Source: Dictyostelium discoideum (Eukaryota). Taken from it: 64,000 nt of DNA. The notes under the pieces are model-generated. The model was not told the origin of the DNA. It made no database searches and saw only the letters and a list, made by a program, of their open reading frames with translations. Numbering within the stretch: position 1 is the first letter of the stretch; the number at the start of each line of letters is the position of its first letter. The DNA lies in NCBI GenBank assembly GCA_000004695.1, contig CM000153.2, forward strand, positions 4,704,001 through 4,768,000, given 5' to 3'. Made by a program: the position numbers and the translations under genes. Below, piece after piece: positions 1 through 64,000 of the stretch.

Positions 1-67
1 TCATTTAAATTCTTTCTTTCAACTTTCTTTTTCTTTAATACAATTCTTTTTTTAATAACTCCACCAC

Positions 68-110
<43 letters not shown>

Positions 111-247
111 TTTATTATTTGATGTTGATAAAGTTGAATTTAAGGAACAAGTTGTATCTATACCCAATTGACCACGACTATTTGAACCCCATGAATAAAT
201 ATTTCCATTATTATCACATGCTAAACTATGTGCCCATCCTCCTGAAC
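1..247 (-). CDS. RCC1-repeat protein, 3' portion only. The gene runs off the left edge of the window and its 5' exon or exons are unresolved.
   Basis: The minus-strand frame is open from about 353 down to base 1. The translation ...KNCSGGWAHSLACDNNGNIYSWGSNSRGQLGIDTTCSLNSTLSTSNNKNNNN...SGGVIKKRIVLKKKKVERKNLN contains a canonical RCC1 blade motif (G-x-HS-x-A ... SWG-x-N-x-x-GQLG). The plus strand has stops here. An intron-like AT tract ending ...aaaattgttcag lies immediately 5' of the repeat, around plus 248-290. Confidence 0.45.
61..112. repeat. (ATT)17 microsatellite inside the RCC1-protein CDS, encoding poly-Asn on the minus strand.
   Basis: attattatt... run. Confidence 0.9.
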
Positions 248-288
248 AATTTTTTATTTTAATTGAGTTTATTTTAAAGTAATTTAAT

Positions 289-290
<2 letters not shown>

Positions 291-353
<63 letters not shown>
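291..353. repeat. (TGT)21 microsatellite, which is (ACA)n or (AAC)n on the minus strand.
   Basis: Perfect tgttgttgtt... It lies between the transporter gene's 3' end and the RCC1-repeat coding segment. Confidence 0.9.
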
Positions 354-354
<1 letters not shown>

Positions 355-483
355 CATTTGAAAATAAATAAATTAATTAAATAAATAAATAAATAAATAT
401 ATTATTTATTATTTTATTATTATTATTATTATTTTTTTTTTTACTATTACACAGAGTCTTGTATACAAATTATTTAAAATTTA

Positions 484-749
484 TTATAAAGATTCATTTG
501 GCTTTTCTTCAAATGCCGAGTTTTCGTCATTTGAAGTAATACCTTTTTTAGGTTGTAGTTTCTCTTGTTTCTTTTTTATTGATTGTAATAAGGCCTCTTC
601 ACCTTGAATAATTGCATAATTAATTTCACAAATCTTATCATGATTATAATTCTTCCAACGTGTATGGAAAAATTTCTGATGGAATCGGTAAACATTCATA
701 TGATCTTTGAAATTAATAAATGCATAACCACGACTTACTTTTGTCTATT

Positions 750-786
<37 letters not shown>

Positions 787-1221
787 ATTAATAAAATAGG
801 ATTATAATTAAAAAATGTGTTAAGAAGAAAAACTTACATGAGGATCTAATGGCATATTTAAAAAATCATAAGTATCTTTAAACTCTTCATCAATAAGGGC
901 AGTAAGATTTTGTTGAGTTAATCTATTTGGAATATTTCTAATCATTAAAGATGTTCTTGTATCAACTCCACTAATTATATTCTCTGGAATTAAAATACAA
1001 GTTGGATCTACAGGTTCTTTTGGTTCCTTTGGTTCTTTTAATTCTTTCTTTCCTTTGGAATTGGTTGAATTTCTTAATGTTCCATTGTTTTGATTCTTTT
1101 GTTGTGCCTTTTGCTGTTGAATCTCTGATTCCAATTCTTTTCTTCTTCTTTCAAGTTGTTCAAGTTCTTGTTCATTTTCAAGTATACTAACTTCATAAGC
1201 TGTTTGATTATATTGATGTTT

Positions 1222-1265
<44 letters not shown>

Positions 1266-1266
1266 G

Positions 1267-1308
<42 letters not shown>

Positions 1309-1390
1309 TATACTATTATTCATATTATTATTATTATTATTAATATTTGAACTATTATTGTTATTATTATTATTATTATTATTATTAGTA

Positions 1391-1467
<77 letters not shown>

Positions 1468-1747
1468 GTTATCATTATTATTATTATCTAATATAGAACT
1501 ATATTGTGATTCTGCAAATAAATTAAGAGATGAATTTGTTGGTGAATTATTGTTACTATAATTTAATAGATTTGGAGTATTACAACCACTGTTATTATTA
1601 CTATTATTATTACTATTATTATTACTATTATTATTACTATTATTCTTATTGCTATAAACATATGAAGAGTAAGAAAAACTATTTCTAAAATTATTATTAT
1701 TATTATCATTATTATTATTATTATTTATATTATCATTGTTATTATTA

Positions 1748-1829
<82 letters not shown>

Positions 1830-4242
1830 TTATATTATTTAATTGATTATAACTACGATTTAAAAATAAATTTGTAGTTTTAATTTTATTAACAGCATCA
1901 TTTGTTGAAGAAAAGAAAGAATCAGGACCAATTAAATCAATGAAACCAGCACGAATAAAATTTTTCTTATGAGAATCACGTAATTTAACAAAACAAACTT
2001 GAATCATTCTTTTTTTATATTGAGATACCATTTCGTATAGGATTTGAATTGAAGAAGCATCGATTACAGGTATATTACGCATATCGAAAACTATACCATA
2101 TAAAGAGGATCTTTGATTAATTGGTAAATTTAACATTTCTGAAGGATGAGCTAATGCACTACCAATATTTTCAATTCTAAATAGGATTTCTTTAACTTGA
2201 CCGATATTTGCAAAATAAAGGGATTCTTCAAATCTAATGACCAAAACACCATCAACTTGTTGAGCCTCTGGGAAAATAATGATATCTTTAAATTTCGAAG
2301 TTGGAGCATCACCAGGTAATTTACCCAACACAGTGAAATGTGGTGCAGAAGATTGTCTAATAACCAATAGAATCGAAGCACCAATACTAACGACTAAACC
2401 AACCTCGACACTGAAAATAAAGGTACAAACAAAGGTGGCAGAGAATAATAGTAAATCTTTCCAAGCCCTTAGCTTCCAAAGGAAAATAATATCATGAACT
2501 TCAAATAAACCCAATGCGGCCACGAAAATGATAGAGCTCATAATTACTCTTGGTAAATATTGGAAAATTGGCATTAAAAACAATAGGGTGAATAATACTA
2601 CAATAAAAGTGACAGCACCAGCCAATTGAGTTTTTGCACCAGCTTTATCATTTACAGCGGATCTTGTCATTGATGCATAGATTGGATATGCTAAAAATAT
2701 TGAACCAAATATATTACTTGCACCAATTGCCACCAATTCTCTATTTGTTGAAACTTGATAATTATGTTTGGTTGCGAAATTCTTACTAACCGCCATTGAC
2801 TCAACGAAACCCACAATACTAATGAACAAAGCTGGACCAATCAATTGATTGACCATATCCCATCTATTTAATTTTGGTAATGTTGGTATTGGGAAACTTG
2901 TAGAATAATAACCCAACACAGCAATGCCTTTCTCTTTTAAATGAAAGCCAGCTGAAACTGAAATCCCCACCACTACCACCACCAAAATTGAAGGTATAAA
3001 AAAGATTATATGATGTATTATTTTAGTTCTAACCTCTGGACAACATCTCTTTTTAATTTGACCCATAATTAATAATGCTATAATTGAAACGACACTAATG
3101 ATCAATGATAGCTCATTGACTAAATCGAATTTCTTAAATATTAAAGGTATTTTACGCCAACCACTATCCGCAACTGATATGCCTAACAATGTATCCATTT
3201 GATCGAATAGAATTGTAAAAGCCACTGCATTAATGAAACCTCTAATCAAGGGACGTGATAAAACCTCTGAAAGGAACCCAAATCTAAGTAAACCTAAAAT
3301 CAATGAAATCACACCAACCAAAAATGCCAATATATTTGCAGATGCTATCATTTCATCAGTTGTAAGTGGTACATCAGCAGACTCACTTATCTCTTTCAAT
3401 GTTGTACCAACGATTAAACTAACCAATGCTTCAGGACCAACTGATAATTGTCTTGATGTGCCCAACACTGCATACATCAATAATGGCATTAAACCAGTGT
3501 ATAAACCATAGATTGGTGGTAATCCAACCAATAATGCATATGCTAAACTTTGTGGTACCAACATAATTGATGTTGTAACTCCTGCCGTTAAATCATTAAT
3601 TGCATTGGCTCTATAATCATATTTAGGTAACCATCCTAAAATTGGTATATAATATTTAACTTTATTCTTTAATCTTTTAATCTTTTCTTCTTTATTTTCA
3701 ACTTTTTTACCATAATTTTCTTCAAAATTTAAATCTAAATCTAAATTATTATTATTATTATTATTATTACTATTATTATTATTATTATTATTACTATTAC
3801 TATTAGCACTAATTAAAGAAGGTGAAACTATTGGTGATAATGATGGTGAAGATGAACTATCACTTTCAATATTACTATTATTTTGTAAATTCTTTTTATT
3901 TAATTTTGTTAAGAAACTACTAAATGTAAGTGGTGTTTCTTCAATTAATGGTCCTGATTTCAATGTACTATTGATTGCATCCATTGATTGACTTAATGGC
4001 ATACCATTATTATCAAGTAATATTGCATTGTTATTATTATTATTATTATTTTGTCTATTTCTTAAATGACCAGAAGAACTAATTGATAATGGTACACCAT
4101 TATACCTTCCATCTATTTCTATATTCTCTTCTCTTTGTTGTTCTTGTTGTTCTTGTGGTTGATAAGGTTGTTGTTGATTTGAAAGTAATGGTGATGATTC
4201 ATTCTTATCATTAGATGAACTCCAAAATTTCCAATTTACCAT
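484..4242 (-). CDS. SulP/SLC26-family anion (sulfate) transporter with a STAS domain, fused through a long Asn/Gln-rich linker to a C-terminal Mei2-type RNA-recognition motif (RRM_2, PF04059). Two exons: 4242..838 and 744..484.
   Basis: ATG at 4242. Exon 1 is the track ORF 820..4242. It shows SulP hallmarks (YYIPILGWLPKYDY..., LTAGVTTSIMLVPQSLAYALLVGLPPIYGLYTG, GPEALVSL) and a STAS domain (VLVIRFEESLYFANIGQVKEI ... IVFDMRNIPVIDASSIQIL). About 480 residues of poly-N/Q and a coiled coil follow. The RRM_2 start is then TSLMIRNIPNRLTQQNLTALIDEEFKDTYDFLNMPLDPH, ending on a GTAAGT donor (plus acttac 832-837). The intron is 837..745 and ends in tag. Exon 2 continues the RRM in phase (TKVSRGYAFINFKDHMNVYRFHQKFFHTRWKNYNHDKICEINYAIIQGEEAL...) to the stop at 484-486. 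Confidence 0.8.
745..837 (-). other. Intron, 93 nt, GTAAGT...TAG, splitting the Mei2-type RRM of the transporter gene.
   Basis: On the gene strand the donor is CAT|gtaagtttttcttc and the acceptor is aaaaaaaatag|ACAAAAGTAAGTCGTGGTTATGCA. Phase 0 is preserved and domain homology continues across the junction (YDFLNMPLDPH | TKVSRGYAFINF). Confidence 0.8.
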
Positions 4243-4288
4243 TTATTTATATATTAATTATTATAATTGAAAAAAATATTCCTATTAT

Positions 4289-4290
4289 AT

Positions 4291-4369
<79 letters not shown>

Positions 4370-4370
4370 T
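4289..4370. repeat. (ATTT)n tetranucleotide repeat, about 20 units, in the intergenic DNA 5' of the transporter gene.
   Basis: tatttatttattt... begins immediately upstream of the ATG at 4242. Confidence 0.9.
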
Positions 4371-4743
4371 TATTATATATTAATGAATTATTACAAAAAA
4401 AAAGTATTATATTTTATGTTTTAAAAAATTAAGAGAAATGGTGCGTTATTTTTTTCTAATTTATAGTTTTATTTTAAAATTTTCAAAAAAATAAAAAGCA
4501 AATGAAAATATGTTGTTTTCATCAAAAAAAAAAAAAATATAAAAATAAAATAAAAAAAAATAAAAAAAATAAAATAAAAAAAATTAAAAAATTCACCCAG
4601 GAAAGAAAAAAAAAAACAAAAAAAATAAAATAAAAATTAAAAACAAGAAATCAATTTAAAAATTCACTGAAACGACGCTTGAATAAAAAGTATTATTTTT
4701 TAATTATTTTAATTTTAATTTTATTTTTAATTATTATTTTTAT

Positions 4744-7700
4744 TTATTTAAATAAATGAGATTTCTTGGAAAGTTTTACAATACCAGTGATAACATCATC
4801 TTTAATACCAAAAGATTTCAAAACTGATCCACCAGTTGTAGAATTACATTTTGAAATGATAACCTCGAATGAAACTGTAGTAGAAGGTTTGAGGAGTTTA
4901 ACGAATATCTTGATAAGTTCTAAAATAAAGAATCTAAAGTTATCAGATAATTGACCTCCAAGAGTTGAATCGAATTTAATTAAAGAACTTCTTGAGACAC
5001 CCAATGCTAAAGAAACCTTTTTAACAGTTTCATAACTTGTTGGTGAATTTACAATCATCAACAAATCTGAATATAAAGTAACTATTTCTTTTTCAAATAA
5101 TTGTTGTTGTTTTTGTTTCATTATATCATTTGATTTATCTTCTTTTTTAGATTTTTTCTTTTTTTCTTTTTCCTCTTTTTCTGTTTCCAATGCCCAACTT
5201 TTTCCAATGATTGATGATGATGAGTTAAAGATATCTTCATTTTTGGATTTTGATAATTTTGATCTTGATCCATCTTTTGACAATGATAAAGAGGATGACG
5301 ATGAAGACGATGATGATAAATACTTTGGTGGTGGTGATACGTAATCTTCATTATCGTCAAATAAACCAAAACCACAATATTCTTCTTCATCAGACTCTTC
5401 TTGTTCTTTTTCTTTTCTTTCTTGTTGCTTTTGAGATTGTAGCTGTGGTTGTGGTTGTGACTTTGGTGGTGGTGGACAATAATCATCGTATTCGCCAAAT
5501 AATCCAAAACCACAATCCCCTTCTCCATCAGACTCTTCTTGTTCTTTTTGTGGTCCTGATTTTGGTTGTTGTGGTTGTATTTGTTTTGATTCATATAAGG
5601 ATTGAGACAATACCCTTTGTAATTGATAATCTTCTTCATCACCAAAAAGACCAAATCCCATGTCTTCATCTTCATCATATGATTCCTTTTTTTTAGGTAA
5701 CGATGTTGGCTTTGAAACTGTTGTTGTTGCTGCTGCTTTTGTTGTTGTTGTTGATGATGTTGGATAGTCACCAAAAAGATCAAAACCCATATCTTCATCA
5801 CCCCACTCTTCTTCTTCGTCTTTTGGTTGAGATTTGGCTGCTAAATAGGAAGCAGGAGTAGAAGAAGCTGTAACAAGAGAAGTAATAGCATTGGGTACAC
5901 CTCCAAAAGAGTATGAACTTCCACTACCGCCGCCACCACTTCCTCCTTTCTTTACTGGTTCGTCTGACCAAGCATCATCGTCGTCGTCGTCTTCGTCATT
6001 TTCAATACAATCAATAGCTACTCTTCTACGACTTAGAGAATTTATTAATTGTGCAGAAAGATTATCAATAGTTTTGGCTTCTTCTTTTAATTTCTCTGGA
6101 ACTGCTTTTAATGAATATCCTCGTTTTATTGAATTCAAAAGAGAACCTTCATCACTTTTCAAAGAGTTTGCCTCTATCGAATTATTTTTTGAAGTTGATG
6201 ATGATGGTGGTGGTGGTGGTGGTGGACCAGATGATGATGGTTGTGGTGGTAAAGTAGTTCGTTTAAACCTTGGCATTCCATCTGATTTCTTTGAAATATT
6301 TCTTTCTTCTTGTAGATTTTCTTTTTCAGGACTATAACCAATATGAGCCGAAGATCTTCTCATCATTCCTCCAAATACTTGTGGAGCTGGTGGTGCTGGA
6401 CTAAAGACATTAGTGGATACACTTGGTCTTGGAGCATTTGGCAATGGTGGTGGTGTTGGTGTTGGTGTTGGTGTTGGAGTTGATGAGAAAGAAACTGTAC
6501 TCATTCTGGAATATCCAGCAACCATTGGTTTACTTGGTAAATTTATTTCAGAGAGGGTACTTTCTTCTTTGGCTTTAGATTTTGAAAATGATGGTGATGA
6601 TGGGGAATATGATGTTAAAACTGGTAATTTGGATGGTTTTGTTGGTGCATAAGATGGTGATACTGGAGAATAGGATGGTATTGTTGGTGCATATAGTAGT
6701 GATGTTGGAGTATATGATGGTGATACTGGAGAATATGATTGCGAAGTGGAAGCATATAGTGGAGAAGTTGAATAAGATGGTGATGTTGGGGAATAAGATG
6801 GTGATGTTGGGGAATAGGATGGTGATGTTGGGGAATAGGATGGTGATGTTGGGGAATAGGATGGTGATGTTGGGATATAGAATGGTGATGTTGGGGAATA
6901 AGGTTGAGAAGCTTGGAAAAATAATGATGGTGGTGGTGCACCACGTCCAAGTGATGTTGATGGTGGTGGTGGTGGTTGTGGTGGTGGTGGAGCACCACGT
7001 CCAAAAGCGGTACCAATATTTCCTCCCCTTCCACCTCTTGATGATCCTATACTTCCACCTCTTGATGATCCTCCTCTACCTCTACTACTATTGTTTGAAC
7101 GAATATTTCCTTCAGGAGATGGAGATCTAGATCTAGTTACACATCTATATTTATCAATTGATATTCCTCTTAAACTTACTTCACCTCTACTACTATTGTT
7201 TGAACGAATATTTCCTTCAGGAGATGGAGATCTAGATCTAGTTACACATCTATATTTATCAAATGATATTCCTCTTAAACTTACTTCATTACTAAAACTA
7301 TCAGATTCACTATCACTTCCACTTTCACTTTGATTTTCACTAACTCCTCCTTCATAATCTATATCAGTATTATTATTATTTGATACAATTTGATTAACAA
7401 CAATTGGTTTATAAGTTGTTGTTGCTTTTTTAATACCAAGTTTTTTAGGAGTTATTGACCATTGTTTAGAAGAAATAGTTGATTCAATTTGTGGTTCATC
7501 TTTTGGTTCATTATCAACATTATTTTCAGGTTGATGTTGATGACGTTGATCAAGGTTAAATTCATTAATTTCTTGTTCATCTTCAATAAATTGTAAACAT
7601 TCAGTTGTAGAATCACGAATTAATTGAAGTAAAAGTGTTGTATCTTTATAAGAATCTTCAGATAAGGTATCCAATTCAGAGATTGCTTTGTCAAATGTAT

Positions 7701-10432
7701 TCTTTGAAATTTGAATTGATTTTTCAAAATCACCATTCTCTTTATAATAGTTTGCAGATAATAATGATAATTGTAATAAAATCGGATTGGTTGGTGATAA
7801 TGAATTTTCTGAACGTTGTAAAGCAGACTTTAAAGTTGATTCAAACTTTTCACACCATTGTTTCTTTGAATATTTATTATCATCACAATTTAATAAACTT
7901 TTATAAACTGTACATTGATTATTCATTAAACTAATAATTGCCTCTTCATTATTTGAATGATTTGTTGATGATTCTAATAATCTTAATAAACCTTTACCTT
8001 GATAAATTATATCCTCTTTTAATTTCTTTTTCTCTCTTAATAATTTACTTGGTGTTGTTGGTGTAGTAGTAGTTGTTGTTGTTGAATCATCATTAATTGA
8101 TAATTTATCAACTCTTTTTGAAATTAAATTATTAATTGTATCTGAAAGTAAATTTAATTCTTTCATTGAAAATTCACCAAATGTATCTGAAATTTGATGA
8201 AATACATTAATTGTATCAGAGAACTTGCTATTTGAATGATATTGTTCAATTAATTTGGATAATTGATCACGTTTATTCAATAGAATTGGATCATTTGGAT
8301 CTTGATCAATACCTTGAGATTTATCTTCCCATGCAATGTATGGTAGAGAATCAACAATAGTTTGAGAGATAATCGATTGAATTGGTGGTAATTTTGAGAA
8401 TGTTTCATGTTTTTCCCTCTTTTCAACTGCAACAAAACTTGTGAATGGTGTTACAATCGAGTATTTAATGGATAGGTCGATGACATCATTCTTTTTCTTT
8501 AATTTAATTAAATCATGTTCATGTTTATTTTGACTATAGGTACCATCTTGATATTCTCTAATCATTGAACGAGCAGCTAAACGATGAATTAAATTACCCT
8601 TTATGAAACCAATCTCTGGTGTATGAACAACGTTGGTGATTAAACCACCACCAGGTGCTTGGCAAATCAATGTTGCACGAGTACAAATACCAGAGAAAGC
8701 ATACATAACTTGACGTTCTTTCTTAAATATTGAAGTTATAGTAGCAGGTGATTGAACTATGGAATTGGTATCACTTGAATCGAATTTCACTGAAATATTC
8801 GACATTGCGGGTTGAGTTAACCGTTGAAGTTGATCAATGATTTTCTTTGGATTTGGACGTTTATTTGTTTGAATAAACTCTGGATAACCACCACCTAAAC
8901 GGCAAATACTCTTTACGAAATGTCTACTACAATGCTCACCAATACCAAATGCAAACATTCTACAATAGGGTGATGCTTTTTTAACCAACATTTGAACCAA
9001 TTCTTCATTGGCTACATTACCATCTGTGAATAGTAAAATATTATGTGGATTGGTTGGTTTAGCTTTCTCTGCCAACAAATAAAGTGATTGTAATGGTTGA
9101 TGTAATAATGTACCACCATAGGATGTTTTTAAATGATTGATATGGCTCCAAGCAATTTGTAAATTTGATTCAGTCGGTGGTACACCAATACCGAAAAGCC
9201 AGTCAAAGGTATCACCAAAACAAACCACATCGAATAACACCTTTTGCATACCACGTAAATTTGAAATAGTGATACGAACTGCACGTAATAAATCCTCAAA
9301 TGCATCACCAGCCATCGAAGATGATAAATCAATTAATAAAGTAACCATAGTATGGCTATCCTTCATAGTATTATCAATATCCAATTTTGGATAAAATGCC
9401 AACATACTTGCATGATGACCTTTCTCATCAACCTCAACCCACATTCTTGGTGAATAAGGCTCCTCCAAACCAATCAATAATTGGAAATTCTTATCTAAAT
9501 ATTGATTATCTTGATTATTTAATTCAATGGTTGCTTTTGTATGAGTACGTTTTATACGAACGTCATGAGTTGGTGAAATTAATTTTACAATATTATAAGG
9601 CATTTCAATACCGACCGAAATGGATAAATCAGATTGTTTTTGTGCCAATTCTGTCACTTGAACAGTTGATGTTACCGATTGAGTATTACTACTTGAGGAT
9701 TGCAATCTTTGCTTTGGTGTGATTGAACGTGGTAATACAAAACTAATATCTAAACCATCGATTGATAGCTCAGTAACATAAACTATCTTAATTAAAACAT
9801 CACAATTTGGTGGTAAATTACCAACTGAAACTGTGAAAACATCAGGTTTATCCTCATCCATTAAATATGCACCATGACCAGCTGCAACTGCTTCACGATA
9901 CTCTCTTTGTGCTTTCTCCTTCTCTTTACATTCACCAATTATATGTTTACCATTTACATAAGCTTCGAAACCACAAACTGCTCCCATTTCATCCAATGGA
10001 AAAACATACTTTGCTTCAATCATATTCTTTGAATTATTTTGATAATGTTGATAAATTGTAACTTCACCAATTAAATCTAAAATTTTACCTTTAACATGAA
10101 CAGATTTTAATGGTATAGCATTATCACCACCACCATTCTTTGAAATTAAACCAATTTCTTGATTATCATCATCATCATTACTATCATCAATTAATGATTT
10201 TTGAGGTAGTGAATTTGGAACTTTCTCAGATTCAATAGTTGGTTTAACTGATTCTTTTGAAATTTCAAGTAATTTATCATTATTTGATGATAATGATGAT
10301 TTTAATATTGGTGGTATTGTTAATGAATTTAAATCATCAAATTCAATTAGGTATTGAATTTTTTGTTGTTTTGAATCATAAATTACAATTTCATCATCAA
10401 TAAAATCAGATTGTTTAACTGTATTATTTGAC

Positions 10433-10466
<34 letters not shown>

Positions 10467-12594
10467 CAACACCTTGAACACTATCAAAACCTTTTGGTGG
10501 TTTTGATAATTGAGTTTGATGAGTTGTATATTTTTTAATTTGACCTAATGCAACTGAACAAATAAACATATACTTTGAAAGTGTTTTTGTTGATGCTTTA
10601 CAATATTGAATTGAAGTGGATGGTTTAACACCAAAATAAATACCACTACCCAAATAACCAATATCTCTTCTACCAGCACCAATTGATGTTGATACATTTG
10701 GTGTTAATAAACCTCTACTTAGTATACCCAATATATTCGATGGATTACTACCATGATAAAGTGTTTTCAAATTACCAACTTCAAAATTATAATTATCTTC
10801 TTCTTTTCTTATAATTTTAAAAATATTTTTAATTTTTATTAAATTATTATTATTATTATTATTATCTATACAATTTTCATTATTATTATTATTATCATTA
10901 CCATTACTTTTTTTAATTGATTGTTGTGGTTGTGTTAAACCTTCAATTTTTGTACCACCTTTAATTTGATCAGTTATACGTTTAAAATCTTTTGAAGATT
11001 TATCTAATTGATTAATTTGACAACGTAATGCACGATATTTTGCCATTTCACCACTACTTGCAGAAGTTAATGTTTTTGAAACACCACTTAATGATTCACC
11101 AACTGATAAAATATCTTTCATTAATTGTACAGATTCTTGAATATCATTTAATAGTTCATATGAATTATTAAATTTACCACCTGGTGGTTTCAATTGTGGT
11201 AATGATCTAAAGATTTCATCGATTAAATCGGTTGATTCTTTACTATCAATTTTACCACCATTACCTCTTAACACTGTTGATAATTGAAATAATGATAATT
11301 CAGCTTTATCAACTTGCATTAATGTAATGTCACCCATTGATGTTTTAATTGAACCTTCAGGTGAAAGGTGAAGTTTACTACCATTACCAAACTTATTACC
11401 CAATGTTGATATAGCTTCATCATATAATATTTTAATTAATTCATGAATTGGTTTTGGAATTTCATTATTAATGTTATTACTATCATCAATATTATTGGTG
11501 GTGGTTATTGTTGTATCATCAAATAATTTATTATAACATAATTCTTGTAATTTATTAGAACCAATTAATGTTGAACCTAATTGAAATTTTGAATATTTTT
11601 TATTTATTAAATGATCTTTAAATATCTCATTATATTGGTCCAATGAATTCTCCAAATTTGTAAATGGTATCCATTCTTTAACTGAATCATTTATTTTATT
11701 TGCATCTAAACTACCATAATTTAAAAATACTCTATAATATGATTGTGTTTGGTCACCACTACCACCACTATTATCACTATTACCAGTTTTAATTAATTCT
11801 AAAATTTTACCTGCAACATGTAATTCCAAACAAATAAAACTTTCAGCTTTTGGTGATATTAAAACATTATGTTTAACAACATGATATTTAGATTCTGTTG
11901 GAAATTTATCGTTTTCAACTTTATTATTATATTTAATTCTTTCATATTGCTGTTGTTGCTGCTCACCATTAGTTGATGATGATGATGATGATGATGGATC
12001 TTCTAATAAATTTGAAAAATCCAATGATTTATAATGATATTCTTTAATATTATATAATGAAACTAATGAATATTCATTTGGTGATAATAAATTACCATTT
12101 GAAATTGAATCTTCTAAATATCTTTTTGACACAATTGGAATATTCAATTTAATTGCCTTTTTAATATTGGATGATAAAGTTTCTAAATTTATATTCTTTT
12201 TTTCTTCTTCATCTTGATAACTATTATTATTATTATTCTTTTCATCAACTTTTATTAAATCATTAAAATCACCACTAAAAATATAATAGTTAATCTAAAA
12301 ATAATTTTTATATAAAAAAAAAATAAAAATAAAAAAATAAAAATAAAATTAAATGTTTCACAAATAATTATTATATGTGTGTTAATAGTTGAATGATTTA
12401 AATTTTTTTTTTTTTTAATTTTTTTAAATAAATAATAAAAATAACAAACTTACTTTTTGATTTAAAATCATTGAGACATTACCACCATGTGATTCTACAT
12501 ATGATTGTAAAACCTTTTTTGATTTTAAGCCACTATTTCCACAATCCAAATAAAATGTAAGATTATTTAACACAGAGTTTTTATTTACAACCAT
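4744..12594 (-). CDS. Giant vault-PARP (PARP4)-like poly(ADP-ribose) polymerase with BRCT, PARP catalytic, VIT and vWA domains, a long C-terminal extension carrying RGG, CTD-like heptads and four P-stalk tail motifs, and a final ~100-aa C-terminal domain. Two exons: 12594..12454 and 12294..4744.
   Basis: Exon 1 is ATG 12594..12454, [47 protein letters not shown], which is BRCT-like. The donor is GTAAGT (plus acttac 12448-12453) and the acceptor is tttttag at 12295. Exon 2 continues [15 protein letters not shown]... in phase into the track ORF 4744..12147, whose listed start is a TTG. The PARP signature is [19 protein letters not shown] ... GIYFG ... [11 protein letters not shown] ... [22 protein letters not shown] is [21 protein letters not shown]...[46 protein letters not shown]. 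vWA is [26 protein letters not shown]...[18 protein letters not shown]. Confidence 0.85.
7081..7290. repeat. Two tandem copies of a 105-bp unit inside the PARP CDS.
   Basis: The unit ctactactattgtttgaacgaatatttccttcaggagatggagatctagatctagttacacatctatatttatcaa(t/a)tgatattcctcttaaacttacttca occurs twice, at about 7081 and 7186. The two copies are nearly identical. They encode a duplicated 35-aa block, EVSLRGIS(F/I)[26 protein letters not shown]. Confidence 0.8.
12295..12453 (-). other. Intron, 159 nt, in the BRCT-coding 5' end of the PARP gene.
   Basis: GTAAGTTTGTTATTTTTATT ... TTATATTTTTAG. Both flanks are phase 0, and the BRCT-like sequence resumes as [10 protein letters not shown]. The unspliced reading hits an in-frame TAA within 30 nt. 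Confidence 0.7.
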
Positions 12595-12607
12595 TTTTTT
12601 GTTTTTG

Positions 12608-12642
<35 letters not shown>

Positions 12643-13095
12643 ATTTATTGTTTTTCTTTTTTTTTTTTTTTTATTTATTATTTATTTATTATATATAATT
12701 TATTTATTTTTTATTTTTTTTTTATTATTATTATTTTTAGTAATACACCTGAAAATTAAAAAATTAAAAAAAATTCTAATACTAGGAAATGATAAAATCT
12801 AATAAGCACAATGATAAAATAGTGTGTGCAATGTATTTTTTAAGAATTTTTTTTTTTAATATAAATCACTAAACTGAAATGTGAAAAAATAAAGAAAAAA
12901 AAAAATAAAAAAAAAATAAAAAATAAAGAAAAAAATAGTGTTCGTTGAAAAATTAAATAATGAAAAAAAAATAGGAAAAAAAAATCAAAATATCTTTACA
13001 TTTGAAAAAATTAGAAAAAAAAAAAAAAAAAAAGATCAAAATATCTTTGTTTTTGGGTGGGCATTTTAAAAAAAAAAAAAAAAAACTTATATTAT

Positions 13096-14707
13096 TTATT
13101 TAGAAAAATATTGTTGTTGATTGTATTGTTGACGTTGTGGTGAATTTTGTTGTTGTTGTTGTTGTTGTAGTTGTTGTTGATTTTGTCTAATTATAAATTG
13201 AACTTTTTTAACTGTTGCTCTAATAATGAATTGATCTCTACTTAGTGATCTAACATTTTTAAGGTATTCTTCCAAAGATATTCTATTTGAATGTAATGCT
13301 TTATCTAAGTAGTAGAGTAAATCTTCGATGGTTGAATCATCAGAGACCAATTTTAACAATTGTTTTGAGAGTGAATCTTTAGGACCCAATATTTGATCGA
13401 TATCAATATTTGAATCTGATTTATCATTTTCGTTTATCCATTTCTCCAATTGTTCAATGTTTTCATTCAATTGATCGATTTGACTATTGTAAGTTGCCAA
13501 TTGATTCGATAACTCCTCCTTCTCAAGTAATTTTTTCTTTGATAACTCTTCCAATGATTTGTTATGAGCTTCGAAATCCTTAATCTCTAATGATGTAGTG
13601 TCATAAAATTTCGATAATAATTCTTGCAATTTAATTGTACATTGATCAACCATTTCACTTTTTTTATCAATAACTGGTTGTGGTGGTAAAGGTGGTAATG
13701 GTTTAACTGATGGTGATGTTTGTTGTTGTTGCTGTTTTGCTGCTGTTGGTTCTGTATATGCTGGTGGTGGTGATGGTTGTTGTGGTGGTGGTATTATATT
13801 ATTATTTTGTTGTTGTTGTTGTTGTTGAGTTGGTGGTGGGGGTGGTGATGTTTGTGGTTGTTTTGGTGGGGGTAAAGATGATGTATTATTAGTTTTATTT
13901 TTAATTGAATCGTACGATGGTGGTGGTTGTGTATATGATGAGGAATTTGAAGTACTTGGTGATGAACCATATGGTGGTGGTGGTTGTTGTTGTTGTGCTG
14001 CCACATTATTATTGGTTGGTGATGAACCATAAGGTGGTGGTGATATATTATTTTGTGGTGGTTGTGGTTGTTGTTGTTGTGATACTCTTGTCTCTAATGG
14101 TGGTTTAAAACTAAATGCATCACATAACATTTTTTAACAATGACCCATCGTTGAATTGGAACTCCAACTTGATATATATGGATGATAAACTAATCCCTGT
14201 AAATTTACATGGTGATGATTTTTTACAATCCTCATCTCTGGTGTTGGATCTAAAACCATTGTTGGGAATTCTTGTGGATAGTTTAATGGTACCCAAACTA
14301 TAATTGGTAAATAATAATTAATACCTTTAAAACAAATTGGAATTGTACCTTTTATACATATTAAATTAACTCTATCTTTAATAATAATTTTTAAAAATAA
14401 AATAGTGAAAAAAAAAAAAAAAAAAAATAATATAAATTATAAAATTAATAATAAATTTTTTTATTTTTTTTTTATTTTTTTTTCTTTTTTTTTACTTACT
14501 TGGTATATTTTCATAAAACGGTGATAAATTTGGGAATAAATGAAATGTTTCTTTTAAATCTTTACTTATTCTTAGTGGATCTCTATAAGCTCTAATATAA
14601 TTAAGAAAAGTTGATAGAGTATGCATTTTATTATCCACTATGGCTAAAGTTGGATTAACCATTTGTTGTTGATGTGCATGCATTGGGTATCCATGATGAC
14701 CATACAT
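13096..14707 (-). CDS. tsg101: Tsg101/Vps23 (ESCRT-I) orthologue with a UEV domain, Pro/Gln-rich linker, coiled coil and C-terminal steadiness box. Exons 14707..14500 and 14375..13096. The reading frame is interrupted by an in-frame TAA at 14134-14136.
   Basis: Exon 1 runs from ATG 14707: MYGHHGYPMHAHQQQMVNPTLAIVDNKMHTLSTFLNYIRAYRDPLRISKDLKETFHLFPNLSPFYENIP. It ends on a GTAAGT donor (plus acttac 14494-14499) in phase 1. The acceptor is aaag at 14376. Exon 2 continues NRVNLICIKGTIPICFKGINYYLPIIVWVPLNYPQEFPTMVLDPTPEMRIVKNHHHVNLQGLVYHPYISSWSSNSTMGHC. A TAA follows, and then the track ORF from ATG 14130, MLCDAFSFKPPLETRV... C-terminally this ORF carries ...EDLLYYLDKALHSNRISLEEYLKNVRSLSRDQFIIRATVKKVQ, which matches the TSG101 C-terminal steadiness box EDTIFYLGEALRRGVIDLDVFLKHVRLLSRKQFQLRAL. 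UEV homology (YLPYLHEW versus YHPYISSW, MIVVFGDEPP versus MLCDAFSFKPP) runs straight through the stop. Confidence 0.7.
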
Positions 14708-14899
14708 TCTATATATCTATTGATTGGTGTAGTTTATTGAATTTATTTTATATGGTGGTAGTGGCTGTGTTAAAAAAAAAAAAAAAAAATAAATAATACA
14801 ATTTTTTGAGGGTAAAATAAAAAATGAAAAAAAAAAATTATGATTTTATATTTATATATGACCTTTTAAAAGGAACTATATATATATATTCACCTGTTT

Positions 14900-14942
<43 letters not shown>

Positions 14943-15145
14943 GCCAAAAAAAAAAAAAAAAAAAAATTAAAAAAAAAAAAAATTATTAAAATTTATTTTA
15001 TTTTATTTTTAATTTTTTTTAACTCAAAAATTTGAAATTATTATTATTTAATTTTATTTTTTATGTTTTTATTTTTTTTTTTTTTTATTCCATTAAAGCT
15101 TATCTCTTTTATTCAATAATTCTTCTTAATTAATAGCTCTTATTT

Positions 15146-15179
<34 letters not shown>

Positions 15180-16384
15180 GTTCAATATCCTTCCTCTTTT
15201 GAAGATAAAGATTATTTTTATTTTTATATCCAAAAAAAAAAAAAAAAAAAAAAAAGAATTATTATAAACGAGTCATTAATTATATTTTTTTTATTTTTTA
15301 AATTTTTTTTAAAATAAAAATATTAATAGAAATTAATTTTTTAATTGATAATAACATTTATGATGTACAGTATCAAAACTATATTTGTGTATGTATTAAA
15401 TTTAATTTGAATTTAATTAATTAATAGACTTTCCAGAGTTGCAAAATTATTTGAAAAATAATAATAATAATAAAAACAAAACAAAAATAAAATAAAATAA
15501 AATAATAAATGTGAAATATATTAAATTTAAAATGTTTTTTGGATAAAATAAAATATATTTTATTTTATTTTATTTGTTATTATTATATGTTAATTAATAT
15601 AATCAAATCCAAATATCAATATTGGTTTAAAACCACTCACTAAAACAGTAGTTTTTAGGTTGTCTTTGGGTTTGATTCGCTCAGTATTTTATAAGGTTAG
15701 TAGTACACATTATAATATTTTATAAGTTTTTATGTTTGGGAAATAAATCAATTTATTTTAATATAAATTCTCAATCTCTCATTTTTTAATTGATTTAATC
15801 AATTTTTAATTAAACATTCCTTAAAATATCAAATCGAGGAGTTTTATTTTTAAAATTTGTTAATTTCTTTTTTAAGTGGTCTGCGTAGTTTCTATGGTGG
15901 TCTTTGGGTTTGGTTCTCTCACTTTTAAGTTTATAACAACCAATAGCAATGACCACAACCAATAACAGCAACAACAACTAAATGATTATTATATTAAAGA
16001 AACTTCAATTGTTTTCTTGACTTTACTAAGGTCTATGAAATCAATTTACATCACTAATGAAAGTTATATAAATTTTTAAATAAACTTGAATCTGATTTCT
16101 TTTCAAAATTCATTAACCTTATTTAACAAAAATGATGAGTTTCAATTTATAATCATAATCTTTAATATTAATAAATTTATCTAAATTAGATAAAATAAAA
16201 ATAAAAATAAAAATAAAAATATTTTTCATCATTAAACAAAATTAAAGAATTGAAAATATTTATTGTTTTTAATTAAACAAAATTAAAGTTTTATTAATAC
16301 ATAAATTTAAAATACAACAATGTTGAAAATTATAATTAATATTTTGTACAGGGCTGTTAATTATAATTATTTAAATAATTATTT

Positions 16385-16658
16385 AATAAAAATTAATTTG
16401 TGGACGAGTATAAAATGCATGAGTACTTGTTTTATAAACAGTAATTGTACGAGCTACAGAATTTGTATCTTTAGAATCGTTGGAATAACATAAATTACAA
16501 GTATTAATATTTGATTTAATTTCATTTTTTGAAACAAATGATGAGCTTAATGATTCTATAATAATAAATAAAAATAAAGTTAGTTAGCACAATGAAATTC
16601 CAAATCTTGATTTATAATTTTTGTTTTGTTTTTGTTTTATTACATACTGAATAACATT
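16385..16658 (-). CDS. Candidate tiny two-exon gene for a 61-aa peptide (exons 16658..16649 and 16556..16385). Speculative.
   Basis: On the minus strand ATG TTA TTC A is followed by a GTATGT donor. An 86-nt AT-rich intron ends in ttattatatag. A phase-compatible exon then reads KSLSSSFVSKNEIKSNINTCNLCYSNDSKDTNSVARTITVYKTSTHAFYTRPQINFY to a stop. The second exon is markedly less AT-rich than the surrounding 2.6 kb gap. Confidence 0.2.
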
Positions 16659-16691
16659 TTTAATTAATTTGTTTTAATTGTACTTTTTAAA

Positions 16692-16722
<31 letters not shown>

Positions 16723-17349
16723 AAATAGTTTTTATAGTGATTTTTTTATTTTTGATTTAAATAAAATTGATGTTTTAAATGATCACAAAAAAAAAAAAAT
16801 TAAAAAACTATTTATATAAAAAAAAAATTAACAATTTTAAGATCTTACAAGTAAAATCATAATGGTGAATTAAGATGTCATCACATTTAAATTTTATAAA
16901 ATTTGTTGTTGTCATATCAATCCCATCAAATATATAATATTTTAAGATCAGTTTTATAATAATAATCAAAAAATATTATACCCATTAAAAAATATAAAAA
17001 AAAAAAAAAAAAAAGAAATTTATTAACCAAACACACACACAAATTCATCTAAAATCAAAACAAACTATTTGTTAATTTTTATATATGAGTTACATCATAC
17101 TGGTATAAATAAATAAATAAAAAAAACAATAATTATAGATGAAAAAAAAAAAAAAAAAAAAAAAAACCCATCCCTGGTTTAAAATATATGTAAATATTAT
17201 AAACTGTCCCTGGTTTAATATAAATACATATAATTAATATTATTTTTTATTAACTTTTTTTTTTTTTGTTCCTATACTCTTTTTTTTTTTAAAAAAATAA
17301 ATATTAACTTTATTTTGTATTTTTAAAAAAAAAATACAAATGATTGATT

Positions 17350-17912
17350 TTAATTTGTAAGATTTAATCCTAATTGAGAGGGAGTATGACGATTTTGTTT
17401 TAATTCAAATTGTCTTGGATTATTTCTATTTGGCCAAGAAATAATTAAAGTATTTCCTTGAATTGATGACACTGAATAATTTCTTTCAGTAACACGTTCT
17501 AATAAACCAAAATTTCTTGCTTTCCAAAATGAAAATAAAATATTTGGTCTTGTATCATCAATTTCAAAACTAACTTGATTATATTTTGTACCACCACCTC
17601 TAAATGGTATTCCATTTCTATAACCACAATAAACTGTATAGACTCTATCTTTATTTACATGGATTGTTAAATTTTTGGTATAGCTATTAACATTTGTTAC
17701 AATCACAACTCTAACCATATTTGGAGGTTGATCCTTTTTGTTATGTAATTTTTTTTTTTTTTTTTTTTTAATAAATAAATTATTAGTTTTGGAATTCTGA
17801 TTTTAATTTTAAAATAAATTAAATTATATTAATTATAACTTACTGGAAACTTTTCAATAACTACACCACTTATATCCTCATTACCAACAAATGTATCTAT
17901 AATACTTGACAT
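17350..17912 (-). CDS. Hypothetical ~150-aa protein with no recognisable domain. Two exons: 17912..17844 and 17733..17350.
   Basis: Exon 1 is ATG 17912, MSSIIDTFVGNEDISGVVIEKFP. The donor is GTAAGT (plus acttac 17838-17843) and the acceptor is aaaaag at 17734. Phase 0 joins it to DQPPNMVRVVIVTNVNSYTKNLTIHVNKDRVYTVYCGYRNGIPFRGGGTKYNQVSFEIDDTRPNILFSFWKARNFGLL... (track ORF 17350..17718). Confidence 0.55.
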
Positions 17913-18386
17913 TATTATTTTAAGCTAACTGATAATTTAAAAAAAAAAAAAAAAAAGAAAGAAAAATAATAATGTATTATTTTTAACATAAATAAAAAAA
18001 AAAAAAAAAAAATAATAAAAAATAAAAATATAAATAAAATTAAAAAAACACACACACAAAAACAATGAATATATTTTAAAAAATATTATTATTTATTTAT
18101 TAATGTGTTAAATATAAATAAAAAAAAAAAATAAAAAATTGTTTTTTTTTTTTTTTTTTGGGTTTGTTAAAAAATATTAATTGATATTTGGGATTAAAAA
18201 AAAAAAATTTTGGAATGATTTAAAATAAATAAAGGGTTAGGTGATGGAATTTGTAAAACACTAAATATTTTTTTTTTCTTTTTTTTTCTTTTCGTTTAAA
18301 GGCAGTTTTTGTTTTTTTTTTATTGGGTAATTTTTTTTTTTCCTTTTTTTTTCCTTTCCGGTTTAATTCTTTTTTTTTTTGGTTTT

Positions 18387-18421
<35 letters not shown>

Positions 18422-18524
18422 TTTTATTTATTTGTTATTTATTATTTGTTATTTTTTTTATTTTATTTTTTTTGTTTCTTATTTTTTTTATTTTTTTTTT
18501 AAAAAAAGAGATTGCATACAGATT

Positions 18525-19189
18525 TTAATTTGATACAGAGGCTCTATTTGGTGATGGTGATCTTGATAATGATCGTTTGTTACTATTACTATGATGAGTT
18601 GATTTATATGGAGAATAACGGTGATCGCTATTCCTATTTGAAGGTTTTGAAGATGTCGGTGAGATATGATGTGAAATGCTATTTGCGGTTGTAGCTGATA
18701 ATGATTTATTTGGTGTTTTATTAATATCACCAGATTCATTTAATGATGGTTGTTTTTCATTTGCTGATGATGATGTTGATGTTGTTGTTATTGTGTTTGA
18801 AGATGTTGATGTTGATGTGGTTGTTGTATTATTGTTGCTGTTGTTACTATTATTACTATTTTCATTTTGTTGTGGTGGTAGTGGTTGTGGTTGAGATGGA
18901 TTTGGTGATGGTGATGAAGTTGAAGTAGTTGTAGAAGTTGAAGTAGGAGTTGAAGAAGAAGAAGATGGTATTGTTGCAGTTTGTTGTAAAGGATTTGCTT
19001 CATAAAGATCTAAAATCTGTTTACTAATATCCTCTAAAACTTCAAATTTAATTCCCAACATTTCCCACCACTCTTTTTTATTTTCAGTTATTAATTGATA
19101 ATTTAAAAATCTAGTTGCTAAATAAATTGATGCATATGATATTAAATCTGGAGGATAATGCAGACAAAGACTTGTTCTTAAACTACAAT

Positions 19190-19226
<37 letters not shown>

Positions 19227-19958
19227 AATATGAATATGTATAGAATAAAAAAAAAAGAAGATAATGAATCAACAAAATCTATCAATCTATCTAATCTATT
19301 TATAATTTATCTATCAATTTATACACACACACAAACGCAAATACACCCTCTTATGTAACATTTGTGAGGGCGTATAATAATTAATTATTGTATATGTGCG
19401 AAAATATGAATGTGGAAAGATAATAATAAAAAATAATAATCTTACCTATCATTTACAAAATTCCAAGCGACTTGACAAAGATTTTTGCTACCTTGTATTG
19501 ATTTCATATATTCTAATAAATATTTGTAAGGGTGTTCAACAGCCAATTCAAAGGCTATTGTTGTTAAGATTAAATGTTCGTTTTGTAAAATCTTATTCTT
19601 TAAATTATTATGTTCTTGTTGTGAGATTGCAACCATTTTATCACCATCTTTCTTTTTATTCTTTATCATATATGAAACCTTTATAACATCATCTAATTTT
19701 CTTGGAGTTTCTTCGACTTTACCTGCTAAAAATAAACATGCTGTTGCTACAACCTATTTTTTTTTTAAACAAAAAAAAAAAAAAAAAAAAAAAAACATAT
19801 TATTATTTTTAGTATTAATCATTATCATTACAGGGGAATCAATATTAATACATACAAATCTATCATGATCCTTTAATTGGTGACGAATAAAGAATCTATG
19901 AAAATATGATATTGCTGTTGCAATTGTAAGTTGTGGCCTTTATAATCATTATTATAAA

Positions 19959-20046
<88 letters not shown>

Positions 20047-20281
20047 GTTATGTTAGTAAAGAAATATATTCGCCATTATGTAATTAAAATAAATAAATAA
20101 ATAAATAAATGATCTATTGTATATTGATAAAATACATTTTTAACTTTATTCCAACATCTTGTATAAATGCTGCTGATGCTCTTCGATATGCAACCTCTAA
20201 TTTAAGTTCAATACCAAGTGAGTAATGTTTTAATACTTGTTCTTTTGAAAAAAACCAATGGGAATTTGATTTATAATTCAT
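18525..20281 (-). CDS. cycK: Cyclin K (cyclin C/H/K/T/L family, two cyclin folds). Four exons: 20281..20136, 19939..19858, 19753..19446 and 19192..18525.
   Basis: Exon 1 is MNYKSNSHWFFSKEQVLKHYSLGIELKLEVAYRRASAAFIQDVGIKLK, ending in phase 2 on a GTATTT donor. Exon 2 is (M)PQLTIATAISYFHRFFIRHQLKDHDRF with a GTATGT donor. Exon 3 is VVATACLFLAGKVEETPRKLDDVIKVSYMIK...ILQNEHLILTTIAFELAVEHPYKYLLEYMKSIQGSKNLCQVAWNFVND, ending in phase 2 on GTAAGA. Exon 4 is (S)LRTSLCLHYPPDLISYASIYLATRFLNYQLITENKKEWWEMLGIKFEVLEDISKQILDLYE followed by a Ser/Thr/Asn-rich tail. The match to human cyclin K is close across all four exons (YFHRFY, ACLFLAGKVEETP, VEHPY, AWTFVNDSL, VLEDICHQILDLY). Confidence 0.85.
19961..20046. 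repeat. (ATT)n microsatellite, about 28 units, inside cycK intron 1.
   Basis: Perfect tattattatt... run on the plus strand. Confidence 0.9.
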
Positions 20282-20308
20282 TGTATATCTATGTGGTGTT
20301 GTGTGTAT

Positions 20309-20361
20309 GTGATGTGATGTGATGTGATGTGATGTGATGTGATGTGATGTGATGTGATGTG
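20309..20361. repeat. (GATGT)n pentanucleotide microsatellite, about 10 units, 30-80 bp 5' of the cycK ATG.
   Basis: gatgtgatgtgatgtgatgt... on the plus strand, which reads (ACATC)n on the gene strand. It lies in the 5' leader or core promoter of cycK. Confidence 0.9.
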
Positions 20362-20851
20362 TGTTTTGGGTGATGTAGGTGTATGTGTATGTATTGGGTG
20401 TATGAGTGTATATGTATAGTATTGTGTGTGTTTTTTTTTTTTATTTTTTTTTTTTGGTCTTTTTAAGTGTATATAATGAGTTGGTGATAATAATAGGTGA
20501 TAAATTATATGAAACTTTATACTGGCTAAATAAAAAGCTTTATAAATTATTACTGTTTTTATCAATAAATAGAGTTTATTCTTTTTTAAAAAAAGAAAGG
20601 AAAAGAAATGAGGGAAAAAAAAAAAAGCTGTTTTTAATGTATTTATTTATATGAATTTAAACCTTTAAGGTTTTATTTTTTATTGTTATTTTGTTTTTAT
20701 TTTCTTTTTTTTTTTTTTTTTTTTTTTGAATGAAAACCTGTTTTTACTGCTACTGCTACTGCTACTACTATTATTATAATAAATATTCCTCTAAAAAAAA
20801 AAATTTTATATTATTCTAATTGATTCCGCACAGTGAGCGAGTATTACTGTG

Positions 20852-20852
20852 G

Positions 20853-20903
<51 letters not shown>
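20852..20903. repeat. Uninterrupted A(52) homopolymer in the cycK upstream intergenic region.
   Basis: ggaaaaaaaa...aaag. Long oligo(dA/dT) tracts are typical of Dictyostelium promoters. Confidence 0.9.
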
Positions 20904-20905
<2 letters not shown>

Positions 20906-21490
20906 AAAAAAATTAAAAGAAAATTTTTTTTTATTTTTTTTTTTTTATTTTTATTTTTTATTTTTTTGTTTATATTTTTATTTTTTTTTTTTTTTTGGAT
21001 GAATGTTGATGTTAATAAACTTAAAAAAATAAAAATGAAAAAAATATATATATATATATACAAAGGAATAATTAATAATAACATCTCATTATGTATATTT
21101 TTTTTTTTTTTTCACTTAAATACCTTTAAAATGATTTCAGAAATAATAGTCTAATTTATTTCTTAAAATTTTATCAAACTGTTCAAAAAATTAAAAAAAA
21201 AATGAAAAAATAAAATTGAAAATAAAAAAAGGAAAAATAAAAAAAAAAATGAAAATTACTTAATTAAAATATTGAAACAATACAATGATTACATTGAAGT
21301 GGACAATTATAATAATATCCAAAAGATTTAAAAATATTTGTAAAATAATGTCCAACAGATAAAATTAAAAATTTGTACAATGGTAATAGGAAAAAAAAAT
21401 AAAAGTCTTTAGAACATATTTTTTATAATAATCATCTTTTTTTCAATAATATCCAATTATTTTTTGGTTCATTTTATTTATCTTTTTTTA

Positions 21491-21533
<43 letters not shown>

Positions 21534-21712
21534 TTTACTCGATTTACTTTCACACCAGTATTTAAATTTTTAATTTCGCTTTGACTTTCAATTTTTTTTT
21601 TTTCTTTTCTTCATTGAATAATTAATATAAATCTATTACCATATATAAGATATTCTTTTTAAATTGGCAAGTATTAAAAGATAAATGATTTTAAATTATT
21701 TTAAATAAAAAG

Positions 21713-21748
<36 letters not shown>

Positions 21749-21802
21749 TAAAATGGTAATTTTAAATTTCATATTTGTTAAGAAAAAAAAAAAAAAAAAA
21801 TA

Positions 21803-23293
21803 ATGAAAATGAAAAAAATAATACTAACATTGTTAGTATTATTATTTATATTAAATTTAATTAGAGGTGATAGCACTGCCACAACAACAACAACATGTAA
21901 TAGAGATTATGAATGTGGGAATTACCCATATGCAGCATGTAATGGTGGTTTGAATTTAGGCTATGGTATTGTATATAATTCAAATATTGATAAATTAATA
22001 GTATCTGGTAAATACAATTCAAGTGATTCAGGTCCATTTGGGTATCCATATATATTCAATTTAGATACTAAATCAACGAATGGTAGTGGTAGTGGAGAAG
22101 CAACAATTGAAATTAAAAATAAAATCTATGGTGAAATTTTAAATAATGGTGGAGGTTTTACAACATTTTATAAAATTTATCAATATGCACCAATTCATAA
22201 TTATTTATACATTACATTCTATCAAAGTGGTAGTAACATTTTTGCAATTTATGATCAAACTACATCAAGTATTAAACAAGTGTTAAATATTTGGGGTGTC
22301 CCATTCACTATTGGTTTTAATAAAGATGAAAGTAAAACTGTTTATGGTGAATATGGAATTTTCTTAATTAATGGTATTCCAAGCCAAAAATCTGATTTCT
22401 CAAATTCAACACTCCTCTACAAGAATCAAATTACCAATGCAATTATATTGCAAGATAATGATATCTACATATCAACTTATGATGGTAAATTTTATTTAGG
22501 TTCAACTAATTGTAGAAATTGTTCAAGTGATAAATTAAAATTATTATTCACTGATAATAATTCCACAACAAATAGTGGATTCTTTAAAATTAATGATATG
22601 ATTTATTATTCAAATGAAAATGGTATTAGAGCATTCTCAATTAATAATTCATCATCAACAATGGCACCAATAATTTTAACAAATGATAGTATTTCATCGA
22701 TGACAACTGATGGTAAAAATATTTATTATATTATTACTGGTTCAACAGGTTCATCATTTACAAATAATGCAGTAGTTAAATCAATTTCAATTTTAAAAGG
22801 TAGCGGTGGTAGTGGTAGTGGTAGTGGTAGTGGTAGTGGTAGTGGTAGTGGTAGTGGTAGTGGTAGTGGTAGTGGTAGTGGTAGTGGTAGTGGTAGTGGT
22901 AGTGGTAGTGGTAGTGGTAGTGGTAGTGGTAGTGGTAGTGGTAGTGGTAGTGGTAGTGGTGGTAATTCAAAACCAATGGTTATATATACCCCAAAATCAA
23001 ATAATCAATGTCAATGTGCAGTTGGTTTCAAAGGTGATAAATGTGAAACTTGTGATGGTAAAACACTATGGAATAATGGTATTCCTTTATGCACTCCAAT
23101 TGATAATGAAACAGGTTATCCTAAAACATGTTTCACCCCTCAAGATTGCTCAACTAGTCAATTTGTATTCTGTAATGGTACATGTAGTTGTTTGCCTGGC
23201 TTTACTCAATCAAAGAATGATTGTATTTGTTCAAACCCTGGTTCAGTTATTTGGACAAATGGTTATCCAACTTGTTTTGTTGATCCAAATTAA
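21803..23293 (+). CDS. Secreted protein with a signal peptide, an N-terminal ~300-aa domain, a perfect (GS)n linker and C-terminal Cys-rich EGF-like repeats.
   Basis: ATG at 21803 follows an A-rich leader. The N-terminus is MKMKKIILTLLVLLFILNLIRG. The C-terminus is CQCAVGFKGDKCETCDG...CTPIDNETGYPKTCFTPQDCSTSQFVFCNGTCSCLPGFTQSKNDCICSNPG, with EGF/laminin-EGF-like Cys spacing. The ORF is continuous and no intron is needed. Confidence 0.7.
   Translation: MKMKKIILTLLVLLFILNLIRGDSTATTTTTCNRDYECGNYPYAACNGGLNLGYGIVYNSNIDKLIVSGKYNSSDSGPFGYPYIFNLDTKSTNGSGSGEATIEIKNKIYGEILNNGGGFTTFYKIYQYAPIHNYLYITFYQSGSNIFAIYDQTTSSIKQVLNIWGVPFTIGFNKDESKTVYGEYGIFLINGIPSQKSDFSNSTLLYKNQITNAIILQDNDIYISTYDGKFYLGSTNCRNCSSDKLKLLFTDNNSTTNSGFFKINDMIYYSNENGIRAFSINNSSSTMAPIILTNDSISSMTTDGKNIYYIITGSTGSSFTNNAVVKSISILKGSGGSGSGSGSGSGSGSGSGSGSGSGSGSGSGSGSGSGSGSGSGSGSGSGSGSGGNSKPMVIYTPKSNNQCQCAVGFKGDKCETCDGKTLWNNGIPLCTPIDNETGYPKTCFTPQDCSTSQFVFCNGTCSCLPGFTQSKNDCICSNPGSVIWTNGYPTCFVDPN
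22806..22962. repeat. Perfect (GGTAGT)n hexanucleotide array, about 26 copies, encoding (GS)n.
   Basis: ggtagtggtagt... is uninterrupted. The antisense frames produce the artefactual track ORFs 22776..22976(-) and 22806..23324(+). Confidence 0.9.
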
Positions 23294-23395
23294 ACACCCC
23301 TCCTCCCCTTTATATATTAAATAAATAAATAGTTTACACCCAAATAATAGTTATAAAATTAATTTTCTTTATAATATTTCTATTTTATTTCTATT

Positions 23396-24781
23396 TTATT
23401 TAAAATTATATTTTGAACTTTGACGGAATGTTAAAGCTTCTTTTACACTAACTTTCATCAAAACATGAGTATCAGCAGGTATTTTACGATTATGGCTAGT
23501 GGATTGAACGAATAAACGGGTATCTGGTGGGAGGTCAGTTGGTTTTAGGGTTATTCTTTTATTGGCTGGTTGATTTAATGCTTGACAAACATCGTTGTGG
23601 CCAATGATAAAGGTATCGGATTTTGTGTTGTGTAAGACCATGTCTTTGATTTCACTAATTTCTTCTTTTTTTTTTAGTGCATAATAACCTTCGCCTTGGG
23701 AATAGGATACTCTATTCTTTTCACATAGTTCTTTGAATGTTGAAGGAACGTTATTTGGTGGCAAAACTACGAATGAACCAACAGCACCACTACCTTTAAG
23801 ATTGAATTCGAAACATGTTACATTTTTATTTGGTGCAACTGTGCCTTGGAACCATTGGGTGGCACCCTCTTTAATGAGTCTGACTCTGAACGGAACGGAT
23901 CTAGTTGACGATTGGAAACGTGGGTCACTGCTAGTATGACATCTGAAATGGTTGACATAGATTTTATACTTACCAGATGGTGCTGATGCCCAAAATATAT
24001 TTTCAATAGGATGTTCAGAATGTTGAGAAACTGTTACATTCATATCCTTATCTAACCAACCACCACAACGTGATTCTTTATGACCATAATATAAATGTTC
24101 ACCTGATGGTGTTATAACATGTAAATCTAAATCTGCAATATCATTCCAAATTAAACTTGCATGTAACTCACCAGTATTACATCCTTCACGATTCATACGA
24201 AGTGATATAACCTCATTATCTGGATCACCATCATGTTTAAATTCTTTTGTTGCTGTTGCTGTTGATGATGTAATTTCTGGTGTAATAGCAGTAGTAGTTG
24301 ATGCTGTTGTTGTTGTTGTTGGTGGTGCACTTTCACTTGTGGTTGCACTTGATGGTACTTCAGGTGTTATTGAATTATTTGTAATTGTTGGTGCTGCTTC
24401 AGGTGTAGTGGTAGTAGTAGCTGCGGTTGTTGTTGTTGTTGTTGTTGTTGTTGGTTGAACTGCTGCTGGTTTCTTTGATGATTTAGCTTTTGGTTTTGAA
24501 ACTTTTGGTGCTGGTTTTGAAGCTATTTTAGTTTTTGATTTTTTATTTGTTGTGGTTGTGGTAGTTGATTTGGTTTTTGGTGTTTTAGTTGTAGTAGGTT
24601 TTGATTTTGTTTTTGTAACTTTAGTTTTAGAATTATCAGGGTTTTGGAAATTTAAAATTGTTTTAATTAAATGAGGTTTGACACCTGATGATTTTAAACC
24701 TAGTTGTTTACAAATTTTGGAAACTTCTGAACCAAGTAAACCTTCAAGATATGTTCTTGAATATTCTGAATCTGTTGACAT
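23396..24781 (-). CDS. SAP-domain protein with an N-terminal SAP DNA-binding motif, a Thr/Lys-rich low-complexity region and a conserved-looking ~270-aa C-terminal region of unknown function.
   Basis: ATG at 24781. The SAP-like helix-extended-helix is LEGLLGSEVSKICKQLGLKSSGVKPHLIKTIL. The C-terminal region (ELHASLIWNDIADLDLHVITPSGEHLYYGHKESRCGGWLDKDMNV...) is of ordinary composition, which argues it is a folded domain. Confidence 0.6.
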   Translation of the reverse strand: MSTDSEYSRTYLEGLLGSEVSKICKQLGLKSSGVKPHLIKTILNFQNPDNSKTKVTKTKSKPTTTKTPKTKSTTTTTTNKKSKTKIASKPAPKVSKPKAKSSKKPAAVQPTTTTTTTTTAATTTTTPEAAPTITNNSITPEVPSSATTSESAPPTTTTTASTTTAITPEITSSTATATKEFKHDGDPDNEVISLRMNREGCNTGELHASLIWNDIADLDLHVITPSGEHLYYGHKESRCGGWLDKDMNVTVSQHSEHPIENIFWASAPSGKYKIYVNHFRCHTSSDPRFQSSTRSVPFRVRLIKEGATQWFQGTVAPNKNVTCFEFNLKGSGAVGSFVVLPPNNVPSTFKELCEKNRVSYSQGEGYYALKKKEEISEIKDMVLHNTKSDTFIIGHNDVCQALNQPANKRITLKPTDLPPDTRLFVQSTSHNRKIPADTHVLMKVSVKEALTFRQSSKYNFK

Positions 24782-25554
24782 ATTGATAATAATTTTATTT
24801 GTTGTTTTTATTTTTATTTTTTTGTTTTGTCTTTTTTTTTAAAATTTTGGACGAAAAATAAAAATTGATGCAAATGATATTTTTTTTTTTTATTTTTTTT
24901 TTTTTTTTAGTGGTTTTTTTTTTTTACAGAATTTCTTGGTTTTCTAAAAAAAATAAAAAAAATATCTTAAAATCTCAGGACCAGTTCTAAAATATTTTTA
25001 GAATTAATTTTTTTTTTTTTAGAAAAAAAATAAAAGTTAGAAATAAAAAAAAAAATTTGTGTAATAAATTAATACTTTAATCTTAGATAATTATTTTTTT
25101 TAATTTTTTTTGTTTAAAATAAATAAAAATAAGGTGTTACGAGATAACTCTTTTACTAAAAAAAAAAAAAAAAAAAAAAAAATAAAATAAAAATAAAAAT
25201 AAAAAAAAAAATAAAATAAAATAAAATTAATTTTTGTCGATGTAAAATTAATTTTTTTAACTATAAAATATAAAAAATTAAAAGTAAATGAAAATTTTTT
25301 TTTTTTTTTTTTTCTTTTCTTTTTTTTTTTTTTAAAATACTATATTTAAAAAAGTTGGGTTCCAATAAAAATACCATACCAAAAATTATTCAAAGGCGCC
25401 CGAATAATGTGAATGAAAAAATAAAAATAAAAATAAAAATAAAAATAAAATTAAAACTTTTCGTTATTTTTTTTTTTTTTTTTTTTTTTCCTGTTTTTTT
25501 TTTTTCAGTGTTTTGTTAATTAATGAATTAATTAATGAATTGATACAAATTTCA
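24782..25554. promoter_or_regulatory. Divergent intergenic region shared by the SAP-domain gene (minus) and the FANCJ-like helicase gene (plus).
   Basis: It lies between two divergent ATGs, is about 85% AT and has multiple A(15-25)/T(15-25) tracts. Confidence 0.4.
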
Positions 25555-28500
25555 ATGAGTAGTAATAATAATAATCCACCACCAAAAAAAGTGTTTTCGC
25601 TTAGTTTGTTAAAACCTTCTCCTAGAGTTAGTGGATCATCATTACCTTCATCACAATCATCACAATCTTCACAATCATCACAACATTCACAATCATCACA
25701 ACCGCCACCATCAATTCTTTCATTTTTCAAAGCAAAACCAATTACATCTTCATCACAATCGTCACAAACACCAGCAACCACTACAACAACCACTACAACA
25801 ACAACAACAACAACAAAAACATCAACTACAATCGGAGTAAAAAGACCAATATCGGATATTATGGATAGTGGAGATGATTTCAATTATTTAGAGAATGAAC
25901 CTGATGATTACTATAATACACCATTCGATTATTTTAATAATTCAAATATAAATAATAATAATAATATAAATAATAATAACAATAATAGTGTAAATAAAAA
26001 TACAAATACTAATAGTAATATTAATACCAATATAAATGGAAGTATTATTAATAATAATAATAATAAAATTAATGTTAAAGATGATGCTTCATATGAAAAA
26101 TATGAAGAATTAGGAAATGGTGTATACAAAATTGGTAATTATAAAGTTAAATTCCCATTCAAACCATATGCATGTCAAGCATCAATGATGTCTAGAATTT
26201 TAGAAGGTTTAGATAGTAAAGAGAATTGTATATTAGAATCACCAACTGGCACTGGTAAAACTTTATCTCTACTATGTTCATCATTAGCATGGCAAGAAGA
26301 AAATAAAAAAAAAAATCAAAGAGATTTAGAAGAAAAAAGAAAATTAGCTTTAGATTCAAAACAAAGAATGATTGAAAAAAAGCAATTAATTGATGCTGCC
26401 GCTGCTGCTTCTGCTGCTTCCAATACTACTTCAAATTTACCATCTATAACTTCAACTTCAACTTCTAATTCAACTTCAACTTCAACTTCCACGTCACCAA
26501 TAAAACAAGAAGCAACTGCAACCACAGCTACAACAAATTCAATTTCACCAATAAAACAAGAGACAACAAAAACAACAACAACAATGACAACGACACCATC
26601 AACATCACCAATTAAAAGTGAAGAATTAAATTTAGATTCATATAAATATGAAAAAGGTTTACAATGTGATTATAATGGTACAGGAGTTGGTAAATTTGAA
26701 CCAAAGAAAATACCAAAAATAATAAATAAAAAACCAAAATATGGATCAATGACAACCACAACGACAATACAAAATAATGAATTAATTGATTATGATAATG
26801 ATGGTACACAAAAATTTATAAAAAAGAAATCTCCAACTATATTCTTTTGTTCAAGAACTCATTCACAAATTAAACAATTAACAGGTGAATTAAAAAAGAC
26901 ACCCTATAGACCAAATATGGTTGTATTAGCATCACGTGATCAATATTGTATTAATCCATTATTAAAGGATGTACCAAAGAAACTTGAAAAATGTAAAAAA
27001 CTATTATTAGATCATGGTTGTCGTTTTAAAAAAACTGAACAACAAACATCATTGGCAAAATCATCAGACTTTTTAGGGGGTGGTAAAAAAGAAGTTTGGG
27101 ATATTGAAGATTTAATGGAAGCAGGTCAAGCACACAGTGAATGTCCTTATTTCGCATCAAGAGATATGATTGAAAAAGCAGATTTAATATTTTGTCCTTA
27201 TAATTACTTAATTGATCCACAAATCCGAAAAAGTTTTGCAGATAAAGTTGCAGGTTCAATTGTAATCTTTGATGAAGCTCATAATATTGAAGATGCCTTA
27301 ATGGAGACGAGTAGTTTCGATTCATCATTAGAGGAATTGAATGAACATTGTTATCAGAATTTTAAAGATTGTATAATGAATTCAAGAACTATGAGTATGC
27401 TATCCAATGAAAAAGCATTAGCCATTCATTATTGTTATAAACTATTGGAATCAATTATCGCTTGGATTAATAAAAAAGTTCAAACTTTAAAACCAATAGA
27501 TTTTGAAAAACATCAAAACGTTTGGAAAGGTGAAAAGATTTTAAATATTTTTGAAGAGTTTGGTTTAAATGAAACAAATTATTTCAGCTTTCGTGATCAT
27601 CTTGCAACATTATTTGATGAAGGTGATGGTACTTCTGATAATGGTAAAGAAGGTGGTGGTGGTTCACTTTCATTTCCATCAAAAGGTAAAGGTGGTATTG
27701 GTGTTGGTAGTAATAAACAAAAAATTGATCCAGTACCACAAAGAGCATTAGTATTATTAGAATCATTTGAAAAAGTTACAGCAATGATTTATCAAAACAA
27801 AGGTTGGATTGAAGATTATAGATTGGTTTTACAAAAAGCATCAGCATTTCAAACAAATGGTGGTAAGAAAAGTAATCAAGGTACAAAATGGAATTATCAA
27901 TTTGGTATTTGGGCAATGAGTCCAAGAATTGCATTTTCATCATTGGTTCAAGCAACTCGTTCTGTTGTATTAACATCTGGTACATTATCACCATTGTATT
28001 CATTTCCAATGGAATTGGCAGCGAAATTCCCAATTTCAGCAGAGATGGGTAATTTACCAGATATTGCACAACGTGCTTGGATTGGTACATTATCACATGG
28101 AGTAAAGGGTACAAAATTAATTTGTACACATGGTCCATCAGAGGGATTAGATTTTCAAGATTCATTAGGTGAAACTATTTTACAACATATCGAATTAATA
28201 CCGAGCGGTGTACTTTGTTTCTTTCCTTCGTATGGATTTTTAGAGAAATTGTTAAGTCGTTGGGATGAAACTGGTATTCTAAAGAAAATCAATGCAAAGA
28301 AGAGATATTTTTATGAACCAAAGAATCAAAGAGAATTCATTGAAACCCTAGATAATTATCGTGAAGAAATTAAACAACGTCCAAATAAAGGTGCAATCTT
28401 ATTCGCAGTTTGTCGTGGTAAAGTTAGCGAAGGTATTGATTTCAGTGATGAATATGCTAGAGGTGTTATAGTCGTTGGTATCCCCTATCCATCTTTAGTA

Positions 28501-28791
28501 GATCTTCGTATCGTTTTAAAGAAAGAACATAACGATACAAATAAAAAAGGTATAAGTGGTGGCGATTGGTATAAATTACAAGCTTATCGTGCCTTAAATC
28601 AAGCTCTAGGTAGATGTATTAGACACAAAAATGATTATGGTTCCATTTTATTAATAGATGAAAGATTCACCCAAATGGGTAATTGGAATTCACTTTCAAA
28701 ATGGACACGTTCATGTATAAAAAATAATAGAAATTTAAATACCTCACTTTCATCTTTAAAATTATTTTATGATTCAAAAAATAAACAATAA
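25555..28791 (+). CDS. fncJ: Rad3/XPD-family Fe-S DNA helicase of the FANCJ/BRIP1 type, with DEAD_2 and Helicase_C_2 domains.
   Basis: The first in-frame ATG is at 25555; the track start 25513 is a TTG. Motif I is KFPFKPYACQASMMSRILEGLDSKENCILESPTGTGKTLSLLCSSLAWQ, compared with human BRIP1 [49 protein letters not shown]. The DEAH box is IVIFDEAHNIED. Fe-S Cys residues are present (CINPLL...C...C...HSECPYF). The C-terminus is DFSDEYARGVIVVGIPYPSLVD...YRALNQALGRCIRHKNDYGSILLIDERF. Confidence 0.8.
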   Translation: MSSNNNNPPPKKVFSLSLLKPSPRVSGSSLPSSQSSQSSQSSQHSQSSQPPPSILSFFKAKPITSSSQSSQTPATTTTTTTTTTTTTKTSTTIGVKRPISDIMDSGDDFNYLENEPDDYYNTPFDYFNNSNINNNNNINNNNNNSVNKNTNTNSNINTNINGSIINNNNNKINVKDDASYEKYEELGNGVYKIGNYKVKFPFKPYACQASMMSRILEGLDSKENCILESPTGTGKTLSLLCSSLAWQEENKKKNQRDLEEKRKLALDSKQRMIEKKQLIDAAAAASAASNTTSNLPSITSTSTSNSTSTSTSTSPIKQEATATTATTNSISPIKQETTKTTTTMTTTPSTSPIKSEELNLDSYKYEKGLQCDYNGTGVGKFEPKKIPKIINKKPKYGSMTTTTTIQNNELIDYDNDGTQKFIKKKSPTIFFCSRTHSQIKQLTGELKKTPYRPNMVVLASRDQYCINPLLKDVPKKLEKCKKLLLDHGCRFKKTEQQTSLAKSSDFLGGGKKEVWDIEDLMEAGQAHSECPYFASRDMIEKADLIFCPYNYLIDPQIRKSFADKVAGSIVIFDEAHNIEDALMETSSFDSSLEELNEHCYQNFKDCIMNSRTMSMLSNEKALAIHYCYKLLESIIAWINKKVQTLKPIDFEKHQNVWKGEKILNIFEEFGLNETNYFSFRDHLATLFDEGDGTSDNGKEGGGGSLSFPSKGKGGIGVGSNKQKIDPVPQRALVLLESFEKVTAMIYQNKGWIEDYRLVLQKASAFQTNGGKKSNQGTKWNYQFGIWAMSPRIAFSSLVQATRSVVLTSGTLSPLYSFPMELAAKFPISAEMGNLPDIAQRAWIGTLSHGVKGTKLICTHGPSEGLDFQDSLGETILQHIELIPSGVLCFFPSYGFLEKLLSRWDETGILKKINAKKRYFYEPKNQREFIETLDNYREEIKQRPNKGAILFAVCRGKVSEGIDFSDEYARGVIVVGIPYPSLVDLRIVLKKEHNDTNKKGISGGDWYKLQAYRALNQALGRCIRHKNDYGSILLIDERFTQMGNWNSLSKWTRSCIKNNRNLNTSLSSLKLFYDSKNKQ

Positions 28792-29205
28792 ACATTTAAA
28801 AATAATCAATAAAAAAAAATAAAATAAAAAATAAAAATAAATAAAAAAAAATGGAATATATTTAAATCAAAAAATCTTTTGTTTATTTTATTTAATACCT
28901 TTTACCAAAAAAAAAAAAAAATTTAAAAATTAAAAAAATAAAAAAAATAAAAAAATAAAAAAAAAATTTGGAACCACTTAGAATCATTTTTTATCAACAA
29001 ATCTGAAAATGAAAAATTCAAATAAAAAAAATGATTCTATGTGGAAGGTTCCAAATTTTCAATTTAAAAAATTTGTTATAAATATTTTTTTTATTTTTTA
29101 TATTTTTATTTTAAAATATTATAAAAAAATATATACTTATAAATAAATTAAATAAATAAAAAAAAAGATTAAAAAAAAAAAAAAAAAAAAATTAAATTAT
29201 AAAAA

Positions 29206-29487
29206 ATGGAAAATCATCAATACCGTACACTTGAAGCAACCGATAATGGTGATTCAATAAATGTTTTTCAAAGTTCAAATAGCTCTGCTCAAGATAATAT
29301 TATACAACAAAATCAAAATAATATAGATAGTAATCAAAATTGTAATAATAAAGAAAATAACTATATTCAAAGTAATTATCTTGAAGAAGATTACCGTGAT
29401 GTAAAAAAGAATAAAAAAACTGGCACCAAAATATTTTTAAATATATTATCTAGTGTCCTCGGAAGTTTTGGAGATGATTTTCTTTGA
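29206..29487 (+). CDS. Small hypothetical ORF of 93 aa.
   Basis: ATG in aaaaATGG context. It is Asn/Gln-rich. The only support is ORF length in AT-rich DNA between two convergent genes. Confidence 0.3.
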   Translation: MENHQYRTLEATDNGDSINVFQSSNSSAQDNIIQQNQNNIDSNQNCNNKENNYIQSNYLEEDYRDVKKNKKTGTKIFLNILSSVLGSFGDDFL

Positions 29488-29761
29488 AAAAAAAAAACTA
29501 AAAAAAAAATTGATTCCAATAATTTTGTATTATATTATAAAAAAAAAAATTGTATTTAAATAAACTATAAAAACCAATAAAACCAAAATTAAATTAAGAA
29601 ATAATCATTTAAATATTTATTTTTTATTTTATTTTTTTTTTTCTGATTTTTTTTTTTTTTTTTTTTTTTTGATTTTCATAAAACTTATTTTACAGTGTCA
29701 TTATAAAAGGGAGTAATAGATTTAAATTGTAAGATTTTTTTTTATTATTATTATTATTATA

Positions 29762-29803
<42 letters not shown>

Positions 29804-29889
29804 TTGAATTATTTATTTTTTTTATTTTTTTTTATTTTTTTTAAACCATTTTTTTTTCCAGAATTGAAAAATAAATAGAATAGTTTAAA

Positions 29890-31420
29890 TTAACTTGAGC
29901 TATTTGAAGAAGTTTCACTGTCATTTGCGCTTGCATTACTATTTTCAATTTTTTCTGCTTCAACCTTTGGAGCTGAATTTTCTTCTGATACTTGTGTAGT
30001 TGTTGATGGGTTTGATTCTTGTTGTACAGGGTTTGATTGAGATGATGCTAAAGATATATTATTTTTGGTGGTGGTAGTTGTGGCGTTATTACTATTACTA
30101 CTATTTAAATTATTATTGTTATTATTATTTTGTGGTGCGTCTGATGCTACAACTGTAATATTATCGTGATGAGAGGAAGATGTTGCTACATTATTTGAGG
30201 ATTGTGGATAATGTTGATTGTTTGTTTGTTCTTCAGCAGAAGCAACAACGGTTGTATGGGATTGTTGTTGATCAAGTTGATCAAATGTTAATTCGACATG
30301 GAAATCCTCTGGGAAAGCTTTATGGTTCTTATCTTTGTGTGCTTTATCGAGACCACTCTTTGGAATAATTTCGAGTTGTTGTACGAATGAAGTGTTTACC
30401 CAAAACATAAACATACGATCATCTTGTTTGTTTGTAAATTCGATTCTAATATCACCAGCCAATGACAAAGCTCCAATCTCAAAGGAGATATATTCATCAT
30501 TACCAATTGTATTACCATCAGCTAAATCACTTAAACTAAATTGACTTCCACCTAATTGATGAAGTGTATTACCATTAACTGTACCAACATTACTACCACT
30601 ACTAATTGTACCACTAGCACTTAATGATTGCATATTTGGTGATGATTGTCCTTGTTGTGATTGTGAAAGTGATGATTGTGATTGTTGTTGTTGTTGACTA
30701 TCTATATTTTTTTCACTATTTTCTTTTGTTAATTTTTTCTTTGGATCCTTTTTATTTTTATCTACAACTGTTTTCTTTTTCTTTGAGATTACAACGTTCA
30801 TATTATGTTCTTTACTATTGAATACACAATTCTTACCAACGGATATATTGAATTGAACTTCTGATAAATTAATTTCTTTTGGTAATGGTCTTAATACAAT
30901 TTTCTTTAGAGTGACATTACGTGGTACATATTTGATTGACTCTCTAATGGATCTGCCAAAGTAACCTACATATCTAATTTGAGATGGAATTGTAACACCC
31001 TTTTGATTGTATGTACGTAATGCTGCATAAAATCTTAAGGAATCCTCTGTATTCTTCCACATACCACAATACATTAACCAACAACAAATCATAAGACCTG
31101 TACGACCTTTACCTGCTTTACAATGAATTACTGCAATGTTCTTTGAATCCTCCTTCATCCATGCATCTACATCCCTACAAAATGCATCGATCATTTCAAA
31201 TTGTGGTGCATTATGATCATCGAATGGGTAATATCCAACACGACCATAAAACTTTGAATGGTCATAAACACGTTCTGAACATAAATTATATACTTTGAAA
31301 TGATCTTTATGATATTGATCTAAAAATCTTTGTACATCTTTCATTGGATTTCTAAAAACACCTTCAACTTTTTCACTTGGAAATCCCATTGCAACAATAT
31401 TATCAGTAATATCTATATTA

Positions 31421-31476
<56 letters not shown>

Positions 31477-31609
31477 TATATATTAGTAATTATAAATACA
31501 TTATGAAAAAAAAAAAAAAAAAATACTTACATGCTAAATCTAAATCGTAACCATTTTTTTGATATCTTCTCTTTTGTTTAGAGACTGCAACTCTTAATAA
31601 ATTACTCAT
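29890..31609 (-). CDS. pten: PTEN phosphatidylinositol-3,4,5-trisphosphate 3-phosphatase. Two exons: 31609..31531 and 31412..29890.
   Basis: Exon 1 is MSNLLRVAVSKQKRRYQKNGYDLDLA, ending in phase 1 on a GTAAGT donor (plus acttac 31525-31530). The acceptor is tatag at 31413. Exon 2 is (Y)ITDNIVAMGFPSEKVEGVFRNPMKDVQRFLDQYHKDHFKVYNLCSER...AVIHCKAGKGRTG (the HCxxGxxR P-loop)...C2 domain and a low-complexity tail. The N-terminus matches D. discoideum PTEN as I recall it. Confidence 0.9.
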
Positions 31610-32524
31610 TTCTATTTGTTTTCCCTACTTTTTTCTTTTTTTTTTTTATTCTGTTATTATTTTAATTTCTTTTTTATTTTTATTTTTATTTTTATTTTTA
31701 TTTTTATTTTTATTTTTATTTTTTTTTTTTGAGGGGCAAAAAAAAAAAAAAAAGTAATGTTAGAAAATTTATTTGATTTTTTATATTATACAAAGAAATA
31801 AATAATAAAAAAATAAAATAAAAGTAATAATATAATATAAACAACAAATAATATGATAGTGTGTTGATGTTAATATTGGAGAGAAATAAAAAATTTAAAA
31901 TAAAAAAAAAAAAAATTGAAAAAAAAAATAATAAAAAAATATTTTAGTGTGTGGTGTATATGGCAAAAGATATAATATTATTTTAAATAAATAAATATAA
32001 AAAAAAAATAAAAAAAAAATTAAAAAAAAAAAAAAGTGAAAAAAGAGAAAAAAAAAAAAAAAAAAAACTTTTTTTTAAAAAAAGCAACAAATAAGTTTTT
32101 GCATTTGTCCATATGACGTATTATTATTTGATTCTAAAATCTGTGAACATTAAGTAATGTTTTTATACATGTTTAGTTGAATATAATACCTTTTTGGTCA
32201 TTTTATTATTATTTGCTGTTTTTTTTTTAAGAAAAAAATTTTTAAAAAAATAAAAATAAAATAAAAAACGATTATGAAAAAAAAGAAAAAAAATAAAAAA
32301 ATAAAAAAATAAAAATAAAAAAAAAACTTGAATAAAAAACTAAAATAAGGTTTATGTTTATAATATTATACAATTTTAGGTGTTGCAGGTAAATTTTTAA
32401 AGTATTGTCTAATAGTTATCACGATTGATTTTTATATACCTGTTGAGTTTATTTTTAAAAAAAAAAAAAAAATAAAAAAAATAAAAAAAAAAATAAAAAA
32501 AAAAATAAAAAAAAAAAAAATTGT

Positions 32525-32569
<45 letters not shown>

Positions 32570-32830
32570 AATATCTTTTTTTTCAAACCAAAATATCTAA
32601 AAAAAAAACTTTTTTTATGAAAGTATTGTTTATTTGAAAATACCAAAGGAGAGTGATTGTTATTTATGGAATAAATAAATAATAATAAATAATATAATAA
32701 ATAAATAAATAAATAAATAAATAATATAATAAATAAATAATATAATAAATAAATAATAAATAATAAATAAATAAATAAATAAATAGATGTATTATTGTTG
32801 CTAAGATAAATACTATAAAAAAAAAAAAAG

Positions 32831-32862
<32 letters not shown>

Positions 32863-34364
32863 CAACCTTGCTATTTTTATTTTTTCCTTTTTTTTTTATA
32901 TTTTTATTTTTATTATTATTATTATTATTTTTTTTTTTTTTTTTTCACATTCAAATTATCACTAATAATAGTGTGTGAGTGGTTATGCTTTTTTTTTTTT
33001 TTTTTTTTACAATGTGGGATGTGTAATGTGTGGGTTATTTTATCATGTTGTTTGATTTATTGTTATTGAGATCGATTAGCTTTAATAATAACCGCTAATA
33101 ATAATAATAATAAAAACAAAACAAAATAAAATAAAATAAATAAAAAAAATAATAAAAATAAAATTTATTTGGATTGTTTTTATTTTTTTTTTTATTAATT
33201 TTTAATTTATTTATTTTTAATTTTTTTTATTTTTATAATTTTGATTTATGGGGGTGATGATGATGATAAAAAGTTTTGATTGATGATTTTATAATATAAA
33301 TTGGTGAGGTGTTTATATGAATAGGTGTTTCTGTGCTCTTAAAATTGCAATGTGAAATGATGATAAGTTTTAAGAGGTGTTCAGTGCGTTTGTGTTTTTG
33401 TTTAAAAGAAAAACCACAATCTTCTACTCACCCCCCCTCATAAATAGCACCATCCCCAAAAAAAAAAAAAAAAAAAAGGAAAGGATAAAAGAAAAGAAAG
33501 AAAAGAAACAAAAATCACCACCCAAAGTGATATTTCTATTTTTGTAATAAAAAAAAAGTAAAATAAATTATAATAATTAAAAAAAAAAAAAAAAAAAACT
33601 ATGGAATCCAATCATTCATGAATAAAAATAAAATAAAAAAAAGAAAATAAATAAATTTTTGGTGATAAAATTTTGGGTGATTAATTTTGGTTATAAACAT
33701 ATTGGTGTAGTGTATTATTATTTTTGGATTATGTGAATTAATTTTATTTGGTGCATAATCTTCATTTTATTATTATTATTATCTAAAAATAATAATGGTC
33801 ATTACTTTTTTATTTTTTTAATTATTTATTTTTTATTTTTCTTTAAGAAAAAAATTATAAAATTGCAAATATTCTAAAACTGAAGAGTTATCTAACTAGT
33901 TTGATAAGTGTGGGAATATATATTTAAATTTTTAGTTTAAAAAAAAAAAATAAAAATAAAAATAAAAAAAAAAAAAAAAGAATCCAACGGTTTTTATAAA
34001 TTTTAAGACCAAAAATTAAAATATGATAAATTTTATTTTTATTTTTATTTTTATTTTTATTTTTATTTTTATTTTTATTTTTATTTTTTATTTTTTATTT
34101 TTTTTTATTTTTCAAGTAGACACAAGATATTTTCACATCAAATTATCATGGGTGGACATCTGACAAATTACCACAATTATTATTTTTTTATTCATTTTTT
34201 TTTATTCATTTTTTTTTTTAATTATTATTATTATTTTAAAATGAATAATTATAAATAAATATTTCAACATTTATTAATTTTTTTTTTTTTAATTTTATTT
34301 TTATTTATTTATTTTTTGTTTTTATTTTATTTATTTGTTTTTATTTTTATTTTTTTTTAAATAT

Positions 34365-37300
34365 TTATTGACCAATCTTTCTGGAATTGAATTTTGAAAT
34401 TTTAGTTTGTGAAGATTGAACACAAATTGGACAATTACTAAATGAAACTTCTAATCCTTGTTGTTGTTGTTTTTGTTGCTGTTGTTGTTGTAGTTGTTGT
34501 TGTTGTTGTTGTTGTTGTAATTGTTGTTTTTGTTGTTGAGTTAATTGTTGTTGGGGTTGATTTGGATTGGTTGTAGTTGTTGAATCATTAGATTTCAAAC
34601 ATCTACTATGATAAGTATGATTACAAAAATATAAAACTATTGAACTATCAGGACGTGGTAAAATGATTGGTTGACAACAAGTGGCACATTTAGTAAGATC
34701 TTCAACCACTCTACCCATTCTTAGAGAGTCAACTAATGCCTCTTCCAAATTTACACAATCACTCTTTAGAATTTCTCTACAACCTTCACGAAGTGACATT
34801 TGAAGATTATAATCAGAGAGAATCTTAACTAGACGATCACGTAAATCTTCAATTTCCATTTTCTCTGGAATCAATCGAATCAATTTGATTGGATCAACGT
34901 TTGAACCTATATTTTCGAGTAGTTCACTAATGTAGAGTGAGTTATTCATTGATTTGTTGATGAGATATTCCCAAAGTTCTTCATCCTTTTGTTGTTCAAC
35001 AAACTCGACGGCATCTTTAATCTTGTGAAGTTTATCCAAAATTAAATTGAGTGCCTCTTTGGCATTACCAATACGACCCAACAAATAGACCATCTCTTCG
35101 TAGAGTTGTTTTTTTGAACATTCTTCCAAAGCTTTCTCCAATGAATAGTGACCACTATTTTTGAGGAAAGTCAACAAGAGTTCAGGTTCATATTGAGCGT
35201 ACAATTGAATTTGAATTTCATGGAAATCCGAAGCGATATGGGCATCCTTTAAAAACAATGTATGAAGATAACGATGTAAATACTCTCTACGATCTTTTAG
35301 CTGACTAACCACAACGGGTATTGGAATTCTATCGGTATTTGCCACCAATAGTTTAATGGCTTCGTTTTGATTGTAATCTATGAATAGAATGATCTTGTTT
35401 TGAATGGAGTTGAATAAAAGGTCAGGATAACGTGAAATCAATTCAAAGACATTACCACGTTTCAACTTTAAGTAGATATCCAAAGTTTTCTCCATATTGT
35501 TATCGTAGGTGTAGAGTTGTGCCAATGCAATCATAATGGTTTCGTTGGGCTGTCTTGAAAGCTTATCCTCGACTGCAGTGATAATGGCTTGAATGTTATA
35601 CAATGATGACGACCATTCTGTTACGGTCTTTAAGAATGAGTCTGGGTCGTTCTGAAGGAAATGGTTTAAAAACATCTCATAGATTGCACAACTTAATGAT
35701 GGATTACCAATTGGAATATATTGACAAAGTGGTTGAAGTCCACCCAAATTCAAGAATCTATAGACCCATTTCTCCCATAGTAAAGGATCACGTTGGCAAA
35801 TCTTTGGACATAACGAAGCCGCTTTTCTAATATCCTTCTTCTCCAAAAGGTAATCGATATATCTTTCACCCACTTCCCTAATCTTTGTTGGTGGTAGTGA
35901 TTTAATGGTCTTAATATCACGCTCAACTGCGTCCAATGCCTCATCATACTTTAACTTCTCCATTAACCAAGTTAAATGGTCATCTAAATTTCTTGGTTTA
36001 GCCGCAACCACATCCTTTGGACAAACAATGTAGAATATCGATTCATCGGTATTATAATCCAATCTATAATCGGTTGCTTTATAATGTTGATAGCCATTAA
36101 CCGATAGATTATCAGTGGTAATGGAGGAATTGGTCTTCCTTGATACAATATGAATCGATGGTTTTGAAGCACCATCCACTCTACCTTGATTCCAGGCACC
36201 CGTAATATTCGGACTGGTATTTGGATTGGTTGAACCACTATTTGTCAACATTTTTGGTGTTGCTGAAACTGACGAGAGGTCATCTTGGGCCTCGATCGTT
36301 GTGGCGTCATTGTAACCAAGTATGACCAATTCCTCAGCGAATGGTGCGATACCACCAATCCAATATTTTGTATTGAACTGATTCATAATCTGAGCGATCT
36401 TCACAGTATGGCCCGTTGTCATATCAACCTTTTCAGTGATTTGAATGACCTCCACACTCTTTGCCCAACCAATGATCAATTGGTTAGGTTTCTCCCAACA
36501 TAAACAACATCTATACAATTCACCTCTTGGTGATCCTTCCTTTCTAGGTATATGTGCAATACGAGTATTAGTTGAACAATCATAAATCTTTACACCTTGA
36601 TCATTAGCCCATGCAATGAAAATACCACTCCATTTAATTGCATAAATTGGTCCCTCTCCTGAATGAATTATAGTTTCCTTTGATCTAAACCAACCTTTTG
36701 AATTCATCACTAATTGACCTTGTTTACCACCACTTACAAATTGTCTTGTATTCTTATTTGTAAATTCTGGATCTAATGCTATAGCTGTTATTGGTCTTGT
36801 ATAATTATATATAAATTGTTCACCACTTTTATCAAATGGATTAATTACAACTTTACCTGTAAAAAAAAAAAAAGCAAACAAATAAATAAATAAATATGTT
36901 TATATATTATATATTATATATATATGATTACTATATTGTTTTTTTAAAACTTACCATCTTGTGAACAAGAAGCAATATAATCACCTTTTGGGTCAATAAC
37001 AATCTCAGTGATTGTTGAATTTTGAGTATCATATCTTTTAATTTCATTACCATCAAAATCGTGAATGGTAACAGAACCCCAATGTGTACCTAATACTAAG
37101 AATTTTGGATGAATTGCCATACAACTTGCACTATCTTTTTTTAAAATCTCTGTAATACCATGTCCTAATCTATTGTATTTTAAAATTGGTTCAATTTCAT
37201 CATCAACTTTACCTTCTTCATCCTCTTCATATTCAATCTCTTCATCTTCATCTTCATCACCTGTTGTTGCCGGTGCATTATTTTCACTATCTTCATATTC

Positions 37301-37726
37301 AATATTTCTAATAGTTCTATTTGGTGATGTAAATCCATTTTGTTGTTGTTGTTGTTGTTGTTCTTGTTGTTGTTGATATTGTTTTTTTAAATTTGTATTT
37401 GTATTTGTATTATTATTTGCATTTGTATTATTATTTGTATTTGTATTTGTATTATTATTATTTTCATTTTCATCTTCATCATATTCTTGCCCATTATCAT
37501 TTTGATGTGAAGTTGGTGGATTATAACCTATATCGAATATTATTGGTTTTGCAGTACTACCATTATCTAAAAAATTTGTACCGTTTGGTATGAATGCACC
37601 AGACTTTATTGGTGTACTCTCTATAATATATTCATTACCATCTTCATCAACCTCAACTTCTACCTCTTCATATTCAAATTCCTCTTCATATTCATCTCCA
37701 TTCTCGTCAATATATCTAGTTGACAT
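34365..37726 (-). CDS. vps41: Vps41 (HOPS complex subunit) with WD40/beta-propeller, clathrin-heavy-chain-repeat and C-terminal RING-H2 regions. Two exons: 37726..36954 and 36857..34365.
   Basis: Exon 1 is MSTRYIDENGDEYEEE...ILKYNRLGHGITEILKKDSASCMAIHPKFLVLGTHWGSVTIHDFDGNEIKRYDTQNSTITEIVIDPKGDYIASCSQD. Compare human VPS41 LKYERLSNGVTEILQKDAASCMTVHDKFLALGTHYGKV. It ends in phase 1 on GTAAGT (plus acttac 36948-36953). The acceptor is ttacag at 36858. Exon 2 is (G)KVVINPFDKSGEQFIYNY...RQFVSGGKQG...IKWSGIFIAWANDQGVKIYD...CATCCQPIILP...FCNHTYHSRCL. Confidence 0.85.
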
Positions 37727-38370
37727 TATTTAATGATTTATATTTTATAATTTTTGTATTTATTGTTTTTTTTTATTGTTTTTATTGTTTTTATTAAAGG
37801 TAGTTGTTACACTTGGGAAGTATAATAATAATGATAATAATAATAATTTCTGTGATTATTTGTTTGTTCTCTTTCTTTCTTTTATTATTTTTTTATTTTT
37901 ATTTTTATTTTTTTATTTTTTTTTTTTTGTTTTTTTTTTTATTTTTATTATATATATATAATACACCAATTCCACACAAACACACCTATCTAATTATTTT
38001 ATTATATTTCTAATATTTTTAAAAGGTTTTTATACATATATATACATATATAATATTTTTATCGTCAAGGGGGTGATGTGGTTATTATACAAAATATTAA
38101 AAATTAAAAAAATAAAAAAAAAAAAAAATTAAAAAAAAAAATAAAAAAAAAAAAAAAAAAAATTAAAAAAAAAAAAGTTTTTCAATTTTTCAAAAATATC
38201 ATAATTTTTTTTATTTAACCAAAAATGATGATGTGTGAGGATATTTATTTGATTAGAAAAAAAAAAAAAAATAAAAAGAATTTATGTTATATTTAAAAAA
38301 TAAAAAAATAAATAAAATAAAAAAAAAGATGGTGCAACTTGATTTGGTTGTTTATTTTTGGTTATTATTT

Positions 38371-40151
38371 TTACAATTTTGTAGTTGGTGTTGATTTATT
38401 ATTATTATTATTATCTTTATTTTTATTATTATCATTATTATTTGATCTTATTGATTTTTTAGTTGATGGTAATTGGTCAACTTTGTTTGTAAGTTTATGA
38501 TATTCTGCCTTTAGGGTATTGATTAATTCATCTAAATATTTAATTCTAGTTGTATGATAATCATCAACAGCTTTCAAAACTGATGGAATGTTATCTTGTT
38601 GTTCGTTGGTATCATTGGAATTGGAAGAGTTTGATTTTGTTCTTTGAATTAATTGACGTTCCTCTAAAAGACGATCCAAAGTTTCAACGATTTTTTCAAC
38701 TTCTTTATTGAATATACCTTGTTTCTCTAACCTTCTTTTTAAACCCATATAATAATCACTAATTGGATGAGTTGGTGGTTTCATATCAGCAAAGAATGGG
38801 AACATATAATAAAATGTATGACTATGTGATACAACTCCACCTTGTGTTAAATTATTAAATTGTTGGACATTAACATTATTAATAAATTCAAGTAATCTAT
38901 TATTACTATTATAATTATTATTATCACTAGTGATTTCATTGTTTAGTAATGTTTGTGTTGTAGCAGAGGTGGTAGTTGTTGTTGTTGTATTTAATAAAGA
39001 ATCGTTTGACCAAAACCAATTAAAACCATCACTACCACTAGTTTTTATACAAAGATCATTTATGAAAGATTTGTATTTTTTGTTATAAAATTTATGAATA
39101 TTTTCGTGAATCTCTGCAAATGTAAGAGATGGAAGTGATTTACTATCCCTATAATAGGAATGAATGAATTGACTAAATGTTTCAGTTGCTTTTTTAATAT
39201 TCCAAATACCTGTATCCCAAAATTCAGCTTCTATTTCATTAATTGATTCAGTGATTGTATCATGCACAAAAAATATTGGCACCATAGTTGGGATTAGTTC
39301 AAGTTGTATACTTTGGTTTTTATTATTATCATTATTATTTGTTATGGTTTTCTTTGCAGTGGTGGATGATGAAGTGGATGAATTATTTGGTTTGTTTACA
39401 TCTTCTATAATATCTTCAGTTTCATTATTATGAATTTCATTATTATTATTGTTATTGTTATTATTATTATTATTATTATTATCATCATTATTATTATTAT
39501 TATTATCATCTTCATCATCTTCATCATCAACATCCATTGAATCATCTTCATGTTCTGATGAGGATGATGAAGAGGCAGTTGTAGATTGAATTTGGTGATT
39601 AATTTCCTTTATTTTTGAAATCGTATGATCTTCACCTTCATAAATGATGATTTCATCACCATCATCAATATCTTCCTCATCTTCGTCATCTTCATCATCA
39701 TCTTCATCATCCTCATCCTCGTCTTCATCACCTTTACCAAGATCATCCAAATCTATAACTTCATCAGCATCAACTCCAGCTTCATCACTATCACTATCTT
39801 CATTATCTTGAATCATTAAACTACCACCACCTAATTGATTATAAACTTTTTGAGTATGGTAGGCCCAAATGAAACGATACCATAATTCCAATACTAAGAA
39901 ACCAAACCAAACTTTAAATAGACTTGAGGGTTTCATAACTGATGGTTTTAAAAACATTTTATTAGTTGTTTTAACCCACCATAACTCTTTTTGTAACTTT
40001 AAGAATTTATTATTATCAACTAATAATGTTGATGATGAATTTTTTAAATTTAAATTATATAAATCTTGTATTATTATTAATTTAGATTTATTAGATTCAA
40101 TCAATTCTACATTACAAAGTATTTTAATTAATTCTTTTGTATCAATACCAT
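38371..40151 (-). CDS. Hypothetical membrane-associated protein. Either the 3' exon of a larger gene together with 40193..41221, or an independent ORF.
   Basis: Track ORF 38371..40104; its start is not an ATG. A TM-like stretch is SSLFKVWFGFLVLELWYRFIWAY, followed by an acidic D/E/N-rich tract and a conserved-looking C-terminal region (HSHTFYYMFPFFADMKPPTHPISDYYMGLKRRLEKQGIF). No family is recognised. Confidence 0.5.
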
Positions 40152-40192
40152 CTATAGGTCATATGAAAAAAAAATAAAAAAAATAATTAATA

Positions 40193-41016
40193 TTAGTAAA
40201 TAGTACCCCATATATATTTACTATTTAAATTAAAATTATACATACGTTGCTCTAATTTTAATAAATGGTTTGAAGTGAAAGGTGTTGTTTCAATATTTAA
40301 ATCTTTTGAAAATAACCAATCTTTTAAATCTAAATAAAATAATGCATATAGATTTGGTGGCATTGAGATTAAAAAAGAGAATGGTTCTAATATATTTAAG
40401 GTTTTTGAAACTTTTAATTTCTTTTTTTTTTTTAATGACGGAGATGTTTTCTTTGATTTTAATGTTGGTACTGTTTTATCAATATCATTCTCATCCTCAT
40501 TATCATCATCTGCATCATCATAAAATATATTACTAGTTGAATTGTTTTCTGTAGAATTTGTTGTTGTTGTTGTTGTGGTTGTTGTTGATGTTGTTTTTGT
40601 TGTATTATTTTCACTATCACTATTTTTATTGTCATTTGTTGATTTTGAAGGTTTTTTTCTCATTCTTTCTTTTCTTTTCCTTTTTTCTTTAATTTCCTTT
40701 TCTTTTTCAATCATTTTTTTATTCCTACTTTCTGTGACCATATTAATTGTTGTTGCTGGTGCAGATGTTGCTGGTGCAGATGTTGAAAAAGGTTGAGATT
40801 TTGAAAAAAATGCACTAAACATTGATGATATTGGTGCTGATAAATCATAGTTAAAGTTAAAAGGATTGGCATTTGTAGCTGAGGAAGATGCATTTGTTGA
40901 AGGTGATGCAGAGTTTGTTGCAGATGAAGAATCGATACTAGTTGATATTAGTTTAGGTGTTATTCTTTTTTTTTTAGGTTGATTATTATGATTATTATTA
41001 TTATTATTATTATTAA

Positions 41017-41050
<34 letters not shown>

Positions 41051-41221
41051 TAGTGGGGTTGAAGATGATATTGATAATGATATTAGTTCTGGTATCATAT
41101 GATCGCTAATTTCGTTGCTGTCATTTTTTAAGTCTTTAGAATCTTTTATTTTATTTGCAATATCACATGAAATTGGCTCTTCATCTTTGATTTTCAACTC
41201 TTCAAATTTCAAATTATTCAT
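40193..41221 (-). CDS. Hypothetical protein. Possibly the 5' exon of the same gene as 38371..40151.
   Basis: ATG at 41221, MNNLKFEELKIKDEEPISCDIANK... There is a basic KR-rich stretch and a C-terminal ...LNILEPFSFLISMPPNLYALFYLDLKDWLFSKDLN... Its stop lies only about 90 bp upstream of the next same-strand ORF, which itself has no ATG. Confidence 0.5.
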
Positions 41222-41258
41222 TTATAGTATTTTTATTTTATTAATATTATTATTTCTA

Positions 41259-41290
<32 letters not shown>

Positions 41291-41861
41291 GTTTTTATTA
41301 TTTTTATCTATGTTTACAAATGCACTAAAGAGATAAATGTGAGTGAAATAAAGAATGAAAAAAAAAAAATTAAAAAAATAAAAAAAAATTAAAAAAAAAA
41401 AATTAAAAAAATAAAAAAAAAAAATTTAAAAAATAATTTCTAAGAAAATAAAATTAGTTTGTAATTTAACAACTTTGATGAAAAAAAAAATAAAAATAAA
41501 AATAAAAATAAAAATAAAAAAAAAAAAAATATAAATAAAAAAAAATAAAATAAAAATACTTACTTTTATGGTTACTTGTTATTACTTCTTTTTATAAATT
41601 TTCAATTTATTATTTAAAAATTAATTAAAAAAATAAAAAAAAGAAATAAAAAAAATATATTTTTTTATTTTTTTTTATTTTTTTTTTTTTTTTTTCATTT
41701 TATTTTCGCGCCAATTTCATTTTTTTTTTTTTTTCTTTTTTTTTTTTTTAAAATAATTTTGTTTTCCATTATATTATTTATCTCTATATTTTTAATTTAA
41801 ATAATAGAAACCAAATAATAATAATAATATAATAATATAATTGTAAAAATAAAAATAAAAA

Positions 41862-41870
41862 ATGTCACAA

Positions 41871-41927
<57 letters not shown>

Positions 41928-44900
41928 AGAAAAACAAAAACGCCATCGTCAGTGAATCATAATAATACAAAAATAAATGAAGATAAAGATTTATATAATT
42001 TCATTGATAAGATAAGAGATAAAACAGATAAATCACATTTAGAAGATGAATATGATGAAGATGATAATACTAAAGATGGTAAATTTAATAAAGTAGAAGA
42101 TGAAATTAAAAATGATATAGATAGTGAAGAGGATGACGATGATATTATAGAAGATAATGAACATTTATATGATGGAGATGAAGATAGTGAAAATTTATCA
42201 TCAGAGGGTGAGGGTGATGATCTTTTAGATGAAGATTTACAAGATCAAGATGAAGAAGAGGTATTGGGAGATGAAGATAATCATTATGAAATGGAAGGTT
42301 TAGATAATGAAACCTATGAAGATATTGATAAAGATAAGAAAACAGAAGTTGATTCAATCTTAACGAAACGTGATCGTGAAGAACAAAAAACAAGACAAGC
42401 TACAAATCGTCATCAATACAGAATTAGCTCTTTTCTTTTAGATGAAAATGATGAAAATATGGTTGATGAGGATACAGAAAATAATAAATTATTAGGTAAA
42501 TATTATTGTGTATTTAAAAATCAATAAATAAATAAATAAATAAATATATTAATTTTTTTTTTTTTTTTTTTTTTTTAGAAAAAAGAAAAGCAAATTTAAT
42601 TAAAAAAAGAAGAGAAACAATTAGACAACAAAATGATAATATAAAGAAAGATTATGATGGATCAGTACCATCATTTAAAGATGGATTTGTTAATAGTGAA
42701 CGTTATTTTGAAGATGGTGATGGTGATGATGATGATGATGATGATGATTTTGATATTGGTGATAATGGACAAGTTGTAAATTTGGAGGAGCCAGATAAGG
42801 ATAAATGTTTAAGGGAATATGTTTGTATGTCAGGACCAAGAAATGAGATATCGAAGCAGTTTGCAAAGTTTTTATTAGAGTTTAAGGAAAAGGATGGCTT
42901 TAATCCAATTTATCAAGAGTCAATTCAAAAGATGTGTGCAGCAAATAAAGAGAGTTTAATGATTAATTTCACACATCTTTGTGCATCAACAGTGTTTGGT
43001 GTGTGGGTGGCAGAGATACCAACAGAAATGATAGAGATATTCGACGAGGTGGCTTTGAAAGTCGTATTGCGTATCTATCCAAACTATCGTAACATTGTTA
43101 AATCAATTCATGTTCGTATCACACATTTACCAATTTGTGAATCACTTAGAGATATCCGTCAATCAAATTTAAATAAACTTACCAAAGTTGGTGGCGTAAT
43201 CACTCGTCGTTCAAACGTTTACCCACAATTGAAACATGTTAAATATGATTGTGTCAAATGTAAAACCACATTGGGCCCATTCAGTTTGGATGGTACTTTC
43301 AATGATAGTAAACCACCCATTGGTTTATGTCCACAATGTCAAAGTAAAGGTCCATTCGTTATGAATTCAGAACAAACAGTTTATCGTGACTTTCAAAAGG
43401 TAACATTACAAGAGTCACCAGGCACCGTACCACCAGGTCGTTTACCAAGAACCAAAGATATCATCTTGATGGATGATCTCATTGATACAGTTCGTCCTGG
43501 TGAAGAGGTTGAAATCACAGGTATCTATAAACATAATTTCGATTTGAAATTGAATTATTCTCAAGGTTTCCCAGTATTCTCAACAATCATCGAAGCAAAT
43601 CATATCAATAAGAAGGAGGATTTACTCTCATCATTCATTTTAACTGATGAAGATGAACGTGAAATTCGTAAGCTTTCAAAGGATAGTAACATCGCTCAAA
43701 AGATCATTCAATCTATCGCTCCATCAATCTATGGTCATGAAGATATTAAAACAGGTTTGGCTTTGGCTTTGTTTGGTGGTACACCAAAGGATGTAAATAA
43801 TAAACATCGTATCAGAGGTGATATCAATGTATTGTTAATTGGTGATCCAGGTGTTGCTAAAAGTCAATTCCTTAAATATGTAGAGAAAACAGCTCATCGT
43901 GCAGTTTATACAACAGGTCAAGGTGCTTCTGCTGTTGGTTTAACTGCTGCCGTTCGTATGGACCCACTAACAAGAGAATGGACATTGGAAGGTGGTGCAT
44001 TGGTATTGGCAGATCGTGGTGTTTGTATGATTGATGAATTTGATAAAATGAATGATCAAGATCGTACCTCAATTCATGAAGCTATGGAACAACAATCTAT
44101 CTCCATCTCAAAAGCGGGTATTGTAACCACACTAACTGCACGTTGTTCTGTAATTGCTGCTGCAAATCCAAAGAGAGGTAAATATGATTCCGGTTTGAAT
44201 TTACTTCAAAACGTAGAACTCACCGAACCAATTTTATCACGTTTCGATATTATTTGTGTCGTAAAGGATACCATCGATTCATTCAAAGATAGAGAGTTGG
44301 CAAGATTCGTTGTTGCAAGTCATATAAATTCACATCCCGATAATCAAAATAATCCAGAGAATGATTATTTGAATAGAGCAACTAAACAATCACCAATCTC
44401 TCAAGAATTACTTAGAAAATATATCATCTATGCAAAACGTATTAAACCTAGAATCACCGATATCGATAAGAATAAAATCTCTCAACTATATACTGATCTA
44501 CGTAGGGAATCAAGAGCTGGTGGATTTGCTATGACAGTTCGTCATGTTGAATCCATTGTTCGTATGGCTGAAGCTCACGCTAAAATGCATCTTCGTGATT
44601 ATGTCACCGATTTCGATGTAAATACAAGTATTCGTGTTATGTTGGATAGTTTCATCAATGCTCAAAAGAATTCAATGTATAAAAATCTTCGTACTAAATT
44701 CGCACCTTATGTAATCTTCCAAAAGGATATCAATCAACTCTTAACTCAATTACTTCAAACATTGGCAAGAGATTTTTCAAATTATCATTTCGCAAGAAGT
44801 GGTGATATTCCCGATCAAATCAATATACCCTATGATGATTTTGATACAAAAGCTCGTGAACTTGGTATTAGTGATATCACCTCTTTTTTTAGATCAAATG

Positions 44901-44971
44901 AATTTACTTCAAATAATCAATTCACTTTAAAAAAAGATAAATCAACTATTATTTATTATAGAAATAAATAA
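41862..44971 (+). CDS. mcm2: MCM2 DNA replication licensing factor. Two exons: 41862..42495 and 42579..44971.
   Basis: Exon 1 runs from ATG 41862 through an acidic histone-binding-like N-terminus, ending in phase 1 on a GTAAAT donor at 42496. The acceptor is ttttttag at 42578. Exon 2 is (E)[17 protein letters not shown]...[23 protein letters not shown]...[18 protein letters not shown]...[24 protein letters not shown] (Walker A)...CMIDEFDKM (Walker B)...SRFD (arginine finger). It matches human MCM2 closely throughout (VRISHLP/VRITHLP, zinc finger CxxC...CPQCQS). Confidence 0.9.
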
Positions 44972-44977
44972 ATTAAT

Positions 44978-45012
<35 letters not shown>

Positions 45013-45017
45013 TACTC

Positions 45018-45055
<38 letters not shown>

Positions 45056-45167
45056 ATATAATAATAATTTAATAATATACTACTACAATATTATTAATAT
45101 AAATTATATATATTTTTAATGATGAAAAATTAATATTTATTTAAAATTAATTTTTTTTTTTTTTTTT

Positions 45168-46834
45168 TTAATTATCACAACCATAATCGAAATCATTATC
45201 ATAATGAGTATGAGAATCATTATGATCATCTTCAATATTTGATACACCGACAGTACAAGCATCAGAACATTTTGGGAATGGTAATTTATTTGGAACCATT
45301 GCAATTTCAGAGGTGAATTGAGATTTCTTACCTAGTGGAGTAATAAAAGTTGCCTCAACGAAGAACCCAGTCCAACCTGAAGTTGGTTTTGAAATGGTTA
45401 CTTTATAAATTGGACCATTGTTTTTATTAGTTGATGTTTCTGGTGATAAAACAGTTGGAATCCATGGAATTGGTTGATAACAAGTTGGAAGAGAACAAGT
45501 AAACATACGGAAATCTCTCTTGGTTGATGAGATGGTTGTACCAGAATAAACAACAACTGATACTGGTAAAATTGATTTTTTATCCAATGATAAACTAATT
45601 GTACCAGTGTTATTATCTGCTGAATAATCAATAGTCCATGAATAGGATGGAATTTCAACTTTAGAAGCAGTGACATAATCGAAAAAGGTTGACATTGAAT
45701 TAACAACTTGATCAACACCATTAAGAATGTAATGATTTGTGTTTGGTATAATTCTTAAATAGTTATCACCTTTTAATTGTGACCAAAAGTATTTAGTTGA
45801 ATCACTTAAGAAGAATTCATCACCAGTTGTTAAAACTACTAATTTTGGCATTGTCAATTTGTTAAAGTAAACCAATGGATCAACGATATTTGTTAATTTA
45901 GTCATTAATTTAGTGTAGAGGTAATCTGGTATGCCAGCTGCAACATAATCACCCAAAGCGAAAGACCAGTCACCATAAGCTTCCATTTGTTGGCCAATAT
46001 TATTTACCATGTTTGGAATTGGCATAACTACTGGAATGATTGCTTTGACTCTTTTTTCAACTGCACCAGTTAACCAAGTTGCCCAACCACGTTTACTTAA
46101 ACCTGATACAACGAAATCTTTGATTTTATAAGCACCAGTTTTAGTTTTACCAAATTCTTGAACTGCATCCATTGCCCTAACTGCAGCTTTAACCATTGGA
46201 AGATAACCAAGAACTGTTGGATCTCTACTATCATTTAGGAATGCTCTGAATGTATAACCAAGGAATGCATCTTCAATTCTTGGTACACCTTCTTTAGTGA
46301 ATGTAATTGGTTGGTTTGGAATTTGTGTAAGATCAGCAGTAATTGCATTACTTTTAATACAAACATTTGATGAATAGGGTGAAATTGATTCAATACCTGG
46401 TACAGTTACATTATTATTTTTACCATCAATAAATAAAAAAGCAGTATCAATTCCTTTTTTTTTATTATAACTATCTGGAATACAAATTGTTAACCAATGT
46501 TTCCAAACTGAATTATCAGTATCTTGATTAGATAACCATTTTTGTGATACTATAATATTTGAAAAATAAAATAAAAATACTAAATTAATATTTAAAAATT
46601 AACAATATATATATTAATTAATAAAAAAAAAAAAAAAGAAAATAACATACCTAAAGATAAAACATGATAAGTAGCATTATTTAATTTATATGTTGCTTTC
46701 AAATCCCAATTATAATGTGGATCATATGATTGAACATAATCAAATAATGGTTTACCACTTCCATTTCTCGCATTAACGCTAATTGCTATAATTGATAAAA
46801 TTATAGAAATTAAAATTGATTTTAATAATTTCAT
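45168..46834 (-). CDS. Secreted PhoPQ-activated pathogenicity-related (PqaA-type) alpha/beta-hydrolase-like protein. Two exons: 46834..46651 and 46549..45168.
   Basis: Exon 1 is MKLLKSILISIILSIIAISVNARNGSGKPLFDYVQSYDPHYNWDLKATYKLNNATYHVLSL (signal peptide), ending in phase 1 on a GTATGT donor. The acceptor is attatag at 46550. Exon 2 is (V)SQKWLSNQDTDNSVWKHWLTICIPDSYNKKKGIDTAFLFIDGKNNNV...VKAAVRAMDAVQEFGKTKTGAYKIKDFVVSGLSKRGWATW... The family assignment is from memory of the Dictyostelium PqaA-like family and is tentative. Confidence 0.5.
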
Positions 46835-47049
46835 AGTGTTACAAAGTATTAATACAATAGTTAATTATATTTAATTTTTTTTTTTTTTTTTTTTTAAAAT
46901 ACAAATTATAATGAATAGAATAAAAAAAAAAATTAGAAAATAAAAAAGGAAAACTTTATTTATACATTTTCAAATGTAGGAAAAAAAAAATTGTTTAGAA
47001 AAAAGTTTTAGTAATATAAATTTTTTCCCACGTAATAAAGAAGTTAGAT

Positions 47050-47068
47050 TTGTTTCACCGAAACAAAT
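47050..47068. other. Perfect 8-bp-stem hairpin (TTTGTTTC-acc-GAAACAAA) in the intergenic DNA upstream of the PqaA-like gene.
   Basis: Seen directly in the sequence. It is isolated and flanked by oligo(dT). Confidence 0.3.
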
Positions 47069-47623
47069 GGGTTTTTTTTTTTATGATCAGTTCACAATAA
47101 AAACCATAAAAAATAAAATTAAATTAGACAATCTAATTTTTTTTTTATCGGGTTGTACCAAAAAATAAAGAAAATCTTTGAGATAAAAAAAAAAAAAAAA
47201 AATGAAAAAAAAAAAGAAATCTTTAAAGGAGTTAATATTAATTAATTATTGGTTAAAAGTGATTTCATACATTTTAAAATGCTTTTTTTTAAAAATAAAA
47301 ATAATAATATTATAATAAAATCTAATTTTAATGGTTCCTTTTTTTTTTTTTTTTTTTTTTTTAATATTTGCAAGATAACAAACATACGTGAACATTTTGA
47401 TGGATTCTTTTTCTTTTTTTTTTTCTTTTTCTTTTTTTTTTTTTTTTGTAACTAAAGAAATTCCCACCCACAAAAAATATTTTTTTTTTTTTGTAACTAA
47501 AGAAATTCCTTGTGGTTTGAGGGAAAATAAAATTTATTTTTATAACATTTTTTTTATTTATTTATCTATTATTATTTAGTATGTTTTCCTAATAAAACAA
47601 AAAAATTAAAAAATTAAAATTAT

Positions 47624-47960
47624 TTAATTATCATCTGGCATTATATTATTTAAAAATAAATTTATATTGCGATCTTTCTCTTCTTTTGTAAACCATCTTT
47701 TTTCAGTTTCAACTTTTAATTTACTAACAACAGGTTGTTTTCTTTTTTTAGTTATATTTCCATTTGATAAAGATGTTGGAATTGGTAAAGTAGTAATTTT
47801 AGTTCGATATGATATTTTTTTTTTAATTGGGGGTGGTGTTGGATTTTTAATAAAATCTTCATCTAAATAAATTTGACTATCGTATGTATAAACTTCATCA
47901 TCATCATCATCATCATCATAATTACAATCATCATCTTCTTCATCACTATTATTATTATTA

Positions 47961-48016
<56 letters not shown>

Positions 48017-48367
48017 TTCATTATTTTCATTATTCTTATTATTATGTATTCTTTTTCGTTTTCTTATTTTTTCAGATTCAGTTTGTAATTCAACTAGATG
48101 CTTAAATTCCCTTAATTCAATTTTATTTTTTATTACTTTTTCATAATTATCTGCTTTTGATTTAAAAATAATAAGATCTATATTCTTTAAACAAGGTCCA
48201 TATTGAAGTAATAACTTATAAAATGAAAATATTAACCAATCTGGTATAATATCACCTCCATGTTCTAAATGAGCATCATAAAGTATCTTTAAATAATATT
48301 GAGTTTTTGAATAAACTTTTTCTGCAAAATAAAATTTTCTCTCTTCTTCATCTTCATCATAATATAA

Positions 48368-48436
<69 letters not shown>

Positions 48437-49690
48437 AATATCATCATCATTATTATTATTTAATAATGGATGATAAAATGGATATCTTGGATCATTTACT
48501 GAAGGTTTTAAAGATTGAATTGAGTTTATCATTTTTCTTAAATATTCTTTGTTTAAAATATTTGTGTTTAAAATATGTTTTAAATTTTCAATGAGAATTA
48601 AAGGATTATCTAAAAAAAGTTCTAAATGTTTTGAAAGAATATAATCTACATGATTTGGAGTATAAGTAATGACTAAATTTTTAATATCTTTTGGTAATTC
48701 TATACAGTAGTAACTTGATAAATCTTTATGTTTCATATAGTTGACAATTAAATCAGCAGTTTCAATAGTATCAGAATTTATTGATAAATTCTTTTTTCTT
48801 TTTATTGATATATGATTTAAATGAAATCTTAATAACTTATTTGCTTTCTTCTTTTCATTTGTAAATGTAATTTTAACAATATCATTCAACTCTGATCTCC
48901 TCAACCAAAATAAAACTTCTGCTGGTTTTCTATATTTTCTTTTAATTTTATTATTATTGTTATTATTATTATTATTATTATTACGATCTGAAGGTTTATA
49001 ATATAAATTTTGAATTTCATCATGAATATTGAATTCTTGAATTTTATCAATTTTATTTTTATTACCAATTGAACTTTCTTTGATTGTTTTATATGATAGT
49101 TTTGGATATATTTGATATAATTCACTATTTATTTTCATTGAATCCCAAAGTTTTTCACTATTATTATAGTTATCTAAATCATCTTCATCTTCATCTTCAT
49201 TATTATTATTATTATTATTATCATCTGAAAATAAATGTTGAATATCATCTTCAATCATATTATCAAATTCACAAGTATCATAAACTTTATGAATGTATTC
49301 ATTGAAATCTCCATTATACATTTTCTCTTTTTCGTTATAATCTATTGTACATTGTAATGTACCAACAAATAATTTTAAACCAATCCTATTTGAGAGTTCT
49401 GCAAGTTTATCTAAATTTTTTGAAAGTGATTCATGTCCATTTTTTAATTTAAAAAAACTTGCTATTATTTTCTTTCTACTATTATTATTATCATCTTGAG
49501 CATTATGATTTTCGTTGTGGTCATTATTTTGATTATTTAATTTTGATGAAAATAATGAGTTAAAAGATTGTATTAAATCATCAAAATCATCTTGTTGGTA
49601 TTCTTTATCAAAACCATCATCATCTTGATTAAGTAATTTAACCAAATTACAAATTTGATTTATAATTTTTTTAAATTCTTTATTTACCAT
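47624..49690 (-). CDS. Hypothetical 688-aa protein with poly-Asn tracts. No confident family assignment.
   Basis: ATG at 49690, MVNKEFKKIINQICNLVKLLNQ... It is a single continuous ORF. Two ordinary-composition regions (RKPAEVLFWLRRSELNDIVKITF... and FYFAEKVYSKTQYYLKILYDAHLEHGGDIIPDWLIFSFYKLLLQYGP) suggest folded domains. Confidence 0.55.
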
Positions 49691-49743
49691 TATTCTATTT
49701 GAGGTGAAGATATGAAAAAAAAAAAAATAAAGGGAAAATGAAA

Positions 49744-49776
<33 letters not shown>

Positions 49777-50200
49777 CGGGAGATTTTTTTTTTTTTTTTT
49801 TTTTTGTTTTATTATTTTATTATTCCAGAAAAAAATAATCAATAAACCAATCTATTTTGAAATAGATTTTCCAATTATTTTGGATTTTTTTTATTTTCAT
49901 ATGATGCATTTATTTTTATAAAAAATAAAAAAAAAAAAAAAATAAAAAAAAAGAAAACACCGAGAAATTAAAAAGGAATAAGAAAAAAAAAAAAAAAAAA
50001 AAAATTAATATCCCTTCAATTCAAGGCCCAGTAAAAAAACCAAAATAAAATGAGAACAAATATCTCGTGGAGAAGCAACTAAAAATTGCATTATCCAATT
50101 TTAAAATAAAAAAGATATTATCAAAGACCTAAATAGATAATCTAGAATATAACATTACAATTTTTTTTTTTTTTTTTTTATTTTTTTTTTTTTAATTTTT

Positions 50201-51472
50201 TTAAAAAGCATCTTCAAGTCTAAAAGCTTCTTCTGAACCCAATGATTTTCTACCAAAAAATTCCTCACCGCTATCTGATGATAAATATGTATTTTGTTTA
50301 TTTTTAAAATTATAAGTTCCATCAGCATTTAAAATATAAGTAAATATACATTCATCTTGAGCACTACCACCATAAAATCCATAATATTTATTTGTAAAAA
50401 AACGAGGATCTTTTTTTAAACATATAGATTTACCATAGAAATCCCGAATATTAAGTGTACCATCTCCTCTATCAATAAATCTTAGTCTTTGTTCTGTTCC
50501 TCTTGTATTATGTAAAAATTTTAATTCTTCTTTTTCTTTTGAAGTAGCCATTTTAAGCCTTTCTTTTGAAATAATATATTTTGGAGAATCATAAAATGGT
50601 GGTGGAGTGGGAGCTGGAGTTTGAGTTGGAGCTGAGGTTGGGGTTGGTGTTTCTGTTGGTGTTGGTGTTTCTGTTGGTGTTTCTGTTGGTGTTTCTGTTG
50701 GTGTTGGTGTTTCAGTAGGTGTTGGTGTTTCTGTTGGGGTTTCTGTTGGGGTTTCTGTTGGGGTTTCTGTTGGGGTTTCTGTTGGAGTTTCCGTTGGTGT
50801 TGGCGTTGTTGTTTCAGTTGGTGTTTCAGTTGGGGTTTCAGTCGGTGTTGGTGTTGGTGTTTCAGTTGGTGTTTCAGTTGGTGTTTCAGTTGGTGTTTCA
50901 GTTGGAGTTGGCGTTTCAGTTGGAGTTGGCGTTTCAGTTGGAGTTGGCGTTTCAGTTGGAGTTGGTGTTTCTGTTTCAGTTGGAGTTGGTGTTGGTGATT
51001 CTTCAGGAGTTGACGAAGGGTTTTGTGAAGATTCAGAAGATCCCAATGATTGCGAAGATTCAGAAGATGTCAATGATTGAGAATTTTCAGAAGATTCCAA
51101 TGGTTGCAAAGATTCAGAAAATTCAGATATTGAAGAACTTGATGTTTGATTTAATTCTGGATTTTTTATTGATAAATCGGGTCCATTTAAAATTGAGTGT
51201 GAAAATAAATTATCACTTTGACTTGTTGAATTGTAATGAAAAATTAACCGATTTACAACCAATGATGCCATAAATAGTAAACTGAAAATAATAAATACAT
51301 GAATTATTTTAAATTTGGAATTATAGAAATTGAGAAAATAAATTAATGTATAAGGCCTTGAAGGTTTTTTAATTGATTTTTTTGGAAATTGAGATATTTT
51401 ATCATCTTGGCTAATTATTATATTATTTCCAAAGTCAATATTTATGGATATACTATTTAAATCATTGTTAAA

Positions 51473-51552
<80 letters not shown>

Positions 51553-51574
51553 CTTTTATTTCCAAATTTTTCAT
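50201..51574 (-). CDS. Type-II membrane protein with an N-terminal poly-Asn region, a TM segment, a Ser-rich region, an (E)TPTPT-repeat stalk and a C-terminal ~130-aa beta-trefoil/fascin-like domain. It is a paralogue of the neighbouring receptor-like kinase.
   Basis: ATG at 51574. The TM is [19 protein letters not shown]. The PT stalk is encoded by an 18-bp-period repeat on the plus strand at about 50600-51000. The C-terminal domain is ...[31 protein letters not shown]...[51 protein letters not shown]. Confidence 0.6.
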
Positions 51575-52005
51575 TACTTAAATTTTAAAAATTGAATTAA
51601 ATCAAAAACACATATCTCTTAAATTTAAAAATAAAAAAAAAAAATTTACCAAGGATCTTTCGTTTTTTACTTTTTTTATTTTTTTATTTTTTATATTTTT
51701 TTTATTTTTTTTTTCAAAAAAAAGTGAGTAAATTTAAACGTCAAAAAACTTAAAATTTATATGGAAGTTTTTTTTCAAAAACTAAGCGGTACTGGTAATG
51801 ATTTAAAAAAAAAGACATAAAAAAAATACGAATCACAAAAAAAAAAAAAAAAAAATTACAACAGTGTTTAATATAAAATAACAAAAATAATTATATTTTT
51901 TTTTTTTAAAAAATAAGATTTAATTATTTTATTAATTAATTTGTTTATATTTTTGTTTGTTTAAATTTTGAGTTAAAAAAAAAATAATGTTGTTGTGGTT
52001 TTGAG

Positions 52006-52043
<38 letters not shown>

Positions 52044-52047
52044 AATC

Positions 52048-54163
52048 TTAGTTTGGACCCAAAGAGTGGCTAAAATAAATAAAAAATTGTGATTGTGATC
52101 CTAATCCACCAGGTTTAGTAGAGATAAATCTTGTAGTTTCATCTGATTGTATATATTGATCATTTGGACTTCTAAATGAGTAAAGATTTGCTTGTTTATC
52201 TATATTAAATTGTGTTATTAGGTTGAAAGTACAATCTCTTCCATCTTTATTAGCATTTAACCTTCCTTTTAATTTTTCTGAAAAATGATAATGTTCACCA
52301 GACAAACAAATATACATTCCACCCTTTTCTCTAATTGAAAAAGTTTGTTCTGCATTACCATCATATTCTAAAACCATTGATTGATCTCTTCCTTTTTTAT
52401 CAATAAATTCCAAATCTTGACTATTTAAAACTGTTAAGCATTGATCTATCTTTTGAGAGCAAATAAAAACTGGTGTATTAAAAAATGGATTTATAGTTGG
52501 TTTTGGTGTTTCGGTAACCGGTGGTTCAGTAATAGGTGGATCAGTTACTGGTGGATCAGTTATTGGTGGATCAGTTATTGGTGGATCAGTTACTGGTGGA
52601 TCTGTAGTTGATGAGTCTGTTGGTTGTAAATCATTTGAATTTGAGGAATAATTTATTTCTGAGGATTGTGATTCAGATGATGATGATGATTCAGATGATG
52701 ATGATTCAGATGATGATGATTCAGATGATGATTCAGATGATGACGATGATTCATATGATGATTGTGAACCTTCACTATATTGATTATAATCTGAAGATTG
52801 AGTTGGTGAAGGTTTTTTTATTGGATTTGATTCTGGTGTTATTGACAAAAATATATTATCTCTTTGAATGATTGAAAATTTAGTTTGTACATGTCGATTT
52901 AAATTTACCAATATTGTCATTAAAAATAATAAAATTAAAAAAAGATAAATTATTTTAAATTTTGAATTTAAATGACTTAATTTTGAAATTCCTGTATATT
53001 TTTCATGTAAAGTGATTGTTTTAATTGGATATTGGTTTTCATATGTACTTTGAATTAAATATAAATTTTCAAACCTAATTTCATTAATACTACAAGTACT
53101 ATTACTTCCAATACTTTCAGTATTGTGTATTTCAATGTATGAATCTCTTTCATTCTCTTTTAAAAAATCGAAATATTCTTTATTGTCATTATAAAATTGT
53201 TCATTTTCGTCATTGAAGAATGGATGTTTAATTAATTGATGTGATTTTATTCTTTTTGAAGGTTCGGTTTGAAAACAAAGATTTAAAATCTCTGTAAATA
53301 GTGAATTCACTGGGAAAACCGGTATATTATTGGGTCTTTGTAAACAAAGTTGATTTAAACCCCATTTCATTTCAACAATAATACAACCTAAACTCCATAT
53401 ATCTAAACTTGAATTACTACCTTTATTATTTAATAATATTTCTGGTGCCATATATAATGTGGTTCCAACTGATGATATAGTTTGTAATTTTACAGTTTTA
53501 TTTATAATATTTTCATTAATTGCTTTTGATAATCCAAAATCAATTAATTTTAAATTAATTTTATTATTTTGATTTTGATTTTGATTTTGATTTTGAAACA
53601 TAATATTCTCTGGTTTTAAATCTCTATGCATTATACCTTTATCATTTAAATAAACTAATGCTTTTAATAATTCTTTTATAATTTCTTTGATTTCAATATC
53701 TGAGAATTTTTTATTTTCTATTATCGATTTCATTGATTCACCTTCAATGAATTCCATAATAATATATGCATATGTTTTTGAATTATTAAATTCTAAAGAA
53801 TAGTATTTTACAAATTTTGGATCATTTAATTTTTTTAAATAATCAACTTCTTTCATTGTCTTTTTTTTTTTTATTAAAAAAATTAATTTACCATTTTTAT
53901 TAAAAGTGTTTAGAAAATAAAATTAAAATGAATGAAAATAAAAATAAAATAAAACTTACAAATTTACAATATTGAATAACTTTTATTGCACATACAAAAT
54001 TTGGATCTAATTTTTTATGTGCTTTATAAACTTGACCAAATGAACCTTTTGAAAGTTGCCTTTCTATAACCCAATTCGATTTTATATAATACAAAGGATC
54101 TTCTGCCATATTGTAGTTATTATGTTTTTTATTTTTAACCCAATCATTATATTTGTCGGTCAT
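52048..54163 (-). CDS. Receptor-like Ser/Thr protein kinase with an N-terminal cytoplasmic kinase domain, a TM segment, a Ser-rich region, a (TDPP[IV])n stalk and a C-terminal beta-trefoil-like domain. Two exons: 54163..~53960 and 53859..52048.
   Basis: Exon 1 runs from ATG 54163: MTDKYNDW...IERQLSKGSFGQVYKAHKKLDPNFVCAIKVIQYCKF, carrying the Gly loop and VAIK lysine. It ends on a GTAAGT donor. The acceptor is a(10)g at 53860. Exon 2 is TMKEVDYLKKLNDPKFVKYY...IMHRDLKPENIMF...KLIDFGLSK...TLYMAPE..., then the TM IIYLFLILLFLMTILVNL, then ...ICLSGEHYHF...DCTFNLITQFNIDKQANLYSFRSPNDQYIQSDE. Confidence 0.75.
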
Positions 54164-54499
54164 CCCTTATTTTTTTTTTTTTTTTTTTTTGCAAAGTAAG
54201 TCTTTTTTTTTTATTATTATTATTTTTAAGATTTTTTTGTTAATTTTTTGAGTGATTGGAAAAAAAAAAAAAAATCAAAAAAAGAAAAAAATAAAAAAAA
54301 AAAAAAAAAATATTAAAAACCATCGTTTCGTTTTCGAAAATTTTTGATAACTATAAAATTAATTTTTTGTTTTTTTTAAATTTTAAAATTATTTTGGTTG
54401 GTCATTAGAAAATGGTGAATAATTATTACACTAAATAAAAGTAATATTTAGTTTTTTAATTTATATATCTATTTTCTTTTTTTTTTTTTTTTTTTCCTA

Positions 54500-54538
<39 letters not shown>

Positions 54539-54840
54539 CATTTAAAAAATTAATTATTATTAATCATTTTTTCAAATAAAAATAGCACCCCCCCCCCCCA
54601 ATGAAGATCACGACAGTGTTTTAATTTTTTATTATTATTTTTTTATTTTTTTTTTTAATTTTTTTTTATTTTTTTTTTTTTTGTTTGGTGGTAAATTTTT
54701 TTATTTTTATTTTTTTTATTTTTATTTTTATATTTAATAAACTAAAAAAAATAAAATAATAACAGTAATAATAATAATATTAATAATAATAGTAATAAAA
54801 ACTAATAATAATAATAATAATAATAATTTAATAAAAAATA
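54164..54840. promoter_or_regulatory. Divergent intergenic region between the kinase gene (minus) and a small plus-strand gene.
   Basis: It lies between divergent ATGs at 54163 and 54841. It has long T and A tracts and a C(10) run at about 54589-54598. Confidence 0.35.
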
Positions 54841-55279
54841 ATGCATAAATTAATTATTTATTGTACTCCAGAACACTCTGAAAATTTAAAAAAAGAATTA
54901 TTTGAAAGATTCATTGGTAAAACTCATACTTATGAACATGTTGTTATTCAAAGTAAAGTTACTCAATACTTTAAGTATGGAATAATATTTTATATTCAAT
55001 TAAATAATTTTTCAATTTAATTAATTAATTAACAAAAAAAATTAATAATAATACTAACGAAAATAATAAAAATAATAATTATAAATATAATATTAAAAAA
55101 GATTATCAGTTTTAAAAGATCAGAGTATAGAACTTGATAAACTAGAATTTTATGTTTCTGATGAAAGTAATCGTATTTTTAATGCTTTGGAATATTTGAA
55201 GGAAAATTTACCAAATGAACATTGTTCATTTGAATCTTATCATTTAGGAAATAATGGTTATATAGGTTTTAATAAATAA
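54841..55279 (+). CDS. Small two-exon gene for a ~103-aa protein. Exons 54841..54974 and 55102..55279.
   Basis: Exon 1 is MHKLIIYCTPEHSENLKKELFERFIGKTHTYEHVVIQSKVTQYF, ending in phase 2 on a GTATGG donor at 54975. The acceptor is aaaaaag at 55101. Exon 2 is KLSVLKDQSIELDKLEFYVSDESNRIFNALEYLKENLPNEHCSFESYHLGNNGYIGFNK to a stop. It is not in the track because each exon is under 60 codons. Confidence 0.45.
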
Positions 55280-55467
55280 AATAGTATTTCTTTGGATTTT
55301 TAAAACAATTAAAACAATTAAATAAATTTAAAAAAAAAAAAAAGAAAAAAGAAAAAAAAAAAAAACAAATAATGTTTAGAAAAAAAAAAAAAAATAGGGT
55401 TTCTTTTTTTTTTTTTTTTATAATAATTATTATTTAATAACTATTATTTATTTAACCTTATGTTTTT

Positions 55468-55983
55468 TTAAAGTGTTATAACAGATAATAATAAAGAAAG
55501 AATTAAAGCGAAAGGAATGACAATTGTTGAACTTGTTCCAGTGGTTGTAAAGGCAGCAGTGGTGGAAGCAGTGGTGACAGCAGCAGTGGTGGCAGCAGTG
55601 GTGACAGCAGCAGTGGTGGCAGCAGTGGTGACAGCAGCAGTTGTGGCACCTGCATCTGGAGCACAATCAATTGAAAAAACTCCAACTGTAACTGGAGTAC
55701 CACAAGTTAATGTTTGTTGACCGGCTGAATTTTTACATTGATCTGTTGCTTGGTACCCATTTATATCGTATTTATTAGTTTCACCAGATACTGCGGCAAT
55801 ATTTATATTACCTTGACCACAAACATCAATACACTTGGTTCCAACATCAGTTTGTGGAACTGAAATACTGCATGGATTTTTTGGATCTGCCGATGTGATT
55901 TTGAAACCAGAATATGTAGTTTCAGAATTTGTTAATGCAAAAATTGTAAAAACAAAGATTATTAATGCTGGAATGAATTTCAT
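55468..55983 (-). CDS. Small GPI-anchored, Cys-rich cell-surface protein of the ponticulin-like type.
   Basis: ATG at 55983. The signal peptide is MKFIPALIIFVFTIFALTNS. A ~90-aa domain carries 8 Cys. A Thr/Ala-rich stalk (TTAAVTTAATTAAV...) follows, then a C-terminal hydrophobic GPI-attachment signal TIVIPFALILSLLLSVITL. Size and architecture fit ponticulin-family proteins as I recall them. Confidence 0.5.
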   Translation of the reverse strand: MKFIPALIIFVFTIFALTNSETTYSGFKITSADPKNPCSISVPQTDVGTKCIDVCGQGNINIAAVSGETNKYDINGYQATDQCKNSAGQQTLTCGTPVTVGVFSIDCAPDAGATTAAVTTAATTAAVTTAATTAAVTTASTTAAFTTTGTSSTIVIPFALILSLLLSVITL

Positions 55984-56134
55984 TTTTTTTTTTTTTTTTT
56001 TTTTTTTTGGAAAATTATTAATTATTTGTTTTGTTTTAATTTTTTTTTTTTTTTTTTTTAATTGTATTTTCTGAAAAATATTGAAATTGAGAAAAAAAAA
56101 TTGTGTTTAAAAAACATTTTAAAGATTCAAGTTA

Positions 56135-56171
<37 letters not shown>

Positions 56172-56651
56172 AAATCTAATCTCATGGAATTTTTTAGAAA
56201 ATAAACAAGTTAAAATAAATATAAAATTAAAAATAAAAAATAAAAATAAAATTAAAAATTAAAATTAAAATAAAAAATTAAAAATGTAAAAAAAGATAAA
56301 AATAATTTTTTTTTTTTTTTTTTTCTATTTTTTTTTTTTTTTTTTTTTCTGTTTTTTTTTTTTTTTTTTTTTGTACTATTGAACTTTAGAAATTTTTTTT
56401 AAATTAATTTTTTTTTTTTCAATTTTAACTTAAATTTAAATTTAAGTGGAAAATAAAAAAAAAAAATATCGTTTATTTTTTATTCCAAACACAAAAAAAA
56501 AAAAAAAAAAAAAAAAATTCTTAATGGTGATAATGAATATTTAAAAACATAAAAATAAATGAGTTTTTGAAAATCAATAATTTTCACCATTTTTTTTTTT
56601 TAATTTTTTTTTTTTTTAATGATTACTCACAAAACCAAAATTGTTGCATAA
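55984..56651. promoter_or_regulatory. Divergent intergenic region between the ponticulin-like gene (minus) and the INTS4-like gene (plus).
   Basis: It lies between ATGs at 55983 and 56652 and has A(30+) and T(25+) tracts. Confidence 0.35.
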
Positions 56652-60568
<3,917 letters not shown>

Positions 60569-60608
60569 AAATAAAAAATAAAAATAATAATAATTAAACA
60601 CAAATAAT

Positions 60609-60950
60609 TTAATCTATTTTTGTTTTTTCTTCTTCATTTTCATTTTCATTACCTTTATCTTTTTCTTGATTTAATGGTATTCCTGTTTGTTTTTTTAATA
60701 TTTTAATTGATCTTTTAAAATCATTATAAAGTATATCTTTTTGTTGAGAAAATGTTAAATGAATTTCACTAATTTTCTTTTTTAATTGGTCAATTTGATC
60801 TTGTTGAGATGTAATTTCCTTATTATATTTCTCATGCAACTCTTTTTCTTTTTCCAATAATTGATTGGTTCTCTTTATAATTTCGTCAAAAAATCCACTT
60901 TCTTTATTAGTTGATTGTTTTGTTTCTTGTTGTGGTGTTTCTTTTTCCAT
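60609..60950 (-). CDS. Small (114-aa) coiled-coil protein of unknown function.
   Basis: ATG at 60950, MEKETPQQETKQSTNKESGFFDEIIKRTNQLLEKEKELHEKYNKEITSQQDQIDQLKKKISEIHLTFSQQKDILYNDFKRSIKILKK... It has a heptad-like pattern. Many BLOC-1/BORC-type small subunits look like this, but no specific match is claimed. Confidence 0.45.
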   Translation of the reverse strand: MEKETPQQETKQSTNKESGFFDEIIKRTNQLLEKEKELHEKYNKEITSQQDQIDQLKKKISEIHLTFSQQKDILYNDFKRSIKILKKQTGIPLNQEKDKGNENENEEEKTKID

Positions 60951-61266
60951 TTTATTATATTTGTTAATATTTGAATTAAAAAAAAAAAAAAAAAAAATTC
61001 CAATATTTATAATTTCCATAAATTGTAAATTTAATGTATTTAACTTCGAATGTTTATTAAATTTTAATAATTAAAAGAAAAAATAATAATAAAAAAAAGA
61101 AGTAGATCAAATTTAAATTAATTTCAAAAAAGAAATCTATTGTTTTTTTCATTATCTGAATTTTTTAAATCTATTGTTTTTTTTTTTTTTTTTTTTTTTT
61201 ACAACAATTAAATAATAATAATATTTATTTTTAATAAGTGTTATATTTATATAATTATTATTAATT

Positions 61267-61815
61267 TTAATTAAATAATCTTAATGGTGGATTTGTTTTT
61301 GTACGAGATAAAACCATTTCCATAATCATTTTATTGTGAGAGACGTTTAAATCGAACTTTTCACCCTCTTTAACTATTACGCCATTAATTGAATTTACTT
61401 CGGTAGGTTGACCTCTGAGTATATCTTGTAACATACTTGAATAGTTAGCAGAAGTTTTCAAGACAATATCAGCAACATATTTAAATGCTTCATCTGAATC
61501 CTCTCCATATGGTAATGATATATTTTTTGCTTTACAAACACTTAATGCTTCAATGATAATTTTTTTCATTAAATTCTTGGAGTATTCATTCTCTAATAAT
61601 TGACCATTTGATACACCTAAAACTGCTGATAAAGGATTAATGGCAGCATTAGCCACCACTTTATTCCAAACCAAACCCTCTAAATCATCAGAGATATCAC
61701 TTGAAATTCCAGATTCATTTAAAATATCACAAAATGCTTTCAATGCTAAAATCTCTTCACGAGTGGAAGGTGGTGGAAATTGTGATAACAATTGCTGTTG
61801 TTGTAGTTGTTGTTG

Positions 61816-61848
<33 letters not shown>

Positions 61849-63611
61849 TAAATAAGGTGATGATAAAAATGTTGAACCAATACCAGTTTGTTTAACTGAG
61901 CCAGGAGATACTACAATTGCACCATTACTAGTTACACCTTGCCAAACATGGTTTTTCAAACCTTTATCAATATTAATTATACTTTCGAGTTCTTCACGAT
62001 TTCCAATACCATTTTGTAAAGTTAATACAGCAGCTTTAGGATTTCCACCAACCAATGTAGCGGCAGTTAATGCAGCTTGTTTAGTTGAGTTACTCTTTAC
62101 CAAAACCAATGCTAAATCTGGTGAAATACCATCTTTTAATACTTGCATTCCATCCAAGGTTGCTTTAATACCTTTAATATTCTCTTCTTTACCTTGAGGA
62201 TTAAAAAATTTCATTCCATTCTTATTGATACTTTCGACATGTTCTTTCCAAGCTGAAACCATCCAAACATCAGCAATACCTTTTGAAGCCAATTTTGCAC
62301 TAAAAAGACTTCCCATTGCACCTGCTCCAATCACAACGATCTTTGGTTTCCTTGAACCATTCAATGTCATTTTATTTGGTAAAATATTATTTTTAATTTC
62401 ATTATTAATTAATTTTGTTGAAATCTCTTCTGTTATTGGTGGTGTTGGTGTTAATTTGATTTTATCTTTTTCATTTTCATTTTCTTTAATTTGTGGTGAT
62501 ACTTGTGCCATTGTGGTAGTAGTAGTAGTATTAGGTACTATTACTTGTTGTTGTTGTTGCTGCTGTTGTTGTTGTTTTAATGCTTTATTTTGATTTAAAA
62601 TATTTTTATTTGATGATAAAATTGATGATTTATCAAATAATGAAGTTGATGTTGTATTACTATTTATAATTTTATCTAAAAATGGTGATAATTCAGATTC
62701 TTTCATTGAGAAAGAATGAGTAGGTGATGGAAATTCTCTTGATTCAACTTCATTTTTATAGTTTTTCAAAGATTGATCAATATTTTCTGATAGTGTTGCA
62801 TATTGTTTACAAAATTTAGGGACGAAATCTGAATATAGTCCCAATAGATCATGATAAACTAAAACTTGACCACTTGTACCATTACCAGCACCAATACCAA
62901 TGGTTGGAATCGATAGGGTATTAGTTATGGCCATAGCGGTTGCATGAGGTACCATTTCTAAAACAATAGCAAAACAACCTGCTTCTTGTAATGATTTTGC
63001 GTCCTCTAATAATGATAATGCTTCTTGTTCGGTTTTACCCTGTAATTTAAATCCACCTAGTGAAGTTGAAGTTTGTGGTGTTAGACCAATATGGCCGACA
63101 ACCAATATACCAGTATCACAAATTGCTTTAATCTTTTCAAATTGTTTTTTACCACCTTCCAATTTAATAGCATCAACACCACCTTCCTTTATTAAACGAA
63201 TTGCATTTGAAACCGCATCTTTTGTTGATGTTTCATAACTACCGAATGGCATATCACCAACTACAAATGACCTTTTACTACCTTTCATCACTGATTTACA
63301 ATGATAAATCATTTGTTCCATTGTCACTGATGTTGTACCACTCTCACCATTCATAACCATACCTAATGAATCTCCCACCAGTATCATATCCATTCCTGAT
63401 TTATCAACTATCTTTGAACTTGTAAAATCATATGCTGTAACCATTGAAATTGGTATACCATCTTTATATTTCTTTAAAATATCTAAAACTGTCTTTTTTT
63501 TATTTTCTCCCATTTCCTCTTTAACATGTGTTGAATAATTTAATCTTTGTTGTTGTTGTTGTTGTTGTTGATATTTTCCAAATAATTCATTTTTTTTATT
63601 ATTATAATTAA

Positions 63612-63645
<34 letters not shown>

Positions 63646-63768
63646 AATATTTAAACCATTGTTGGTAGGTAAAAATAATTTATTATTATTATTATTTAAG
63701 TTACTATATATTGATAATTTATTTTTAAATTTATTTATTATTTTAAATTGTTTATTGATTTTAATCAT
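61267..63768 (-). CDS. Bifunctional pantothenate-pathway enzyme: N-terminal ketopantoate hydroxymethyltransferase (PanB) fused to C-terminal 2-dehydropantoate 2-reductase (PanE/ApbA).
   Basis: ATG at 63768; the track start 63777 is a TTG. The PanB part is [49 protein letters not shown]...VVGDMPFGSYE...VVGHIGLTPQT...GCFAIVLEMVP. A ~120-aa low-complexity linker follows. The PanE part is KIVVIGAGAMGSLFSAKLASKG (Rossmann GxGxxG)...AALTAATLVGGNPKAAVLTLQNGIGNRE...LVWNKVVANAAINPLSAVLGVSNGQLLE...YSSMLQDILRGQPTEVNSINGVIVKEGEKFDL. Confidence 0.8.
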
Positions 63769-64000
63769 TATTTCCAAAAAAAAAAAAAAAAAAAAAAAAA
63801 GGTGTGTTTTTTAACAAAATAAATTATAGTTTTTTTTTTTTTTTTCCTAAAATGTTTATTGTATTTATCGAAAAATTATTAAAAAAAAAAAAAAGTGTGC
63901 GAGTGACAAAAAAAAAAAAAAAAACTATAACTAAAAATATATTAATATAAAATAAATAATAAATAAATATTTAAAATAAATAAATAAAATTATGAAATAA

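Follow-up and report, generated by a model that had tools for sequence, protein, structure and literature searches.

Extra cytosolic domains on SulP transporters are represented by the bacterial SulP-carbonic anhydrase fusions, and the C-terminal RRM of Mei2 also occurs by itself in the short plant MCT proteins. In Mei2, RRM3 contacts RNA through N582, Y629, R631, F634, F644, S677, Y678, N680, I681, and K690, and alanine or charge-reversal mutations at R631, N680, and K690 lower the affinity (PMC9486875).

A sequence-only reading of Dictyostelium discoideum AX4 DNA had brought these two families together in one gene on the minus strand of a 64-kb stretch (here called the window). According to that reading, the gene encodes an SLC26/SulP transporter with its STAS domain, a low-complexity linker, and an intron-split Mei2-type RRM_2. 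At the level of DNA and protein homology, this description holds. We found the three domains in a single ORF with a simple splice structure, and the fusion was absent from four other dictyostelids. We consider it likely that a D. discoideum SLC26/SulP gene was fused in frame to Mei2-like RRM exons.

The gene model was derived from the ORF list, the sequence, and the spliced translation. Coding exon 1 (838..4242, minus strand; residues 1-1135) runs from the start codon at 4242..4240 through an N-terminal tail, the transporter, the STAS domain, and the linker to the first 40 residues of RRM_2. The MVNWKFW N-terminus is also kept in the Tieghemostelium lacteum orthologue. The 1,140-codon ORF claimed earlier is present at 820..4242(-) (1140 aa) in the ORF list. 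The intron (745..837, minus strand) is 93 nt long, starts with GTAAGT, ends with AAATAG, is 90% A+T, lies in phase 0, and contains in-frame stops. Coding exon 2 (484..744, minus strand; residues 1136-1221 plus the TAA stop at 486..484) encodes the second half of RRM_2 and then a short acidic/basic tail; its supposed 87 codons correspond to 86 codons plus the stop. In a donor and acceptor scan of the whole gene, 837..745 was the sole plausible intron, and none was found in the linker. The spliced coding sequence (4242..838 plus 744..484) translates into 1221 aa with a mass, calculated from the sequence, of 137.6 kDa. Neither the exact 1221-aa and 1140-aa products nor six sub-models had a match in the protein collection. 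An AATAAA hexamer at 480..485 (minus strand) overlaps the stop codon and is likely the poly(A) signal of the fused gene, a putative role suggested by its position.

The Pfam scan recommended in the sequence-only reading detected Sulfate_transp, STAS, and RRM_2, each above its curated cut-off. The Sulfate_transp membrane domain (PF00916; 2446..3597, minus strand; residues 216-599) covered profile positions 3-376 of 380 (E=3.2e-99; 332.7 bits versus a cut-off of 23.2). The STAS domain (PF01740; 1894..2271, minus strand; residues 658-783) covered profile positions 2-106 of 106 (E=2.8e-14; 53.2 bits versus a cut-off of 22.6). Searches against solved structures matched nearly the entire 622-residue core to prestin, AtSULTR4;1, and SLC26A6/A9 (E=1e-103 to 1e-65). 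Prestin 7v73 matched the transporter core with E=2e-103, and in the sequence alignment 7lhv (AtSULTR4;1) was collinear with query residues 10-606 of 622 (E=3e-97). The two Pfam domains and the collinearity to 14-TM SLC26 structures place the gene, by homology, in the SLC26/SulP family. By the same homology, the C-terminus of the transporter would be cytosolic and the transporter is probably dimeric.

One-to-one SulP orthologues were present in four dictyostelids, T. lacteum (71% identity in the transporter), Acytostelium subglobosum, Cavenderia fasciculata, and Heterostelium album, and comprised SulP and STAS only. The STAS domain aligned with all four; the orthologues then terminated inside the first 40-80 residues of the region that corresponds to linker residues 784-1007. 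With tblastn, the 10 kb that follow the SulP orthologue on its downstream side contained no RRM_2 exon or gene in any of the four species. The check for the same fusion in other Dictyostelia, also recommended earlier, was thus negative: in these four species, the orthologues end just after STAS. Orthologues from the D. discoideum group were not among the search matches. Three of the RRM-less orthologues are annotated as "RNA recognition motif-containing protein RRM", a label whose probable source is a fusion model of D. discoideum that public annotation already contains. Since these RRM-less proteins are named after an RRM, the public D. discoideum model appears to be a fusion as well.

The search was extended to the best-scoring relatives of either domain. 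No RRM was found among the 120 best SulP relatives, and phmmer gave 0 matches of the SulP core to the 167 best RRM_2 relatives. Seven of the longest proteins among these 167 were Mei2-like (RRM_1 plus RRM_2), two of the seven with an N-terminal helicase. In 80 metagenome RRM_2 loci (436 kb), SulP likewise gave 0 matches. Among these best-scoring relatives there was no second SulP+RRM_2 protein or locus, in agreement with the earlier view that the combination is odd. When five related loci were compared with the window by tblastx, the matches were confined to SulP or to the two RRM_2 exons, and no neighboring genes were shared. The PARP4-like neighbor, used as a query, retrieved no dictyostelid among its matches, the longest of which was 1406 aa. 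A literature search on combinations of Dictyostelium, SLC26, STAS, and RRM returned nothing relevant.

The RRM_2 or Mei2-type RRM (PF04059; 577..957, minus strand; residues 1096-1191, interrupted by the intron) was recognized by Pfam, by a PDB match, and in a structural model. The Pfam match spans profile positions 1-96 of 97 (E=2e-25; 89-95 bits versus a cut-off of 25). It continues ungapped across the splice junction (PLDPH/TKVSRGYAF), as the sequence-only reading had claimed for its canonical 93-nt intron. The domain contains the motifs RNP2 (LMIRNIP) and RNP1 (RGYAFINF). The solved RRM3 of Schizosaccharomyces pombe Mei2 aligns without gaps over 106 residues (E=2e-25; 42-43% identity). In an AlphaFold2 model of the tail, the RRM reached a pLDDT of >90, and Foldseek superimposed it on 6yyl/6yym with an rmsd of 1.0-1.2 A over 110 residues.

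In the dictyostelid Mei2-like gene, which encodes two RRM_1 domains and one RRM_2, the RRM module has its match in the two final exons. The position and phase of the intron are common to the RRM_2 described here and the Mei2-like genes of A. subglobosum and C. fasciculata, which makes the intron argument stronger than originally put. Furthermore, the fused RRM and the dictyostelid Mei2-like RRM_2 have in common an LPNRLTQ / DP / KV signature. A tblastx comparison of the C. fasciculata Mei2-like locus with the window revealed a match to the two RRM_2 exons only, and homology to Mei2-like proteins starts only about 40 residues upstream of the RRM. In the 1221-aa protein, Pfam at E<=1 detected no separate RRM_1 ahead of RRM_2, and when P0144, P0145, and P0148 were compared with the whole 64-kb window, their RRM_1 regions had no match in it. 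Judged by homology, the Mei2-like origin of the RRM is established. Since the two RRM_1 domains are absent, we do not file the protein as Mei2-like; it just carries the third RRM. A 258-aa Acytostelium protein annotated as partial (P0001) was considered as a stand-alone RRM_2 ancestor and rejected, because the DNA upstream of it (L005 731-1321) encodes two RRM_1 domains and the gene is a canonical Mei2-like one.

Identity to dictyostelid Mei2-like RRM3 is 45-48% for the fused RRM, versus 73-76% among three canonical copies. By this measure, the fused RRM is evolving faster than the canonical Mei2-like copies. This difference could mean that the RRM is a translated remnant of a Mei2-like rearrangement that does not bind RNA and is either drifting or reused for protein binding, for example to STAS or a partner. 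The lack of the fusion in the four other dictyostelids fits such an origin, as does the substitution of six of the ten Mei2 RNA-contact positions. At these positions, Y629 is replaced by N, R631 by P, F634 by P, N680 by I, and K690 by S, and S677 by N in a conservative exchange; F644 (F1144), Y678 (Y1178), and I681 (I1181) are kept, and N582 falls outside the aligned stretch. However, several of the changed contacts, R631 to P among them, represent the family norm and not a loss. The fused RRM deviates at 10 of 41 conserved family positions, which does not exceed the 11 of 42 of the A. subglobosum copy. Moreover, the reading frame is unbroken, neither splice site is damaged, the Pfam match still spans the full length, the F/I stacking pocket is retained along with RNP1 and RNP2, and the fold is the one predicted at pLDDT >90. 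We therefore regard a passenger RRM of this kind as unlikely. With the stacking pair F1144/I1181 kept, the fused RRM may still bind U-rich single-stranded RNA.

STAS and RRM_2 are separated by a spacer of 312 residues (0.94 kb; 46% Asn, 9% Gln). The sequence-only reading was right that it is Asn/Gln-rich and of low complexity, but its length of about 480 residues and 1.4 kb was an overestimate. The Asn/Gln-rich low-complexity linker itself (1222..1893, minus strand; residues 784-1007) has Asn runs with as many as 27 residues. It is followed by a predicted charged alpha-helix of 40 residues (1090..1209, minus strand; residues 1012-1051; AlphaFold2, block pLDDT 71-90), which is rich in E, R, K, and Q and possibly forms a coiled coil or a single alpha-helix. 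When the linker was shuffled, 0 of 2000 sequences stayed open. The 175 most repeat-rich linker codons contain 0 stops, and after removal of Asn and Gln they retain codon periodicity (GC1 0.24, GC2 0.53, GC3 0.05). Nearby true intergenic DNA, in contrast, is flat at about 0.1 GC by position and has 9-21 stops per 500 nt in every frame. Because no shuffled sequence stayed open and the periodicity is that of coding DNA, unlike intergenic DNA, the linker frame is not a chance one.

The linker is also where the locus could be divided into two products. The RRM would then be made mainly from M974 (1323..1321), the sole internal Met before the RRM within linker residues 784-1007, as a soluble 29-kDa protein, and/or the transporter mRNA would be polyadenylated early, so that the tethered fusion is rare or absent. 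In the 525 nt preceding M974 (1324..1848), the G+C content is 10-14%, as in real intergenic DNA, but this stretch contains 0 in-frame stops and shows clear codon periodicity. An AATAAA is located at 1890, directly past STAS; however, no stop codon follows STAS, and an mRNA ending there would be a non-stop message. A hexamer scan found 0 further sense-strand AATAAA between 1889 and 581. Elsewhere, short soluble proteins of about 250 aa with RRM_2 as their sole domain do exist, such as the Paramecium proteins of 257 aa, but M974 was not inherited as a start codon, since Mei2-like homology sets in only about 40 residues ahead of the RRM. On this evidence, two separate products are unlikely. An assembly or sequencing artefact, in which a length error in an (AAT)n tract placed two adjacent genes falsely in frame, is very unlikely: although stretches of as many as 27 Asn codons are error-prone in sequencing and the exact protein matched in no collection, a single indel cannot remove the transporter stop that would be needed (none is in frame anywhere in 958..1893), several unique segments between the repeats share one frame with coding periodicity, and, to judge by the orthologue names, the public D. 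discoideum model is a fusion too.

An in-frame, lineage-specific fusion would have arisen as follows. The ancestral SLC26/SulP gene, conserved across Dictyostelia, would have ended shortly after the cytosolic STAS domain. In the D. discoideum lineage, after the split from Tieghemostelium, its 3' end would have gained the last two Mei2-like exons, with RRM3/RRM_2 and their own conserved intron, joined in frame via the 312-residue Asn/Gln-rich spacer that holds one long charged helix. The entire ORF is presumed to be transcribed and translated as a single protein. In such a protein, the flexible tail would keep the folded Mei2-type RRM close to the membrane, where it could bring RNA or RNPs to the transporter. 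A more specific scenario is very unlikely: the two RRMs tethered to a dimeric SLC26 protein would capture specific U-rich mRNAs or ncRNAs at the membrane and thereby link the supply of anions (sulfate), or the conformation of STAS, to the storage or translation of RNA nearby; alternatively, the transporter would be gated by RNA binding.

Should the full-length protein be produced and its RRM bind RNA, this would represent a natural RNA-binding domain hard-wired to a solute carrier, of which we found no description in the literature searched. It would also make it simple to ask, by the genetics of a tractable organism, whether tethering an RRM to the membrane serves regulation. The narrow distribution of the fusion limits this significance. 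Independently of function, the locus represents a clean and datable exon capture, in which two terminal Mei2-like exons and their intron were apparently grafted onto an unrelated gene via an Asn-rich spacer. It therefore illustrates how low-complexity tracts of Dictyostelium may ease domain fusion.

The protein resembles SLC26/SulP transporters (prestin 7v73, SULTR4;1 7lhv, SLC26A6 8opq, and SLC26A9 6rtc) in its full Sulfate_transp and STAS domains, but differs from them by 438 extra residues after STAS, which comprise the Asn/Gln linker, the helix, and RRM_2. With Mei2 and Mei2-like proteins (6yyl/6yym/7eiu; the 1149-aa C. fasciculata protein P0145), it has in common RRM_2 with the F644/I681 pocket kept, and with the dictyostelid Mei2-like genes the intron position and the lineage signature. 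Unlike this family, it does not contain the two N-terminal RRM_1 domains, and its RRM is attached to a membrane protein and is evolving faster. The third, Mei2-specific RRM also stands alone in the Paramecium 257-aa "Mei2-like C-terminal RNA recognition motif" proteins; however, short Mei2 C-terminal proteins are small and soluble, whereas the domain described here ends a polytopic transporter. The addition of an extra cytosolic domain to a transporter is also seen in a SulP+STAS+RING protein of Synchytrium endobioticum (P0093). Compared to other SulP domain fusions, the D. discoideum protein is distinguished by an appended RNA-binding module without an obvious link to anion chemistry.

The minus-strand ORF opened by the ATG at 4242 runs for 1140 codons to 820 and is interrupted by a phase 0 intron of 93 nt (837..745; 90% A+T; donor cat/GTAAGT, acceptor AAATAG/aca). 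In the spliced translation, ...YDFLNMPLDPH lies next to TKVSRGYAFINF..., and the frame is closed by a TAA at 486..484, giving a product of 1221 aa (137.6 kDa from the sequence). The long ORF, its spliced second exon and the intron splitting the RRM, all proposed in the sequence-only reading, were thus confirmed, and a whole-gene scan for donor-like sites followed by an A+T-rich acceptor revealed no second plausible intron. We regard the single ORF as real; that it yields one mRNA and one protein is what we infer from it. A long (AAAT)n microsatellite (4265..4390) is located directly upstream of the start, within an intergenic region of ~500 nt.

Pfam analysis of the 1221-aa product identified three domains, each far over its curated cutoff: Sulfate_transp (residues 216-599; E=3.2e-99), STAS (residues 658-783; E=2.8e-14) and RRM_2 (PF04059; residues 1096-1191; E=2e-25, profile positions 1-96 of 97). 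This bore out the earlier claim that SulP, STAS and a Mei2-type RRM (3/3) reside in one ORF. The transporter core (622 residues queried) matched prestin 7v73 (2e-103) and Arabidopsis SULTR4;1 7lhv (3e-97; residues 10-606). The C-terminal 156 residues aligned without gaps to S. pombe Mei2 RRM3 over 106 residues, splice junction included (E=2e-25). When the final 214 residues were modeled with AlphaFold2, the RRM had a pLDDT of >90 throughout and a 40-residue helix was predicted at residues 1012-1051; Foldseek superposed the modeled tail on Mei2 RRM3 (6yyl/6yym/7eiu) at 1.0-1.6 Å over 109-113 residues. Since the known topology of SLC26 proteins puts the C-terminal tail in the cytosol, homology to the solved SLC26 proteins predicts a cytosolic tail for the fused protein as well.

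Mei2 RRM3 contacts RNA through N582, Y629, R631, F634, F644, S677, Y678, N680, I681 and K690, and double mutation of the pocket residues F644 and I681 abolishes RNA binding (PMC9486875). Numbering in the fused protein is Mei2 + 500 exactly. Within the aligned stretch, outside which N582 lies, F1144, I1181 and Y1178 are kept, N1177 is a conservative change for S677, and N1129, P1131, P1134, I1180 and S1190 are changed, some of these "changes" being the family norm (the residue matching R631, for example, is commonly Pro). At family-conserved positions, the fused RRM deviates in 10 of 41 cases and the A. subglobosum copy in 11 of 42. Judged by these residues, putative RNA binding by the fused RRM is plausible, perhaps with changed affinity or specificity. 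With some contacts changed and both pocket residues kept, the idea that the RRM is a translated passenger domain, RNA-inert or re-purposed, seems doubtful to us.

The spacer between STAS and RRM_2 measured 312 residues (46% Asn, 9% Gln, longest Asn run 27), so that the length of about 480 residues assigned to it earlier had to be corrected. Its most repeat-rich part, residues 799-973 (1324..1848), has an intergenic-like G+C content of 10-14%. This part contains 0 in-frame stops, versus 5 and 118 in the other two sense frames, and its 55 non-Asn/Gln codons show GC1, GC2 and GC3 values of 0.24, 0.53 and 0.05. Two nearby true intergenic stretches were flat by codon position (~0.1) and had 9-21 stops/500 nt in all frames. 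Because 0 of 2000 shuffled linkers stayed open, we conclude that the open frame is not due to chance. No sense-strand AATAAA was detected between 1889 and 581, and the one at 485..480 (minus) overlaps the final stop codon. It is unlikely, given the intergenic-like composition on one side and the coding signature and the positions of AATAAA on the other, that the RRM is expressed separately from M974 or that the transporter mRNA is polyadenylated early. With the frame open as described, a repeat-length artefact is a very improbable source of the fusion. Not all of the rivals, the passenger domain among them, exclude one another.

The best match to the fused RRM_2 in the first search was the A. 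subglobosum protein P0001, a 258-aa "partial" model. We rejected P0001 as a stand-alone RRM_2 gene; the RRM_1 region of Mei2-like proteins matches 731-1321 of its locus (L005), just upstream. The model under-calls the gene on DF837626.1 (L005 731..2326): immediately upstream, near the contig end, the DNA encodes the RRM_1 pair of a canonical Mei2-like protein. The best single-domain matches in an exhaustive search, P0144, P0145 (the C. fasciculata Mei2-like gene) and P0148, are Mei2-like proteins with two RRM_1 and an RRM_2. An AAA_11/AAA_12 (SF1, Upf1-like) helicase gene is located just upstream of the Mei2-like gene on C. fasciculata GL883026.1 (L086 1..8534), and P0144 and P0148 combine helicase and Mei2-like parts in a single model, representing either a real fusion or merged neighboring genes.

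The RRM_2 intron falls at an identical codon boundary in D. discoideum (PLDPH/TKVSRGYAF), A. subglobosum (PMDPV/QKGNLGYAF) and C. fasciculata (PIDPN/TKVNYGYAF; 84-nt intron). The dictyostelid signature LPNRLTQ, [ILM]DP, KV is present in the fused domain and absent from other RRM_2 proteins. Matches between the C. fasciculata locus and the window were limited to the two RRM_2 exons, and comparison with this locus and with Mei2-like proteins revealed neither RRM_1 nor helicase in the window. The shared intron position, the signature and the restriction to two exons therefore trace the RRM module to the 3′-terminal part of a Mei2-like gene, which was relocated or copied as DNA. The fused RRM has diverged: its identity to dictyostelid Mei2-like RRM3 is 45-48%, versus 73-76% among the RRM3 domains of C. 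fasciculata, P0144 and P0148.

The orthologous transporters of T. lacteum (P0018; 803 aa, 71% identity to the D. discoideum transporter), A. subglobosum (P0019; 854 aa), C. fasciculata (P0021) and H. album (P0022) consist of SulP and STAS only and end 40-80 residues past the conserved STAS end in the alignment. Furthermore, tblastn detected no RRM_2 downstream of them (L001-L004, 10-kb flanks). The same fusion, sought in other Dictyostelia as the sequence-only reading had proposed, was thus absent from 4/4 species checked. T. lacteum shares an order with Dictyostelium but not a family, and the other three are Acytosteliales. This taxonomy and the lack of RRM_2 in the orthologues are most simply explained by an origin of the fusion within the Dictyostelium lineage, once it had separated from Raperosteliaceae.

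The T. lacteum, C. fasciculata and H. album orthologues are titled "RNA recognition motif-containing protein RRM" yet contain SulP and STAS only, which most simply suggests transfer of the name from the D. discoideum orthologue. Since RRM-less proteins carry this name, the architecture, confined to one lineage, is probably already in public annotation. Protein-collection searches returned no exact copy of the 1221-aa or the 1140-aa product or of several submodels, and no orthologue from D. discoideum or close relatives, though other AX4 proteins were present; the make-up of the collections may hide the fused protein, as the longest match in the neighbor-protein search was 1406 aa (possibly a length filter) and Asn runs in all retrieved proteins were <=11 (possibly a low-complexity filter). 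Two other ORFs of the window matched AX4 proteins exactly (EAL64065.1/Q54LI8 and part of EAL64068.1/Q54LI1), which identifies the window as D. discoideum AX4 DNA. No paper on a SulP-RRM_2 combination was found in the literature searched.

The upstream neighbor (4744..12594, minus; exon 1, 12594..12454; exon 2, 12294..4744) encodes a PARP4 (vault-PARP)-like protein of ~2563 aa, in which the PARP catalytic, VIT and vWA domains are accompanied by a 14-3-3-like domain (PF00244; E=9e-20) and about 12 RNA-polymerase-II-CTD-like YSPTSPS heptads. The C-terminal motif of the ribosomal P-stalk ([MC]GF[GD]LF, in an acidic context; PF00428, E=5e-12) occurs four times in it, and the whole is an unusual set for a PARP4. 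On the other side (1..357, minus), an ATG with an (AAC)n Asn run ~130 nt past the fused-gene stop, followed in a different frame by an RCC1-like repeat (GGWAHSLACDNNGNIYSWGSNSRGQLG), suggests that the next gene begins very close to this stop, with an intron or frame change, and extends beyond the window.

In summary, our analysis supports the structural interpretation and adds to it: the source of the RRM was traced and the age of the fusion bounded. We consider a lineage-restricted gene fusion probable: the last two exons of a Mei2-like gene would have been joined to an SLC26 gene in one lineage, and the cytosolic tail of the transporter would carry, via a long flexible spacer, a folded Mei2-type RRM that probably binds RNA. 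The combination, called odd from the outset, proved so in our surveys: PF04059 occurred in 0 of the 120 best SulP relatives, SulP-core similarity in 0 of the 167 best RRM_2 relatives (exhaustive search) and SulP in none of 80 RRM_2-encoding metagenome loci (436 kb). The SulP-STAS-RRM_2 architecture appears unique among these best-scoring relatives, and rarer cases are possible. Of the longest RRM_2 relatives, seven have no domains beyond RRM_1 and RRM_2, apart from an extra N-terminal helicase in two. Among the SulP proteins, Synchytrium endobioticum P0093 (1064 aa) likewise adds a cytosolic domain to SulP and STAS, in this case a RING finger (PF13639).

Follow-up and report, generated by a model that had tools for sequence, protein, structure and literature searches.

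Copies of the ribosomal P-stalk tail in the linker of a Dictyostelium discoideum PARP4 orthologue: a conserved array and a possible toxin bait

The C-terminal tail of the ribosomal P-stalk proteins uL10 (P0), P1 and P2 is among the most conserved eukaryotic peptides, and it is the part with which the ribosome catches translation factors, serving as the docking peptide of eEF2, eEF1A, eIF5B and eRF3. The same tail is the docking point of ricin and Shiga toxin, and N-glycosidases of this type require the stalk peptide for access to the ribosome. To our knowledge, the tail has been known solely from ribosomal P proteins. Shiga toxin Stx2a touches only the last six residues of the tail, GFGLFD, and its binding to the stalk with its five tails was about 60-fold stronger than to one peptide by itself (PMC9823235). 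Of the cytosolic vaults of D. discoideum, about 8% contain an 80S ribosome whose orientation is fixed, and MVPA-TurboID enriched four PARPs (log2FC 1.4-3.5), one of them annotated as a vault PARP, together with 69 of 79 ribosomal proteins; enrichment of eEF2 (0.45) and eEF1A (0.41) was slight (PMC13100048). In mammalian PARP4, positive selection has acted repeatedly on the disordered region equivalent in position to the linker described below, and a role as the interface with pathogens has been proposed for this region (Daugherty et al. 2014, PMC4038475).

The stretch of DNA analysed here, referred to as the window, comprises 64 kb of the D. discoideum genome, and the features of the gene under study are collected in Table 1. 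The results showed that the host of the motifs is the Dictyostelium PARP4 orthologue. Its best database matches were PARP4 proteins, the identity of its core to PARP4-annotated proteins of animals and of non-dictyostelid amoebozoans was 32-39%, and the arrangement by which PARP4 (vault PARP, PARP clade 5) is recognised, namely BRCT, a mid-protein PARP domain, VIT and VWA, was found by Pfam. The original prediction of a vPARP-like protein was thus borne out by Pfam and by a motif check, which placed it as a PARP4-type ADP-ribosyltransferase with the H-Y-E motifs retained. The exon junction agreed with that of the D. purpureum orthologue in a sequence comparison, and all stalk-tail copies lie within one 7.5-kb exon of this BRCT-PARP-VIT-VWA protein. 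No exact match to the spliced product was found in the protein collection.

Table 1. Features of the PARP4 gene and its product (positions counted from the first letter of the window)
Feature	Position	Strand	Evidence or remark
PARP4 (vault PARP) orthologue gene	4744..12594	minus	product 2563 aa; minus-strand ORF, database matches
Exon 1	12454..12594	minus
Intron	12295..12453	minus	GTAAGT donor, TTTTAG acceptor
Exon 2	4744..12294	minus
BRCT domain, intron inside	12069..12594	minus	Pfam BRCT_2 36.8 bits, BRCT 32 bits; spliced N-terminus
PARP catalytic domain	10339..10845	minus	PF00644 E=1.7e-29; H-Y-E motifs LYHGS, GIYF, DDEIVIY
VIT domain	9778..10110	minus	PF08487 E=1.3e-35
von Willebrand A domain	8875..9345	minus	PF13768 / PF00092
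14-3-3-like domain	7606..8238	minus	PF00244 E=9e-20, 71.6 bits vs cut-off 33.2
Two tandem 35-aa repeats, then RGG box	6994..7287	minus	read from sequence
RNA polymerase II CTD-like heptads	6631..6906	minus	YSPTSPS and variants, ~12 units; PF05001 33.6 bits vs 20.3, five stretches
WAVE/SCAR-type VCA-like module	5956..6228	minus	poly-proline, WH2-like helix, central helix LSRRRVAI, acidic run with Trp
Whole four-tail array	5332..5832	minus	spacing 43-49 residues; linker predicted disordered
Stalk-tail copy 1, 17 residues	5764..5814	minus	core 5770-5790; PF00428 23.9 bits, profile positions 56-88/88
Stalk-tail copy 2	5635..5685	minus	core 5641-5661; PF00428 20.3 bits; 15-residue P0 stretch aligned
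Stalk-tail copy 3, 17 residues	5488..5538	minus	core 5494-5514; PF00428 15.9 bits
Stalk-tail copy 4, 17 residues	5350..5400	minus	core 5356-5376; PF00428 19 bits
C-terminal helical domain	4747..5100	minus	position equivalent to animal PARP4 MINT (MVP-interacting)

The motif consists of an acidic run followed by the seven-residue core (M/C)GF(G/D)LF(G/D), and the 17-residue copies include the acidic run. All four peptides quoted at the outset were present in the translation of the minus-strand open reading frame 4744..12147, and the span of 5340-5800 first given for them was correct overall but about 14 bases short at its upstream end (true 5350-5814). The six frames of the window contained no further match to the motif. 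Shuffling (20,000 shuffles) gave a mean of 0.00035 motifs for the whole open reading frame and 0.00015 for its last 568 residues, in comparison to the four observed. The copies terminate 204 to 342 residues ahead of the C-terminus and are each followed by G/D-D-Y; copies 3 and 4 form a 138-nt tandem duplication, the array having been expanded by local tandem duplication, and a Thr/Ala-rich, hinge-like stretch lies upstream of copy 2.

The original proposal that the motifs are the P0/P1/P2 tail was confirmed, all four being true copies of the hinge-plus-tail peptide of uL10/P1/P2. For the whole protein, the Pfam-A family PF00428 (Ribosomal_60s) scored 46.7 bits against a gathering cut-off of 28.1, and when the copies were scanned singly each aligned to the C-terminal end of the profile (starting at position 56, 64, 70 or 71 and running to 88 of 88) with 15.9-23.9 bits. 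A PDB sequence search returned uL10/P1/P2 C-termini only; the stretch DEDMGFGLF is identical in mammalian P0, and the hinge was alignable too. Across 25 proteins, 36 copies shared a 13-residue consensus followed by (D/G)D, with the hydrophobic GFGLF as the conserved core and, in 17 of the 36, a Ser at -4, which is where the P-protein tail EESDDDMGFGLFD has its conserved serine.

All five further dictyostelid orthologues had the motif, as did every amoebozoan orthologue examined, and it was also found in PARP4-like proteins of a sponge (Ephydatia), molluscs (Aplysia, Elysia, Mercenaria, Mactra), a brittle star (Amphiura), a millipede (Chamberlinius), two fishes (Amphiprion and, weakly, the lungfish Protopterus), Mastigella and a Euglena transcript, the animal gene models being predictions and the Euglena transcript a possible contaminant. 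The motif was lacking from about 170 vertebrate PARP4 sequences, the exceptions being Amphiprion and the weak Protopterus copy. Conservation of the motif columns was 0.60 in comparison to 0.36 for the rest of the linker (Mann-Whitney p=1e-10), so that the tails stand as conserved islands in an otherwise diverged linker, and PARP4-like proteins of distant eukaryotes retain the same peptide. The orthologue comparison therefore rules out a recent low-complexity accident, which had been put forward as the way in which the motif might prove fortuitous. A search of the 195-aa repeat region against a collection of 5.8 billion proteins gave no match at E<=1e-3, a level that so short a motif cannot reach in a database of this size. 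The motif had also been thought new for a PARP, and a literature search found no paper linking PARP4 with the P-stalk, or describing a PARP4 decoy or mimic or GFGLFD in it, in agreement with that view; the stalk tail in PARP4 is a conserved, so far undescribed feature.

The original prediction overlooked the context in which the tails occur, and this context alters how they are read. The linker of about 270 aa that bears them is predicted to be disordered, with AF2 pLDDT values of 32-45 over the array in comparison to 75-89 in the next domain. Pol II CTD heptads and the VCA-like module share this linker with the tails, and the 14-3-3-like domain lies immediately ahead of it. The VCA-like module precedes the array, and its order and its C and A sequences were kept in the amoebozoan orthologues checked, the WH2 part being visible in some only: the Acanthamoeba orthologue alone passed the Pfam WH2 cut-off, with 26.2 bits, and that of Cavenderia scored 16.7 bits. 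Pfam WH2 gave no match on the D. discoideum segment, and the VCA call for this protein is for that reason based on the orthologues and on reading of the sequence; AF2 predicted helices in the segment. The putative order WH2-central-acidic/Trp is that of the WASP/WAVE family, and the LSRRRVAI segment is closely similar to the WAVE sequence LSRRIAVEYSDSEDD...DDWSD. The PARP4 protein carries none of the N-terminal regulatory domains of WASP, WAVE, WASH or WHAMM. By this likeness to WAVE, the module, which is a neighbour of the stalk-tail array and stands outside the finding proper, is a candidate Arp2/3 activator.

Precomputed Pfam lists revealed further inserted domains in PARP4 linkers, Roc being one of those in orthologues or paralogues. 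In the Pfam scans, the actin fragment covered profile positions 2-66 of 410 in all five proteins checked. Animal PARP4 proteins showed HSP70 fragments at profile positions 381-526 and 417-517, a synaptobrevin fragment at positions 21-56, ubiquitin at full length and EF-hand domains. The histone H3 tail RTKQTARKSTGGKAPR is present in Dreissena, with a close variant in a metagenomic PARP4-like protein, and within one species the paralogues hold different sets of inserts. Fragments of host targets are thus fused into PARP4, and their repertoire varies among orthologues and paralogues, which is the pattern by which integrated decoys are known. The linker contains many peptides copied from host proteins, the tails being one of them, and it is this that suggested to us the alternative of a bait or decoy.

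We infer, as the best reading, that the array is a multivalent stalk-tail mimic which docks binders of the stalk tail onto PARP4. It would imitate the multivalent ribosomal stalk by presenting several GFGLF tails on flexible tethers, and proteins with a stalk-tail pocket would therefore be captured with avidity and held beside the enzyme's catalytic domain; should the C-terminal domain bind the major vault protein, as happens in animals, the captured protein would then be inside the vault. In our preferred reading, to which we give a probability of about 0.4, the tails would be bait for ribosome-inactivating toxins, the expected ligands being N-glycosidases of the ricin/Shiga-toxin type. The tails would belong to a collage of pieces copied from conserved host proteins; it differs between lineages, and in Dictyostelium may also include the 14-3-3-like domain, the Pol II CTD heptads and the VCA module, and in animals the actin N-terminal fragment, the HSP70 substrate-binding fragment, ubiquitin, calmodulin, the histone H3 tail and the synaptobrevin fragment. 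Most simply read, such a collage would consist of integrated decoys that intercept toxins or effectors aimed at the copied targets. The multivalency on which the known ligand Stx2a depends, the recurrence of the same host fragments in PARP4 linkers and the proposal of the mammalian linker as a pathogen interface all point in this direction, and Shiga toxin is reported to kill bacterivorous amoebae (PMC13119142).

The case for bait is nevertheless built from architecture and analogy, and several observations weigh on it. The tails are internal and run on into G/D-D-Y where the ribosomal tail has a free C-terminus, so that some ligands may reject them. The dictyostelid C-terminal domain is a putative MINT equivalent by its position, and the gene could not be linked to a particular one of the vault-enriched PARP accessions (Q54HY5, Q54LJ4, Q55GU8 and Q8I7C6). 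The animal side of the pattern comes from predicted gene models, and the reach to Euglena from the possibly contaminant transcript. VCA and poly-proline modules are not what toxins typically target; they bind host machines and would fit a recruitment platform better, and the abundant eEF1A and eEF2 should bind the tails in any case, which makes an endogenous role equally natural.

A broader form of the bait reading, which we regard as tentative and rather doubtful, is that PARP4 might have served eukaryotes since ancient times to trap or sense toxins and effectors. Its linker decoys (stalk tail, actin N-terminus, ubiquitin, calmodulin, 14-3-3, HSP70 fragment, H3 tail, SNARE fragment and CTD heptads) would attract pathogen enzymes for which the copied host proteins are targets or activators, and the captured enzymes would be placed beside the ADP-ribosyltransferase, possibly within the vault cage. 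If true, it would give the vault a defensive role and account for the positive selection in the mammalian PARP4 linker.

The strongest rival, over which we favour the bait reading but which keeps a substantial share of our belief, is that endogenous translational GTPases (eEF2, eEF1A, eIF5B, eRF3) are the ligands of the tails, which would bring these factors, or ribosomes that carry them, to PARP4. The outcome could be ADP-ribosylation, of eEF2 for example, or the loading or orienting of ribosomes inside vaults. The established role of the stalk tail in docking GTPases and the intact catalytic H-Y-E motifs are consistent with such recruitment, as are the 80S ribosomes within vaults, the enrichment of PARPs and ribosomal proteins near them and the adjoining VCA and poly-proline modules, which also bind abundant host machines. 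Recruitment, however, leaves unexplained why the animal inserts are targets rather than binders (actin N-terminus, H3 tail, HSP70 piece). The enrichment of eEF2 and eEF1A near vaults was small, the cryo-ET paper is silent on elongation factors and on the stalk, and the roughly 170 vertebrate PARP4 proteins do without the motif (bar the two fishes above) yet vertebrates have vaults. We know of no PARP4 substrate of the translational-GTPase kind.

It is improbable, in our estimate, that the tails are automodification sites or autoinhibitory pseudo-substrates, with stalk tails as substrates of PARP4. Glu, Asp and Ser, acceptor residues for ADP-ribose, are plentiful in the copies, and several of the other inserts (H3 at Ser10, ubiquitin, actin) are ADP-ribosylation targets elsewhere, but conservation is centred on the GFGLF binding epitope rather than on the acceptor residues. 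What would be gained from many unrelated pseudo-substrates is hard to see, and our search found no evidence of the stalk as a PARP4 substrate.

Slightly less probable again is a different acidic-aromatic short linear motif that merely resembles the stalk tail, either an Arp2/3-binding acidic motif or one of the DFGxO type bound by clathrin-adaptor ears. The array lies about 70 residues past the acidic-Trp motif of the VCA module, copy 1 contains EEEEW, and F-G-x-hydrophobic is similar to the gamma-ear motif. Against this, the full 13-residue consensus, with its Met and the Ser at -4, fits the P-protein tail, and it is on account of this consensus that LC3-interacting motifs, gamma-ear DFGxO motifs and extra Arp2/3 acidic motifs were rejected. 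In 35 of 36 copies, Gly rather than an acidic residue stands before the Phe, and at position +3 D, S, A, C or N occurs in 17 of 36, unlike the DFGxO motif of AP-1/GGA gamma-ears. The Trp of copy 1 was not conserved in D. purpureum, and the animal PARP4 proteins whose surroundings were read had no VCA beside the motif.

Very little weight is given to the idea that free tails titrate translation factors or GCN2 off ribosomes and thereby tune translation or the integrated stress response. P-stalk tails do activate GCN2 and translational GTPases (PMC6421407, PMC11624264), but with five tails per ribosome, and ribosomes far more numerous than a 2563-aa PARP, global titration would be implausible, and competition with the stalk gives no reason for a fusion to PARP-VIT-VWA. 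Neutral low-complexity expansion with no function, for which the repeat-rich Dictyostelium genome and the recent 138-nt duplication of copies 3 and 4 might speak, is barely credible and is largely refuted by the orthologue comparison, the motif being kept in Amoebozoa, Metazoa and the Euglena transcript while the flanks diverged, and about 0.0003 copies being expected from the shuffles.

A conserved multicopy tail array in a non-ribosomal enzyme offers a testable handle on the function of PARP4 and of the vault. The array bears on whether cells own an ADP-ribosyltransferase that acts on translation factors; reports that a cellular enzyme ADP-ribosylates eEF2 go back a long time, and none known to us names the enzyme. 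It bears equally on integrated decoys against toxins in eukaryotes outside plants, and the repeated appearance of actin, HSP70, ubiquitin, calmodulin and H3 fragments in PARP4 linkers would, if confirmed, represent a new principle for the family. By analogy with the stalk, the array could also serve as a ready-made natural multivalent candidate ligand for ricin and Shiga toxin.

In comparison to vertebrate PARP4, the D. discoideum protein shares the BRCT-PARP-VIT-VWA core and the long disordered region between VWA and the C-terminal domain, and it adds the 14-3-3-like domain, the CTD heptads and the VCA-like module. In comparison to the P-stalk tails of uL10 (P0), P1 and P2 (PF00428), it has the same acidic run with a serine followed by MGFGLFD, the flexible hinge and the multicopy arrangement, with five tails on the stalk and four in the PARP4 protein. 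The PARP4 copies differ in that they are internal rather than extreme C-terminal tails with a free carboxylate, are embedded in an ADP-ribosyltransferase, have Cys in place of Met in two copies and, in dictyostelids, have a conserved G-D-Y after LF; the protein is BRCT-PARP-VIT-VWA-14-3-3 outside the tails by Pfam and has neither the P1/P2 dimerisation domain nor the uL10 rRNA-binding domain, the Pfam coverage being confined to profile positions 56-88. The decoys of plant NLRs (RRS1-WRKY, RGA5/Pik-1 HMA) and the mammalian tripwires (NLRP1, CARD8) are similar in that host pieces targeted by pathogens are fused elsewhere and that the repertoire differs by lineage and paralogue, whereas the carrier here is a PARP and not an NLR, and the likeness of PARP4 to these systems is one of architecture.

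The four stalk-tail peptides named in the original prediction were all found, letter for letter, in a minus-strand open frame of 2467 codons running from 12147 to 4744 of the AT-rich window, which carries poly-Asn/Gln tracts, and no further match to the stalk tail was found in any frame across the window. A short upstream exon is joined to this frame at a junction that agrees with the D. purpureum orthologue, and the spliced product is 2563 aa long. Pfam assigned to the product a BRCT domain, a PARP catalytic domain (E=1.7e-29, with the H-Y-E motifs intact), a VIT domain (E=1.3e-35), a VWA domain, a 14-3-3-like domain and Ribosomal_60s, and the top database matches were PARP4-annotated proteins from amoebae and animals. 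The host is thus a PARP as proposed, and on these sequence criteria we assign the gene as the Dictyostelium vault-PARP orthologue, membership of the PARP4 family being judged by the core architecture and the C-terminal vault-docking (MINT) domain being putative. Because the PARP domain through the stalk tails forms a single uninterrupted exon, the fusion cannot be put down to an error in predicting the gene. The table also includes two other minus-strand genes. The sulfate permease frame runs past long poly-Asn/Gln tracts and closes, at its very end, with positions 1-38 of a Mei2-type RRM_2 domain; it represents an unusual fusion or else a pair of genes run together over an unrecognised intron or boundary.

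Coordinates of the PARP4 gene features and of other genes in the window
Feature	Position	Strand	Remarks
Sulfate permease with STAS domain	820-4242	-	single ORF
Stalk-tail copy 4	core 5356-5376; with acidic run 5350-5400	-	translation
Stalk-tail copy 3	core 5494-5514; with acidic run 5488-5538	-	translation
Stalk-tail copy 2	core 5641-5661; with acidic run 5635-5685	-	translation
Stalk-tail copy 1	core 5770-5790; with acidic run 5764-5814	-	translation
Poly-proline, WH2-like helix, central helix LSRRRVAI, acidic run with Trp	5956-6228	-	
Pol II CTD-type heptads (YSPTSPS)	6631-6906	-	about twelve; PF05001 33.6 bits
Two 35-aa tandem repeats, then RGG box	6994-7287	-	perfect register, rich in RSRSPSP
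14-3-3-like domain	7606-8238	-	Pfam E=9e-20
Exon 2 acceptor TTTTAG	12295-12300	-	exon 2 first base 12294, frame restored
Exon 1	12454-12594	-	GTAAGT donor at end
Vps23/Tsg101 core domain gene (neighbour)	13096-14130	-	PF09454, E=2.4e-25; preceded by Pro/Gln-rich region

In 20,000 composition-preserving shuffles, 0.00015-0.00035 motifs per sequence were expected in comparison to the four observed, each with a core of seven residues. The score of the whole protein against PF00428 (Ribosomal_60s) was 46.7 bits in comparison to a gathering score of 28.1, and single copies scored 15.9-23.9 bits each, aligned to the final 18-33 positions of the profile. A phmmer search of the repeat region against all PDB chain sequences gave ten matches, all to uL10/P0, P1 or P2 and always at the extreme C-terminus of the P protein, which together with the profile score confirmed that the motif is the C-terminal tail of these proteins; copy 2 aligned to the P0 tail and the Thr/Ala-rich stretch preceding it to the Ala-rich stalk hinge. 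Based on these profile-end and hinge alignments, the copies have the appearance of captured stalk segments, hinge and tail together, and the likeness goes beyond a loosely acidic-aromatic one. In the DNA, copies 3 and 4 form a 138-nt tandem duplication (77-85% identity), and copies 1 and 2 have a common 32-nt core that is 91% identical. The protein itself was ruled out as a ribosomal P protein, since the P-protein N-terminal domains are missing and the tail is internal; what we claim for the array is that it may work like a stalk tail, not that it is a stalk protein.

The original prediction was open to the objection that the motif might be absent from other dictyostelids, and the opposite was found, the tail being present in all five other dictyostelid orthologues: four copies in D. 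purpureum, and in each of the remaining four between one and three strict copies, accompanied by degenerate ones. Balamuthia, Acanthamoeba and Mastigella carry one copy apiece. Among animal PARP4-like proteins, whose gene models are predictions, the tail was found in the sponge Ephydatia and the gastropod Aplysia (two copies each), the gastropod Elysia, the bivalves Mercenaria and Mactra, the brittle star Amphiura, the millipede Chamberlinius and the clownfish Amphiprion, with a weak copy in the lungfish Protopterus and degenerate versions in Batillaria, Magallana, Pecten and the fish Chaetodon, while about 170 other vertebrate PARP4 sequences were without it. Three environmental proteins also carry the tail, as does a Euglena gracilis transcript (PF00428 35.7 bits) which may be a contaminant. 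The census came to 36 distinct copies in 25 proteins, with the Gly, Phe, Leu and Phe essentially invariant and (D/G)D at the end. Serine occupies position -4 in 17 of the 36 copies, the place of the conserved P-protein tail serine, which is the phosphorylated CK2 site. Constitutive phosphorylation of the P-stalk tails has been described (PMC11624264). In the dictyostelid linker alignment, conservation was 0.60 for motif columns versus 0.36 for the surrounding linker (Mann-Whitney p=1e-10), a difference to be read with the caveat that the aligner anchors on the motifs themselves, and AlphaFold2 pLDDT was 32-45 over the entire array. The tails are short linear motifs under selection within a predicted disordered tether. 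The dictyostelid tails also carry a conserved G-D-Y extension (LFGDY; 5350-5814, minus strand, and the dictyostelid orthologues), which is absent in ribosomal tails and in animal PARP4 copies.

From the VWA domain to the C-terminus, the array is preceded by the 14-3-3-like domain, the 35-aa repeats with the RGG box, the CTD heptads, poly-proline and the WH2-like, central and acidic segment, and is followed by a helical domain with a confident AlphaFold2 model (pLDDT values of 75-89 and of 90); the C-termini of the Acanthamoeba and Balamuthia orthologues align with animal MINT. The final helices of the 14-3-3-like domain are near-identical to canonical 14-3-3, and the repeats and RGG box are RS-like and RGG-like, as in the tails of RNA-binding proteins. 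CTD heptads were also found in PARP4 of other amoebae, of the molluscs Dreissena and Nucella and of the sponge Sycon. The WH2-central-acidic segment resembles the VCA of WAVE/SCAR in its arrangement and is a putative Arp2/3-activating module; the arrangement recurs in the amoebozoan orthologues checked, where the central and acidic-Trp parts are kept and WH2 is visible in most but not necessarily all, with Pfam WH2 above cut-off in the Acanthamoeba protein only and giving no match on the D. discoideum copy.

Inserts in animal PARP4 linkers were taken from precomputed Pfam lists and then re-scanned. Full-length ubiquitin was found in many gastropods and bivalves, Acanthamoeba and Euglena; EF-hand pairs (calmodulin-like) in Nucella and Pinctada; and a 14-3-3 domain in a sponge, amphioxus and a starfish. 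Actin and HSP70 recur as fragments rather than whole domains: the same N-terminal piece of actin (2-66 of the 410 profile positions) in each of the five proteins checked from bivalves, a gastropod and a sponge (orthologues P0011, P0128, P0135, P0142 and P0146), which by position should presumably include the DNase-I-binding loop, and the HSP70 substrate-binding region (381-526 and 417-517) in two bivalves. A synaptobrevin SNARE-motif fragment (21-56 of 89; residues 1904-1939 of Amphiura P0138) and a Roc/Ras GTPase fragment (residues 1879-1932 of Mytilus P0168) scored at or barely above the Pfam cut-off. The histone H3 N-tail was found at residues 1480-1500 of the Dreissena PARP4-like protein P0011 (read as RTKQTARKSTGGKAPR and as RRTKQTARKSTGGKAPR), with a close variant RTRTKQTARRSTGGRAPP at residues 1898-1915 of metagenomic P0238, which has a stalk tail in the same protein, and a degenerate version near 1471 of Nucella P0009. 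Ubiquitin, WAVE and H3 were compared by eye with reference sequences. The insert sets differ between same-species paralogues (Nucella P0009/P0129, Amphiura P0138/P0148, Mytilus P0136/P0168). The stalk tail thus belongs among the recurrent pieces of a variable collage copied from very conserved host proteins.

PARP4-like proteins with appended 14-3-3, actin and ubiquitin-related domains were reported by Perina et al. 2014 (PMC4245714), who found 14-3-3 in other amoebae and did not list D. discoideum; the stalk tail is mentioned neither there nor by Citarelli et al. 2010. Our literature search gave no paper combining 'PARP4' and 'P-stalk', in agreement with the expectation that no PARP had been described with this tail, and the sole paper with 'GFGLFD' and 'PARP' was a ricin review. 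For several orthologues PF00428 is already listed in automated Pfam annotation, and in the searchable literature we found the tail in PARP4 neither described nor interpreted. We rate as new a known docking peptide in a conserved, multivalent and previously undescribed context.

Given the motif identity, multiplicity, predicted disorder, conservation and protein context established for the array, it may be proposed that the array imitates the multivalent ribosomal stalk, capturing proteins that have a stalk-tail pocket and setting them beside the PARP domain, and that docking of the C-terminal domain to the vault, should it occur, would carry the captured proteins into it. The human PARP4 enzyme has an open active site and acts as a mono-ADP-ribosyltransferase (PMC10711553). 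Our preferred purpose, with a probability of about 0.4, is that of bait, by which the array would lure stalk-tail binders as an integrated decoy, the expected prey being ribosome-inactivating proteins. Stx2a grips solely the final six residues, GFGLFD, and bound a five-tailed stalk about 60-fold better than a single peptide (PMC9823235); bacterivorous amoebae are killed by Shiga toxin (PMC13119142).

A somewhat less probable purpose is that the array recruits the cell's own translational GTPases, or ribosomes carrying them, for ADP-ribosylation or vault loading, which would agree with the adjoining VCA and poly-proline binders and with vault-ribosome data: 2026 cryo-ET of D. discoideum showed an 80S ribosome in fixed orientation inside 8% of cytosolic vaults, and the proteins enriched by MVPA-TurboID included several PARPs as well as 69 of 79 ribosomal proteins, with eEF2 (log2FC 0.45) and eEF1A (0.41) only slightly enriched in the source data (PMC13100048). 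We consider the readings as a pseudo-substrate, as another motif, as a competitor of the stalk or as neutral sequence to be less probable. The bait purpose is preferred because the collage includes targets and cofactors rather than binders, because the same fragments recur while the repertoire differs among paralogues, and because the equivalent mammalian region is under recurrent positive selection, which Daugherty et al. 2014 (PMC4038475) found confined to the disordered interval between the VWA and MVP-binding domains and for which they proposed contact with pathogen factors. Should the collage prove to be one of decoys, the finding would be more fundamental than a known peptide in a new context. 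In its target fragments, their recurrence, the variation among paralogues and the positive selection, the PARP4 collage resembles integrated decoys.

Follow-up and report, generated by a model that had tools for sequence, protein, structure and literature searches.

The consensus repeat of the RNA polymerase II (Pol II) C-terminal domain (CTD), YSPTSPS, is thought to be fixed by its many reader proteins. A gene in the 64,000-nt stretch of Dictyostelium discoideum DNA analyzed here (the window) encodes a tandem array of the same heptad in a protein with the domains of a vault-type ADP-ribosyltransferase, and this raises the question of what a likeness of the Pol II tail does in such a host. If a perfect multi-copy CTD array is kept by selection in this enzyme, in Amoebozoa as well as in a sponge and a mussel, some of the proteins that read or write the CTD would have a second client besides the polymerase. 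What vaults and PARP4 do has been debated for decades, and the linker that carries the array names candidate partners, which are CTD-binding proteins, translational GTPases, and actin with Arp2/3. D. discoideum, whose vaults were recently observed to enclose ribosomes (PMC13100048), is a tractable organism for testing these candidates.

The host gene encodes a vault-type PARP

The gene model spans positions 4744–12594 on the minus strand, as do all features described below unless stated otherwise, and consists of exon 1 (12454–12594), a single intron (12295–12453) and exon 2 (4744–12294), which together encode 2,563 residues. A BRCT domain (Pfam BRCT_2, E = 1.1e-7) was recovered solely on the spliced model. 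It is followed by a PARP4-type core (8875–10845) with Pfam matches to the PARP catalytic domain (10339–10845, E = 1.7e-29), VIT (9778–10110, E = 1.3e-35) and VWA (8875–9345, VWA_3, E = 1.8e-11), and the H-Y-E motifs of the catalytic domain are readable as LYHGS, GIYFG, and DDEIVIYD. With BRCT, PARP, VIT, and VWA in that order the protein is PARP4-like, that is, a vault-type PARP, and its best non-amoebozoan relatives are annotated as PARP4. The PARP host named in the original prediction was thereby confirmed, with VIT, VWA, and a 14-3-3-like domain in addition to the catalytic domain.

The 14-3-3-like helical domain (7606–8238, ORF residues 1304–1514; PF00244, E = 9e-20) lies directly before the disordered region. 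When the segment after the VWA domain was used as a query together with the 14-3-3-like domain, chiefly canonical 14-3-3 proteins were returned. At the positions of the phosphate-binding tetrad K49/R56/R127/Y128 (numbering of human 14-3-3 zeta) the domain has N/V/K/S. A switch in which this domain binds the protein's own phosphorylated RSRSPSP motif or heptads was considered and is unsupported, since the tetrad is not conserved. Approximately 800 disordered residues follow, and the protein ends with a small helical domain of 120 residues (4747–5106), which may correspond to the MINT domain through which PARP4 binds the major vault protein. The Pfam scan of the whole ORF, which matched PARP, VIT, VWA, 14-3-3, and Ribosomal_60s, contained no RNA_pol_Rpb1 domains.

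An exact protein look-up of the 2,563-residue model gave no match, and the D. discoideum protein was absent from the homologue lists. By elimination, the gene is probably Q54LJ4/DDB_G0286613. Several PARPs, including Q54LJ4/DDB_G0286613 (39 peptides), were enriched in the proximity proteome of the D. discoideum major vault protein MVP (PMC13100048).

A tandem array of CTD heptads

The array occupies positions 6586–6900 (ORF residues 1750–1854), roughly 610 residues before the C-terminus, and comprises 15 units by translation, essentially as predicted (about 14). Four units are exact YSPTSPS heptads, two are one residue off, and nine are degenerate, one of them lacking Pro3 because of a 3-bp deletion; all units retain SP sites. 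The likeness to the Pol II CTD is a true match, as the Pfam model of the Rpb1 C-terminal repeat (PF05001) recognizes the array in nine stretches with E = 1.3e-9 and a score of 38.2 bits (cut-off, 20.3 bits). At the DNA level, Tandem Repeats Finder (TRF) returned the 21-bp period that had been claimed, with 15.2 copies and 73% matches at 6584–6900. The reading frame is unbroken for 2,467 codons across the array, which identifies it as coding sequence and not as an intron. Two open reading frames in alternative frames over the repeat (6582–7130, plus strand, and 6615–7034, minus strand) were dismissed as by-products of the repeat. No other SPTSP-coding sequence was found elsewhere in the window. 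The host genome is rich in repeats (24% GC, with abundant homopolymer runs).

The array is built of two parts. The six near-consensus units at 6775–6900, two near-exact ones followed by four YSPTSPS, are nearly the same in DNA (TATTCCCCAACATCACCATCC/T), and this near-identity points to recent slippage or homogenization. The nine degenerate units at 6586–6774 differ in their codons and thus form the older part. Recent slippage is also what would be predicted if the array were non-functional, namely a 21-bp microsatellite prone to slippage, an error of assembly, or a segment repeatedly copied from rpb1 by gene conversion and tolerated in an unconstrained linker, and the repeat-rich genome as well as the differing position of the array among lineages fit that explanation. 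When 87 PARP4-like proteins were shuffled with their composition preserved, even a single loose heptad arose in just two of 1,740 shuffles, and chance can thus be excluded as the origin of the heptads. This result, together with the conservation of the array described in the following section, makes a non-functional repeat highly improbable.

The heptad peptide is conserved across species while its codons change

A homologue search with the heptads alone as query returned only two fragments, and the comparison presented here is one of PARP4-like proteins. At least two tandem consensus heptads were found in five of the six amoebozoan orthologues, which are those of D. purpureum (a syntenic orthologue with the Vps23/UEV gene upstream), Cavenderia fasciculata, Heterostelium album, Balamuthia mandrillaris, and a EukProt entry with dictyostelid-type architecture. 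The sixth, from the dictyostelid Synstelium polycarpum, has just a degenerate remnant, YLPSPTSPSNSP. Among animals, PARP4-like proteins with tandem heptads were found in the sponge Sycon ciliatum (approximately 13 units) and in the mussel Sinanodonta woodiana (two units), and amphioxus PARP4 has one YSPTSPT, while no heptads were present in most of the animal PARP4s examined, including every vertebrate one. Because Synstelium and most animal PARP4s have no consensus array, the array must be dispensable in many lineages. The original prediction had held that orthologues without heptads would speak against it; this objection fails, as five amoebozoan orthologues and two animal proteins do have them. 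Each heptad-bearing orthologue contains one di-heptad or more, and CTD genetics has established the di-heptad as the smallest functional unit.

Within each species the DNA units of the array are nearly identical, and the commonest 21-mer differs between species: TAT TCC CCA ACA TCA CCA TCC in D. discoideum, TAC TCT CCA ACA TCC CCA AGT in D. purpureum, TAC TCA CCA ACC TCA CCA TCT in H. album, TAC TCC CCA ACT TCA CCA AGT in C. fasciculata, and TAC TCG CCT ACT TCT CCT TCT in Balamuthia. All differences among these five 21-mers are synonymous, including a switch of serine codons from TCN to AGY, and not a single non-synonymous change is seen, whereas a repeat without function would not be expected to behave in this way. 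The disordered sequence that flanks the heptads cannot be aligned between species. Since the codons vary by species and the peptide stays constant, selection acts on the heptad peptide, and these comparisons indicate that the array is kept by it. The in-frame array with species-specific codons in independent assemblies (from five further amoebozoans and from two animals, in each case in a PARP4-like protein) also makes an assembly artefact, the other outcome that the original prediction had foreseen, very unlikely.

The position of the heptads in the linker varies. In some orthologues they precede the poly-proline and WH2 segments, in H. album and the EukProt orthologue they split the VCA module (see below) between its WH2 and its C region, and in Balamuthia they follow a P-stalk tail. 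This variation could reflect repeated gain rather than continuous retention.

The disordered linker contains further mimic modules

Upstream of the heptads the linker contains an RGG/RG box of 21 residues (7021–7083), which lies approximately 40 residues from the array and is followed by more GRG motifs down to position ~6930, and a proline run of 12 residues between box and array (6955–6990; TRF 3-bp repeat at 6961–6990). Both had been predicted to precede the heptads and do so, although they fall outside the interval 6600–6935 that had been assigned to them. Two 105-bp copies with 99% identity (7078–7288; TRF and translation) each encode 35 residues that include an RS motif.

Downstream of the array, poly-proline leads into a WASP/WAVE-type VCA module with a WH2, a C region, and an acidic region with Trp (5956–6225). 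This assignment comes from a profile search of the PDB with segments of five amoebozoan proteins, which retrieved N-WASP (E = 6.4e-9), the VCA of WAVE1 over V, C, and A (E = 1e-5), and also the WH2 of WAVE2 and the N-WASP CA bound to Arp2/3; the Pfam WH2 model reported no match in the host protein. Pfam likewise detected no N-terminal regulatory domain of the WASP/WAVE type (WH1, SHD, etc.) in this protein. The VCA is followed by four ribosomal P-stalk-like tails (5356–5810), and the predicted presence of P-stalk motifs downstream of the heptads was thus substantiated (PF00428, Ribosomal_60s, E = 1.1e-19 in four stretches). The match is confined to the last ~35 positions of the profile and includes the consensus tail ...[DE]xMGFGLFD; the N-terminal dimerization domain of P1/P2 is missing in the host protein.

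The linker is, as judged from these motifs, a carrier of at least three mimic modules, which are the CTD heptads, a WASP/WAVE-type VCA, and four P-stalk tails. The notion of a collection of borrowed docking peptides thereby gains support, as the VCA, which the original prediction had not mentioned, lies in the same disordered region.

A candidate mechanism: partner choice by CTD mimicry

We propose that the array is functional and kept by selection, that it mimics the Pol II CTD and can be phosphorylated, and that it brings CTD-binding proteins to the PARP or the vault, and we give this reading about an even chance of being right. The array would serve as a platform of short linear motifs that imitates the Pol II tail within the ~800-residue disordered linker. 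Its Ser-Pro sites would be phosphorylated by proline-directed or CTD kinases, and the phosphorylated di-heptads would be read by CTD readers such as CID, WW/Pin1-type, and phosphatase- or capping-enzyme-type modules. These readers would thereby be docked on the PARP, where they would either be clients that become ADP-ribosylated or join the vault as its partners or cargo. The VCA and the four P-stalk tails would act as companion mimics with actin and Arp2/3, and with translational GTPases, as their respective partners. It is the logic of the sequence from which we infer phosphorylation, reader binding, and the recruitment or cargo outcome.

Several observations bear on this proposal. The presence of further docking-tail mimics (VCA and P-stalk) throughout the linker counts in its favor. 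The absence of the heptads from many lineages and their variable position in the linker count against it, as do a possible repeated gene conversion from each species' own rpb1 gene and a difference in location, vaults and PARP4 being largely cytoplasmic and the majority of CTD readers nuclear. The NIMs of Trf4 and Sen1 are a precedent for short natural peptides that mimic the CTD and are bound by a CID domain (PMC4186968, PMC7110113), and PARP family members are generally targeted through their non-catalytic regions (PMC12280208). Taken together, the linker suggests that a vault-type PARP may choose its partners by molecular mimicry.

The neighborhood of the array invites a more generic interpretation, in which the heptad Tyr and the RGG Arg residues act as low-complexity stickers that, without any specific CTD reader, drive self-association or entry into condensates, as happens with FUS-family proteins and with the CTD itself. 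Low-complexity domains of the FET type are known to form joint condensates with the CTD, the RGG box of D. discoideum lies close to the heptads, and RGG or RG patches recur in the H. album, C. fasciculata, and Balamuthia orthologues. Motifs of the RSRSP type likewise occur alongside the heptads in D. discoideum, H. album, Balamuthia, Sycon, and Sinanodonta. However, generic stickers can drift in sequence, yet the exact seven-residue consensus is held across very distant species while the codons have changed. Conservation of the RGG box is much weaker than that of the heptads; the box is reduced to GGGRGVG in D. purpureum and lies ~440 residues from the heptads in Balamuthia. We regard this interpretation as unlikely.

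The SP sites in every unit would also suit a spacer that is regulated by multi-site phosphorylation, whose charge tunes VCA activity, linker compaction, or vault association and whose likeness to the CTD reflects a shared kinase preference. Where the heptads are inserted between WH2 and C region, as in H. album and the EukProt orthologue, phosphorylation could gate the activation of Arp2/3. The S/T-P consensus of such kinases, however, needs no Tyr1, Thr4, or Ser7, yet all seven positions are conserved, and the ~13 heptads of Sycon reside in a protein in which neither a VCA nor a P-stalk motif was detected. The 14-3-3-like domain, without canonical phosphate-binding residues, leaves an intramolecular phospho-switch unsupported as well. 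A regulated spacer is therefore an unlikely explanation of the array.

The three modules taken as a set could instead be an integrated decoy or guard, in which heptads, P-stalk tails, and VCA bait the toxins or effectors of pathogens, which once captured would be ADP-ribosylated or sequestered in the vault. Each of the three imitated tails is a known pathogen target: P-stalk tails for ribosome-inactivating proteins, the CTD for viral polymerases, and actin and Arp2/3 for many bacterial effectors. Amoebae eat bacteria; the order and copy number of the motifs also turn over fast between species. Yet a strict host-like consensus is equally expected if the clients are endogenous, and the putative decoy role is very unlikely in our estimation. 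The broader idea that the PARP4 linker may be a purpose-built bait set, which copies the Pol II CTD, the P-stalk, and the VCA and captures either endogenous clients, for loading into the vault or modification there, or pathogen toxins and effectors that attack the copied machines, we consider quite doubtful. If it were true, the trait would be ancient, with traces in Amoebozoa, sponge, mussel, and amphioxus, and it would offer a concrete logic for cargo choice or surveillance by vaults. A practical consequence of the heptads is that anti-CTD antibodies may cross-react in Dictyostelium with the host protein, which has a mass of roughly 280 kDa.

Comparison with known systems

PARP4-like proteins with an appended 14-3-3 domain are the "third type" of Perina 2014, which, like the host protein, has BRCT, PARP catalytic, VIT, and VWA domains and then 14-3-3 (PMC4245714). 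The same paper lists the orthologues of D. purpureum, C. fasciculata, and H. album (formerly P. pallidum) and notes a link to actin. In the passages of published family descriptions that were located by term search, CTD heptads, P-stalk tails, and the VCA are not mentioned, and a literature search found no paper containing both "YSPTSPS" and "PARP4". The domain family has been known since 2014, and no publication was found that refers to its heptads. Vertebrate PARP4, unlike the host protein, has neither a 14-3-3 domain nor heptads.

The Nrd1-interacting motifs (NIMs) of yeast Trf4 and Sen1 imitate the CTD and occupy the CTD-interaction domain (PMC4186968, PMC7110113). The array shares with them a resemblance to the CTD outside Pol II. 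NIMs are single, short, and only loosely CTD-like and belong to the nuclear termination machinery, whereas the array is multi-copy, perfect in its consensus, and part of an ADP-ribosyltransferase.

The FET family (FUS/EWS/TAF15) resembles the array region in its disordered, Tyr-rich degenerate repeat adjoining an RGG box. Unlike FET proteins, however, the host has no RRM or zinc finger, its repeat is the exact CTD heptad instead of [G/S]Y[G/S]Q, and its RGG box is poorly conserved among orthologues.

In sequence the array resembles the RPB1 CTD itself, with which it shares tandem YSPTSPS heptads, consensus units beside degenerate ones, homogenization at the DNA level, and disorder. In contrast to that tail, which has 26 units in yeast and 52 in human, the array is internal rather than C-terminal, comprises two to 15 units, and resides in a protein without the polymerase domains of RPB1.

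Host gene and enzyme body

With a GC content of 24%, the window is strongly AT-biased and resembles dictyostelid genomic DNA. It contains a long PARP open reading frame (ORF) of 2,467 codons on the minus strand (4744–12147), to which an upstream exon (12454–12594, minus strand) was joined across a typical GT...AG intron. The spliced gene model encodes 2,563 residues, and BRCT exceeded the Pfam thresholds only in this model. Pfam searches of the ORF further identified a PARP catalytic domain (E = 1.7e-29), a VIT domain (E = 1.3e-35), a VWA domain (E = 1.8e-11), and matches to the tail of ribosomal P proteins. By direct reading, the H-Y-E catalytic motifs of the PARP domain are LYHGS, GIYFG, and DDEIVIYD, an assignment made by comparison with PARP1. 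Judged by these domains and motifs, the host protein is a PARP4 (vault PARP)-like enzyme.

A 14-3-3-like domain (7606–8238, minus strand; Pfam E = 9e-20) has retained its C-terminal helices almost perfectly. At K49/R56/R127/Y128, the canonical 14-3-3 phosphate-binding tetrad, it carries N/V/K/S, and classical phosphopeptide binding may be absent for this reason. An intramolecular phospho-switch through this adjacent domain is unsupported, because the tetrad is not conserved. The 14-3-3-like domain is followed by a low-complexity linker of about 800 residues and then by a small domain at the C-terminus.

Another ORF, of 1,140 codons (820–4242, minus strand), codes for a SulP sulfate permease that contains a STAS domain and long poly-N/poly-Q tracts. 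Its very end matches the first 38 positions of the Mei2-type RRM_2 (E = 6.1e-9). Either an uncommon fusion or read-through across two genes or exons could account for this match, and the RRM probably continues past an intron.

The heptad array and its flanks

Translation of the minus strand revealed a CTD-like YSPTSPS heptad array at 6586–6900 (ORF residues 1750–1854, counted without the upstream exon). The tandem array proposed in the original prediction was thus confirmed: Tandem Repeats Finder reported 15.2 copies with a period of 21 bp, the Pfam Rpb1 C-terminal repeat model matched above its gathering score (E = 1.3e-9), and when 87 PARP4-like proteins were shuffled with their composition kept, only 2 of 1,740 trials gave a single loose heptad. 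Nine distal degenerate units differ in their codons from the six proximal units, so the array is more than a simple recent burst. Two other-frame ORFs over the repeat, 6582–7130 (plus strand, 182 codons) and 6615–7034 (minus strand, 139 codons), are rich in M, V, and H and were rejected as genes, being by-products of the 21-bp periodicity.

The array is preceded by an RGG box (7021–7083, minus strand), additional GRG motifs, and a proline run (6955–6990, minus strand). The box and the run had also been predicted, but within 6600–6935, and both lie just outside this span. Just before the RGG box is a 105-bp tandem duplication (7078–7288, minus strand; 99% identity) of a 35-residue unit with RSRSPSP, and the RS motifs of D. 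discoideum sit inside it. RSRSP motifs accompany the heptads in D. discoideum, Heterostelium album, Balamuthia, Sycon, and Sinanodonta. With such flanks, the array could be read as a generic Tyr/Arg condensate region, a possibility that we consider unlikely.

Heptads in orthologues

A homologue search with the full PARP protein as query retrieved amoebozoan orthologues and then animal PARP4s. The former comprised D. purpureum, Cavenderia fasciculata, H. album, one EukProt dictyostelid entry, and Balamuthia mandrillaris ‘parp4’. In D. purpureum and in the window, the PARP gene has a UEV/Vps23 gene with a Tsg101/Vps23 core as its direct upstream neighbour (923–2484 of the D. purpureum locus; window 13096–14130, minus strand), a shared arrangement that supports orthology by position. 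All five proteins contain tandem consensus heptads, namely 7 in D. purpureum, 7 in H. album, about 6 in C. fasciculata, and 3 each in the EukProt entry and Balamuthia, in counts that include partial or variant units flanking the tandem runs and may exceed exact-regex counts.

An exhaustive HMMER search was performed with a query made of the post-VWA region and the 14-3-3 domain, and the 150 best proteins were screened. Among these, Synstelium polycarpum showed only a degenerate remnant, YLPSPTSPSNSP, whereas the PARP4-like protein of the calcareous sponge Sycon ciliatum (XP_065198502.1) has about 13 heptads at residues 1585–1661. PARP4 of the mussel Sinanodonta woodiana (KAL3858028.1) has two (residues 1758–1771) beside a large RS domain, in a linker that also holds a ubiquitin domain, and Branchiostoma belcheri PARP4 a single YSPTSPT. 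Heptads were absent from the vertebrate PARP4s examined and from most other animal PARP4s in this set. The trait is patchy outside Amoebozoa, and a general lack of heptads in orthologues, raised as a counter-argument in the original prediction, is contradicted by the tandem heptads in five amoebozoan proteins, Sycon, and Sinanodonta.

The heptad-coding DNA of four orthologous loci was compared with that of D. discoideum. Units are nearly identical inside each species, which fits concerted evolution or slippage. The commonest 21-mer differs between species at synonymous positions only: TAT TCC CCA ACA TCA CCA TCC in D. discoideum, TAC TCT CCA ACA TCC CCA AGT in D. purpureum, TAC TCA CCA ACC TCA CCA TCT in H. 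album, TAC TCC CCA ACT TCA CCA AGT in C. fasciculata, and TAC TCG CCT ACT TCT CCT TCT in Balamuthia. Since the peptide of the commonest unit is invariant, the codons differ, and the surrounding linker is unalignable between species, the pattern is the one that purifying selection for the exact CTD consensus leaves behind. A caveat to this reading is that the rpb1 gene may also have contributed by recurrent gene conversion. The invariant peptide with species-specific synonymous codons in orthologous loci makes an assembly artefact very unlikely, and we regard a neutral repeat as highly improbable. The array is real, conserved, and under selection.

Other modules of the linker

Four P-stalk-like tails ([DE]n-[MC]GF[GD]LF[GD]; 5356–5810, minus strand) bore out the predicted P-stalk motifs (PF00428, E = 1.1e-19, 4 stretches). 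They match just the last ~35 positions of Pfam Ribosomal_60s and occur in 2 to 4 copies in orthologues. A feature absent from the original prediction is a poly-proline stretch followed by a complete WASP/WAVE-type VCA (WH2, C region, and acidic Trp motif) at 5956–6225 (minus strand). When five amoebozoan copies of the segment were combined into a profile and searched against the PDB, the top matches were WASP-family entries only: N-WASP (E = 6.4e-9), the WAVE1 VCA with all three motifs V, C, and A covered (E = 1e-5), the WAVE2 WH2, and N-WASP CA bound to Arp2/3. VCA and P-stalk tails were present in six of six amoebozoan proteins and CTD heptads in five of the six. Module order is shuffled among these proteins, with heptads placed between WH2 and C region in H. 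album and after a P-stalk tail in Balamuthia.

In amphioxus PARP4 (B. belcheri, KAI8502339.1), residues about 280–1346 contain a 14-3-3 remnant, a P-stalk-like SESDEDMEFGLFD, the one YSPTSPT heptad, and FG/FGAP repeats, together with poly-proline, a motif resembling WH2, and an unmistakable MINT domain. This protein bridges amoebozoan and vertebrate architectures, and its combination of such motifs with MINT suggests that a motif-rich linker between enzyme body and vault anchor is ancient.

Human PARP4 docks in the vault interior via its C-terminal MINT domain (PMC12280208). A metazoan MINT model matched the C-termini of Balamuthia and Sinanodonta and gave no match to those of dictyostelids or Sycon; an hhalign comparison of the C-terminal domain with MINT also gave no match. 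Several PARPs are enriched in the MVP proximity proteome of D. discoideum, and one of them, Q54LJ4/DDB_G0286613, is represented by 39 peptides (PMC13100048). Once the other PARPs are eliminated on the basis of their published descriptions, this entry is probably the window gene, and if so the dataset provides independent support for vault proximity. D. discoideum vaults were reported to enclose 80S ribosomes (PMC13100048), which makes the P-stalk-like tails interesting.

Proposed mimicry of the Pol II CTD and comparison with known systems

Molecular mimicry of the Pol II CTD is the best-supported interpretation of the array. The di-heptad is the minimal functional CTD unit, and every heptad-bearing orthologue has retained at least one. 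Because the array is close to the CTD and constrained, some writers and readers of the CTD most likely act on it as well; we infer phosphorylation and binding from its sequence, conservation, selection, and context. It would dock CTD-binding proteins onto the PARP, beside the partners of the VCA and P-stalk tails, and the outcome might be ADP-ribosylation of clients, vault loading, or a decoy function. Phosphorylation could instead regulate a mere spacer, which has a rather small chance of being correct, and an integrated decoy for pathogen effectors is more doubtful still.

Citarelli et al. (2010; PMC2964712) established clade 5 of the PARPs. A PARP subtype with VIT, vWA, and 14-3-3 was described from dictyostelids, Acanthamoeba, amphioxus, sea urchin, and Capsaspora by Perina et al. 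(2014; PMC4245714), who also pointed to an actin connection. The passages of both papers retrieved by term search do not mention CTD heptads. A literature search found no paper with both ‘YSPTSPS’ and ‘PARP4’, and none of the papers it found with ‘YSPTSPS’ and Dictyostelium concerns the host PARP. The array would surprise a CTD or vault specialist, and it opens direct experiments on a long-open question, the targets of PARP4 and vaults. In contrast to the Pol II CTD, the host lacks RPB1 domains; a genuine Pol II CTD was rejected for this reason, and the repeat is best described as an array of CTD-like heptads carried by a PARP4-like protein. A known precedent is provided by the NIMs of Trf4 and Sen1, short CTD mimics occupying a CID domain (PMC4186968, PMC7110113). 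Mimicry of the CTD by SLiMs and diversity among PARP4 linkers are already known, and the array is a variant of these.

Follow-up and report, generated by a model that had tools for sequence, protein, structure and literature searches.

The window, a 64,000-nt stretch of the Dictyostelium discoideum genome (GCA_000004695.1, contig CM000153.2, positions 4,704,001 to 4,768,000 of the forward strand), contains two adjacent genes whose products share a membrane-spanning module, one of which, DDB0229378, carries a protein kinase domain as well. Both genes were located on the minus strand at the positions reported in an earlier note on this DNA, on the basis of the ORF list and the sequence (Table 1). 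In both proteins the module runs in the same order: a juxtamembrane segment, a transmembrane (TM) helix, a Ser-rich segment, a Pro/Thr repeat stalk and a C-terminal domain (C-domain).

Table 1. Features of the kinase gene and its kinase-less neighbour, in window positions
Feature	Position	Strand	Description	Basis
Kinase gene (DDB0229378)	52048..54163	(-)	671 aa, 2 exons	ORF list and sequence
Kinase gene, exon 1	54163-53960	(-)	ATG at 54163	
Kinase gene, intron	53860..53959	(-)	100 nt, GTAAGT...AG, phase 0	
Kinase gene, exon 2	53859-52048	(-)	stop codon 52050-52048	
Kinase domain	53215..54067, intron included	(-)	residues 33-283	Pfam PF00069
Kinase, predicted cytosolic juxtamembrane segment	52960..53097	(-)	residues 323-368	BLASTP to paralogue
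Kinase, TM helix	52897..52959	(-)	residues ~369-389, FKIIYLFLILLFLMTILVNLN	Kyte-Doolittle
Kinase, whole stalk	52520..52763	(-)		Tandem Repeats Finder
Kinase, C-terminal domain	52051..52497	(-)	residues 523-671, 4 Cys	alignment to paralogue C-domain
Kinase-less paralogue	50201..51574	(-)	457 aa, single exon, one ORF	
Paralogue, polyAsn	51473-51550	(-)	(AAT)26, precedes juxtamembrane segment	Tandem Repeats Finder
Paralogue, predicted cytosolic juxtamembrane segment	51314..51454	(-)	residues 41-87, YTLI and NSKFK	
Paralogue, TM helix	51251..51313	(-)	residues ~88-108	Kyte-Doolittle
Paralogue, whole stalk	50637..51127	(-)		Tandem Repeats Finder
Paralogue, C-terminal domain	50204..50608	(-)	residues 323-457, 2 Cys	alignment to kinase copy

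The kinase domain is interrupted by the intron after subdomain II, the CAIK motif lying on one side of it and the alphaC Glu of subdomain III on the other, and kinase residues 69-283 together with the TM helix, the stalk and the C-domain are encoded by one unbroken ORF of 602 codons. Because the intron falls inside the kinase domain, the fusion of kinase and TM helix is independent of the 53960/53859 splice, and the check proposed in the earlier note, whether the kinase exon is spliced to the exon with the TM helix, is moot: residues 69-283 share the exon of the helix. The splice itself is supported by the presence of the same junction in the curated DDB0229378 model, of which the portion of the Table S2 entry covering the first ~400 aa is the same as the kinase described here, exon junction included (Goldberg, 2006; PMC1420674), and in the annotated orthologue of Dictyostelium cf. 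discoideum. There, an intron of 89 nt occupies the same position and splicing it out gives the annotated protein exactly. Identity between the two genomes is just 74% in this intron and 74–77% in non-coding DNA.

The kinase domain matches the Pfam family Pkinase (PF00069) with an E-value of 3.6e-46 (158.1 bits against a cut-off of 31.7) over HMM positions 3-263 of 263, and every catalytic motif was found: GSFGQV at residue 40, CAIK at 58, the alphaC Glu in MKEVD at 70, HRDLKPEN at 146, DFG at 175 and MAPE at 205. The claim of a complete Ser/Thr kinase N-terminal to the TM helix is thus upheld; among the motifs listed for it in the earlier note, GSFGQV, HRDLKPEN, DFG and APE are present, whereas VAIK actually reads CAIK. 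The catalytic motifs are also kept in the D. cf. discoideum orthologue and, judged by them, this is a complete domain with the look of an active kinase. The gene was already known: it has been part of the published kinome since 2006, where it is catalogued in the STE group, Dicty3 family, Dicty3-Unique, and listed in Table S2 as 'kd, a' with CAIK/HRDLKPEN/DFG; it is not among the 17 TM kinases named in the text of that paper (Goldberg, 2006; PMC1420674). A literature search on DDB0229378, Dicty3 or Dictyostelium beta-trefoil kinases returned nothing past this kinome paper and no description of the architecture. In a PDB search, MST1/2 (STE20) matched over the full length at E ~3e-24, with CDPK and CDK2 scoring about equal. 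Apart from the orthologue there is no close relative, the next best match being 26–30% identical.

Pairwise alignment showed that the C-domains of the two genes are related, as had been proposed, with 27% identity over 139 residues (BLASTP E 1e-7) and a Smith-Waterman score of 118 against 30.4 +/- 5.5 for 2000 shuffles (z 15.9, 0/2000). The shared module had been described as the TM helix, stalk and C-domain, which holds, but the homology begins ~45 aa upstream of the helix. BLASTP pairs kinase residues 323-405 with residues 41-124 of the paralogue at 38% identity over 86 aa (E 1e-8). Besides the TM helix, this stretch takes in the putative cytosolic juxtamembrane segment and the NSKFKII motif, and it reaches z 11.6 against shuffles; the pre-TM part by itself scores z 4.5 (3/2000 shuffles). 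Conserved in both juxtamembrane segments are NSKFK and a YxxPhi-like motif, YTGI in the kinase and YTLI in the paralogue. The C-domain at the other end of the module has ~135–150 aa. These alignments support the origin of the two genes as tandem same-strand paralogues by an old local duplication, and this is the part that stands of the suggested local duplication followed by domain gain or loss. The paralogue amounts to the kinase gene without its kinase domain; tblastn detected no kinase remnant upstream of or inside it, and no third copy was present within the window or at the related D. cf. discoideum locus.

In each protein the TM helix is the sole strongly hydrophobic segment, with a Kyte-Doolittle 19-residue maximum of 2.49 in the kinase, at residues 371-389, and 2.41 in the paralogue. 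By the same measure an N-terminal hydrophobic signal is absent from both, and the maximum in the first 30 windows of the kinase is -0.29. The flanks of the helix carry charges of +2 (N side) and 0 (C side) in the paralogue, and of +3 and +2, a small N-side excess, in the kinase. Taken together, a single TM helix, the absence of a signal and a more positive N flank favour for both proteins the type II topology that the earlier note predicted for the kinase: each would cross the membrane once, its N-terminus being cytosolic and its C-terminus facing the cell exterior or the lumen of an organelle. Cues to a C-domain that is exposed at the surface and binds a ligand are only indirect, namely the S/T/P-rich stalk, the conserved Cys pair and the weak positive-inside bias. 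The C-terminal part has an S+T+P fraction of 0.35–0.52. According to Tandem Repeats Finder, the stalk of the kinase consists of a 15-nt unit encoding TDPP[IV], repeated 5.5 times (52520-52602), and a Ser-rich array (52669-52763), and that of the paralogue of a 12-nt ETPT unit repeated ~21 times (50637-50997) and a Ser-rich array (51023-51127). The GC content of the paralogue stalk region rises to 0.46–0.48. The stalks are mucin-like, and their Pro/Thr repeats are probably O-glycosylated. Hydropathy, repeat analysis and BLASTP agree with one TM helix, a mucin-like stalk and a homologous C-domain in each protein.

The fold of the C-domain was approached with AlphaFold2, run on each C-domain with a 3-sequence alignment. 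Both models are of low confidence (pLDDT ~41) and all-beta, with ~12 strands grouped 4+4+3/4 and no core helices. A Foldseek comparison of the paralogue model, at that low confidence, returned beta-trefoils as all of its top eight PDB matches (FGF1 seven times and the CCL2 lectin; probability 0.54–0.99, E 0.04–0.6, TM-score ~0.4), and the kinase C-domain model matched only generic beta-barrels. Among the Pfam families, Fascin reached E 0.05 on the kinase C-domain (14.1 bits vs a cut-off of 23.1; one of four sequences), RicinB_lectin matched none of the four C-domain sequences, nothing scored above threshold in the C-terminal part of the kinase, PASTA included, and the paralogue matched no family. 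The PDB sequence search with the paralogue C-domain gave the CBM92 structure 7ZOH as best match at E 0.04, and PDB profile matches at E 0.04–0.1, like the Fascin match, are at noise level, a plainly spurious SMC3 match scoring E 0.05; the same search with the kinase C-domain alone gave no match. CBM92 is a bacterial fascin-like trefoil with a Trp-Glu WExF sugar-binding motif (PMC11039641), and CpCBM92B (7ZOH) aligns to the C-domain in trefoil register across two subdomains. The sub-repeats of the C-domain follow the pattern h-x-h-R-x(4-6)-Y-h-x-S ... F-x-h, which is in register with CpCBM92B and also with Pfam Fascin. Compared with one another by hhalign, the beta and gamma sub-repeats are similar (E 0.0018), and the E-values are 0.16 for alpha vs beta and 0.23 for alpha vs gamma. 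Like fascin/CBM92 and ricin-B (CBM13), the C-domain has ~140 aa and, in the low-confidence models, an all-beta structure of three ~45-aa four-strand sub-repeats; as in R-type lectins, a Cys pair lies inside one sub-repeat, both Cys of the paralogue being conserved in the kinase C-domain. In contrast to these families, it scores under all curated thresholds, and the alignments contain neither the ricin-B QxW triplet nor the CBM92 WExF, the positions equivalent to the latter reading E-C-I-F, E-E-A-F, D-C-T-F and S-Q-F-F. Neither C-domain contains any Trp. The C-domain is a probable but unproven all-beta, divergent beta-trefoil, fascin-like or ricin-like. The weak convergent trefoil matches are in keeping with the earlier description of the domain as beta-trefoil-like, but at this model confidence they establish neither the fold nor a lectin identity.

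An exhaustive profile search of the C-domain against 1.84 billion representatives returned the orthologue (91% identical) and two weak, repeat-driven matches. One of the latter, a ricin-type lectin (P0002), was the sole non-orthologous match with a sensible alignment and a weak cue to the trefoil fold; its E-value was inflated because it had been summed over three identical 30-aa repeats, and hhalign against the P0002 ricin domains gave a probability of 3%. The other (P0003) was spurious, consisting of five copies of one 25-aa match. No relatives were found in bacterial or archaeal genomes or in JGI metagenomes, so that recent horizontal transfer from bacteria is unsupported, and searches of the databases used found none beyond the D. 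discoideum complex.

In D. cf. discoideum the kinase gene, the paralogue and the flanking genes lie in the same order. The kinase orthologue (P0001) is 94% identical (682 vs 671 aa), and the orthologue of the paralogue, annotated directly downstream of it, has 493 aa vs 457, every repeat-length change being in frame. Stalk lengths vary between the two genomes in both genes. From this comparison of two genomes only (dS 0.1–0.2), dN/dS was 0.29 for the kinase domain, 0.12 for the kinase TM helix and 0.30 for the kinase C-domain, all of which are under purifying selection, and 0.125 for the TM helix of the paralogue. The N-terminal tail of the paralogue gave ~1.5 and its C-domain ~1.35, the latter from small counts (18.5 N vs 3.5 S); the N:S ratio of this C-domain exceeds that of the rest of the gene (Fisher p 0.004) but does not differ significantly from that of the kinase C-domain (p 0.11). 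A dN/dS of ~1.35 may reflect relaxed constraint on the paralogue C-domain instead of a function.

On balance, and with moderate confidence, we favour the view that the two are real, expressed-type genes, old tandem duplicates encoding type II proteins with a shared module, DDB0229378 having an intact kinase as well, in a receptor-like layout with a possible co-receptor or decoy as neighbour. Since an N-terminal, predicted cytosolic kinase stands before the shared module, the layout is that of a receptor-like kinase in PknB-type orientation, and DDB0229378 looks like an inside-out receptor kinase, opposite to the type I receptors of eukaryotes. In such a receptor, the exoplasmic C-domain would bind a multivalent ligand, perhaps a glycan, clustering would let the cytosolic kinase domains meet and trans-autophosphorylate, and the kinase-less neighbour, having the conserved TM/juxtamembrane segment and a related ectodomain, could use them to act as co-receptor or decoy. 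A more specific version, which we consider rather unlikely, makes DDB0229378 a eukaryotic type II lectin-receptor kinase with a glycan-binding trefoil held at the surface by a mucin stalk, and the paralogue its co-receptor or decoy. If true, the social amoeba would have independently invented both the bacterial PknB layout and the logic of plant receptor kinases and receptor-like proteins, and the lectin-receptor kinase might serve to detect bacteria as prey or the extracellular matrix made by the amoeba itself. More generally, an intact STE-group kinase in this opposite orientation, with a possible lectin ectodomain, would be a new input route for Dictyostelium signalling and a rare eukaryotic counterpart of PknB-type sensors. 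The locus is single and non-redundant in a genetically tractable organism, and the receptor idea is therefore directly testable.

A rival reading, which we regard as rather unlikely, is a membrane-anchored kinase that is no receptor. The sole task of the TM helix would then be to keep the STE-like kinase on the cytosolic side of an organelle membrane (ER, Golgi, endolysosome/phagosome or contractile vacuole). The stalk and C-domain in the lumen would help with sorting, quality control or stability and take no part in ligand sensing, and the finding would shrink to a small addition to the annotation of a kinase already in the catalogue. The conserved YTGI/YTLI motifs would suit sorting to endocytic compartments by adaptors, and the C-domain has no recognised ligand-binding signature. 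Against this reading, purifying selection acts on the C-domain of the kinase no less strongly than on the kinase domain. The long stalk also speaks against a tether, Ser/Thr/Pro repeats being the usual spacer in surface-exposed Dictyostelium glycoproteins such as PsA and the spore-coat proteins. We give a small chance to the proposal that the C-domain is an orphan all-beta domain for protein-protein adhesion or recognition and the two proteins a polymorphic, receptor/ligand-like pair in cell-cell recognition. In all databases searched the C-domain is confined to the D. discoideum complex; this, its fast evolution in the paralogue and the unequal stalk lengths of the two genomes point in that direction. 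Against this, the weak matches that exist are all in beta-trefoil families, and the dN/dS contrast comes from small counts in two genomes and is not significant when set against the kinase C-domain. That the paralogue is a decaying partial duplicate without function of its own is very improbable, since, despite the high dN/dS of its C-domain and N-terminal tail and the lack of a Pfam match, its ORF of 457/493 codons is intact in both genomes with in-frame length changes and a constrained TM helix, and the 27–38% identity of the paralogues implies that it has long stayed open.

The receptor-like reading invites comparison with the bacterial kinases PknB, PrkC and StkP, in which an N-terminal cytosolic Ser/Thr kinase is followed by one TM helix and a C-terminal extracellular sensor and dimerisation is driven by ligand. 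DDB0229378 has the same order of parts and, in the orientation predicted here, a similar dimerisation logic is likely, but its kinase is eukaryotic and STE-like, it has no PASTA domain, it has a mucin-like repeat stalk, and its ectodomain has no sequence relationship to any bacterial protein. Receptor kinases are few in Dictyostelium, and those described so far comprise only type I TKL kinases, 7TM fusions and IreA (PMC1420674). The TKL receptor kinases of the GDT and DRK (rk1-3) families are single-pass proteins with lineage-specific extracellular domains (PMC1420674); they are type I, with a signal peptide, an N-terminal ectodomain and a C-terminal kinase, whereas DDB0229378 lacks a signal peptide, is oriented the other way round and has a kinase of the STE group. 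Plant lectin receptor kinases are also type I, belong to the RLK/Pelle family and have lectin domains of the legume, G or C type. The likeness is one of functional analogy, homology not having been detected: a possible carbohydrate-binding ectodomain combined with a Ser/Thr kinase, and a kinase-less relative nearby. In the Dictyostelium pair this relative is the adjacent gene, which makes it a natural test of the origin of receptor and decoy by partial gene duplication.

In two genomes, a predicted protein kinase is covalently joined through one transmembrane (TM) helix to a conserved, presumably non-cytosolic module, and a kinase-less paralogue has been kept adjacent to it. The adjacent same-strand genes of the earlier note are both encoded by the minus strand, which is evident from the ORF list and from the sequence of this AT-rich region (GC 0.1-0.25 outside repeats). 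The intron of the kinase gene interrupts the kinase domain after the beta3 lysine and before the alphaC glutamate. The note had made the connection between kinase and TM helix depend on this splice. The junction itself holds, but it is not a critical test because kinase residues 69-283 share a single unbroken 602-codon ORF with the linker, TM helix, stalk and C-terminal domain (C-domain), so that kinase and membrane module are physically linked independently of splicing. Plus-strand ORFs of 45-184 aa at 50581-51273 and 52441-52871 (e.g. LVFLLGF..., WISYWW... repeats) mirror the stalk repeats encoded on the minus strand and were rejected as genes.

Features of the kinase/paralogue locus and neighbouring genes (L001, corresponding locus of Dictyostelium cf. 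discoideum)
Feature	Position	Strand	Description
Kinase gene (DDB0229378)	54163 (ATG) to 52048 (stop)	minus	spliced product 671 aa
Kinase exon 1	from ATG 54163	minus	reads ...TGT AAA TTT before GTAAGT at 53959 (sequence)
Kinase intron	53959-53860	minus	100 nt, A/T-rich, GTAAGT...AG
Kinase exon 2	53859 to stop at 52048	minus	frame continues after intron
Paralogue	51574-50201	minus	single ORF, 457 aa
YxxPhi-like motif, kinase (YTGI)	53026-53037		residues 356-359; ~12-15 residues before TM helix, predicted cytosolic side
YxxPhi-like motif, paralogue (YTLI)	51355-51366		~12-15 residues before TM helix, predicted cytosolic side
PolyAsn- and acidic-tract-rich neighbour	47624-49690	minus	688 aa; directly downstream of paralogue
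Small ORF (MHKLIIYCTPEHSENLKK...)	54841-55020; L001 8869-9287	plus	between kinase and ponticulin-like gene
Putative ponticulin-like gene	55468-55983	minus	171 aa; signal-like N-terminus, several Cys, (TTAA[VA])n repeat, hydrophobic GPI-signal-like C-terminus

The kinase is an unnamed gene that was catalogued two decades ago. The spliced product and the DDB0229378 entry in Table S2 of the kinome paper (PMC1420674) agree exactly over residues 1 to ~400, including the exon junction (...YCKF/TMKEV...) and the TM helix. The window therefore comes from D. discoideum AX4 or from a strain nearly identical to it. This entry is classed as STE / Dicty3 / Dicty3-Unique, with CAIK, HRDLKPEN and DFG given as its motifs (Goldberg et al., 2006; PMC1420674). 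In the same paper, strong TM predictions are listed for 17 kinases, namely nine type I TKL receptor kinases, two 7TM kinases, IreA and five histidine kinases (PMC1420674); DDB0229378 is absent from these 17, and no literature on it later than the kinome paper was found. The domain is complete, as had been claimed: every catalytic motif is present, Pfam Pkinase matches residues 33-283 (E 3.6e-46) and the enzyme looks catalytically intact. In a search of 5.8 billion proteins, the best matches besides the orthologue were generic CAMK/RSK/STE20 kinases with 26-32% identity, and a PDB search returned CDPKs, MST1/2 and CDK2 with about equal scores. By these comparisons, the kinase domain is an orphan.

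The shared architecture of TM helix and Pro/Thr stalk is borne out in both proteins. In each, a single segment is strongly hydrophobic (Kyte-Doolittle 19-residue mean 2.4-2.5), and neither has an N-terminal signal-like segment. Downstream of the helix, tandem repeats are visible at the DNA level: a Ser-rich array followed by a 15-nt TDPP[IV] unit in the kinase, and a Ser-rich array with a 12-nt ETPT unit (~21 copies) in the paralogue. The C-domains do align, over 139 residues with 27% identity (BLASTP E 1e-7; Smith-Waterman z 15.9, 2000 shuffles), and 35-38 columns, a Cys pair (ICL...C.F) among them, are invariant across both paralogues and their orthologues. The similarity extends beyond what the earlier note had described, starting ~45 residues before the helix, on the predicted cytosolic side: kinase residues 323-405 and paralogue residues 41-124 are 38% identical (E 1e-8, z 11.6). 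The pre-TM part, which on its own scores z 4.5, holds the YT[GL]I (YxxPhi-like) motif and NSKFKII at membrane entry. Because the similarity reaches so far upstream of the helix, the paralogue amounts to the kinase gene minus residues 1-320, in whose place it carries MKNLEIKV followed by 26 Asn and a short linker. Upstream of or inside the paralogue, no remnant of a kinase was detected, and no third copy of the module was found within the window.

Several features favour the type II (N-in/C-out) topology proposed earlier for the kinase, and they extend it, as a prediction, to both proteins. The N-terminal 365 residues of the kinase contain the kinase domain without a signal peptide and are expected to form a folded ATP-dependent enzyme. 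The only hydrophobic segment is internal and, with ~280-350 residues C-terminal of it, would be a signal-anchor and not a tail-anchor. Flank charges are +3 on the N side versus +2 in the kinase and +2 versus 0 in the paralogue, in which the stretch further upstream is far more basic. Ser/Thr/Pro repeats are typical of O-glycosylated spacers in Dictyostelium surface proteins; the C-terminal part has this composition together with the conserved Cys pair, and both add to the argument for an outward orientation. A rival explanation is a kinase anchored to an organelle, its luminal part not serving as a sensor. The YTGI/YTLI motif may serve as an adaptor-binding signal for endocytic or lysosomal sorting.

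The beta-trefoil-like fold described previously for the C-domain is a probable assignment. AlphaFold2 with a three-sequence alignment gave low-confidence models of the two domains (pLDDT 41.4 and 40.9), both all-beta with strands grouped roughly 4+4+4. Pfam Fascin matched the kinase C-domain below threshold (E 0.05), and the best PDB match of the paralogue C-domain was 7ZOH (E 0.04). This structure, of CpCBM92B, shows a bacterial carbohydrate-binding module with a 'fascin-like' beta-trefoil (PMC11039641). A 4-sequence profile aligned with 7ZOH in trefoil register over two subdomains; a plainly spurious SMC3 match at E 0.05 in the same search places E-values of this order at noise level. Internal symmetry is partly detectable (beta versus gamma sub-repeat, E 0.0018; alpha weak). 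A bacterial ricin-type lectin from the large search was rejected as a relative, its E-value being due to three identical 30-aa repeats. Taken together, these results make a divergent beta-trefoil the leading candidate for the fold, and a reasonably probable one. Carbohydrate binding would be a guess. Neither the sugar-binding motif of CBM92 (Trp-Glu, WExF) nor that of ricin-B (QxW) is conserved, and both C-domains lack Trp. A recognition or adhesion role for a non-lectin domain is the corresponding alternative.

A profile of the two C-domains, run exhaustively with HMMER against 1.84 billion cluster representatives, recovered a single real relative, in 'Dictyostelium cf. discoideum' (P0001, KAM9998573.1). 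This 682-aa protein is an orthologue of the kinase; it shares 94% identity across the N-terminal 418 residues and conserves the exon junction. No relative of the C-domain turned up among other eukaryotes, in genomes of bacteria or archaea, or in metagenomes, an absence that is unproven since fast protein evolution could make distant dictyostelid orthologues undetectable. Gene order at L001 is that of the window: the gene of a small secreted Thr/Ala-repeat protein comes first, followed by a small gene, the kinase, a 493-aa paralogue orthologue and the polyAsn-rich neighbour. In the Ser-rich and Pro/Thr stalks (50637-50997, 52520-52763) and in Asn/Gln tracts, the two genomes have different numbers of repeats, with the frame kept, and protein lengths are 671 versus 682 aa and 457 versus 493 aa; the length of the stalks is labile in evolution. 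With an overall dS of 0.10-0.20 and intron and intergenic identity of 74-77% with many indels (~25% non-coding divergence), assembly GCA_054859205.1 diverges well above the within-species expectation, and its source looks like a distinct sibling species.

Nei-Gojobori estimates of dN/dS between these two genomes were 0.29 for the kinase domain, 0.12 and 0.125 for the TM helices of kinase and paralogue, 0.30 for the kinase C-domain, 0.17-0.6 for the stalks and ~1.35 for the paralogue C-domain (50204-50608 versus L001 13835-14224). The latter rests on small counts, 18.5 non-synonymous versus 3.5 synonymous differences. It does not differ significantly from the kinase C-domain (p 0.11); against the rest of the paralogue gene p is 0.004, with a synonymous count there inflated by repeats. 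The values point to relaxed or diversifying selection, counts being too small to decide. A decaying paralogue would fit relaxation of its C-domain, and is set against its constrained TM helix and its retention beside the kinase in both genomes.

The kinase is best filed as a receptor-like kinase of reversed orientation with a lineage-specific ectodomain, probably a trefoil, an architecture unusual for a eukaryote. The order of parts and predicted orientation match bacterial PknB/PrkC, whereas ancestry and ectodomain do not; plant lectin receptor kinases and their kinase-less partners resemble the pair by analogy only. As a type II receptor-like kinase, the protein might work like bacterial PknB-type kinases, with multivalent ligand binding by its end domain clustering the cytosolic kinases and so allowing trans-activation. 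The paralogue could act as co-receptor or decoy via the conserved TM/juxtamembrane segment.

Regarding the neighbouring genes, the 55468-55983 product, which we take to resemble Dictyostelium ponticulin-like proteins, has no Pfam match; its gene is conserved in position in Dictyostelium cf. discoideum, with a longer repeat. The 47624-49690 protein matches no Pfam family and has a 764-aa orthologue there with much longer Asn tracts. The small ORF at 54841-55020, also without a Pfam match, is conserved and annotated in that genome as a 103-aa spliced gene.
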